From Ylistrum balloti (Eukaryota), in assembly GCF_031769215.1 (NCBI RefSeq), contig NW_026781979.1, forward strand, positions 682,001-746,000: a stretch of DNA of 64,000 nt. The letters are read 5' to 3'. Under the pieces are notes generated by a model. The model saw nothing but the letters and a program-made list of their open reading frames with translations, ran no database searches and was not told the DNA's origin. The position numbers and the translations under genes were made by a program. This document shows positions 1 through 64,000 of this stretch, piece after piece. How positions within the stretch are numbered: position 1 is the stretch's first letter; each line of letters starts with the position of its first letter.

Positions 1-814
1 ATATCAAGCATTGAAGTATAGCTGATTTGAATACAGGAAAACATGGTAAAAATGTATTTTCATGTATGAAACAAGGTTTTCAGTAGTAACATAACAGTTT
101 CTTATAAAGTAAATGCCATCCACTACCAAAGACATTTTACCAGTTACAGTTCATGGAACAGTACAATCATTTTGAAGAGCTGGTTATGTTGTATGACGAA
201 AAAAGTTGGTACTTTGTTTTACTGTTTATGCTGGCTTTCCTCATCTTCAAATTTTATTAAAGCCAAATTGAATGCTGGAAATATCTACATTACCATATAC
301 GACTTTAGTATTAAATGGTATTTTTAGCAGCTGTACAATAGTGCTAGCTCAAAATATTACACAGATTTACACCTATTGAACATGAAATTTGTTGACAGGT
401 TGTGGAAATGGTAATGGTCTACATGTTACTTGTATATTTAATTTACCAACTTGGATATTGATGTATACTTCACACTTGATAGTAGAAGTTGAGACTGCAA
501 TAATTATTGTATTCGTTTCCATAAGTCTTTCAATTTATGTTTCTCAGTGTGTGAGACATATGTGATGTACTTTTCTTCTAAAAAAACTGATAGTCAAATC
601 ATTTTGCATGTGATTATGTTTTGGGGTTGCCTAGTGTCAATTTTTTTTTTACATATAATGAAAAAAAAAAAAAAATCATGTCCAACAATGTGAGGAGTTA
701 TGACCTTTTGTTTCCTTCTATAAAATCCACACCAAAATTGACTTTTATTTTTAATGTTAGTTTTTGGTGTTGTCACTTATGGAATACTGAATTGGAATTA
801 CAGGTTCATTATAA

Positions 815-870
815 AATGTTAAGGTCCTGATGAAGCCCACATAAGTTTGGGCGAAACCAGTCGACACATT
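815..870 (+). ncRNA. Minimal type I hammerhead ribozyme motif (Penelope/retrozyme-type)
   Basis: Core CTGATGA (827-833) + extra A, stem II GCCCA/TGGGC (835-839/848-852), GAAAC (853-857), GTC cleavage triplet (860-862), stem I GTC/GAC (824-826/863-865) extended by AATGT/ACATT (815-819/866-870). Confidence 0.7.
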
Positions 871-1229
871 AATAAACATTATTAAACTTACCTGGAATTT
901 GTTGCAATTGATAACTGTCTTTGATTGCCCCTATTCCTCAATCGCCCTGCATAGCGGGCCAGGTATCCAAAGGACGGATATCAGGAACATTGTATATCTA
1001 CACTAGAAATCATGGCATTGGCTCTACCCCTTGAGAGATTGATAAGCTGCCATTTTCAAAGTGAGGGGTGTTAGGACTTACTAGTCAAGAGTTAGCCTGT
1101 TTCTCTCATCCTGTTCTGCATTGATGTCATCACTGTGCCAACTTTACTTCTTAATTTTACAATTACAACTAGACAGTGATCAAGTGTGAGAATACCCTTG
1201 ATATGTAGATTTCAAGATTTAAAGGCTTT

Positions 1230-1400
1230 GTTATCATTAGATTTAACCGATGAATGGGGGTGACTCTATTTTTGTGTCTGTCCCTTCGTCCTTCTGCACC
1301 TTTGTCCAGGCTCTATGTCCTACACTACTTACCACTGGAACTTCACATTTAATTAGGGTATGGTGTCATACTGACCTATATTTTGACCTTTGAGCTATAT
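1230..1400. repeat. Probable interspersed non-autonomous repeat remnant
   Basis: ctgtccc/cgtcc-type short repeats followed by tgacctatattttgacctttga; resembles mollusc interspersed elements by pattern recognition only. Confidence 0.3.
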
Positions 1401-2215
1401 GAAAAAGTTTGATATGATTTCACATTCAGTGGGGTACTGTAATTTTACTGAATTGACTTGTTAGTTTAGAGATGACTTGTACACTTTTGATTTTACTTCC
1501 ATATAAACAAACAACATTTAATATCATCATCTGCAAGTAAGATTGACAACATGAACATAGATAGGGAGAGAACATGGTGTATGAGGGCCGGGAACAAGAT
1601 ACATAGTTTGAAACTGGTAGTAGTTGTTATTTCAGTTACAACAAAGAACACATTGAATGATTCATAACATCTAATACTCAGTGAATTAACATGGAAAGTG
1701 TGGTGATGTGGCTGTGTTTGTAAAATGTATCCAGCAAATTCAACAATGTACACAATTATTTGTTTATATTCAGTCAAGTGTGATGTAATCAAATGTAAGT
1801 CATGTCCACTTTTGAAAAGAAAGTGACATACAAATAGTTTAAAATTTTGTTACAAACTTTCAGTCTATTGACAGTTAATCAGTACTGTTTTATTTTTATT
1901 TTTAGAATTTGATTGACACTTTTAAAGTGTAAAAAGTAAAAAATATCCCCTAAATATAAAAGGAATATATATGCAATATTTGTTCTGTTTAATTTAACAT
2001 TGAAACATTAAACTGTTATAACCAGTGGTGTTTCCATATCATTTAAGTATAGAAAAAAGTAGATACAAGTTTTATGTGCAAATTATCAATAGATTAAAAC
2101 TTCTGTCAAAAAAAAAGGATGAAACTCTCTGTAAGACATATATATTTTCCATTACAAGTCGAGTGTATTTATCAATTCAACAAAAATGTATTATAAATTT
2201 TTACATCTGTTACAG

Positions 2216-5200
2216 CCCCCGGAGGAGGTAGCATGTGTAGCATGGAATCAGCAAGTCCAGCACATCTTGGCCTCCACCTTCACTGCCCGCTGTGTTGTCT
2301 GGGATCTCCGTAAAAATGAGCCCATCATAAAGATCAGTGAAAGCATGTCACGGGTAAGATGGTGTATCACTTCGGAAATTTTCGTAATGTTTAGCCATTT
2401 TCATGTTCTAGATCCCTAAAAGCAAAGGAAATATTTTAAGATGACTTGGAAAGATGTACATGTAATGTAACTTTTTAGATGTGAGTTTAAGATGCTAATT
2501 ATTTTAATGTGTTATAGATCAGTGTAACTTTCTATTTGGGGGATAAACTGACTTCTGATAGCTATTGTGTTTTGCATGTATTCCTGAAACTCTCAATTTT
2601 CTTTTCTGTTTCATAGATGAAGAGTAAGTCTGTAGCTTGGCATCCGGAGGTTGCAACTCAATTGTGTCTGGCTTCTGAAGATGATCATACACCAGTTATA
2701 CAGCTCTGGGACCTCCGCTATGCTACATCTCCAGTGAAAGTCTTGGAGAACCACAAACGGTTGGTATCTGACAGGGTGTTATCTTTTAGGCAAACAATGG
2801 TATGTATACAGTCAGATTTATGCATTGAGGACAAGTATCTCAAATTATAAAATGGTCTGATTGTAACTTTTATATTGACACAACTGTGATATCATTTAAA
2901 TGTTTGATTCCATAAATCTCAAAATAGGCCTCATAACTGGGGACAAAAATAATGTATTTCTTATGTAGCTCTAGAGATTAATGTTACTATGTGTTACTAT
3001 CAGAAACAACCACCCTGGTCAGAAAATGAACTTGTCAGAAATGTGCGATGATTAAGTAGATGTATTATTTATTGTGTGAAGTTGTGCCTCATCCTCAGAA
3101 GAGAAGTGTCAGGTTTTTGTTGTTAGATGTGTTGGGACTACAATTAGATTTAATACATCCTTTACAACCTCACAACATAATCAAAGAGAAATGATAGATT
3201 TGAAGTGGACCTATTTTTACATTATATGGTTTTGAATATTTCAGGGGTGTGTTAGATATTGCATGGTGTGCCCAGGACTCTGACTTACTACTCAGCTGTG
3301 GAAAGGACAATAGAATTCTATGTTGGAACCCTAATAGCAGCAAACAAGATGGAGAGGTTTGTGTGATTGTATATGTCTTGTTTTGTTTATAATATCCTGA
3401 ATGAACAAATTAGTTTTTGATATATGGTAATGCATATTTATTTCAATACTGAAAAGAATATGTCTTTGTTTTCAATTAATGCAGGTGAAGAAAACACATG
3501 TTAAAAAGCTAACAATTTCATCATACATTAAGAATTATTGAATTATTGATTCCAGATATTTATACCTCTCACTGTCTTCTCCATGTAGTAAAGATTTACT
3601 CAGTGTTTTTTGAGGTTTTATTTTTTATTATTTTAGGTTGTATATGAGGTACCAACAAGTACTCAGTGGAGTTTTGACGTCCAGTGGTGTCCTAGAAATC
3701 CTGGCATTATCTCCAGTTCATCATTTGATGGTCATGTAACAATGTACTCCTTAATGGGTGGAGGTCATCCAGTACATCAATGTAACAAGGTCAGTAGTAT
3801 TTACCCTCAAATCAAATTATGTTTCCTTCAGTTGCAATGCAAGAACAACGATAAAGTTCTAATGGTATTGTATAGCATCTGTTTTGAAAACAGCTTAATC
3901 CTCTCCTCTGATCTATAGGTTGCAGATTCTTTCAATACCAATGACCCATTTGCACAAGGGGCTGCCAGTCAAGCCTCTCAACAAGGCGATGTGATGCCAT
4001 TGCAAAAACCACCAAAGTGGCTACGGAGACCTTGTGGGGCATCCTTTGCTGTAAGTATCTGTGGAATAATATTGCTGAAATGACAAATCAGAACAAACTT
4101 TTCTGGTCAAAAAAATCTTGTGACAAGTAATACCAGACCTTTTTTGGTCTTATTTAAAACGTTTGACAAGTTACTCTGGCTCGTTTTTTGTTTCAATCAC
4201 AGAAGCCTAACGAATTAAGAGTAAATTTAAACAGAAATGAAAATATATATTTATATCAGAAACTCTTGCTTGGCTTATCAGAAGAAACATTTTTTACCCA
4301 TTTATATTCCCTGAGGTAAATTGCATTCCAGAATCAAATGTCAAAACATTTATTTAATGTATTGATAACTTTTAATTATGAAACCTTATAGAATATATCA
4401 CTTATTTCTTGGAGATTTTATTGATGACAGTTTGGAGGCAAATTGGTATCATTTGAGGGAGGTAAATCCCTGCCATCATCACAACAGCCATCGCCACCAA
4501 GAGAAGTATTCATTAGTCAGGTTGTCACAGAAACTGACCTGATAACATCCTCATCTCAGCTAGAGCAGGCACTGATGAATGGCCAGTATGTTGAGTTTTG
4601 TGCCATGAAAGCAGCCAACTGTCAAGATGCAATGCAAGAGAGTATTTGGAACTTTTTAAGGGTTGGTATTAAATTTCTTATTTCTATCAATGTACAGGAT
4701 GTATATTTTTAAAACAAAACAAAAACAAACAAAAAAGAATCTTAAAATAACTTGATATTTGATATTGAACAACTCTAGCTTATTTAACAGTAGTTTTGCA
4801 AAGTCTTTGTTTCCTCCCAAGATCATGTATTAGACACATTTTTTTTTTCAAATTTCAGGTGAACTTTGAAAAGGAACCACGAGAACACTATATACAGTTG
4901 CTGGGATATGACAAAACAGATCTGGCCAAAAAGGTACAGGTATTCATTATAAGTCTGGCACAGATGCATAGTTTTTACAAGTCTTTTTTCTTCCAGTTTT
5001 GACATTTTGAACCTCATGTTTACAATACCTTTGAAAATTGTCATTTCATATTTTTGTGCAGGTTGCAAAACACGCATCAGGAGATGATTCAGTCGTTGGT
5101 CAAGGCGTTGATGCCACAGAGTTGGCACAGAAAATGTCTCTACTGGACACATCTGTAAGTAACTTTTGATGATCATATCGCCTTAGATCTTGTCTAGCTA

Positions 5201-8200
5201 AAAGATACTTACATAACTGTATTCTGTATTTACTGTGACAAAAAAATAGATTCTTAAATCTCTTAACTAAGTGATAGCTGAACATAAAGTGTATCAGTCT
5301 ATACGTTCAGCAGTTTTATCTTAATACAAACTTACATGGTATTCAAATTCCCATGATGGCTCAGTCAGTTAGAGCGTTGGCCTATGTAGCTTCAAGTGAA
5401 GATTTGAGGTGTGAGTTGTAACATTCCATACCCATGATAGTTTGTGTTAATAGGAAAGCTGAGAAATTGACCAGTCTGTGCAGATCTGGTTGAGTCCTTG
5501 TGCTAAAAACTTTATTCTAATTACTTTGGATGGCATGTGGCAGGCCTCCTGTATGTTGTTCAGTGAGGTAGCAAACAGGTACTACACGGAGACCCTGTCT
5601 ATAATGATCCTAGCTGTTCATGGAGTGATAAAACCCAACAAACATACAAATGAAATTTCCATTGAATTGTATTCAAGAGTATCATCACCTGATAAATGTG
5701 AAATGATTTGGTTGTGGAGGTGTAACCTATCATGTTTATGTATAACATTAGAAATGCTTCCATGTTATTGGTTAATGTTTCAGGACCTACAAAGAGGCAT
5801 GTCAGGTTCTGGACAGGCTTCACCTAGTGTTGGTTCTAAGGTAAGGTCACTCTAAAATGACTGTTATTATATAACCTATGTATGGTTTTTGTGTATTAAC
5901 TTTTGCATTGATGACGAGGATACTACAAAATGTGGACATTTTTGAAGGTGATGCTTTGTGATTCTCCTTAAAGTATTTTGAAGTAATATCAATGTTCGGT
6001 TTTATTTTAATTGCCTTTACTTTGTTAATGAGTTCATACTTGCTTTCTGTACTGTAGACAGTTTGATTTCAAATTAATTCAATCCTTAGTGTCTTAAAAC
6101 AACCTAGCATTCTAAGAGCCAGAGGGTGATTTTGTTGACTTTCCATTTCTCATCTAACATTAGATGAAAATTTCAAAAACATTAAAAATCTTGTAATGTA
6201 GTAGCCACATTTGCAGTATCTTTGTGTATAAGATTGATATGATTGCTAGCCAACTATGAATACTGGTTTTGTTAACAAGTAGTGGGATGTACAATTTCTT
6301 AATCCGACTACTCACAGTACATATATATATATATTTTGGTAATTTATCAAGAATTTTAAAACAATTTTTATGCTGATTATCATATTGATAGTTGGTCACA
6401 TTCACTTTCTACTCATTTGAAAAATACAATACTGAACTGAAATACAGGCAGTTACGGAAAAGTAGAAATGAAAAATTTGTTGATGTAATATTGAAAATTA
6501 ATGATAAATGCATTTCGTGTATTTGAAATTTGAAATTGTACAATCATGCAGTGTATTTATTTCTTGATTGACGTGATTTGTTTATTGATACACAGCACAA
6601 CAACATTGAACAGCATGTATCATACGTTAGCTGTAGTGGAACTTACATATAGATAAATTTGGCAGCTCAGATTTGTGTTGAAATAAGATTTAAGATTTTA
6701 TGAGAAATTTTATGAATTGTTCATTTTTAAAAACTGTTCATGGAAAAAAAAAATTATATGTATGTTCCAAGGTTGAGGTAGACCTAATTTGAATACTTTA
6801 CACAAGTATGTAAAACCCATTTATGTTTGCCTTTGGTGAAGTGTTTAACAACTGTATGCTTTGCACTGATAGCCATACTGGACAACATGAAATGTTCCTT
6901 AATTATAACAGTTCTCTTTGTGATGATGATGGAGGTAAATCATTTGATAACAAAATCATTCACATATCACCCATATTGAACATTTGTTTTATCTTTATTG
7001 TTCCATAAGCAATCACTAAAGCAATTGTTTAAATATAAGGAACATTTCTTATTGATACAGTATCTTAATATGAACAATTAGTATATACCTTTATATATTG
7101 CATGATTGGTACTGCAAACATAACACACAATTCAAGCGAAAAACCAAGGTTTAGTTTTGCTGAAAATGATTGCTTACATTTGGCTTTTGTTAGAACTAGT
7201 TAAATTTTTAACCTGTTTCTGTGATCTAGACACCAATTAGTCGAGATGAGTTCAACTCGTCAGCCTCATCAGCATTTGATGACATAGCTGCACAGAATAA
7301 GAAGGTGGGTCAGAACACGTTCAATTTCTGGTAGTAATTCGTTGGAGCTCCTTAATTGAGCATTAAGTCTAGCAATGTAGTTACATACCGTGGTATGTAT
7401 TGACATTGTCCCCATATGATATTTTATGGTTTGTTTTGTTGTCACAGAAAATTTACTCCAGCCTACACAATCCATCTTCTATCTTATCTGTCGATACTTA
7501 AAAATTAAATCTGAAATCATAATAGAAATGCTTGGTGTAATGTGACATGTAAAAATAGAAAAGAAAAAGACATTGTTGATTCTTTCAGTAATTGTATTTG
7601 AAATAGTAGTCACTTCTAAATGCATGACTAAGAAATACTTTGTATTAGGTGAAAGTTTATCAATTAAACTGCATGAAGCCATTATATGAACACATATTTT
7701 AATCCTGCATATTGCATGTATGAACTGTACATGCATAAGAGCACAAACAATAGTTAGATTGCTTTTAGATAATGCTTAGGGAAATATTGTCATGCATTGA
7801 CAGAAGATTAGAATTCACTGTTAAATAGCTTTGGAGTTGTGATGTGATCTTATCTAGGATCAAAAGACAAAAAAAGCTATTTTATTGATTGGATACATCT
7901 TCAGCTTTTGAAATGATTGAATATTTGATTTCCATCCATTTTCAACTTGACATTAGATAATACTTCCGATATCATTCATTTGAAGTAAATATACATAAAC
8001 AGGAAACTTGTATGCAAATAGAAACAAGGCATTTGATCTGTTGTTTCTTTGTACTGGTCTATAGAGCTGTTTTGTCGTTTAGACTAAGACTTTTAAATTG
8101 ACTTTCACACTGTTAACATTGTTGAACAACTTTTGGCTTTTTCACAATATCATTAGACACCTGGCAGTGTGGATGAGTTATCTGCCTTTGATGACATAGC

Positions 8201-11200
8201 AGCACAGCAGAAAGCAAAGGACCGACCGCAGTCACCTCTTAATATACCTACAGATGCAGGTAAATTTAAGTGTGATTATAATATACCTACAGATGCAGGT
8301 AAATTTAAGTGTGATTATAATATACCTACAGATGCAGGTAAATTTAAGTGTGATTACAATATACCTACAGATGCAGGTAAATTTAAGTGTGATTATAATA
8401 TACCTACAGATGCAGGTAAATTTAAGTGTGATTATAATATACCTACAGATGCAGGTAAATTTAAGTGTGATTATAATATACCTACAAATGCAGGTAAATT
8501 TAAGTGTGATTATAATATACCTACAGATGCAGGTAAATTTAAGTGTGATTATAATATACCTACAGATGCAGGTAAATTTAAGTGTGATTATAATATACCT
8601 ACAGATGCAGGTAAATTTAAGTGTGATTATAATATACCTACAGATGCAGGTAAATTTAAGTGTGATTATAATATACCTACAGATGCAGGTAAATTTAAGT
8701 GTGATTATAATATACCTACAGATGCAGGTAAATTTAAGTGTGATTATAATATACCTACAGATGCAGGTAAATTTAAGTGTGATTACAATATACCTACAGA
8801 TGCAGGTAAATTTAAGTGTGATTACAATATACCTACAGATGCAGGTAAATTTAAGTGTGATTACAATATACCTACAGATGCAGGTAAATTTAAGTGTGAT
8901 TATAATATACCTACAGATGCAGGTAAATTTAAGTGTGATTATAATATACCTACAGATGCAGGTAAATTTAAGTGTGATTATAATATACCTACAGATGCAG
9001 GTAAATTTAAGTGTGATTATAATATACCTACAGATGCAGGTAAATTTAAGTGTGATTATAACAAACCTACAGATGCAGGTAAGTTTAAGTGTGATTAAGG
9101 ATATTTATAGTATTTCACAAATAAAATTTTTTGGTCCACAATTATTTGATTTGGTCTTTCAAATGGTCTTTTGTCCATGGTCCAATCCATTCGCAATGTA
9201 TCGTTCTTATCTGTTTTCAGTTCTTGTTATTACTATTTTTTCCTGGATTCTTCTTAAAGCATTACAGACATGTTTAATTTGCATTTGAACATCTGTCACC
9301 ACTTTTCTTAAGAAATACAATGTGTACTAGAGGAACACATAATAAATATGAAACACTTTTAATTAACAGGAAATTCATACAACCTGCAGGTCTTTCCTCA
9401 GTGATAACTTCATCATATGAATTGTCGGGAAGATTTCTTTTACAGTTTGAATTTTTATATGCAGTCAAACTTCATTGTTTTGAAAATTAAGGGACTAGCA
9501 AAAAAACTTTGATACATCGAGACTTGTTTCATTTCTGGTGGGTTATAACAATGTTTTCATGTTCAATGTTATAGTTGATGACAAAACATTTTTACCTGAA
9601 CAAAGACAATAAATACCAAAACACAAAATTAAATGAAAGTAGACATTATTTTCTTCTAATCAAACATCTTCATTCATGAAAAAAAAACTTTAAATAGACA
9701 TCAACAAGAAATCAACATTATGTGATTACATTAAGATTCATGCCATCATGTTACACAGTATACTGGTTATGTATTTTATGGATTGATTTTAAATAAAATG
9801 ACACACAGCATTATAGTGGTCTTCACGTGCTACAGTAATTGTTTTAAGACTGATACATAAACAAAGAAAGAAACTTAATATTATAATGTATTCTGTCCAG
9901 AAATGACAGGACCAGACTCGCACATCTTAGCTCATAAAAATTACAAAGGTGTTTGCCGATGTTCTGACTACAATTTGTCTGAATCAGCATGAGAACACAT
10001 GATTGACAGATAAATAACAGTGTTTCTCATTCTTTCTTGCTTAAAACTGAAAAGTGACACTTTGGGAATAAGTGAAATCATCATACAAGTGTTCAGGATT
10101 TCTCCTGATTTTTTCATAATTCCGTAAATTAGACCTTACTCTACGCTAACGCTGCAACGGCAGTGGTGAAAATCACACAACATCCCATTATCTTTGATTA
10201 AACATCATGACTTGTAAGTAAGCAATTAAACTTTAGTCTGTGTCCAGTCATTAATAAACTTTGTAACACAGGACCAATGACTGCATGCTGTTGTTATCCC
10301 ATTGTCAGTTAGCACTCTTTGTTGAAAGGTGTGAAATTATGTTGTGGGACAAAATACTTGTACAGAGTACAGGTAAAAATGATCTGTCCAAATCATGAGG
10401 TGTCAATGACTGTGTTATATCATAGCTAAAGTTCTGTGAAAAACATTGATACATTGGAAAGTTTGATTTATAAAACTTTTGATTCCTAAAGGGGTTAGTC
10501 AGTAGTAATATATAGGAATGAATGTGTGACCAGACAAAAAAATTGATACCTTGTGAAATTCAAATCATTAATGTTCAGTTTATAGAAGTTTGACTGTATA
10601 TATGCCGTGCTGAGATGTTGGAAAGTTGTCATTAATACTGAAATAATTTGAAGGCATATCCTGCCTTTTTCTACCATATAGATACATTCAATTGTTTGTG
10701 AAAATGTTCACATGTGTACAAAATTGATCCTACTGCTATGAATTAATTGGTTTTTTTGTTTTTGTTTGTTTTGCAATCAATTTATTTGTCAACAATTTTG
10801 GTTCCAGATGCTGATGGTTTGCTGAGTCAAGCATTACTTATGGGGAACTTTGAGGCAGCCGTGGATATTTGTCTGAGTGAGGACAAGATGGCTGAAGCAA
10901 TCCTCCTAGCTATTGCAGGTGGTCCAGACCTTCTCAGTCGTACACAGAAAACATACTTCACAAAAAACAAAAGCAGTTTAGGCCGGGTATGTTTTATTTA
11001 CGAACAGTTTAGCTTGTCAGTAAGTGGAAAATCTTGTTATATTTTCTGATGTAGTTCAGTGTCAGGGAAAATAAGAATATGTAAAGCATTCTTCACTTTC
11101 ATTCTATGAATTATAATACAATTTACAGCATTTATGATTTTATGTTTACAGTTGATATCCACAGTGGTTACACACAACTGGTCACATATTGTGCAGACTT

Positions 11201-14200
11201 GTAACCTTGACAACTGGAAAGAGGCATTAGCTCTCATACTCACTTATGCATCACAAGACGAGTTTGTTTCTTTATGTGGTGAGTTTTTGAAATTTTCATA
11301 TAGAAAATTTACACAAGTCTACTCAGAGTTATGTCCCTTCCTTCAATTGTGATATGGTTTGTGAAGTGGTGAATCACTGTGCTTGCTATACATTGTGTTC
11401 CAAATGAATCTTGCATATTTGAAAGGGTTAATTATTCAAGGAAAATAAAAAGAAAAAAAGAAATAAGAAAATGGACCACTCTCATATCAAAATATGTTTT
11501 AGAATAATTTCCTTGTACATTCTGTTGATTGTCTCCATGTATTGTCAACATATTGTATATTCAGAAAACTTCATTTCTTAACAATTACTTTATTGTTTTG
11601 TATCCTGTTGACAGACACACTTGCAACTCGCTTGGAATCGGAGAGAGCTGGCAACTTATCGATGTATGCTAGTCTTTGTTATATTTGCTCTGGAAATGTG
11701 GACAAACTAGTAGAGAACTGGCAACGCAACACACATGCTAACAATACTCCAATGGGCCTCCAGGTGAGTTTCTGTTCCAATATCAAAGGTCAAAAAATTA
11801 TTCAAGTTCTTGGCATTAACATTTTTGATATTCAGAAAATATTTGAAATCAAAACCATTAGTTAATACTCTTTGTACATACTTGAATTTTCTACAGGACT
11901 TGGTAGAGAAAGTAATGGTTCTTAGAAAGGCTGTGGCTTTATCACGTGGTCAAGAGGAAGAAGTGACCAGCGGTCTCCTAGCCAATAAACTGAATGGTTA
12001 TGCCAGTCTACTTGCTGCACAAGGAAGCATGGACACTGCCATGAGATACCTTGGTAACTCAGCTGAGGTTAGTTATAGGCTCTGAGGAAACTCTCCACAG
12101 ATTGGTCATTTAAACCCCCAAGTACATGATTACAAGTGACCTCCAGGCATTCTCTGCAAACCTGGACAATAGAGACTTGTCATCCCTTTGTCTACTAATA
12201 TGACCCTACATTATGTGTTTCTTGCCTCTGTTCCAGGTCAGTCAACATTCAGATAATCAGCAGATACATAATGATATTATCACATTTTTACTGAAAAAAT
12301 CCTGTATTGAAAAATTAACAGCTTGATAACATTTGGTCGTTTATTATCCTGTCTTTCAGTAGTTAATTGCCATGTTGACAAGACTACAGACAGTTTCTTA
12401 TCTGATTTTAGGTAAATTTGGCCATACTGAAGGATCGTTTGTTCCATGCGTTGGGACAGAGTAGCTATGGTGTCCAAGCCCCTCCTTTCCCATTCAAAAA
12501 GATCAATTTGATACCACAAGGAGTTACTCCTGTACAGAACCCCACCCAAAGGACAGCCTCAAATGCACCATCACAGGCATCTGGGATGTACCAGACCCAG
12601 GCTGGTGCAACTTTCAACACCAATACAACAGGCAGCAAAAGCTATACAGCCCCTAATCAGTACCCAACATCTCCTTATGGTACAATGAATGGTCAAGCTT
12701 CCACGAATACCGCTCAGGGTCAAGGGCAGACCTATAGTGGACAATTCTACAACCCTAACTCAATGACATCAACAACTGGATCAAATGCAGCATCTGGGGC
12801 CAGTGCACCATCTAAAGGTATGAGTCGATATCTGGACTGGTTATTGAGTGTCAATTCCTGTATTTGTCAAAAGTTGAGGTCCAAAGTCTGTAAAGTAGGA
12901 ATACAGAATATTTTTTCAGGTATTGAATGCGTTTAAGAAACATATCACAAGTGTTGGTTTATCCATTTCAATATTCAATGTATTGCTGATGTTCATCTGA
13001 TGATACAGGAGTTTAGATTCATGGTATGCATTGTTATAATTCCAGGGCTCTCATGCCCCATTTTGGGACTGGGGCCTGGGGCCCTTAGAATTGGGGAAAA
13101 TAGCGGCGTTTTCCTTAGAATTGGGAAAACCTGGGGTCTAAATTGGGAAAAAAAGATACTATTTTGCAATGGGGCCGAATATCGGCTCCAAATCTGGCAG
13201 ATCGAGAGCCCTGAATTCTTGCACTCTTGTTTATTTTCCAGGACTGCTGTCACACAAATACCCATCATATCCTCAGCCAGTACCTAGCTATGACTCCTCT
13301 CAACAATATGGAGGCTATGGCCAACAGTTATATCAGCCAGGTTACCCTAACCAGTCCATGCCATCAAATGTTCCTTACTATGGGTAAGTATGTTGGATAG
13401 TTCAAATCTGTGTTCAACAGCTGCTGAATCTTTGTATATGTAGGTGTGACTCAACATTCAGATTTGTTCTACAACTTCTTTTAAACTGCTCATCAAACAT
13501 GGTTATAATTCTGTGGGACTGTGTACTGAGAAAATCACAGCTAAGTGATTAACTCTACAAATCTAGTATTCAGAGTTTTTCTTTCTAGACATGACTGAAA
13601 AGAGTTCAAACTGAGCTGTTAGAGCTGAATGTTTCCGCAGGAGATTTTAGTGTATTTACAATGTAGGGAATTGATAAAAGGGGATTTTTTTTTTATATAT
13701 ATTTGAGTTCCAGTATTAAAGTCAACAAAACAGACATTGGGTTAAATGTTTTCAGTTTTGGTTTTTTCTTTCAATGGTATGTCTCTAGGGGTTTGGAAGC
13801 ACCGTTTCAATATTGGTCTTCTTTTTGATAATTAAAGTAACTAATATGTGGATTCTGTAATAGAATTGACATAGTATTTACCTACTCAAGTTTCAACCAG
13901 ACATGAAACATACAACTTATTACATTATTCTTGGTCAAAATGAATTTTTGTGGATATAATAAATTTTCTTGCTTATTTTAAACCTAATCTTCAAAGTCCA
14001 ACCCCAAACAAGCTGTTTGTTGGACTGAAGTGTGAAACCCTATGAGAATTCAAGTTACTAGAAGTATGTTGCATGAAACACATAAAAGCAGGAAAAACGT
14101 TAGAATTCATTTTGATTTCTTAATAATAATGTTATGTGCTTGACATTTTACAGAGACTCGGGGGTGAACCCAGCTGGCTCACAAATGACTTCATCGCAGC

Positions 14201-16711
14201 CTTCCAACATCTACAACCCATCTAGCAACACCATGACAAGTAGGTGTATTATGATGTTCTGACCTGTAACTGCTCCAATCCTTCTTGGTCGTGTAAAGCA
14301 CACATCTTGTAATGTTTGGTTTTAAAACTGTAGCACATGTTAGGAGGCACAAGTAGCAGAATGGTACTTGAATGCAATTTCATTTTGCTAGGTTTGGCTT
14401 CCTTAAGCCTTCTGTTAAGAAACTACACATATTATCCTTTAGTGTAATTCTATTAAAAATACCACCTTCCTGTGGAAGGTATCTAAGTCTAAAATGTGCC
14501 ACCAAGAAAAAAGTAGTCCACCTGATATCTGTATGTGGAAGACTTCGCTTTAATGAAATTATATTCAATTTGGTTATCATTCATAGTGAATATTTTCAGA
14601 AATAATCTCTGAAGGTACACTCTATTTCTCATATAAACTTATTGCCATATGTCATTATGGGTTCATTGAACACAATGATGAGTTTATGGTTGTTGTATAA
14701 ACAGGTACTCCTCAACATGCTGGAGCCAGTAGTACTCTACCCAGTCAGTCCTCCTTCATGGACCACAAACCTGCAACTGCCTGGAATGACCCACCATTGG
14801 TGAAGGACAGGAAACCAAAGGTACACTTTCCCCAGATGTGCTTTCATTGAGATAACTTTTGGATTTTTTACCATTTATGATATGTTTTATGTCTACTTGT
14901 TTATAGCATCTAACATTAACTCATTGCTTTTCAGCAAGCAGAAAGCCACAGTCAGGCACCACTTACCTCCCCATTATATGGTGTCACACCCGAGTCCAAC
15001 AACCAGCAGGCCATGCCCACAGACCAAGGACCCCCAGGGGCACCCATGAATTACTCCAACTTATACAACCCACAGGAGCATCAAAGAGAGGTTCAGGTAA
15101 GGCCAGAACATACACAAAGAATGTTGAGCATGATGAGGTTGTAAAACAAAAATGTTCAGTTTTGATGAAATGACAACTTTTATAAACATGAAACCAAATC
15201 ATAATTAAAGTGATGTAAGATGTCAGTGTACCAGAATCTACCTGATTAAAGTATGGGATCCTGACAACAAATTATGTTATTACTATTTTCTGTTTATTTT
15301 AACAATATTCATAGTGATTATTTTTGTTATCACTGATATTACTGTGGATTAAAATTGTCAATGCTTTGTTTAGGCTCCTCCTTCAAGTGCTAGTGTTCCA
15401 GAGCCAGTGCAGCCAGTTGCTAAACAACCAATTCCCTCAGAACACCAGGTGTTGCAGGACATATTTGGTTCTCTAGTCAAAAACTGTTCTTCTGTTGCTT
15501 CTAATGCTGTAAGTGTAAAACTAGAAGAAAGAACAAACTTATAAATGCTTCATCTCCTTGCAATATATATGTTCTTAATTTCAGCAACATTTCAGAACAA
15601 AAAATATTTTAAAATTTTACATTTATAGCATTTGCAAAAGTGCAATACCCGTTATGTTTCAAAAGGTATCAAATTGCAATATTTCTTTAATGATATAGCA
15701 CCTCAAATTCTGAACTGTATAGACCTTACATTGGAGGTGTTAGTGTCAGTTCTAGTGTATGTCCATTTGTTCATAGCCCCCTCTCTATCTAATCATCTAC
15801 TTTTGTGTGCGGAGAGCAGAGCATAAAAAAGCATAAATTTCACTTGTGACTTACTGTTTATAAGTCGATAAGCAATATTCAACAAGTCCCAAAAGTCAAA
15901 GTCTACACAAAAAAAATGATATAGTTGAGCACACCATGGAACATATAAGTGTTGTTTTTGGATGTTGCTATTTCTGTTGTATATTTTTGTTTTGTCCTTT
16001 ATTTTATAGCCAATGAAGAGGAAGCTAGAAGATGTTAACAAAAAACTAGAAATACTTTATGACAGATTACGTAATGAGATGGTAAGCTTGCCATAATTTC
16101 TTGTTAATGACTATCTGCCTGGTCCAATTGTAGCCCATTAGTTATTTCAATGAATAGAACAGTGGTGGAAATAATTTAAATATCATAATTCAGATGACTT
16201 GAATAAACTAAGAACTCATAAATCCCCATGAAAATTAATAAGTTTACAGGAGCTTTTGTTTTACTTAAAGGAAAAATAAGAAGAGAACTAATTCATGGAA
16301 TTCTTTAATGGCGGAAATGCATATTTGTGATGTGATACTGTTTTGATTTTAGTGACTTCTTTTGGTGGTAGGTTTTTGGCAAACTTGTATTGATCTCATG
16401 AAGCAGATATTATACTGGAATACCCAAAATAGATTTAAATTGTCTCTATGAAAACATGATGTAACGCTATATTTGTGTGACAGATCAAAGAAATAACAGA
16501 GGTATTTTTGTTGCAGTTATCACAGAATGTATTACTTGGACTGCACCAGATCGTCCAGGCAATACAACAGTATGACTACAATGCTGGCATTCAAGTATAT
16601 ACCCAGATGGTCAGTCAGGGAAACTTCTCTGAAATCAGTAGCTTTATGCCGGGACTCAAAATGTTGCTTCAGTCAGCCATGCAGATGCAGGTGTACGTGC
16701 ACACTCAATGA
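2216..16711 (+). CDS. SEC31A: Protein transport protein Sec31 (COPII outer coat), 5'-partial, 23 coding exons in window
   Basis: Exons with AG/GT boundaries and continuous phase: 2216-2353, 2617-2759, 3245-3356, 3637-3789, 3919-4050, 4431-4661, 4859-4933, 5062-5154, 5784-5840, 7230-7304, 8157-8259, 10808-10986, 11152-11278, 11615-11763, 11897-12067, 12412-12817, 13242-13383, 14154-14239, 14705-14820, 14935-15096, 15374-15508, 16010-16081, 16517-16711 (sum 3252 nt = 1083 aa + stop). Diagnostic Sec31 peptides: WD40 [72 protein letters not shown]; ACE1 [29 protein letters not shown]; WNDPP in the Pro-rich region; C-terminal [18 protein letters not shown]. No upstream WD40 exon was found in 1-2215. 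Confidence 0.96.
5350..5651 (+). mobile_element. tRNA-derived SINE (degenerate) in SEC31 intron
   Basis: A-box-like TGGCTCAGTCAGTTAGAGCG at 5357-5376, decayed B-box-like gtgagttgtaac downstream, about 300 bp body, A/C-rich tail aaaacccaacaaacatacaaa at about 5631-5651. Confidence 0.55.
8241..9098 (+). repeat. 39-bp minisatellite, 22 copies, spanning a SEC31 exon/intron junction
   Basis: Unit AATATACCTACAGATGCAGGTAAATTTAAGTGTGATTAT; 858 bp = 22 x 39. Variants: TAT>TAC in units 3, 14, 15, 16; GAT>AAT in unit 7; the last unit is AACAAACCTACAGATGCAGGTAAGTTTAAGTGTGATTAA. Confidence 0.97.
13043..13213. mobile_element. MITE (171 bp) with 10-bp TIR and 5-bp flanking direct repeat
   Basis: Starts CAGGGCTCTC (13043-13052) and ends GAGAGCCCTG (13204-13213); AATTC on both sides (13038-13042, 13214-13218); three internal aattggg(g)aaaa subrepeats. 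Confidence 0.85.
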
Positions 16712-19539
16712 TAAAGATTGTGCATAGACATTGAAAAAATTGACACTTATGAATATAGAATGATATTGGCAATTATAATAAGCCGGACTCAAGGATATGT
16801 GTGATGTTTAGAAATGATTTTTGTTCATGAGGAAAAATAGACAGTTATTGAATTTTATAACATTCTATAGAATATATTGGTATTTGCTAAAAGAATGTGC
16901 TTCTTATCCATTTCAGAGAGAACAGTTTCCTTAAAGTTACCAAAATAGCTGAGTAATAGTATTAATGGCAACAATACTTAATCATTTAACTTTACTTTCT
17001 CTCATATGAAACATGTTTTCATCAAAATATTGTTTTGTGAAATTTTTGAAATTAAGTTTTATAAAATCAACATTTGCTACAAGGTATCAAAATAATTTTC
17101 AGTAATATATAAAGTATATCAGTTATTAAAAAGATAGGGAAAAAATTAATAAATGATTTTAGCACAAGTGTTATCAAACAGATTGAAAACTGGCACACTC
17201 CATCTGACAGTCTGACTATACACATACCTACAACTGTCTTCATTTTAAATGCAAGTACCTCTGAGTGTGGTGTGTTGTATTCTGAAATTAAGACCCACAT
17301 TGCACACATCAGATATTTATGCCCCTCAGCACTTCTGGCAATGTCCAGGACATTTTTTTTCTGATTTGTTACCTACAATAGGTACATAACGTATTCAATA
17401 TATACTACACAAGCTCATTGTATTGTTCAGACATCTGATCCTGTGCCCCGATGTGAATACCACAAACTAATGATTCACAATTAAAGCAGGTCTGAGTTTG
17501 CTAATGGCATACAGAGTGAAATAGCTGTTTGTTACATTGTGTGGTACTGTTCTGTGGCAGGATCTATAATTGTGTATTGGTGGTTAAAAATTAGATCCTT
17601 AATGTTGTGACTGAATAATAAAGTAAACAGTAAATGATTTAGGTTGTAATTCTGATTTCAAATGAAAATTGTTATCAATCAACTCATAAGTATCAGATAA
17701 GGATATGCACTCTGCTGCTATATCAGGAGAGTCCTTCAAAACCACTAATATATTAATCATTTTGCTTATTTTTTGACACTATTTTTTATTCCAATATTAC
17801 TTCATGAAACTTTGGCTATTTCAAATCACACATACTTCACATATATAACATTTTGGAATGGGTCATCCACTTTTATTGCTGGTAATTATTCTACAGTATT
17901 ATACTTGTTTTCCGCTGTAAATCCTAATTTATTAAGATCATATTTGTTTACATTTTGTTTCTATGATGTTAATGACATATAGGATATTAAATGAGAATCT
18001 TTTTATCAATGATTTGTATCAAGCATGCTGGGGAATTTTCATTTTAACCAAAAGAAAAGAAATTTCTTGCTGAAATTTTTGAAGGTTTTTCATACAACTT
18101 CATCATTTCATATTTACTACAAAGTGCTTTAACTATGAATTTATAATGATCTTTCTTAGACTAGAATTACATTATATGTAAAAATAAATAAGGTTGATAC
18201 ACAATGTTCTATGTGTGATGGCCAGGAGATGTGATACACATATGTGTTCACTGTATACACATTACAGTCTATGAAACATTTTCTAGCTTTACATACATGA
18301 TGAATGCAGTGTATTTAGTATTGGAATAAAAAAGGCATACTAAACTATATTTTGTACCAGTAAAATACTACCAAGCAAGACAATGTGACAGAATAGGTTT
18401 TAAATAATACTTATGGAGGCAATTTTACATACAGGTTAAAGGATAAGTATATTTTTAAAGCATTAACTGGTGAATATAAGACTATATTTGTTGAAGTGAT
18501 TATTCATTTTTTCTTCTGAGAAAATGGAGCTTTTGGTTCCAAATGAAATTAATGACATAATAAAATTTTTAAGATAAATTTTGTTAAGTATTGGGAAATT
18601 CTTTGACATATTTCATTAAAAAATAGGTATATATGAAATAGGTCTAAGGAATTATGATAATTTTCCAGTTGTATGTTACATGTTCTTTAAAGAATAGTGC
18701 AACTGAATATGATCTCCAAACCCCATGCTAGCTATCTGAAAATATAGATTTTCAACAATTGCAAGTAAGTAATGATCTTTAATGACAATACATGATATTA
18801 TTTAAATATACTGCATGCATAATACTTGATTGAAATGAAGAAGTGAAATTGAAGCAAAGATTGATTCTGTTGATGATTGATTAAAAAACAGTATAATTGT
18901 CAGTATTTTGTATACAGTTGTACATAGTAAGTTATATCATTATGACTGCCAGTATGTAATCGCTCTGCTTCATTAGATAGGATAGTTAGTAAGAAATAGT
19001 TGTTGCATTAAGAATGTTCCTTGTGAGAATATGTGTTTGTTAATATTGTCCATTGGGGCCATTGCTTTTATGAGGTTGAAGTTTTTTGTTCAGCGGTAAT
19101 TCATGGGTTAAGTCATTAACTATATTCTTTTAAATGGCAAAATGTTATAGTTGTGATTATTTTCTTATTGATTGAATTATTGGAAATTTTTATTAATATT
19201 TTCTTCTTTCAAAATTTATTTAATTGGAGTGGTTTTTTCTATACACTTGCACCAGATTTGGATCTTGATCATCCCGGCCATTATGATCCAACCACATAAA
19301 AGCTAGCTTCCCCAGATGAATATGCTGTGTGAGAAAGTACCTTATTGTGTTACATTTATGTAGTACCTAGCGGTACAGAAATTACATGTGATATGTATGC
19401 CTGTCAAACTGAATGAGGAAATATAATTATGATATCATCAGACTTTCATTGTTTTGACTCATAATTTCAGTGTTCATAGACAGGAGTTTTCCACTGAAAA
19501 TAGACTGAGTGCTTATCTTAAGTAGATCAATGCTGGTCC

Positions 19540-19860
19540 AATTTTTGTATCGCCTGCCTGCCTAAGACAGCATATAAGTATTACAGTGTCGGCAGTGCCA
19601 TCGTCCACACAATTATTTCAAGGTAATTTGAGTCCACTTTGGTCGATCAAGCTCAAAATTCATACCCTGCATCCTTACCAAAAGTGCTTGCTTGGGATTG
19701 CTTTTCAGATCCGAACGTCAAAGGGCAAGGTCATTGGAAATATAAATAGAAAATTTGTTTGATCAACCTCAAATTTCATACAGTGCTTTTTATCAAAAGT
19801 GCTTGCTTGGTATTACTTTTCAGGTTCAAAGTTCAAGGCCAATGTTACTTTAAATAGGAA
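19540..19860. repeat. Interspersed repeat remnant with an imperfect internal tandem duplication (about 105-110 bp)
   Basis: Two diverged copies share gatcaa.ctcaaa.ttcatac...caaaagtgcttgcttgg...ttttcag at about 19650-19755 and 19755-19860. Confidence 0.45.
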
Positions 19861-21265
19861 AGGTATTGATGACACTTAAAAAGACTCAACAAACTTCAGG
19901 ACAGTCTGTAAATTAGGACCCAGTTTAACCAGTAGTCAACATATGAGTCTGTGCAGAGTAAAAAAAAAACTGAATATAGTGACCGAATTCACCTGTAAAT
20001 TTGTATCCCTGGTTTATGAATACTCTCCTGAATAATAGTAAACTTGCCAACAGTATGGTGCAAAGTTTGCATTTGGTTTTAATGTATTTGTACTACAATA
20101 CTTCTTATCTGAATATATTGCATGTTATGCATTTGATTTTGTTTTTAGCTTTGCTGACTGAAGGGATACCATGACATCTGTCATCTATCAACATTTACTA
20201 TATATTGCAACTATTCATGAATGATGTTAATCAAATTTGGTTTGAAGCATCCTTATGTAAAGTTTAACCAATGTTGGGTCCCACCCCAGGACCGATTATT
20301 TCTTTGAAGCATCATGTTTCCATCCCATAACTTAATAGCATTACTAAACATCGTGGGATTAACAACTGACCTCTGTCCCTAACCCTAGGGAATTTGAAGC
20401 TGTATCTGTGGGTTGTGAGGCTCATCAGGGGAAGTTTTTGCATTATTTACTTAGATTTCCAGATGAGGGGTACAGGCCCTCTGGGCCTTTTGTTTATAAA
20501 AACCCTCTTGAGGAAATAGAAATCAAATCCTCAAAATACTTTTTTAACATCATATATAGTGTTTGGTCAATATTTGGAGATATCTATGGGAATATTGATT
20601 TTACCCTTTAAAGTAAACTTATGCTATTTCCTAACTCTTTACTGTATGTCACAGAAACTGCAAGATAACACATGCACTGCAAATGACATTTACTTCCTTG
20701 CTTTTACATCTATTTTAACATGTATAGCAAATGCTCATCTTCACATTACAAATATTGATACATATACACTGTACATGGAAATTATTGCAAATTAACATTT
20801 TCATATCTTTAACTCTTTAAAATATCATAATTAAAATAAAAACGTTATGTTGTATTTATAAGGAAAATCTATCCTCAGGATTCAGTTCCCTTCGACACTA
20901 TGCTTTGATCTGCAAGTTTACTCGTCGCATCTTAAACAACTCGATAAGTTATATAAATGAAATAAATACAATAAATATCTATGGCTATTGGTCCATTAAA
21001 CTAATCTCAAGAAAGCTTGCTGGGCAGGAATTATTGATACTTTCAATAAGTTTTACAATAAAATTGTCCAGTTCCACTTGAATAAATTACATGCACGCTA
21101 TCAAAAGTTTGTACAACCAGTTTTAAAAGAGATATGATATTACGAGCTAAATTTTGTTTCATTAATAGAAACACTGATTAACGAACTTCTTTATCTGAAA
21201 ATTTTATTTTTTATATTGATTGGATGAGAACAATTCAACAAGTATAAAGTCTTATACACAGCACT

Positions 21266-24185
21266 TCAGAGAACTGGCAATTCTTCTGTCCAGAACGAAA
21301 TTCTCTCTGCAAAGACATGTTCTTTTGTTGAAATCACGTCGTCCAAGTTGAGGTATGTCCTTCTGGTGCTGTCATAATATGGCCAGACCATGGAACCATT
21401 TGAGAATGGGTTTCTGGAAAAAAGTAAAGAGTTTGTTTTTAATGGGACTTTTGCGCCCCATTGAATACAACATGACGAGCAAGTATGTCACAGTTTGAGG
21501 GCCTAACAACAGTCTTGTCACTTTGGCCAACGCTTAAGACCAAAAGGTAATTGTCAAGAGAAATACAAGGCAGAGAAATCTTTCAACCTGAGAGAAAAAA
21601 ATAAAGATCACAACTTCAGTAGCCTCTCGTCGACTGCTGATCACTCTATTTAAGTCGGCTTATATAACAAGTTAAAATATTCATACGTAAGTTATTTGTA
21701 GATCGATATTGAATGAAGGTAGTGATTCAAATCGGTAGTCATTTCGGTTTCGAAGCACAAAGGTATTGCAAGAAAAGTTTGGCACATCTTAATGATACTT
21801 ACGATGTCTCGATCGATGGAACGTGTAAGGACCTTCGAATATATTGCTTAATAAATCAGGTACCAGTATCTTGTTAAAAAAGTCTAGATTCACTTGACGT
21901 GGAAAAGCGTGATGTATCTAGAAGCCTGTATGTTTCTGATCTAGTAGATTAAGATGAAGCAGATAACCGATTCCAAAATATCTTGGAGAATTCTGTTCAT
22001 TTCGTAAACCAATCATGGGAGAGACCGGAGCGCGAGGCCTTGAATGAAGCTTTCAATACTGTCTCAAGTTCGTTTTTTTATAGATATTAACTCTTGCCTT
22101 GCATTATATCATGATTAAGGGTACATGCATGTTTTCATTCATCCATAATAAGCATGGTGTTTGGACTTACGTATGCGGTCTTGTAAATACAAAACAACGA
22201 GTATATCGATTGTCAACCAAGTACCAAATCATCATTGTAGCAAAACGACGAAAAAGAATGTATTCAACGCATGATCCGTATGTCAATTTTGGTTTATTTT
22301 TTACGTACAGGTTTATTCGGTTTGATTTCATGCAAAGAGGAAAGAGGGACAAGATGGACGTTTAATGAAACAAAAAGTCTCGTCGCTACTGCGTAACTCT
22401 GAATTTTTTTTTTTTTGTCTAAACGCGCGCTTGACACATGTGGGTACCTCGCATACGTAGGGAAGCCATCCTTGGACAACCATAGCTGTTGATGGCATGT
22501 TCAAACACAATATAAAAGCTGAAACCGAACATCTCATTCCTTTAATCCATACGTGGAAATATTGCAATACTTTCGAATATAAACTAATACTGTCAAGAAA
22601 AAACAATGAGGACTTAAAATCAAATTAAATTGATTGTTTTGTGCTAAAGAATATCTTACCCAGTTTTAGCGAAATTGGCCCAGTATTGTTGCACATGTGT
22701 AGACAAATTCAGATCTGCATCAGAGACGTTAATTCGTTGCGCCAATTGCTGAATTCCGAAGAGGTATATGTTATCAGATGCATGGGGAGTTCCCTCGAAC
22801 CACTGTGGATATGGTCCATTCCCTTTCATGGCAGGATTTCGTCGGTTGAATATGTACTGGAAAGTGCTGGTTATGTTATTCCCGTCAGAGTGAATATCAA
22901 GAGCTTCTACAGACGGGACCACGAAAAAAGCGTCCCCAAATAAATCGGCCATTTTATTTCCTTCTGCTTCGGGATCATTATCTCTGTATTCGTCACAGAT
23001 TTTCTTTTCAGTTGTTCTGTTTTTAACTATATTTTTAAAAAGTGCACTTACAGCAGCGGGGGCCAAAACGTCACACACAACATTGTTTGGTACTCCTTTT
23101 TCTGGATCGAAATGAAAAACTTGTGAGAAATTTTGGAGATATTTTTGGATGAGAATTGAACCCTCTCGGTTGACATTCCCTGCAATATAATCAAGAGATC
23201 GGAAGAACTTATAAGATTCTGAAGATCTATTCTTCATTAGGACAGATGGGACATCCGGCAACAATTCTCCGTCAACTACAGGGGAGATAACTGGACCAAA
23301 AGAAAATGGAATTACGGACGCCGGGGTTGAGGCATTGATCTGGGCGTTCAAAATCTGTTCCGCTGTTTTGGTTTTGAGACATTTCAAAAAGGTTGACGAA
23401 TTGACGGAAGTGAAGCGACATCCAACAGTTTCTCCAAAGGCAGCAGTGAAAAATAGAGGTTGATGAGCAATACTTACAAACGAAGGCGCGGCCCCACTTT
23501 GAGCTATAGCCCTGTGGAAGAGTCCTTTGTTTTGGGGAATTATGGATTGTAAACCAACACTAAATCCACCTGCGGATTCACCAAATATCGTTACAGAATT
23601 GGGATTGCCCCCAAACGCTTGTATATTATTCTGTAACCACTTCAGTGCTAATTGCTGGTCCAAAAGGCCATTGTTACCAGGTAGGACTTTATCGTAGGTG
23701 CTGAGGAAGCCCAAAACACCCAAGCGATAATTAATGGTGACAACCACCACTTCGCCACGCACAGCGAGATACGACCCATCAAACATGGCGGCGTCTCCTT
23801 TGATGTACCCACCACCGTGTATCCAAACCATGACTGTCCTGCTACCATGTATGTTGGTTGGGACATATACATTCAGGGTCAAACAATTTTCAGAGATGCT
23901 CTGACGTTTACTCCCTGTAACGCCCTGAATACACGCTGGACCGTAAGCTGTTGCGTCACGGATGCCCACCCAAGGGCCATAATCCACTGGTTTGGCGAAC
24001 CGGAGGTCGTCAATTGGTGGTTTTGCGTATGGAATGTTCCTGAACTGATAAACTGTGGTGTTATTGACCTGAGTGACGAGACTCCGCAGTTGTCCAGAGG
24101 GAGTTGTGATGATTTTTGTGTTTTGTCCAGTTATTTTAGCTACCAGGACATATGCAACGAATAACTGTGCTAAAACTTGCAACAT
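21266..24185 (-). CDS. Type-B carboxylesterase paralogue A (2 coding exons: 24185-22660, 21413-21266; 557 aa)
   Basis: Signal-peptide-like N-terminus, IPYAKPP, SENCL, WIHGGG, NYRLG, GESAG nucleophile, GNVNREG acid, GTPHASD His; phase-2 intron GG|gtaaga after FAKTG; terminal exon NPFSNGSMVWPYYD...FWTEELPVL*; AATAAA at 21208-21203. Confidence 0.92.
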
Positions 24186-25775
24186 ACTGAGAAATTCTAG
24201 AAAAAAAAAGAGAAAAATGTTTATGATATTATCAACTTTAATTATTTTCCATCAATTATGAATCAAGTCATATTTACTGTATAAATCACTCTTATTGTTC
24301 AGGATGGGACCTCGCGAGGGTTCTTACTGTAGTAAGAAACCGGAGAAGAACAAGGTGGTCGGACAGCTGAACCCTATATCTTTTTACGTCAGATAGAACC
24401 AAGTGTGTCTAGATGAAAGTGCACCATTGCTGCAGCTCCCGACCACCCAATGTTATAATATGGTGTTTTAGAATTCATCTCTCTCATTCAGCAATTTGAA
24501 TGTTATAATGTGATATATAATTTCCTGTATGAACGATTCATAACAAACCAGGTTTGACTGCCATTTATAGAAATTTCATGACAAAAGTGTCTCAAAACGC
24601 CCCTGTCCTGTCAAGATAGGGGTTTCAACAAAAGAGGGTATTTTTAAATTGGCAAGCACGAGACTAGAAATGTTCACAAAGAGCGGACCCATACAATGAA
24701 ATAACATAATTTTTCATCTATGTATGATGCCACTGAAGTGTTTGTCTAAAACCGATGTTTAGAATGTCTTAAGTTTTAAGGTGGTTGACGTCGAAATCAC
24801 AAATAGGTAAGTAATTTACTTTTCTCTCAAACTTTTCGATTATCAAATATTGGAGGTTGTAGAGAGATTTGACACTTTAAATGTGTGTGAAAATTGATGA
24901 CGCAAGTGATATTTGTAAACCCGATTAACTGCACTGTAGTACATGGTACCTGGAATATGTATGACGTGGCGACGTTATCTTGGTGTGGCAAAGTAGGACT
25001 ATGACAAGATGTTACATACAGCGATAACATGATCCTAAAGTGAACGTTGACGTATACAGAATAAACGCACGTGCAAGCTGCAAAATACGTGTAACAGAAT
25101 GTATTTGTAAAGTTTGAGAGAAGCGCATATCACAATTATCAGGTGAAATATGCATATGTATATCCTTAACATGTCCTGAATGAAAGCGAACAAAATTTCT
25201 ATTAGATGAAAATTATGTCATTCTTATACTTACCTTGTGTATAACCGACTGTCCACTGATATATCGTACGTTCTATGATGTCCTGCACTCAGTGTGACTT
25301 GGTGTCTGATTGTAGACCTTAACGATAACATACATTTGTCGCTGAACATGTACCATGTACCCACATGAGATTTTAAATCTAGATTGAGGGATTCATTTAT
25401 ATTGTTGTTTCGGACAAATGTCTTTGTGTATCATCTTTTTTTTTATTAAAACTACCACCTGACTATTATCATATGTATTATCAATCACATGTCATCAGCT
25501 AAATAACTATTATTTATACTCAAATGCAGCTCTGTATTACGACCACCTGTCATTATCTACAACCTTTATTAGTGATATCTTCTCATATAACTTGAGTAAA
25601 TTTTATTGATAATCGTTTTGCTACTGGCGTATCTATTAATGTCATATATTCGGAGATAGATATGTAAGTCAAAGTGCTTTTGAAGCGGTTTCGTAAATGA
25701 ACATGACAATAACTCTAAAAAAATCCCCAGTGAAATATAGCTTTGAGAAGATTGGCAGTGTTTGGCGTTTAACAA

Positions 25776-28576
25776 CTATAGTTCCTGATGTTGGCACGCT
25801 GTCTTGATAATTTTCGGAATTTCTAGCATCCAGAATGATACTCTGTCCCGAAAAACCTGTGTAGAAGAGGCTGGTTCGAAGCTTATATTATAAAAGTGTC
25901 TGTCCCTCTCGTTAAATGTATGCCATGTGGGTAGAGTGCCGTCATTTGGATTTCTGAAACAAAATTGACGAGTTGAATAACATTTTTCAACTTTAAGCAA
26001 TGTTGTATTAACTATTCTTTCAATAATGCGTACAAAAAAAATTATGACGTGTTATTTGGATTAAGATCATGTGCAGTCGTAATCTAGCTGTTGATTTACA
26101 TTGAAATCGTATAACTAAAATAAGAGGATAACGTAAGAAATCTTAGTCCAAAATCAAAAATCTATGAAACAAGGGCTACATATGTTACTCTGACGATCTG
26201 CCAACAGACAAGTGGTATACCAACGGGGACTAACTGTGACCCTATGTCGCCTGACTTGTTTTTATTTCCAAACAAGTTACAAAGACCTTGCGAAGTCTTT
26301 CATTTTCCCTTTCAGTTGAGTTAAAAAACAAGGAAACGACAGACTCTTTTACTTGCATAGTAAGCGGGATATTTTTTTTATTTCTGGATAGCAACACCCT
26401 GCATCCCCAATCTATGGTGTTTATGTGTTGCAGTTGATTCGATATTCAATGGCCTGTTCCCAATATCACAATTTTCGTGCAAGATGTCGTCAACTGACAG
26501 ACAAATTCACATCAGAGGGGTCCGTTGTTGCAGACTTACATTTTGAGAACACGACATTAATTACTTGGATCGACCAATATTTACACGTTGGATGTCGTCG
26601 TTGAAGCAGAAGACGTTTACTCTTTTGGAACACTTGGTCTTATTCTCTTGTACTTTTTAGGAGTCTTAGTGTAAAAATGGTTTTGTTCATTTTGCCCTTG
26701 TTTTATTGCAATTGAGTTCGGATTATGACTATGTTTATTGTTTTCGTTTTTGGTGATATCATGGAAAAGGAAATTCAGTTCATTATAAATCTCCTCCGAC
26801 TCTTTATCTTGAACATTCAAATATCACAGAAAATGTGAAAGAATTTAATATCTTAATTCACTATATAATCTGTGCTTATACTGTTATGTTTACTTTACTT
26901 TTTTAATAAATGTTGTATTTGTTGTTAAATTAACATGTTGCTAGATTCCGTAATAAAACTGTACACATTGATTAGAGGCAAGTACATTGCGACATTTAGG
27001 TTGTATTTCCTAATATGTTTTCGTATATACATAAGCTACATTTCTTTAATTCTCAGAGTTTTCTTACCCATATTTTGCAAAGTTTGTCCAATGTGTTATG
27101 ATATTCTTGGATAAAATCAATTTTTTTTTCACTCGATCCCCAGGTCCCCTGAAATAAGAACGATTTTTCGGCAGAGTGCGGAGTACCAGTGAACCATTCT
27201 GGTAGATTCGAGTCTTCTTTCGACGTATAATGATGTGAAAATAGGTACTGGTAGCTATGTGCTATTACATTGCCCTTCGAATGCACAGCAAGCCATTGAA
27301 CCACGGGAACATTGAAAAATAGATCACCGTATAAATCAAGCATTTTATTTGCCCAGGATTCATCGTCAGAACCGCGATATTTCTCACAGATCGCTTGCTC
27401 CAGAACTCGCTTATGTAGACAAGTTGGGAACAGATCTTTCACCAAACCAGGGATTAAATAACCACCCACAATATCTGGTGGCAAGCCATCCATGGGGTTG
27501 AAATTAAAAGTTTTCGATAACGGGCCAGAGAAAATATCGTAGAACATCGATCCCTCTTTGTCTGTTCCACCGGCGAGAAAATCTATAGAACGGAAAAGTT
27601 GAAATGGTTTAGATGTTATATCACTCAGCATTTCTTCAGGGTAGCTTGTAAAGAGATCCCCATCCAAAACTGCACCAAACATCAGTTCGTACCGTGCTCT
27701 GTCACCTCTGTGCCACGGCATAGCTTCTTGTGCTGTCAAAATAGCCTCTGTTGAGGTTTCATTGATACAACTTACCAACACTTTCGTGTAAGGCACGTTA
27801 GTATCATTCTTACAACCCAGTAATTCCCCAAGTTTTTCTACGTAGAACAAGGGATCATACACAAAGGCGATATATGAATTCGCCAATCCACCTTGTGCAA
27901 TCACTCTTTGAAACAAGTTCGTGTTACGAGGAATGAGAGAATGGAGAGAAACGCTAGCCCCTCCTGAAGATGTGCCAAATAATGTGATCGAGTCAGAATT
28001 ACCGCCGAATGATGCGATGTTGTCTTTGATCCATCTTAAGGCAAGGTGTTGATCCCAGAGCCCAAGATTTCCTGGGAGATCTTCGTTACCCGTACTCAGG
28101 AATCCTAGCACTCCAAGCCGGTAGTTTATTGTCACCACAATTACTTCTCCATATAGGGCAATAGATGATCCGTTGTACAGTGAACCATAACTGCTATAAA
28201 ATCCTCCTCCGTGAATCCATACCATTACACTTTTTCTTATCTTAAATGATATGTCTCCAGGAACATAAATGTTCAATGCTAAACAGTCTTCAGAGATATC
28301 TGTATTTGGTATCTTCTGTATGCATGCTGGTCCAAAACTGGTGGCATCTAAAATGCCATTCCAAGGATCAATGGTTTCTGTTTTTCGAAATCGGAATTTT
28401 CCTGTTGGAGGTTTAGCGTATGGAATTCCCCTGAACTCTACTATCTGCTTATTACCAATGTTTTTTGTTAATCCCTCGATAAGACCAAGGTTTGTTTTGA
28501 CGATAGGTACTGACTTGCTTTTCAAGTTGATCGCCGTAATCAAAGTCAACATCATCAAAACCTGTTTCGTGTACAT
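25776..28576 (-). CDS. Type-B carboxylesterase paralogue B (exons 28576-27068, 25953-25776) with a +1 frameshift in an A9 run; 561 aa if corrected
   Basis: ATG directly after a cag acceptor; IPYAKPP, SEDCL, WIHGGG, GTSSG, GGTDKEG, GTPHSAE. The conserved ...THWTNFAKYG|gtaaga is out of frame by one base at T9 27121-27129. Terminal exon NPNDGTLPTWHTF...FWMLEIPKIIKTACQHQEL*. Confidence 0.85.
26195..26560 (+). mobile_element. Penelope-like retroelement RT remnant (internally deleted) in the intron of esterase B
   Basis: Fragments QQTSGIPTGTNCDPMSPDLFLF (PLE RT GIPMGTNCAPLLADLFLY type) and PASPIYGVYVLQLIRYSMACSQYHNFRARCRQLTDK (PLE RT thumb type). Confidence 0.72.
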
Positions 28577-30134
28577 CTGTAGATGTTGGAAATCAGAAAT
28601 ATCGTTCGTAAATGTATGATAAATTAAGTTAATATACGTTAATGAAAAATGACAAATTGTCTTGATTACATTTTTGCCAGCGAAATATAGAGATACATCA
28701 CAGATCAATGAAAAGCTTTTCTCTTATTGGTCTTGAATCATAAAAAAAATAATTGAAAATATGAAGTTCTCTTTCAAACTGATTAAAATGTAACGTTGAG
28801 GACATTAACGTTCTTCATGATATTACATTCCATGCGATTCAAGAGTTTTGAACTAGAAAAGTCTTGCAGAAGGGTAGCCTTACAAAATCTCATCAAACTG
28901 GGCTGTTCATGTGAAAACCATGTTACTAATAAATATACATTTATATACTTGTATTTTTCCCATATGATACACTAACATTACAAAGAGAAAAATAAAATTA
29001 GTACAAAGGGAGAATGGAAGTGATTTTTCTCCTTTATTTCATTTGTATTCTTCAACTTCAAAGTAAAACAATTTTACCCAAATGTTTTGTCTAAATTATG
29101 AAACCCCTTATGATTTCCTTCAGCAATCCCCAAAAGAGGTAATGTGTAGAAAAGTGTTTTCAGAGTTGTCGCACAGGTGTTACACAATCTATGAATTAGA
29201 TAGGATATCACGTGTTTCACGTGTGTAAGGTAGCATATACCCTTAAGATATGATAACATTGTGGATCGTTTTATATATGATGTATTAATACTTTATGGTA
29301 GCAAATCAATTAGAACATGCCAAAGTCATGCATAAGTCACATATTACACAAATATTGTCAGCTAGGTTACAAAGATATCGAATAAAATACCAGATTACCT
29401 TTCCAAAGTTTGTCGTAGCACTATCACTTATCGTAGCATTCCTTACCGTACTGTAACTGGGAGACCACAGCTGGTAGATCCTAGATATATTACTATCTTG
29501 TGTTGATATGGCACGCCGTTATGATACCTGACTTCAGCATTTCAGATATCAATAGCATGCTAGCTTTGATGATATGTTGTAATGATTACAGATAGCTTTA
29601 ATAATGCGCTAAAACTCATAGCAGAATGTTCAGTTAAACTCAAACATTCACCAGAAAAAAAAACATGTTACACAATAGCAAATTTTATTAAACTCGTTGA
29701 AATAATTCACCTTTGAAGAAATATAAAGAGCTGTATTTTGGCGAGTGTGAAGAAAGACAAAAATGACGAGTCTATACACAAGCAAGGTATTTATTTATAT
29801 TTAGAAAAATATTTTAATAATGAATGTGAAACATTTGCCGCAATATACATACCCCTAAAAATTAGGGGTTAACTTTAATTATGTAGTAGTCAGCACAGAC
29901 TTATTTATGTAAGAAACTGCAGGCTTACTTTAAGATTAGGCTTATTTCCGAGTGCTTTGGTATCCCATTTAATCGTCTGCAGACTCATCCTGATGTGCTG
30001 TGTCTGGAAATACCGCATGCGCGTTTGTCAAAACCGTCGTTCTATTCGTAGTCATTTCCTACTGATACGTCCAACAGGTTGGCATGTGGATATTTAACTT
30101 AGCAGCAAAACGGAAGAGTTCTACAGATTAAAGT

Positions 30135-32232
30135 TTATTTTCCCACGATGGCGCTAGCTCCTAATTCTAAAAGTGATGGGATATACTTATTCCAAAACCT
30201 CATTCTGTCCTCGGCCACGTGACTTCCTGTTGACGGGGTTACGCTGATATTCAGAAATTCAGCTGTGATTGGGTTGTAGGTAGGCCAAATAGGAAGCCCC
30301 TGGCCATTGGGATTGCTGTATAATTAAAAAAAGACGTTGCATCAAATTAATGACATTTCATTCAATATTGTTGATATCAATGGAAATGTCCATATATATA
30401 TCTCATTTCTTAGATTTGCTTGAATGGTGTTTTGAAATAAAGAATGATTATACTCAAATAATCACTAATTTTCATGTGACGGTGTCAACATGAAATTACA
30501 CCGTATAAACCGTATGCAATTCGAAACTGGCAGTAAATATATAAAGCGTATTAGGAACACTGGAATTCAGCACAGACAAAATCGAAAACATATTCTGTAA
30601 TATTGAAGACGTTCCTGGTCATATGGCAGGAACAATATCATTTAATACATGTAATGACACCATGTTAAGACTATTCATTGATCATTAAGCTTACCCATGT
30701 TTGGCAAAGTTGGTCCAATAGGAAACAACCATGTCTGCTAAAGCTCTGTTATTTGCTGTATTGTTCAATGCAGTTCCCGGTCCAATTTGGCCGAATAAGA
30801 AAGGTAATTCGGCTCCATGCCATGCTCCTGTGAAATATACTGGTAATACATATGACCCTGCGATGGCTCCATGTCCTGAAAAAATATACTGGAATGTGTT
30901 TTTGCCTGGGGAGATGCTAGTTGCTGAGTGAGAGTTAAGCGCACTTACTGTTGCTGAAAGAAACGTGTAGTCAGTGAACAAATTCAACACATTTTTACTC
31001 TGCTCTAGAGTATCCGTACTGCTGTACATGTCAAAAATAGCACGTGACACATGTTCATTGTTATTATAGAATAGTTCAGCAAGTTTTGGTGCAATTTCGT
31101 CACGTAGCACGACAGTAGGTATCTCAAGTGTGGTGTTGAATCGATACTTTTCTTGAAGACGATTAGCGACAATGGTTGCTGCTATCCCCCCATCGTTGCT
31201 TGATGTACCGAATATGATGTCTAGTGATTTAAAGAATTTGTATTCTTCTGATGAGAAATTTGAAAGTAGTGCGCCTGGCATTTCTTTTATCAGAACGCCA
31301 TCAATAACTGGCATAAATTCAAGATTATAGTCACCTCCATAAAAAGAAGAGTTCAAACTATTTTGTGCCTCTATTATTTCATAGAAGGTTTTCCCTCTCA
31401 GACACCGTACAAGTGTATCCGTGTCTGTCCCCTGCGTACAGTTGATTACACGACCGTATTCTGATGTGATGGGTTTTGGATCTTGTCGTACTGCTATTTT
31501 GGAGTCCAGTCCTCCACTCTCGGAAATTACTCGTGTAAATAAGCCTCTGTTTATAGGCATCATGGCATGGAGGCCAACACTAAAAGCCCCCGCTGATTGC
31601 CCAAATATTGTAATACTGTTGGGGTCACCACCAAAAGATGCAATGTTTTGTTTCACCCATTGAAATGCTAGTCTCTGGTCCCAAAGACCAAAGTTTCCAG
31701 GCATTCCATCGTCGCTAGTGCTGAGAAAGCCTAGTGCTCCAAGACGGTAATTCAGCGTAACAATTATTACATCCCCTCTAGTTACGAGACGTGTTGAATC
31801 AAAATATGAAGCTTGTCCCAATAAGAAGGCACCCCCATGAACCCATATCATGACGCTCTTTCTGTCTTGTGGTAGTACTGTGCTCGGTGTATAGACGTTA
31901 AGCTGTAAACAGTCTTCAGAAAAGTTGGGATTTGGCAGTTTAGGAATTAGATTTTTAATACGGTCTTTATCTTGAAGACATGAAGGTCCAAAAACTGTTG
32001 CATCGAAAATATCTGTCCATATTTGGTGTGGTACCGGTTTCTGCAGCCTTAGATCTCCTACTGGTGGTTTCGCATAAGGGATATTTCTGTACTGATACAC
32101 TGTTTCACCTTCATACGGAACACCTATTCCTCTAATGGGCCCCGACGGGGTGTGCACAATTCTATAATCAGTGCAGAGAATATCATCGACAAAACCAGAA
32201 ACAAACAGAAGTGTGAACATACAAAGTTTCAT
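30135..32232 (-). CDS. Type-B carboxylesterase paralogue C (exons 32232-30695, 30315-30135; 572 aa)
   Basis: Signal-peptide-like MKLCMFTLLFVSGFV, IPYAKPP, SEDCL, WVHGGA, GQSAG, FGTSSNDG, GAWHGAE; phase-2 intron GG|gtaagc; terminal exon NPNGQGLPIWPTY...FWNKYIPSLLELGASAIVGK*; AATAAA overlaps the last codon and stop (30139-30134). Confidence 0.92.
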
Positions 32233-33789
32233 TGTCGTTATTTCTGAAATAAACAAGAAACAATTTATAATTAAACAATAATATCAGGACAGTTAGTATA
32301 AGGCTCGATTTCACATCGCCTAATATGATATAAATCTTAACAGCTAAGCAATGCAGTCGTATTGATAACTTAATGGTCTCTAATTCAAATCCAAATTATA
32401 TATCTCGTAAAAACATTCCATGTGCTCAATTTGTTTTTGAAAAGGTATTCGATTTCAAATGAATAGATTAACAATTTGAATCCTCTTGAAAACACGTTGT
32501 AAGCGACAATTTCGCATACGATTATACAAAGATTCCGGGATTTGCATGTAGATGTTGTTACAAAGTAGACATTTCATGTGATTTCGATAAGCGTGCCTGC
32601 AATGATATATAGCACTTTTGAATATATGTCAACATGTGAAAATTGTACAAAAGATACACCAGACATACCTGAACTGCACGTGATGAAGTCTTAAAAGATT
32701 CTAAGTTAGTAAAGGTCCAACATATACTTTCCAGTCTAGAAACATTGTTCTGTCGTCAAACTATGAAGCCTCTTAGTACCGCCCCTACATATCACTGTTG
32801 TTTAGTGGAGTGTGTTGTTAAGGGTCTTGAATAACCATTCTTTTGTTATATTCAGACCGTGTTTATGTATGATTCGACAACTCATGTGCTCGTTAAAATG
32901 CAGCTCAAAAATTAAAGACCTCTGTGACAAAACTTATCTGTCGATTTCAATCACAGAGTGACTTGGCATCTTTGATATATCAACATTCCTTTCCTACTAT
33001 TCAACCCTACAATTCGTTTATGTTGGCCATTGGAATATGTTATGCTCCAAACGATATACCTACATTTAAAGATTAAATTATATGATAAAGAATATTAGAA
33101 AGTTAGTCTGACATCCTGGGGCTGTTTTGGTGGGTTCCGTTAGACGGACGAAGTTACTAGTGGCATCATATGATGATTTATATGAACAAGTAACACTGCT
33201 CCAAAAATCTCCAAGCTCCTGTGTATCAAATATACTTTATAGTTATTGTATACGCAACAACAAGAATTTTTTAAGTCCTATCTAAATGGACAATGAAAGA
33301 AATAAAAGAAATGATTTGGTCAATATACTGTATTAATTTAATTTCTACAATGTTCACAACGGGTCTTGAAAGCGAACGAAGAAATCGCAAAATATATTGT
33401 CATACAAAGTCAAATACACATTTTTATTGCCACTTCAATATTGCAAATTAAAAATGCCTTGATTAAGAAACAATTGATCACTATTGAATTCTGCAGATAT
33501 TTGCATATGAGAAACCCAATGGCAAACATGTCTATCAAAATACGTTTCGTTTTGATAAAAAAAAAATCAGAACAAATCTGATTGTCACACTTAAATCTGG
33601 ACTCATGTTTATACTACCTCGAAAAATCGAAGTATTGAACTTTTTTTCTAATCATCAATTAGAGGATTATTGATAATTACTGATATAGCGAAACGACCTA
33701 TTACACGGCATTCATTCCGCATTCCTCTATATTAATATGGAAAGGAAAGATAATGATAAGGTTGAAGTAGTCATGGTTACACAAGACGA

Positions 33790-34265
33790 AGCCCATGGAT
33801 TATGGCTACCCAACAACTATGCCTCAATATTCTCGGCGGAAGCACGAGTTATCTACCTCGCACTTGAATATATTCAAACAAACAAAGTAAAGAGAGCTGA
33901 TATCTATTCAGACTCTCTTTCTGTAGTAGAAAATCTTAGCAATAGAAATATCGAAAATATTTTCATATGTAATACATTAATACTAAATCATGGACTTGCC
34001 TCAAACTTTCGTATTGTTTTTGCTGGGTTCCTTGGCACATGGGAATACCAGGAAATGAAAAAGCAGCTCGTGCCGCAAAGGCAGCTTTATCGCTGCCATC
34101 TTCATTTTACTGATTTCAAACCATCTATCAAACAATTTAACAGATCTGTGGCAGGATGAATGGAATCAATATGCCGATAATAAATTGCATTACTTAAAAC
34201 CTTTCATAGGTAAACGGTCTCCATGCTATAGTAACAATCACTGAGACGAAGTTGTCCTTGCTACC
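33790..34265 (+). mobile_element. Non-LTR retrotransposon RNase H domain fragment (frameshifted)
   Basis: SIFSAEARVIYLAL...IYSDSLSV, then after a frameshift CWVPWHMGIPGNEKAARAAKAAL, QDEWNQYADNKLH and DEVVLA, matching the RNase H and C-terminal region of RNase H-bearing LINEs. Confidence 0.8.
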
Positions 34266-34269
34266 TTTC

Positions 34270-34395
34270 TAGATTTCGATATTTCTTTCGATCAGTGTTG
34301 GTTTTCCTCAGTCGCCTCCTATGGTTAACTTGAAATTAGGTTCCTTAGCAACACCGACGAGCCTGGAAAGACGAAACAGCTGTATGATGCAGCAA
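34270..34395 (+). mobile_element. Penelope-type terminal-repeat fragment with a decayed hammerhead motif
   Basis: CCGACGA (34354-34360, U4>C), G-CCT-GGAA-AG-AC stem II with one mismatch, GAAAC, palindromic ACAGCTGT stem III, GTA triplet, stem I GCAACA/TGATGC with one mismatch. Confidence 0.5.
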
Positions 34396-35589
34396 ATATC
34401 TGGTTCTAGTTTAATTCTAAATTTGAATGGAAAACTTGTATTATGTGCAACTTACAAGGAATACTTTACGGACAATCTAAGTTGGCGATAATGTTTTCAC
34501 TTACGTGACATTTTCCGGAGACATGAACGTAGTTAAAGTTATTGGACTGCATACAACGAAGAAAAATGAACAATGCTTGCTATTTAGGAATACGTCATAT
34601 TAACTGATACTGATACAAAACTGCTTCACAACTAATTTCTTGGTGCTATGGATACATAGGTAGCAGGAAACAATAAATTTGCATTTTCCCTGAAATTATT
34701 GGTCATTGTTTGAGATATACAGGTATAGCAGTTTGGTTATGAAAAAACAAATCATTACATGTATATAGATTTATAAACTGCATAACAATTACATCAATAA
34801 TGGAGAGATAAAATTTGTGTAAATCAAAAATTTCCTCTGATTTCTGACATATGATTGTCATGGTTACCTTCTGACAAAATGTGAAAAATGCAAAGATACT
34901 GCTAATTCCAACCTAACACTACATTTAATAGAAGAAATTTAATTATATACACTTCAAATCTTAAAATCAACAACACTGTCATGGTAAAAATAAAAAAAGT
35001 AGTTACATTTCAGCAAATTCCAACTCGGAAATCCTTCATAACATGGCCACATGTAAACACTATGAAAATTTTACTTCCTGTAAAGCTGGTTTTTGGTGCG
35101 TAGACACAGATTCGAGACTGCCCAAATAGAAATGTCAAACACAAAGCTAAAATATAATTCTGAAAAAGATGAAACCCCACATTGTCCACCTCAACATGAC
35201 AAGACCAATTAAGCAAGGATTTATTTTTTAAATTTTAATTAAATCCTTTATAATGGGGTAATCTAATGAACAAAAAGTCCCCCAAGGCCACACTGTGTAC
35301 TGCTACCATAAGCTAATGAGGAAAAAGGTAACAATACACACTACACGACAATTCAAAATGGCCCAGTTCGATGCGAAGCGAGAAGCGACCGTAGAACTCA
35401 GTATAAGTTCATAAATTCATCACCCAATGAAATCGACAAAAGCAAGATTCAATGCTTAAATAAAATAATATGTATAAGCAATATGCCTACATTTGAATGA
35501 AATAGCTAACTTGTACCATCCGTCTTCAAATTGTCTGAGATAATTAACAAAAGAAGACTTCATTAAGCAGCCATATGGTAACCAAGTGT

Positions 35590-36400
35590 ACACAAAGTTT
35601 CAAGGACATTGATCGCCGTAGGGGATTGTTAATTCATTTCTCGATGAGTGCGTTAGCTGATTGGCGGAGGTGGTTTGGGATGTTTGCTCGTTTCCGAAAT
35701 CTTTTGTCAAATTCATCCCGTAAGTGTTCGATAGAAGACGAATTGGGGCTATATAGAGGCCATTCAAAAGATGAGTTTCAAAAAAGTCTCTAGAAACTCT
35801 GACAACATGTGTCCTAGCGTTATCATACTGAAAGGTCAAATGGTGCCTTATGGTAAAATGCACAATATGAGGCCTCATGATCTCATAACGATAACGTGCA
35901 GCCGTTAATTTTTCCATTAATGATTACTATACGAGTCTTTGTTCCATGAAAAATTCCTCCACAAACCATAACCGATCCGCCTTCAAATCTGATTACATGT
36001 GACGTCAGCAATCACATACGACGTGCTTGACGTTGAGGTGTCAGTGGCAAACCAACACACTAGCGACGTGGATGTAAATTTGCCTCTAACAGTCAATTTC
36101 TCACAGTTTTGCATGGATTCGGCGATTTCCATTACAAATACTACTTTGGGCCGTTTATGTCCATTCAAGCAAGTGGGAAAGCCTAATGAACATATCTTGA
36201 GGTCGCGACGTTACACGTGGACGTCCTGATCTCGGTCGGACATCAATCCTTCCCACGGCGCTGAGACGTTAAGCTAGCCGACTTATAGTTGATTTCTAAA
36301 CGCCGAATTCAGTAGAGACTTGCTGCTGAGTGCTTCCTCTCATGCGCATTGTAAGAGACCATCTTTATCATGTTGGGATAGCCATGGCATATTTGTAAAC
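35590..36400 (-). mobile_element. Tc1/mariner transposase remnant
   Basis: HTH region GSTQQQVSTEFGV*KSTISRLA...RPRSGRPRVTSRPQD; GLPLTPQRQARR; RFEGGSVMVCGGI; KLTAARYRYEIMRPH, FQYDNARTH; decayed SP..IEHL motif. Multiple stops, frameshifts and an internal deletion. TIRs not confidently found. Confidence 0.85.
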
Positions 36401-36949
36401 ACAATTATTGTTTGCAGATGTACCGGCGATCACGCGTCTTGGTGATAGTCAGACACTAGTTTGAATGGAAAAGAATGGATGCAATTGTGCAATCACGGTA
36501 TAATGGTAATTCAGGCGCACCGGATGTGGACACATTTTTTTTTGTCACGGATGACGGAGTTTTACCTATATTGGGGTATTTAGTAAGGTGCCCTACTATT
36601 TTATACTAATTATACGGCTATGAATATTCAATCCAAAATATTCTACAATTGGTATAATCATTTCAATGCAACGAAATATGTAAACTATGATCTTTTAATA
36701 CATGATATCAAGTCTTCAAAATGGAAAAATTTGATCAAATCAATTAATCAACTGGACGCATCGTGTTTATGTTTAATAGCATTAGGGTTTTCTTACATTC
36801 CTTTTAAGCTTGGTAGACGTTGCGGTTATCACTGGGGACTAAGTTAAATAAACAATCTACCAAAAGCCAGACTGAGGGTTTCAACCTTTTACAATGTTTA
36901 TCTCGGAATTTTCTTGACCCTTACTACGAACCTGACATCTGTTACTCGG

Positions 36950-37320
36950 CCTTTGACACAGAGAGAACAAGACTGAAGTGATCAAAACAGGAAAGAATTC
37001 ACTATCTATTGGTGGATTACCAGCAATGCATTTTGATTTGTACATTGTATGTAGAGCGCATCGACATCTATTGTGCAACGTCTACTAAAACGAAAACATA
37101 TTTTGAGAAATTTGACATATATCAATATTATCACTTTTCCGATAGCTCATCTTTGGAATTTGTCGATATCACAATAAAAAAACAAAGTAGTTATCGACTT
37201 TTTCCAAAGGTAACGGTAAACGTTTACTCTATCTTCATCTAAAATAGTATTGCACAATCAAACAAAAAGGCTTAATTCATCGGTGTATCTACTGTATAAG
37301 TTTTTCGATGATGTAAATAT
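36950..37320 (+). mobile_element. Possible retroelement RT C-terminal remnant
   Basis: SSLEFVDITIKK..YRLFPK resembles the PLE RT FLD...Y.K region; heavily decayed. Confidence 0.3.
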
Positions 37321-37768
37321 TGCATATTTATAACAGTTATTGTGGAATGAGACACTCCGTTTGGTAACATAAGTCGCACACTTGATTTATTGAGTTTGGC
37401 GTGCAAGATATTTCAAAATATTGCTAGTGATGTTCCAACTCTAAACCATCTTGTGTGTGTATGCTTTTGTCTTTCTTTTATAATACGTATTATTATTATG
37501 TACGGTTTATATACACCATATGATTTATCACATAACCAAGAAAGTTTTAATGCGTTATAGTAGAAAATGAAACACAAGTGAATATATAACACAAATATGA
37601 AAATAAATATCACTTATTTATTATCCAAGCTTTAAACAAAACAGACTTTGTACAATATCAGTCTCAAGATTTATGATACAGATCAATGATTAAGAATATA
37701 AACCAACAAGTTCGATTAAATATTGCAAAGTCGTAGACACCGTCAACGTTCATCAATGGCATCAATAA

Positions 37769-52555: not shown

Positions 52556-54637
52556 ATGGAGTGGTGTGCGTTAATTCTGTCGCTTCTGCTGGCATCCTGT
52601 TGCTCTTTGATCAACTGCCAGAGATATAGAATAATTAATTCTGCATCTGGACCAGTCCGTGGGATTGCTGCGCAGAATCGAGGTGAGGTGGTTTATCAGT
52701 TCCGAAAAATTCCTTTTGCAAAACCTCCTGTTGGTACTCTGAGATTACGGAAACCTGTTCCATTCGGCAGATGGACCAATGTTTTAGATGGCACTTCCTT
52801 TGGACCGTCCTGCTATCAGAAGGCTGAGTCTATTTCACCTTCTTTACCGAATACGGAAATGTCGGAGGATTGTCTGCATTTGAATATATACACACCAATC
52901 AACGCCTCTCCGAATAATACCAAAAGTGTAATGATCTGGATACACGGTGGGGGTTATTTAGAAGGCCAGTCATTTTATTATGACGCATTCAACCTTGTAA
53001 CTAAAGGGGATGTTATAGTGGTTACTGTTAACTACAGATTAGGTTTACTTGGATTCTTCAGTACAATGGATGACGCTTCGCGCGGTAACTATGGATTGTG
53101 GGATCAAAGGCTCGCAATGCAATGGGTTAAGGCCAATATCGAAGCTTTTGGTGGAAATCCCAATTCTATCACAATCTTTGGTGAATCTGCCGGCGCGTTT
53201 AGTGTGGGATTACATGCTCTTTTACCACAAAACCAAGGTCTATTCCAACGGGTAATTGCCGAGAGTGGAACAGGCAATTCACCTTTTGCATTAAACATAG
53301 AGCCGGAAGTACATGCAAGGAGATATGGCATCGGTCTCAATTGTCTGAATGAAAACGATATTAATTTTGATTCTGAAATGTTACTTAAATGCATCAGAGG
53401 AAAAAGTGCACAAGAAATCATACAAACTCAAAACAGCCTCGACATTATTAACTACGCTAACGCTACCCTTACCATACCCAACGCCCCTGTAGTTGATGGA
53501 GAATTGATCATACACCATCCCAGCGCCATAATAGCCAATACCTCGTCGACAGAATCAAGTTTCTTCCGCTCTCTTGATGTTATTATCGGTACTACTGATT
53601 CGGAAGGGTCCCTTATTAACGATGAATTCATGAATTACCTTGAAAAACAGTACAATTTTAATTATTCGCGTTCAATACCTACGATCGTGTTGTGTAATTC
53701 CTATGCGCGGATGATTGCAAAGGATTTCTTTAATAACAATACCGACGTTTCCGAGGCTATATGTAAGAAATATAGCAGCACAGATGAAATTGAGCAGAGC
53801 AGAAATATCGTCAACATGTACTCCGATTTTTCTATGATTGCTCCGGCATTAAGATCTCTAGACTGCCATTCTGCTCCTGGACTAACAATGGGTCGAAACA
53901 CTTATCAGTATTTGTTCACCAGGCAATATCCATTTAAATTGTACCCCCAACCCACCTGGTTCAAAGGGGCTTGGCATGCTGCAGAACTTCCATATCTTTT
54001 CGGGCCGTCAATTATATGGTCAGTATCGAATCCCATCTCTTTTTCCGATGAAATGTTGTCAGAGAAGATGATTAGATACTGGACAAATTTTGCCAAAAAT
54101 GGGTATGTATTATGCAATTTCTGCATCTGTAATTTATACATTACATTTTTAGTTTATCGCTTTAACAATGCAATATACAATATCACTTTTAAGTATATTT
54201 GATTTAACATTAAAACAATTATCTGGTGTAGAAATCGAGAGAAACACAATAAACAGTGAAATGTATCTATATATCTTATTTAGATTTAGATTTTTTATTC
54301 CCTTACTTGTACCAATAATATGGTCTTTTCCACATGAAGTCTATCAAACTTAAAATACCTAAAAGTTGCTTGTAGTAGTTCATGTCACATTGTCTTTGTC
54401 ATTAGCCATCGTTTCAAATGTGTATTATCTACTGTTCCTCTCTCGTTTTTCTTTGTTAGCTCACCAAACGGCCCGCATGTCCCCTACTGGCCTAGATACG
54501 ACTCAGTGGGCAGACTTTATCAGTACCTGAATTTCAACATAGCTCCGGCATACAATTTGAACCCGGAGAGAATACAGTTTTGGAACCAGTATCTGCCATC
54601 ACTGGACAGGACAAGAGCAAACGTAGTGTTAGGATAA
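52556..54637 (+). CDS. Type-B carboxylesterase paralogue F (exons 52556-54102, 54460-54637; 574 aa)
   Basis: Signal-peptide-like MEWCALILSLLLASCCS, IPFAKPP, SEDCL, WIHGGG, GESAG, IGTTDSEG, GAWHAAE; GG|gtatgt donor; terminal exon SPNGPHVPYWPRYD...FWNQYLPSLDRTRANVVLG*. Confidence 0.93.
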
Positions 54638-57607
54638 CGCGAATCGTTTTCACAGATATTAAGATACGGATCTTGTTACTGCTTTGCTGTGTACGTAGAA
54701 ATGAATTGGAAAATATGTATGCTGTAAACATCCAAACGTAAAGAATTTTTATCCTCATCAATGAATTAGGTATCCGATAACACTGAGTAAAAAATTTTAT
54801 CTTATCCGAAGGGGAAAATCCAGTAATTCAAATAGCCGATTCATCGAACGATCAAAAAAGAACATTGTAACGTTATTGTAGAGGGCAATGTAAATGTATC
54901 GTTTCGTAAGATATTGGCAATGGTGAATTAACGATTGATAAAGTATTTGCTATATAAATCAATGTACAGATATTTAAATGTAAAATTATGATTTTTAAAT
55001 ATAATGTGTCATTTGAGAATGTGACATCATCTACATGGATTGACAAGATAAAGATAAAGGCGCTCACTCTTCTGGTACAACTTGTCTAATTTTCCGTTTC
55101 GGTTTTTTGTAAGGTTTTCATCTATTTTTCCTTTTGCTCAGTTTTTCATCGTCTCAACGTTTTGCTCTTCCTGCGAAGAAGTTTCTAATCACTGCGGAAA
55201 ACATCACTATTCGTTAAGATCTATCCACATGGAATTATTTACCTCAATGAATTCATTTACCTGTTTATGGAAATTTAAACATAATTGTGACACAGACTCA
55301 TCAAACGGCTTGTTATCTATCCACCATCTCTTTTAAATGTATTGTTTATATTGTTAGGATTCTTACAAAATACATTTAAAGTAATTGAAAATCATTTAGC
55401 TATGTTAAATAAGGACTGTAACAATACCTCCGTGAAAATAGTTACACTTACTAATATTTCCTGGAGCGATGTGATTGTTAACATCTTTATACTCGTGTAA
55501 AAGGAATGTTGTGTTTTCACTTTCACTGAAGCAGATATATAAAAAAAAAACACAGAGTTTGGCATTAGTCCTAACTGTGCTTTTATTGCATGGCAAAACT
55601 AAATTGCATTCAAGTGCTAATGTATTGAATATAATAGAAGATATCTATTGTAATCTCTTAAAGATATGCTAGTAACAAAAATAATTCTGCATATCTAATT
55701 TGAGAATCCAGTGCTTCTCAAGAAATAGCAAACTTCTATTGTCAAAATCAAAGATTACACCCTGCCTGCCATTCCGTTTTTCTGATCAATTCCAAAATTA
55801 AGAGGGCACAAATAGGCGCAATGGAAAGCCTACAATAGCATTTGAAAAATATCCATCCATTATAAAACCGGACATAAGTTTCCGTTTAATATGTAATTTT
55901 ATGAAAATCAGTCATGTGATAAAAAAGATCTAAAATTCATTTCAATTAATCAAATTCTCTCTTAAAAGTTTCTTAGACTCGTTATATGAATTATGCGTCA
56001 AATGGAAACGATTAAAGATCGTTTTTATCACAAGATTTTTCAGGCAATTAGGAGATCTTCGTCAAACTTGAAGTCTTTACTTATGGTCTCCATACCTACT
56101 GACCTTCTGGAAATTTGTGACGCCATCTAATTGTCTAAAGCATTTCAAATATACATGGAATGCGCAAAAATATGACAGGAATATTCACTGAATAACAAGT
56201 AAATCATACGATGCTTGAAAGTAGAAATGAAGATAAGGATTTGTTCTGTTAGTTATGCAGATAAGCCAAACACTGAACATCTCTTCCTGAAAATATGGAC
56301 CTCGTTTGTATTAATATAGAACGCTTTTATTTTCTTAATAAAACTATGATAAAGTGAAGTGCACTGAGCCAGCTAATTTCCTTTCTGTGAATCTATTTCA
56401 CTGTCTTCCGACATTGAGCAGGGTTCACTCTATATTTTTATCAAAAATTGGATATGAATAATACAAATACTGTTTCAAGTATGTGATATATTTATATATA
56501 TATATTCGCCAAGCTTGGATGTGGTCAAATATCACAAAAAGATATATTTTTCCACTGAAAGGTGTTCTAAAATCAATTGAAATCCAGAAATGTGCAACTA
56601 TAATAAGCTGCTTTATGTAGATTCACGAAGGGGAGGTTTACCTTTAGAGCAGAATGTTATGTTCAATAAAACAAGAGTTTCTGTATTATATAAGTGAATA
56701 AGAATATATATGGGTTGAATGCTCTTTCTAGAGGAAAATCTCTTTCAGTGCACAAGCATTTTATTCGTAAAAGTACGCTAAATGTGTAATGAACTAAGGC
56801 ATATTTTTATTAACATATGGGCGTGGCTTTATCAACTTCAAAACAGTGAAGGGGCTTTGTGAAAAAGATGAAAAATCTCCAACTAAAGACACTGGAGAGC
56901 AAAACATGAATATCCTTAATATGTCATTTACTTGGTGCATTTTGTATAAGATGGTACACTACACATATTTCTGTTTGACGATGTCAAGTTTTAATGAAAC
57001 GTGCTATTTTGAAACAGGACAGTCGACTTTGCTAGCTTTACATTGTTTTATTTTTTCTTCAAGCAAAACATAATCTAATCAGATACGAATTATGATTAAG
57101 CACATCATTCAAACAACCACCTTTTCTTTATTCTGTCTTAATGTTGATTCCTTGTAACTGTTTTATGAATCTTGGATCCGTGTCTATCTTCCTTCTTTGT
57201 CTGATGTTCTTATCTTGTGTGCGCTGCTTTTAATCTCAGCATGTAAATATGGGGCATGAATCTTGTCGTAAACATTATAGAGTTACCTCCCCTCTTAAAA
57301 CAAAGTCATTCGTATGTGTCAGTCTTATTTGTTTATCAATTTTCATTAACATTTTAATACAACGTATCAATTTGTCCTCAATGATAATACTGTGTATCGA
57401 TTAATACAATTACACCTGGCGTACATATAGAGGAGATTATATCAATAGTAACATCTTGGAAGTCATTAAAATAATAAACTCTGCATAGGATGGTAAACTT
57501 GTAACATATGGTAGTAAGCAGACATTTTTATTCAGTATTGACAATACATTTCCAATGGTTATAAGATCAGTATTGATACATGTCTGGCACTGATCGTTAG
57601 TAAAATC

Positions 57608-60600
57608 TCACTCAGCCATCCTTACTATTGAAGGCTTTTCAGCCTCGATTTCGTCCAATCTGTTATGAAGGGAATCGTCAACAAAGTTGAGAATTCGCCT
57701 GAGGCTACGGAGAGACAAGATGTTGATGTTTTGGTCGAGGTCTGCCTCACGATGGTAATTTTTGACAGGAAGAACTTGTGATTGGGGCAATCCCATCATC
57801 ATTGAAACTCTTTCTACACATTCTTTCACTGCACTGCTGAAGAAAACTTTGCTGATGTCTTCAGATGTCTTCTGACAGATCCTGTCAATGTTAGTCAACA
57901 AAACAGCCTGTGGTACCACTGTAAAGAACAAAACCTTCAATTTCACATCGTATCAGATTCAGTTTGTGGCTATGCTTGTTGCTTATATTTTATTCATGTT
58001 GACAAAATACAGCTACTGAAAAAGTATATGATGCAGATGTGTGAGGTATATGCATCTGTGATACATATTGATAAAGGAAAAGAATAAAATAAAAATCAAT
58101 TGTTTACATCTCTGATTCATCGATGTCTGCATTGCTTTTATTTGCTCAATCACTTTCTCCGACATGACGTCAACCGTGCTAGAGTCCAGGACAAACGCCA
58201 CACAGTGGATTTTATTTGACAGCGTAGGATTCTTCACGAACCCGATGCTGTCGGGAGATAGTGGAACGGCAGAGTTGAACTGTAAATTGTCAAAGTACAT
58301 TACTATGAACATATGTATTAAGTCATTTATATAATCATATGTTATTGGTGAACCGTTCGCAAGTTGCGAAAATATACTACAGTTCATATCTGTTTAATGC
58401 AATTAAGATTTTACATGTAAGTGTACAGTCACAGTTAAACGTAGTCTACGAGAAACAATCATTGTATAAATTAGATTTAAAGATTGTTTACGATATTTGT
58501 CATGCATATATTTGCAAGTACAGATATGTATATTTTTGTGAACTTGTCTTAACCGTGCTATAAAGTTTGGATATATTCTAACTCATTTAACCAAAGCTGA
58601 CGTCATGAATATACGCATGACAGCAAGAGGTCAACAAAGTTTGCATGACTTCGAATAACCTCGTTAAGTTAAAAAAAACACCTAAATGAATATTTGAAAA
58701 ATACCAAGAGAAATTGAATCCCCTCTTCTGTTATTTCCTGACCAATTAAGATATGTATTGAAAAATGCATTGTCATTTACCTTATACTTTTCAGGCACAT
58801 GGCCATCCAGTAAAAAGCCAATCTCTTGGTCAGTAAGGCCTTGATCCTCTTCTAACCCTCGTGTGTCACATAAACGGAAGTTAAGGGGTTTACCACCAGG
58901 CCCGTCCCTGACTTGGTACAACCGGAACTTTAATATAGCCAAGTTCTATCAATTACATTCCATACATAGATACATTTGTATCAAAGATGATCCTACAATG
59001 GATATATAGACCGCAGAAATCAATTTGCGAAGTCGTCATCATCTTTATGTAGCACAGACCTTTTTTTTCGAATGCCATATCAATATATTGAAAAGTTCAA
59101 TAAGTTAATTATGGCAAGAATGCTGATGTGAGATTTTATTCCTCACTGAATTTTTGTCCGAAATATATCTCGAATCTGTTTCCTGATAAAGAAGGTTGAT
59201 TTCGCGCCGAACTAGATATTTAAATGCTGGTTATCAAGTCAAATAGAGCTAATAGCTCCATTTTAACATAAGCATATAACATTGCACAATATTCAAGTGA
59301 TTAAATTGTAGGCTATGCAAAAGGCAAATTTTGTATAAAGACCATAAATTGATCAAATAAGCTACATTCCTCAAAATTTCTATGTATTATGAAATGAACT
59401 TGTATGCCGTCAACGGACAAGATATTTTAATGGGTAATGAATCAAGATACCACCAATAAAATTTCACACACTTGCTTTTCCGCATCCCAATACGTGTGCA
59501 TATACATAAAGTTTCATTAATTGATTTCGAATTACTATGTATTTACGACAACAATTCAGGGATTTAATCTACGAAGATTGATTAACTACTTTACATTGTG
59601 GTTAGATAATGTACATCTATTATCAGTCACCATGCTATCTAACAACAACAAAATATTCATACTAGAAATACACAATCACTCACAAATATGTTATATCTAC
59701 ATGTATATTAAGTTACATTATCCCCAATTGGTAAATTTTTGTCTTTTGGTGAAAGAGAAATCATGAACAGGTGGCGGTAGTGTCAGTATAACGTGATGAA
59801 ATGTAATGTTAAATTACAATTTCAAGACTTGCCAGATGGTAGTGTCGTGTAATCACATTTAATGTCCATGTTCAGGTCAATAGTGTTACCCGTTAGTCTT
59901 GGTCTCATCTGTGTTTGTAATTGTTAATATGTATGTCAAGCGTCTGGCTGAATAGAATGTTGTTGTTACTAGACATGGTGTTTTTTTGTATGTGACAGGT
60001 AGTACAATGAACTCATACAACCACTTAAATAATCTTAACTTTCATGAACCTCGTCTTCATATATAATAGTGCATGTTGCGAGGACACACCATTACGCCAA
60101 CTCTACCACAAAAATGCAAAGCAAAATGGACTGTGTACTTCCCTACAATCCATTTTTATCAATGTGTAATGTTGCAATAAGCTTTTCATGGCCAGATGCA
60201 TGTATTGTGCAATGGTGACTTAATACTGTTCTGGCGAATTTTGCCATTATATGTTGGACCGTGTTCGCACCGTTTTTTTACACTTAGATCTGAATGAGAA
60301 ACAAAGGAATGTCACATTTAATATGTCCCATTCTATGATATACGACAGTGTTATTGGAATTTAGAACTCTGCAATATGTCGAGTGAGGAATATGGATAAT
60401 AACTTTTTCCTATTCGGAGTTTCGCCAATGTAAATAAAGAGCGGCAACTTTGTTACAATATCTTGAGCTGACGTTATTGAGACGTTTTAGAACCGTTAAT
60501 CGGATTTGTAACACAAAAAAAATTGACTATACTTTAAGATATGAAATTTGGTGAAAGTAACGAGCACAAGGCTCTACCGATGGAAGTTTGGAAAGTTATG

Positions 60601-62708
60601 TGTAGAAAAGGAGGACGGAATCAGTCAAGATCAAAGATTTCAATCATACTTTATACTCACGGAAGTTGTCAAACTGTGTTCTGCACTTCCAGCGTTAGCT
60701 TGAACACTTATGTGTCCACGGTATATGGAGTTAATGGTGTTGAAGAAGCTGGACTTTCCAGCCCCAACCTGCCCGACCAAGAGAATGTTTGCCTGCTTGA
60801 GGTTCAATCCGGCTAATGGTTTATAAGTGGCCACTTTTTCTTTTAACATCTCCTCGTGCTAGATATGATATAATCAAAAGCGTTTTACTGCTGAAAGGTT
60901 TTTAACGTCAAAATAATAAAGACGATCCAGTCCATCTTTTCGACAATTTTGTTAAAATTTCATATTGAATAAGAGCCACATAGGTCTAATTGGTCGCCTT
61001 AACTGAGATGTCACTATTTCCGTTTGTCTTAAGTAAAAAGGAGTAGGTAAACCAAATAACTTTATTATATTAAAATTTCGGAAATAGAAATAAAAAAAAC
61101 ATTTTGAATGTGCGAGTACTAACTACTAAACAGATAATTGATTTATAATGTTTTCGATTTCGTCTGAGACAAATTGCCATGAAATGTTCCTGTATAATTT
61201 TATTTAACCAGTTTAACGGATAAAACACTATCGTAATTGCTTCCCAAAACTACATCTACTGTTTCCAATTGTCTTATTTTGGATTATCTACAACTATACC
61301 TACTTTAGAACTCCAGTCGATGTTTGGTATCCACGGCCTTTCCATCACCCGATTTGACTCTAGTAGCAAGTCCTCTTGTCGTTGTTCCTCCAAGGTTTTC
61401 TCTGTAGATAATGCAATGGATGGAAAGAAGCATAAGTGTTTACCATATTTAAACATGCAAATAAAATGTACGTCAAAATAGGGAATTTTGAATTGATGTG
61501 GTGAAAAAGGAATTATATGGATATCAGAGACCAGTAAGTTATTTTCAGGAGCCATTACAAAATAAATTAAAAGCAAAACGTTGTTATAAGAAAACGAAAA
61601 CAAATTGGTGACCAGATGGTGTTTGCAAATACTATTCCACCTCGGGTCACATGCCTTTCCAATATGGTCCAATTAGAGTGATCAACAAAAGCGAATAATA
61701 CTTCCACAAAATTGAAACATAAGCAAGCAAAGTATTACTGAAGATGGCAAAATCTTCGAGCAATAACGATGAATTAATAAAACAGCATCCGTCTGGTTTA
61801 TGATTATAAATGTCCTGTCAACAGCGATGGTCTTTTCAGGACGGTTTCCTGGTATATGCAAGGTGACTTCATGTATTGAGTGCGTGTGGTTTGAGGAGGC
61901 TGCAATATCATCATGTAAGCCTCCTTTTAATAGTTCGGAAGTGAACCACAGTGAAGCATACTTAATTTTTTGACAGAAATATTATTAAAAGTGTTTCTTC
62001 CATTCCCATCTCACCGAAAATCTTTTTGTCTGTAAATACGCAAGAATTAATACACTCATCTGATGCAGTAATTTTCAGTAAATCGTGACAATTGATTTGC
62101 AGTAGCGCTAGTATCACAAATTAGAAATAAAACTTACATAAAAGAAAACATTTGTAAAATTATAGAAAAAGTCTACCTTGAACACTGTACACCTTCAGTT
62201 CCAGGACATTTTGATGACCATTCATTACAGTGTTGTAATCTTGTCCCAGCATGTCGTATGTGTTACCAAGATTTACTTTTCCATTCAACGGGAAATAATT
62301 ACCGGATTTGTCCACATTTCCATCGAAGCAATGTAAGTCATGTCCATTTCCAAAAGTTGGCCCACAAGATTCTTTATTATACATGGCATTTGTTCCATTA
62401 TTTTTGGTTGGAAACTTCATTGGATTTTCTTTACCATTGTACTCCAGTTTAAAGAGAAATGCATGAGCATCGTCGACATATGTGATATTGGAAGTCCAGT
62501 TTTCAGCGGTATACCCCCCGTACACCGATTTGTCAGTATTGTACAGGACGGTGACAGTTGGCCCTTTATTATTACAGTAATTATGAAATGTGTTGGCATT
62601 ACATCCGTCTCTACTGATCTTGTACAGTAGTATGAACTTGTGTCTTTTCGTTGGGTCGATCCATTTGGATAGTTGATTCCTGTGGGTCTGTGTTAACTTC
62701 GTCGCCAT
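57608..62708 (-). CDS. IFI44L: TLDc-domain + P-loop GTPase-like protein, interferon-induced protein 44-like (6 exons; 485 aa)
   Basis: Exons 62708-62177, 61401-61304, 60858-60661, 58927-58781, 58279-58108, 57918-57608 with consistent phases (1458 nt). TLDc LLYKISRDG..FHNYCNNKGPTV..YGGYT..AFLF; G1 GQVGAGKS, G3 DTRG, IHCVAFV, G4-position LLTNID, VLPVKNY. Family-level call; orthology to vertebrate IFI44L is not established. Confidence 0.88.
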
Positions 62709-63506
62709 TTACTTAACTACCAACAAATAAATCAAACAATACAATTCATGATAACTGAGACTTTTGTAAAACAAATTATTGTGTCCTTGTATTACATGTT
62801 TGTCTCTTCCTCAAAATACGTATACTGACGAATAAAACTAAGGAACTAGCAGAATCAATTATGAACATTGTTTCAATATTGGCCTAATGTTCATTAATCG
62901 AATACAAACTACGCAAATCCGTACCCTGGTAATTGTCCGGTATTTTTGAAAACTAATATAAAAGCATGCATGCTTATAATACTATTAGTAACATTGTATG
63001 CACATAAAACCATCTTATATGGAAGGGTTCTATATTTCTATTGTTATCTCAGTATTTTTCTTATCTTAAACTTTCTGTTTACAAATGTTTGAAAATATTA
63101 TTTTAAATTATCTCTATTTCATTCTTCAATTTCATATCTCAAACATTTTTTCAACTTTCACGTTTCAATTTTCTATTCCAAACTTACAACCTTTTTGCAA
63201 GGACATAACTATAAAACACTTCAAGTAAATACCAACACGTCAACATAATCATAATCCAAACACAAATTCCATAAAACTACGGCAAGATATGAACAAAAGA
63301 AAGTCTCCTGGAAAAGGACAAATCTGGCATCGCATATATTGTTATTGTAAAATTGTCATTTTTTAAAATTGCCAAAAACACAATAACGGTTCATTCTATA
63401 GCATTCGTGCAAATTATATCATTTGTAGGTAACCTACAGGGCTAACTTTTTACCCAAGCAGTTAATACAAAATCTGTCTTATACAAAGTTTGCTGTGGGA
63501 TGTAGG

Positions 63507-63542
63507 TGAGAGAGAGAGGGAGAGAGAGAGAGGGAGAGAGAG
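63507..63542. repeat. GA-rich microsatellite
   Basis: gagagagagggagagagagagggagagagag. Confidence 0.85.
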
Positions 63543-64000
63543 TGGACAATTTTGTCCCCAAGAGCACTTCAAATCTTGTAGTTTTTTAAGCATGGATATA
63601 GAAATAACTGATAACTTAATGGAGGAGTCCTCGCCTAGTATAATAATGACTTCCTTAGTAGGTTCCAAGGGTACAGGGCCTATTAATGAGATACAGAGTG
63701 TCCCTCGGATTGTCCTCATGGATGTCACTAATTTTACAAAAAAAAAACCGCTGAGCTGACAGCACTTTAAAAATTAGGACACTGCAGCAAAATTACAGCG
63801 GTAAAAACTAACCTATAAAACTGGTTGTTGCAGAAAGTAGCGCAACCTTGATTGTTTAACTATCACAGGAAGAACATAATCCGACAGTTAACCAGGTGAA
63901 TTGGATAGGCATTTAGATATCTGTTCAGAGTGTATAAATACATGTTTTTTCTTCTCAATTTTGTCGATCTTACAAACGACAAGTTTGTTCAAAGCCATTG

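What the first reader, a model, noticed from the sequence alone, without database searches (positions are those of the whole stretch)
8241..9098. Minisatellite that multiplies a splice donor in frame: a possible length-tunable Sec31
Seen: the 39-bp unit comprises the last 19 nt of the exon (NIPTDA+G) plus the first 20 nt of the intron, so the junction CAG|GTAA is repeated 22 times (donors at 8260 + 39n, up to 9079). 39 is a multiple of 3 and the exon frame has no stop until 9096, so every donor joins exon 10808 in frame, adding 0-21 copies of [13 protein letters not shown] (up to 273 aa, one Cys each). Established: the first unit corresponds to the normal Sec31 sequence just before the DGLxxQALL helix. 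Inference: a VNTR-encoded ladder of splice isoforms in an essential coat protein; allele length could act as a splicing or protein-length rheostat. I do not recognise this arrangement as described for SEC31, but no search was run.
Basis: partly seen in the sequence, partly recalled or inferred. Interest (0 to 1): 0.85.

Follow-up and report, generated by a model that had tools for sequence, protein, structure and literature searches.

The report
Splice-donor minisatellite in scallop Sec31
A scallop's Sec31 gene carries a real 22-copy repeat of the stretch spanning one exon end and its splice donor, a known kind of repeat in which splicing normally uses the first donor, so it is probably a tolerated intron oddity and not a protein-length dial.

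Summary
A 39-bp unit is repeated 22.0 times at 8240-9097, with 98% identity. It starts 20 nt before the end of a Sec31 exon, so CAG|GTAA recurs 22 times in frame, and the frame stays open to 9096.

The window is Ylistrum balloti (saucer scallop), assembly GCA_031769215.1. The only annotated protein, XP_060064136.1, is rebuilt exactly by splicing the first donor (8260) to 10808. The orthologous junctions in Argopecten irradians and Mizuhopecten yessoensis are single-copy, so the array is specific to this lineage.

This kind of repeat is already described: amphioxus "mirages" and human F7, LMNB2, PDGFA, CBS and IFI6. In those genes the first donor is used, or at most the first three. This scan had also noted such arrays elsewhere in this genome.

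No protein in the searched databases carries the repeat peptide. I could not reach any transcript data. The in-frame isoform ladder therefore remains possible but unsupported.

One real uncertainty remains. Only the last unit has the perfect CAG|GTAAGT donor, and perfect downstream sites did compete in F7 minigenes.

Verdict: a new member of a known kind, of modest interest.

The parts
8157..8259 (+). Sec31A-like exon 14 ([34 protein letters not shown] plus the first base of the next codon). Its last 20 nt are the start of repeat unit 1.
   Evidence: The exact reconstruction of XP_060064136.1 from L001 gives one unique GT-AG solution per intron. The exon is 100% identical to residues 545-578 of P0174.
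8240..9097 (+). 39-bp minisatellite of 22.0 copies. Each unit is 20 nt of exon end plus 19 nt of intron start.
8260..8265 (+). First donor, CAG|GTAAAT. This is the site used in the annotated mRNA.
   Evidence: L001 13665 = window 8260. The U1 duplex energy is -8.3 kcal/mol, which ranks 9th of the 26 donors compared.
8299..9045 (+). Twenty reiterated CAG|GTAAAT pseudo-donors at 39-nt steps (8299 to 9040), all in the exon phase.
9059..9097 (+). Last and most diverged unit. The exon-like part reads AACAAACC (NKPTDA) and the donor at 9079 is CAG|GTAAGT, a 9/9 match to the consensus.
   Evidence: The U1 duplex energy is -11.8 kcal/mol. Argopecten also has GTAAGT at the orthologous donor.
9098..10807 (+). 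Unique remainder of intron 14, ending in a pyrimidine tract and CAG.
10808..10986 (+). Sec31A-like exon 15 ((D)[22 protein letters not shown]...SSLGR), the start of a conserved alpha-solenoid helix.
   Evidence: It aligns to yeast Sec31 residues about 508-649 in 2pm6, 2pm7 and 4bzj.

Best explanation
This is a minisatellite specific to the Ylistrum lineage, of the exon-intron-boundary type known as a 'mirage' or F7-IVS7-type repeat.

How it arose (inferred): slippage or unequal exchange amplified a 39-bp segment spanning the exon 14 / intron 14 junction of the Sec31A-like gene. This added 21 extra copies (819 bp) to the start of the intron.

How it is spliced: the 103-nt exon is defined by its acceptor and the first donor downstream of it (8260). 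That is the junction in the annotated mRNA. The other 21 donors behave as silent or nearly silent pseudo-sites inside the intron.

Why it persists (inferred): the period is a multiple of three, the frame is open, and the site lies in a loop of Sec31 that varies in length and is poorly conserved. Occasional use of a downstream donor would therefore give an in-frame insertion, with no frameshift or early stop. That makes the array cheap to carry. The in-frame property explains tolerance, not design.

Shown here: the array, its phase, its absence from two related scallops, and the first-donor junction in the RefSeq model. Inferred: how the array arose, and that the pseudo-donors are silent in vivo.
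For: - The array and its phase are confirmed.
- The window is identical to Y. balloti GCA_031769215.1 over all 18,711 compared bases.
- XP_060064136.1 is rebuilt exactly with 25 GT-AG introns, and intron 14 runs 8260-10807.
- The spliced product has the same length as in other scallops at this point.
- A. irradians and M. yessoensis have a single junction, short introns (about 680 and 480 bp) and no tandem repeat there.
- CAG|GTAAAT is a good donor by this gene's own standard. Five of its 25 used donors lack +5G, and its U1 duplex energy is above the median.
- Precedents: in F7 only the most upstream of 5-9 identical donors is used; in LMNB2 and PDGFA only the authentic donor is used; in IFI6 and CBS the authentic donor plus two more are used (PMC1557585; PMC4526556). 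Amphioxus mirages do not disturb splicing (PMC3087553, PMC3902484).
- The loop between LLGY and DGL ranges from 38 to about 350 residues in 75 Sec31 proteins, with a median of 100.
- No database protein carries the repeat peptide.
Against: - No transcript data could be examined.
- The RefSeq model is a weak witness. It is the only isoform annotated, and it also omits a conserved 75-nt cassette exon (7230-7304) that relatives include. Isoform sampling in this species therefore looks thin.
- The last unit has a perfect CAG|GTAAGT donor. In F7 minigenes, perfect-consensus pseudo-sites took 70-90% of splicing, though at 37-74 nt and not 819 nt downstream.
- With a 31-bp unit (CBS), two downstream donors are used. 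A 39-bp unit is close to that.
- Predicted RNA accessibility does not favour the first donor.
Confidence: 0.68

Rival explanations
1. A few downstream donors are used at a low level, as in IFI6 and CBS. The gene would then make minor in-frame Sec31 isoforms with 13, 26 or so extra residues in the loop, with no particular function.
For: All donors are identical in sequence, phase and predicted accessibility. The IFI6 and CBS arrays use the first three donors. Exons of 142-220 nt would still be an ordinary size. In-frame products escape nonsense-mediated decay (established knowledge).
Against: F7, with a 37-bp unit close to the 39 bp here, shows no use of downstream sites. No such isoform is annotated or present in the protein databases.
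Confidence: 0.2
2. The last donor (9079), which is the perfect consensus, is used substantially. Much of the Sec31 protein would then carry a 273-aa insert of 21 repeats of 13 aa in the alpha-solenoid loop.
For: Only unit 22 has CAG|GTAAGT, with a U1 duplex energy of -11.8 against -8.3 kcal/mol. Perfect pseudo-sites competed strongly in F7 minigenes. GTAAGT is also the Argopecten donor, so it may be the ancestral one. A goby Sec31A model carries 13 repeats of 16 aa in the same loop, and cephalopod transcripts carry 3-4 diverged SPLxIPT repeats right before the helix.
Against: It would need a 922-nt internal exon with 21 good donors inside it. The RefSeq model does not use it. The exon-like part of unit 22 has diverged from the conserved NIPTDA to NKPTDA, as expected for intronic sequence. 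Mizuhopecten has GTAATG, so G at +5 is not securely ancestral. No protein with the repeat was found.
Confidence: 0.06
3. The array has a function. Either allele length tunes Sec31 length through a full isoform ladder, or the 22 U1-binding sites act in the intron as a splicing enhancer or silencer or as protection against premature polyadenylation.
For: The frame is open through all 22 units. Of five distinct variants, three are synonymous in the exon frame, but that is far too few to test. The array sits in an essential gene, at a region that is already alternatively spliced in relatives.
Against: Two of the three forward frames are open across the array, and one period in three is divisible by 3, so openness is cheap. 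The array is absent from two related scallops. Its near-identity points to recent expansion and not to conservation. The same genome is reported to hold many such arrays in other genes.
Confidence: 0.04
4. The copy number is an assembly artefact, with the array expanded or collapsed in the assembly.
For: Only one assembly was available. The sequencing technology could not be established.
Against: The array sits inside a 2.08-Mb contig. It carries an ordered pattern of unit variants and a diverged end unit, as real arrays do (the same edge pattern is described for amphioxus). Artefacts usually collapse repeats rather than create them (general knowledge).
Confidence: 0.02

Closest known systems
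Human F7 intron 7 37-bp VNTR (Borensztajn et al. 2006, PMC1557585)
   Same: The first monomer spans the exon-intron boundary, so the authentic donor is followed by identical pseudo-donors. The unit length is almost the same (37 against 39 bp). It too lies in a gene that matters for viability.
   Different: F7 has 5-9 copies and a period not divisible by 3, so most pseudo-sites shift the frame. Here there are 22 copies, all in frame and open, and the last one is a perfect consensus site. Use of only the first donor is shown by experiment in F7 and is only inferred here.
Human IFI6 (6-16) minisatellite providing multiple splice donors (Turri et al. 1995, as cited in PMC1557585 and PMC4526556)
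   Same: The array reiterates the donor about 26 times. According to PMC4526556, use of downstream units gives transcripts that encode different protein isoforms.
   Different: From my memory of Turri 1995, which I could not open, the unit is much shorter (12 nt) and in frame. Only the first three donors are used. Transcript evidence exists there and none exists here.
Amphioxus 'mirages' (Adh3, globins, TnC, PGBD5; PMC3087553, PMC3902484)
   Same: These are minisatellite-like tandem duplications of exon-intron boundaries in an invertebrate. Units are 10-160 bp, copy number is unstable, the edge units escape homogenisation, and splicing is reported as normal.
   Different: They were described in cephalochordates and involve both 5' and 3' boundaries. 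This one is in a bivalve, at a donor, and has an unusually long and homogeneous array.
Human CBS intron 13 VNTR, LMNB2 100-bp and PDGFA 81-bp boundary repeats (listed in PMC1557585)
   Same: The exon-intron junction is reiterated 10-20 times.
   Different: CBS uses two extra donors, while LMNB2 and PDGFA use none. Unit lengths differ, and no in-frame ladder is reported.

Membership tests
Exon-intron-boundary minisatellite ('mirage' / F7-IVS7 type) | Head-to-tail array of a unit of roughly 10-160 bp | tested here: met
   Period 39, 22.0 copies, 98% identity, no indels.
Exon-intron-boundary minisatellite ('mirage' / F7-IVS7 type) | The first unit contains an authentic exon end plus its splice site, so the site is reiterated in the intron | tested here: met
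   The exon ends at 8259, inside unit 1 (8240-8278). The junction is fixed by exact reconstruction of XP_060064136.1 and by co-linearity with orthologues.
Exon-intron-boundary minisatellite ('mirage' / F7-IVS7 type) | A derived, lineage-specific expansion of a junction that is single-copy in relatives | tested here: met
   A. irradians (L002) and M. yessoensis (L003) have one junction and no tandem repeat there.
Exon-intron-boundary minisatellite ('mirage' / F7-IVS7 type) | Copy number varies among alleles (VNTR) | not testable with these tools
   Only one assembly or haplotype was available.
Exon-intron-boundary minisatellite ('mirage' / F7-IVS7 type) | Normal splicing uses the authentic, most upstream site | tested here: inconclusive
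   The only RefSeq model uses 8260, but no transcript reads could be examined, and the model omits a conserved cassette exon.
Minisatellite that yields in-frame multi-donor isoforms (IFI6 type) | Unit length divisible by 3 and the reading frame open through the units | tested here: met
   39 = 3 x 13. The frame is open from 8157 to 9095.
Minisatellite that yields in-frame multi-donor isoforms (IFI6 type) | mRNAs spliced from downstream units are observed | tested here: inconclusive
   No protein of 172-548 aa or of 673-2142 aa in the 5.8-billion-protein collection carries the repeat. The cluster of XP_060064136.1 has a single member. Short-read assemblies could not resolve such isoforms in any case.
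Sec31 (COPII outer coat) | WD40 propeller followed by an ACE1 alpha-solenoid, with orthology to Sec31A | tested here: met
   The exons in the window are identical to XP_060064136.1, 'protein transport protein Sec31A-like'. The closest relatives are scallop Sec31A proteins. The alpha-solenoid part matches yeast Sec31 structures 2pm6, 2pm7, 3mzl and 4bzj.

The most novel reading that the evidence does not exclude
The reiterated donors are really used. Part of the Sec31 mRNA would be spliced from downstream units, most plausibly units 2-3 or the perfect-consensus last unit. This would give Sec31 isoforms with inserts of 13 to 273 aa in the alpha-solenoid loop. Because copy number varies between alleles, the length of this COPII cage subunit would then differ heritably between individual scallops.
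Probability: 0.08. Interest if true: 0.7.

Novelty: new member of a known kind. Interest (0 to 1): 0.3.

Why it matters
If the pseudo-donors are silent, this is one more natural example of a splice site chosen by position among 22 near-identical candidates. It comes from a mollusc, whereas the experimental cases cited here are from mammals and the other invertebrate cases from amphioxus.

It has one useful natural feature. The 21 upstream sites carry +5A and the single last site is a perfect consensus 819 nt downstream. That sets position against strength in one native gene.

If downstream donors are used, it would be an unusual case of a VNTR setting the length of an essential coat protein. 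Either way, the question can be settled with one RT-PCR.

Tried and rejected
- **Repeat peptide in public proteins.** I searched 5.8 billion proteins in two length classes. The full-length class used P0174 region 520-640. The fragment class used the 313-aa ORF, region 1-73. Neither found a protein with the repeat.
- **More scallop outgroups.** Look-ups for the Pecten maximus isoforms and two Mizuhopecten isoforms found no record. Argopecten and Mizuhopecten X1 worked.
- **RNA structure as a way to pick one donor.** The unpaired probability of the 9-nt site is about 0.3 for all 22 donors and 0.24 for the last, so it does not discriminate.
- **A UACCU/AGGUA hairpin over the donor.** It can form in all three scallops but is no better than shuffled sequence, with z-scores from -1.07 to 0.02.
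- **Selection on the repeat codons.** There are only five distinct variants, three synonymous and two not. That is too few to test.
- **Fold of the hypothetical insert.** AlphaFold2 gives one strand per unit, with pLDDT 76 and pTM 0.78. I reject this as evidence, because AF2 is documented to give confident but unrealistic beta-solenoids for perfect repeats (PMC11795689).
- **Transposon origin of the unit.** There is no copy elsewhere in the window or in the rest of the gene. I did not test genome-wide.
- **Papers.** Turri et al. 1995 could not be opened. No paper naming the assembly was found.

Full report
**What is in the sequence**

Tandem Repeats Finder reports one array at 8240-9097, with period 39, 22.0 copies, 98% matches and no indels. 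A pattern search finds exactly 22 copies with at most 3 mismatches and none elsewhere in the 64-kb window, against 0 expected by chance.

Sixteen units are identical. Units 4, 15, 16 and 17 share a T>C at unit position 1, and unit 7 has one G>A. The last unit has three changes: TAATATACC>TAACAAACC (two changes) and GTAAAT>GTAAGT. The flanks show no similarity to the unit.

The array begins 20 nt before the end of an exon. CAG|GTAA therefore recurs at 8260+39n, up to 9079. The exon frame (8157 onward) stays open to TAA at 9096.

**Whose gene it is**

A conserved exon of the window recovered Sec31 proteins. A second search with one of them listed mollusc Sec31A proteins. Comparing these with the window put scallops on top.

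Exon by exon, the window is identical to XP_060064136.1, 'protein transport protein Sec31A-like' of Ylistrum balloti. The genomic record of that protein is GCA_031769215.1, contig JAUZWB010000275.1. It matches the window at all 18,711 compared bases.

I rebuilt the protein exactly from the DNA. It takes 26 exons and 25 introns, and each intron has a single GT-AG solution. Intron 14 runs from window 8260 to 10807. The annotated mRNA therefore uses the first of the 22 donors.

This protein is the only isoform on record for the species. The model also leaves out an intact 75-nt cassette exon at 7230-7304, which the Pecten, Argopecten and Mizuhopecten models include. The absence of further isoforms is therefore weak evidence.

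**Is the array ancestral?**

No. The orthologous junction in Argopecten irradians (L002) reads GATGAAG|GTAAGT and is single-copy. Its intron is about 680 bp and has no tandem repeat. In Mizuhopecten yessoensis (L003) the junction reads GATGGAG|GTAATG, is single-copy, and sits in an intron of about 480 bp.

All scallop proteins have the same length here: SPL(S/N)IP(T/S)D(A/E/G)[11 protein letters not shown]. The 21 extra units (819 bp) are therefore a derived expansion in the Ylistrum lineage.

The first units keep the conserved coding sequence, NIPTDA. The last unit has drifted to NKPTDA, as expected for a copy that is not translated. The last unit alone has +5G, like Argopecten, while Mizuhopecten has +5T. 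G is a plausible but not secure ancestral state.

**Would the donors work?**

Within this gene, 20 of 25 used donors have +5G and five do not. A simple U1-duplex calculation gives -8.3 kcal/mol for CAG|GTAAAT, which ranks 9th of the 26 sites compared. CAG|GTAAGT scores -11.8, second best of the 26.

All 22 sites are therefore credible donors. Predicted local RNA structure does not distinguish them: the unpaired probability is about 0.3 for all and 0.24 for the last. A small UACCU/AGGUA hairpin over the donor can form in all three scallops, but it is no better than shuffled sequence.

**What is known about such arrays**

The arrangement is a described class. Borensztajn et al. 2006 (PMC1557585) studied the human F7 intron 7 VNTR, a 37-bp unit whose first monomer spans the exon-intron boundary.
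- Only the most upstream of 5-9 identical donors is used.
- Pseudo-sites improved to a consensus value of 91 still do not compete.
- Perfect-consensus pseudo-sites do compete, taking 70-90% of splicing.

The same paper lists other cases. IFI6/6-16 has an authentic donor followed by 25 pseudo-sites, and the two nearest are also used. CBS uses two extra donors. In LMNB2 and PDGFA only the authentic donor is used. PMC4526556 confirms that the three IFI6 mRNAs encode different isoforms.

In amphioxus, tandem duplications of exon-intron boundaries are called 'mirages'. They are reported in Adh3, globin, TnC and PGBD5 genes. They vary in copy number, their edge units escape homogenisation, and they do not disturb splicing (PMC3087553, PMC3902484).

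Earlier notes of this scan report several such arrays in other genes of this same scallop genome. I did not re-examine those loci. I did read and confirm the papers behind the comparison those notes make.

**Where the insert would fall in the protein**

The exon after the array aligns to yeast Sec31 residues about 508-649 in 4bzj numbering, in the alpha-solenoid. In chain 3mzl_B the same helix starts 34 residues earlier than in 2pm6. From memory this is a loop-deletion construct, which I did not check.

Among 75 long Sec31 proteins, the stretch between LLGY and the DGL helix has a median of 100 residues and ranges from 38 to about 350. A goby model (XP_072310454.1) has 13 repeats of 16 aa there. 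Cephalopod proteins predicted from Logan contigs of 4-7 kb, probably transcripts, have three or four diverged SPLxIPT-type repeats immediately before the helix.

The loop clearly tolerates length change. This is why an in-frame leak from a downstream donor would probably be harmless.

**Search for direct evidence of use**

No protein carrying the repeat peptide exists in the 5.8-billion-protein collection, in either length class searched. Short-read assemblies cannot resolve a 39-nt periodic repeat, so this is weak negative evidence. No transcript reads were reachable with these tools.

**Reading**

The best-supported account, at about 0.68, is a young boundary minisatellite that lies functionally in the intron. 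The 103-nt exon is closed at the first donor.

The in-frame, open-frame property is better seen as the reason the array is tolerated than as a design. One period in three is divisible by 3, and two of the three forward frames are open over the array.

The rivals are:
- low-level use of the next one or two donors, as in IFI6 and CBS (0.2);
- substantial use of the perfect last donor (0.06);
- a real function, as a rheostat or as an intronic U1 platform (0.04);
- an assembly artefact (0.02).

The one feature I cannot dismiss from sequence alone is the perfect donor at 9079, given the F7 minigene result.

**Fold prediction**

AlphaFold2 on the hypothetical read-through protein gives a regular one-strand-per-unit model with pLDDT 76. 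AF2 is documented to do this for meaningless perfect repeats (PMC11795689). I give it no weight.

**Verdict**

This is a new member of a known kind, and the same kind was already noted by this scan elsewhere in this genome. Interest is modest. A single RT-PCR would settle it.

Noticed in passing
window 7230-7304 (+): There is an intact 75-nt cassette exon ([25 protein letters not shown], with a CTAG acceptor and an AAG|GTGGGT donor). It is a paralogue of exon 8157-8259, since both begin TPxSxDE...[11 protein letters not shown]. It is included in the Pecten maximus X3, Argopecten X1 and Mizuhopecten X1/X2 models but is missing from the only Y. balloti RefSeq model. It looks like an old tandem exon duplication next to the new minisatellite.
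   Followed up: partly
window 8250-8264; L002 12627-12644; L003 16347-16364: The conserved Ile-Pro codons (AUACCU) can pair with the donor (AGGUA) to form a 5-7 bp hairpin over the 5' splice site in all three scallops. The fold is no better than shuffled sequence, with z-scores from -1.07 to 0.02.
   Followed up: yes
P0045 (XP_072310454.1, Eucyclogobius newberryi) residues about 640-830: The goby Sec31A model carries about 13 tandem repeats of 16 aa (PSEEPSQDPFTEILQA) in the same loop, just upstream of DVDGLITQALL. This is an independent repeat expansion at the same place in Sec31. Whether it is truly coding was not checked.
   Followed up: no
P0195 and P0198 (cephalopod Sec31 proteins from Logan contigs of 4-7 kb) residues about 620-690: Three or four diverged copies of an SPLxIPT-type motif lie directly before GAEGLLGQALL. 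The motif is the counterpart of scallop [10 protein letters not shown]. This suggests an older repeat of the same exon end that is now expressed.
   Followed up: no
L002 18496-20175 and L003 18706-19337: The Argopecten and Mizuhopecten Sec31 loci share an intronic tandem repeat of about 325 bp (GGGCGGGGCCAAAAAGGGTC...). It has no counterpart in the Y. balloti gene and is probably a transposon-derived satellite.
   Followed up: no
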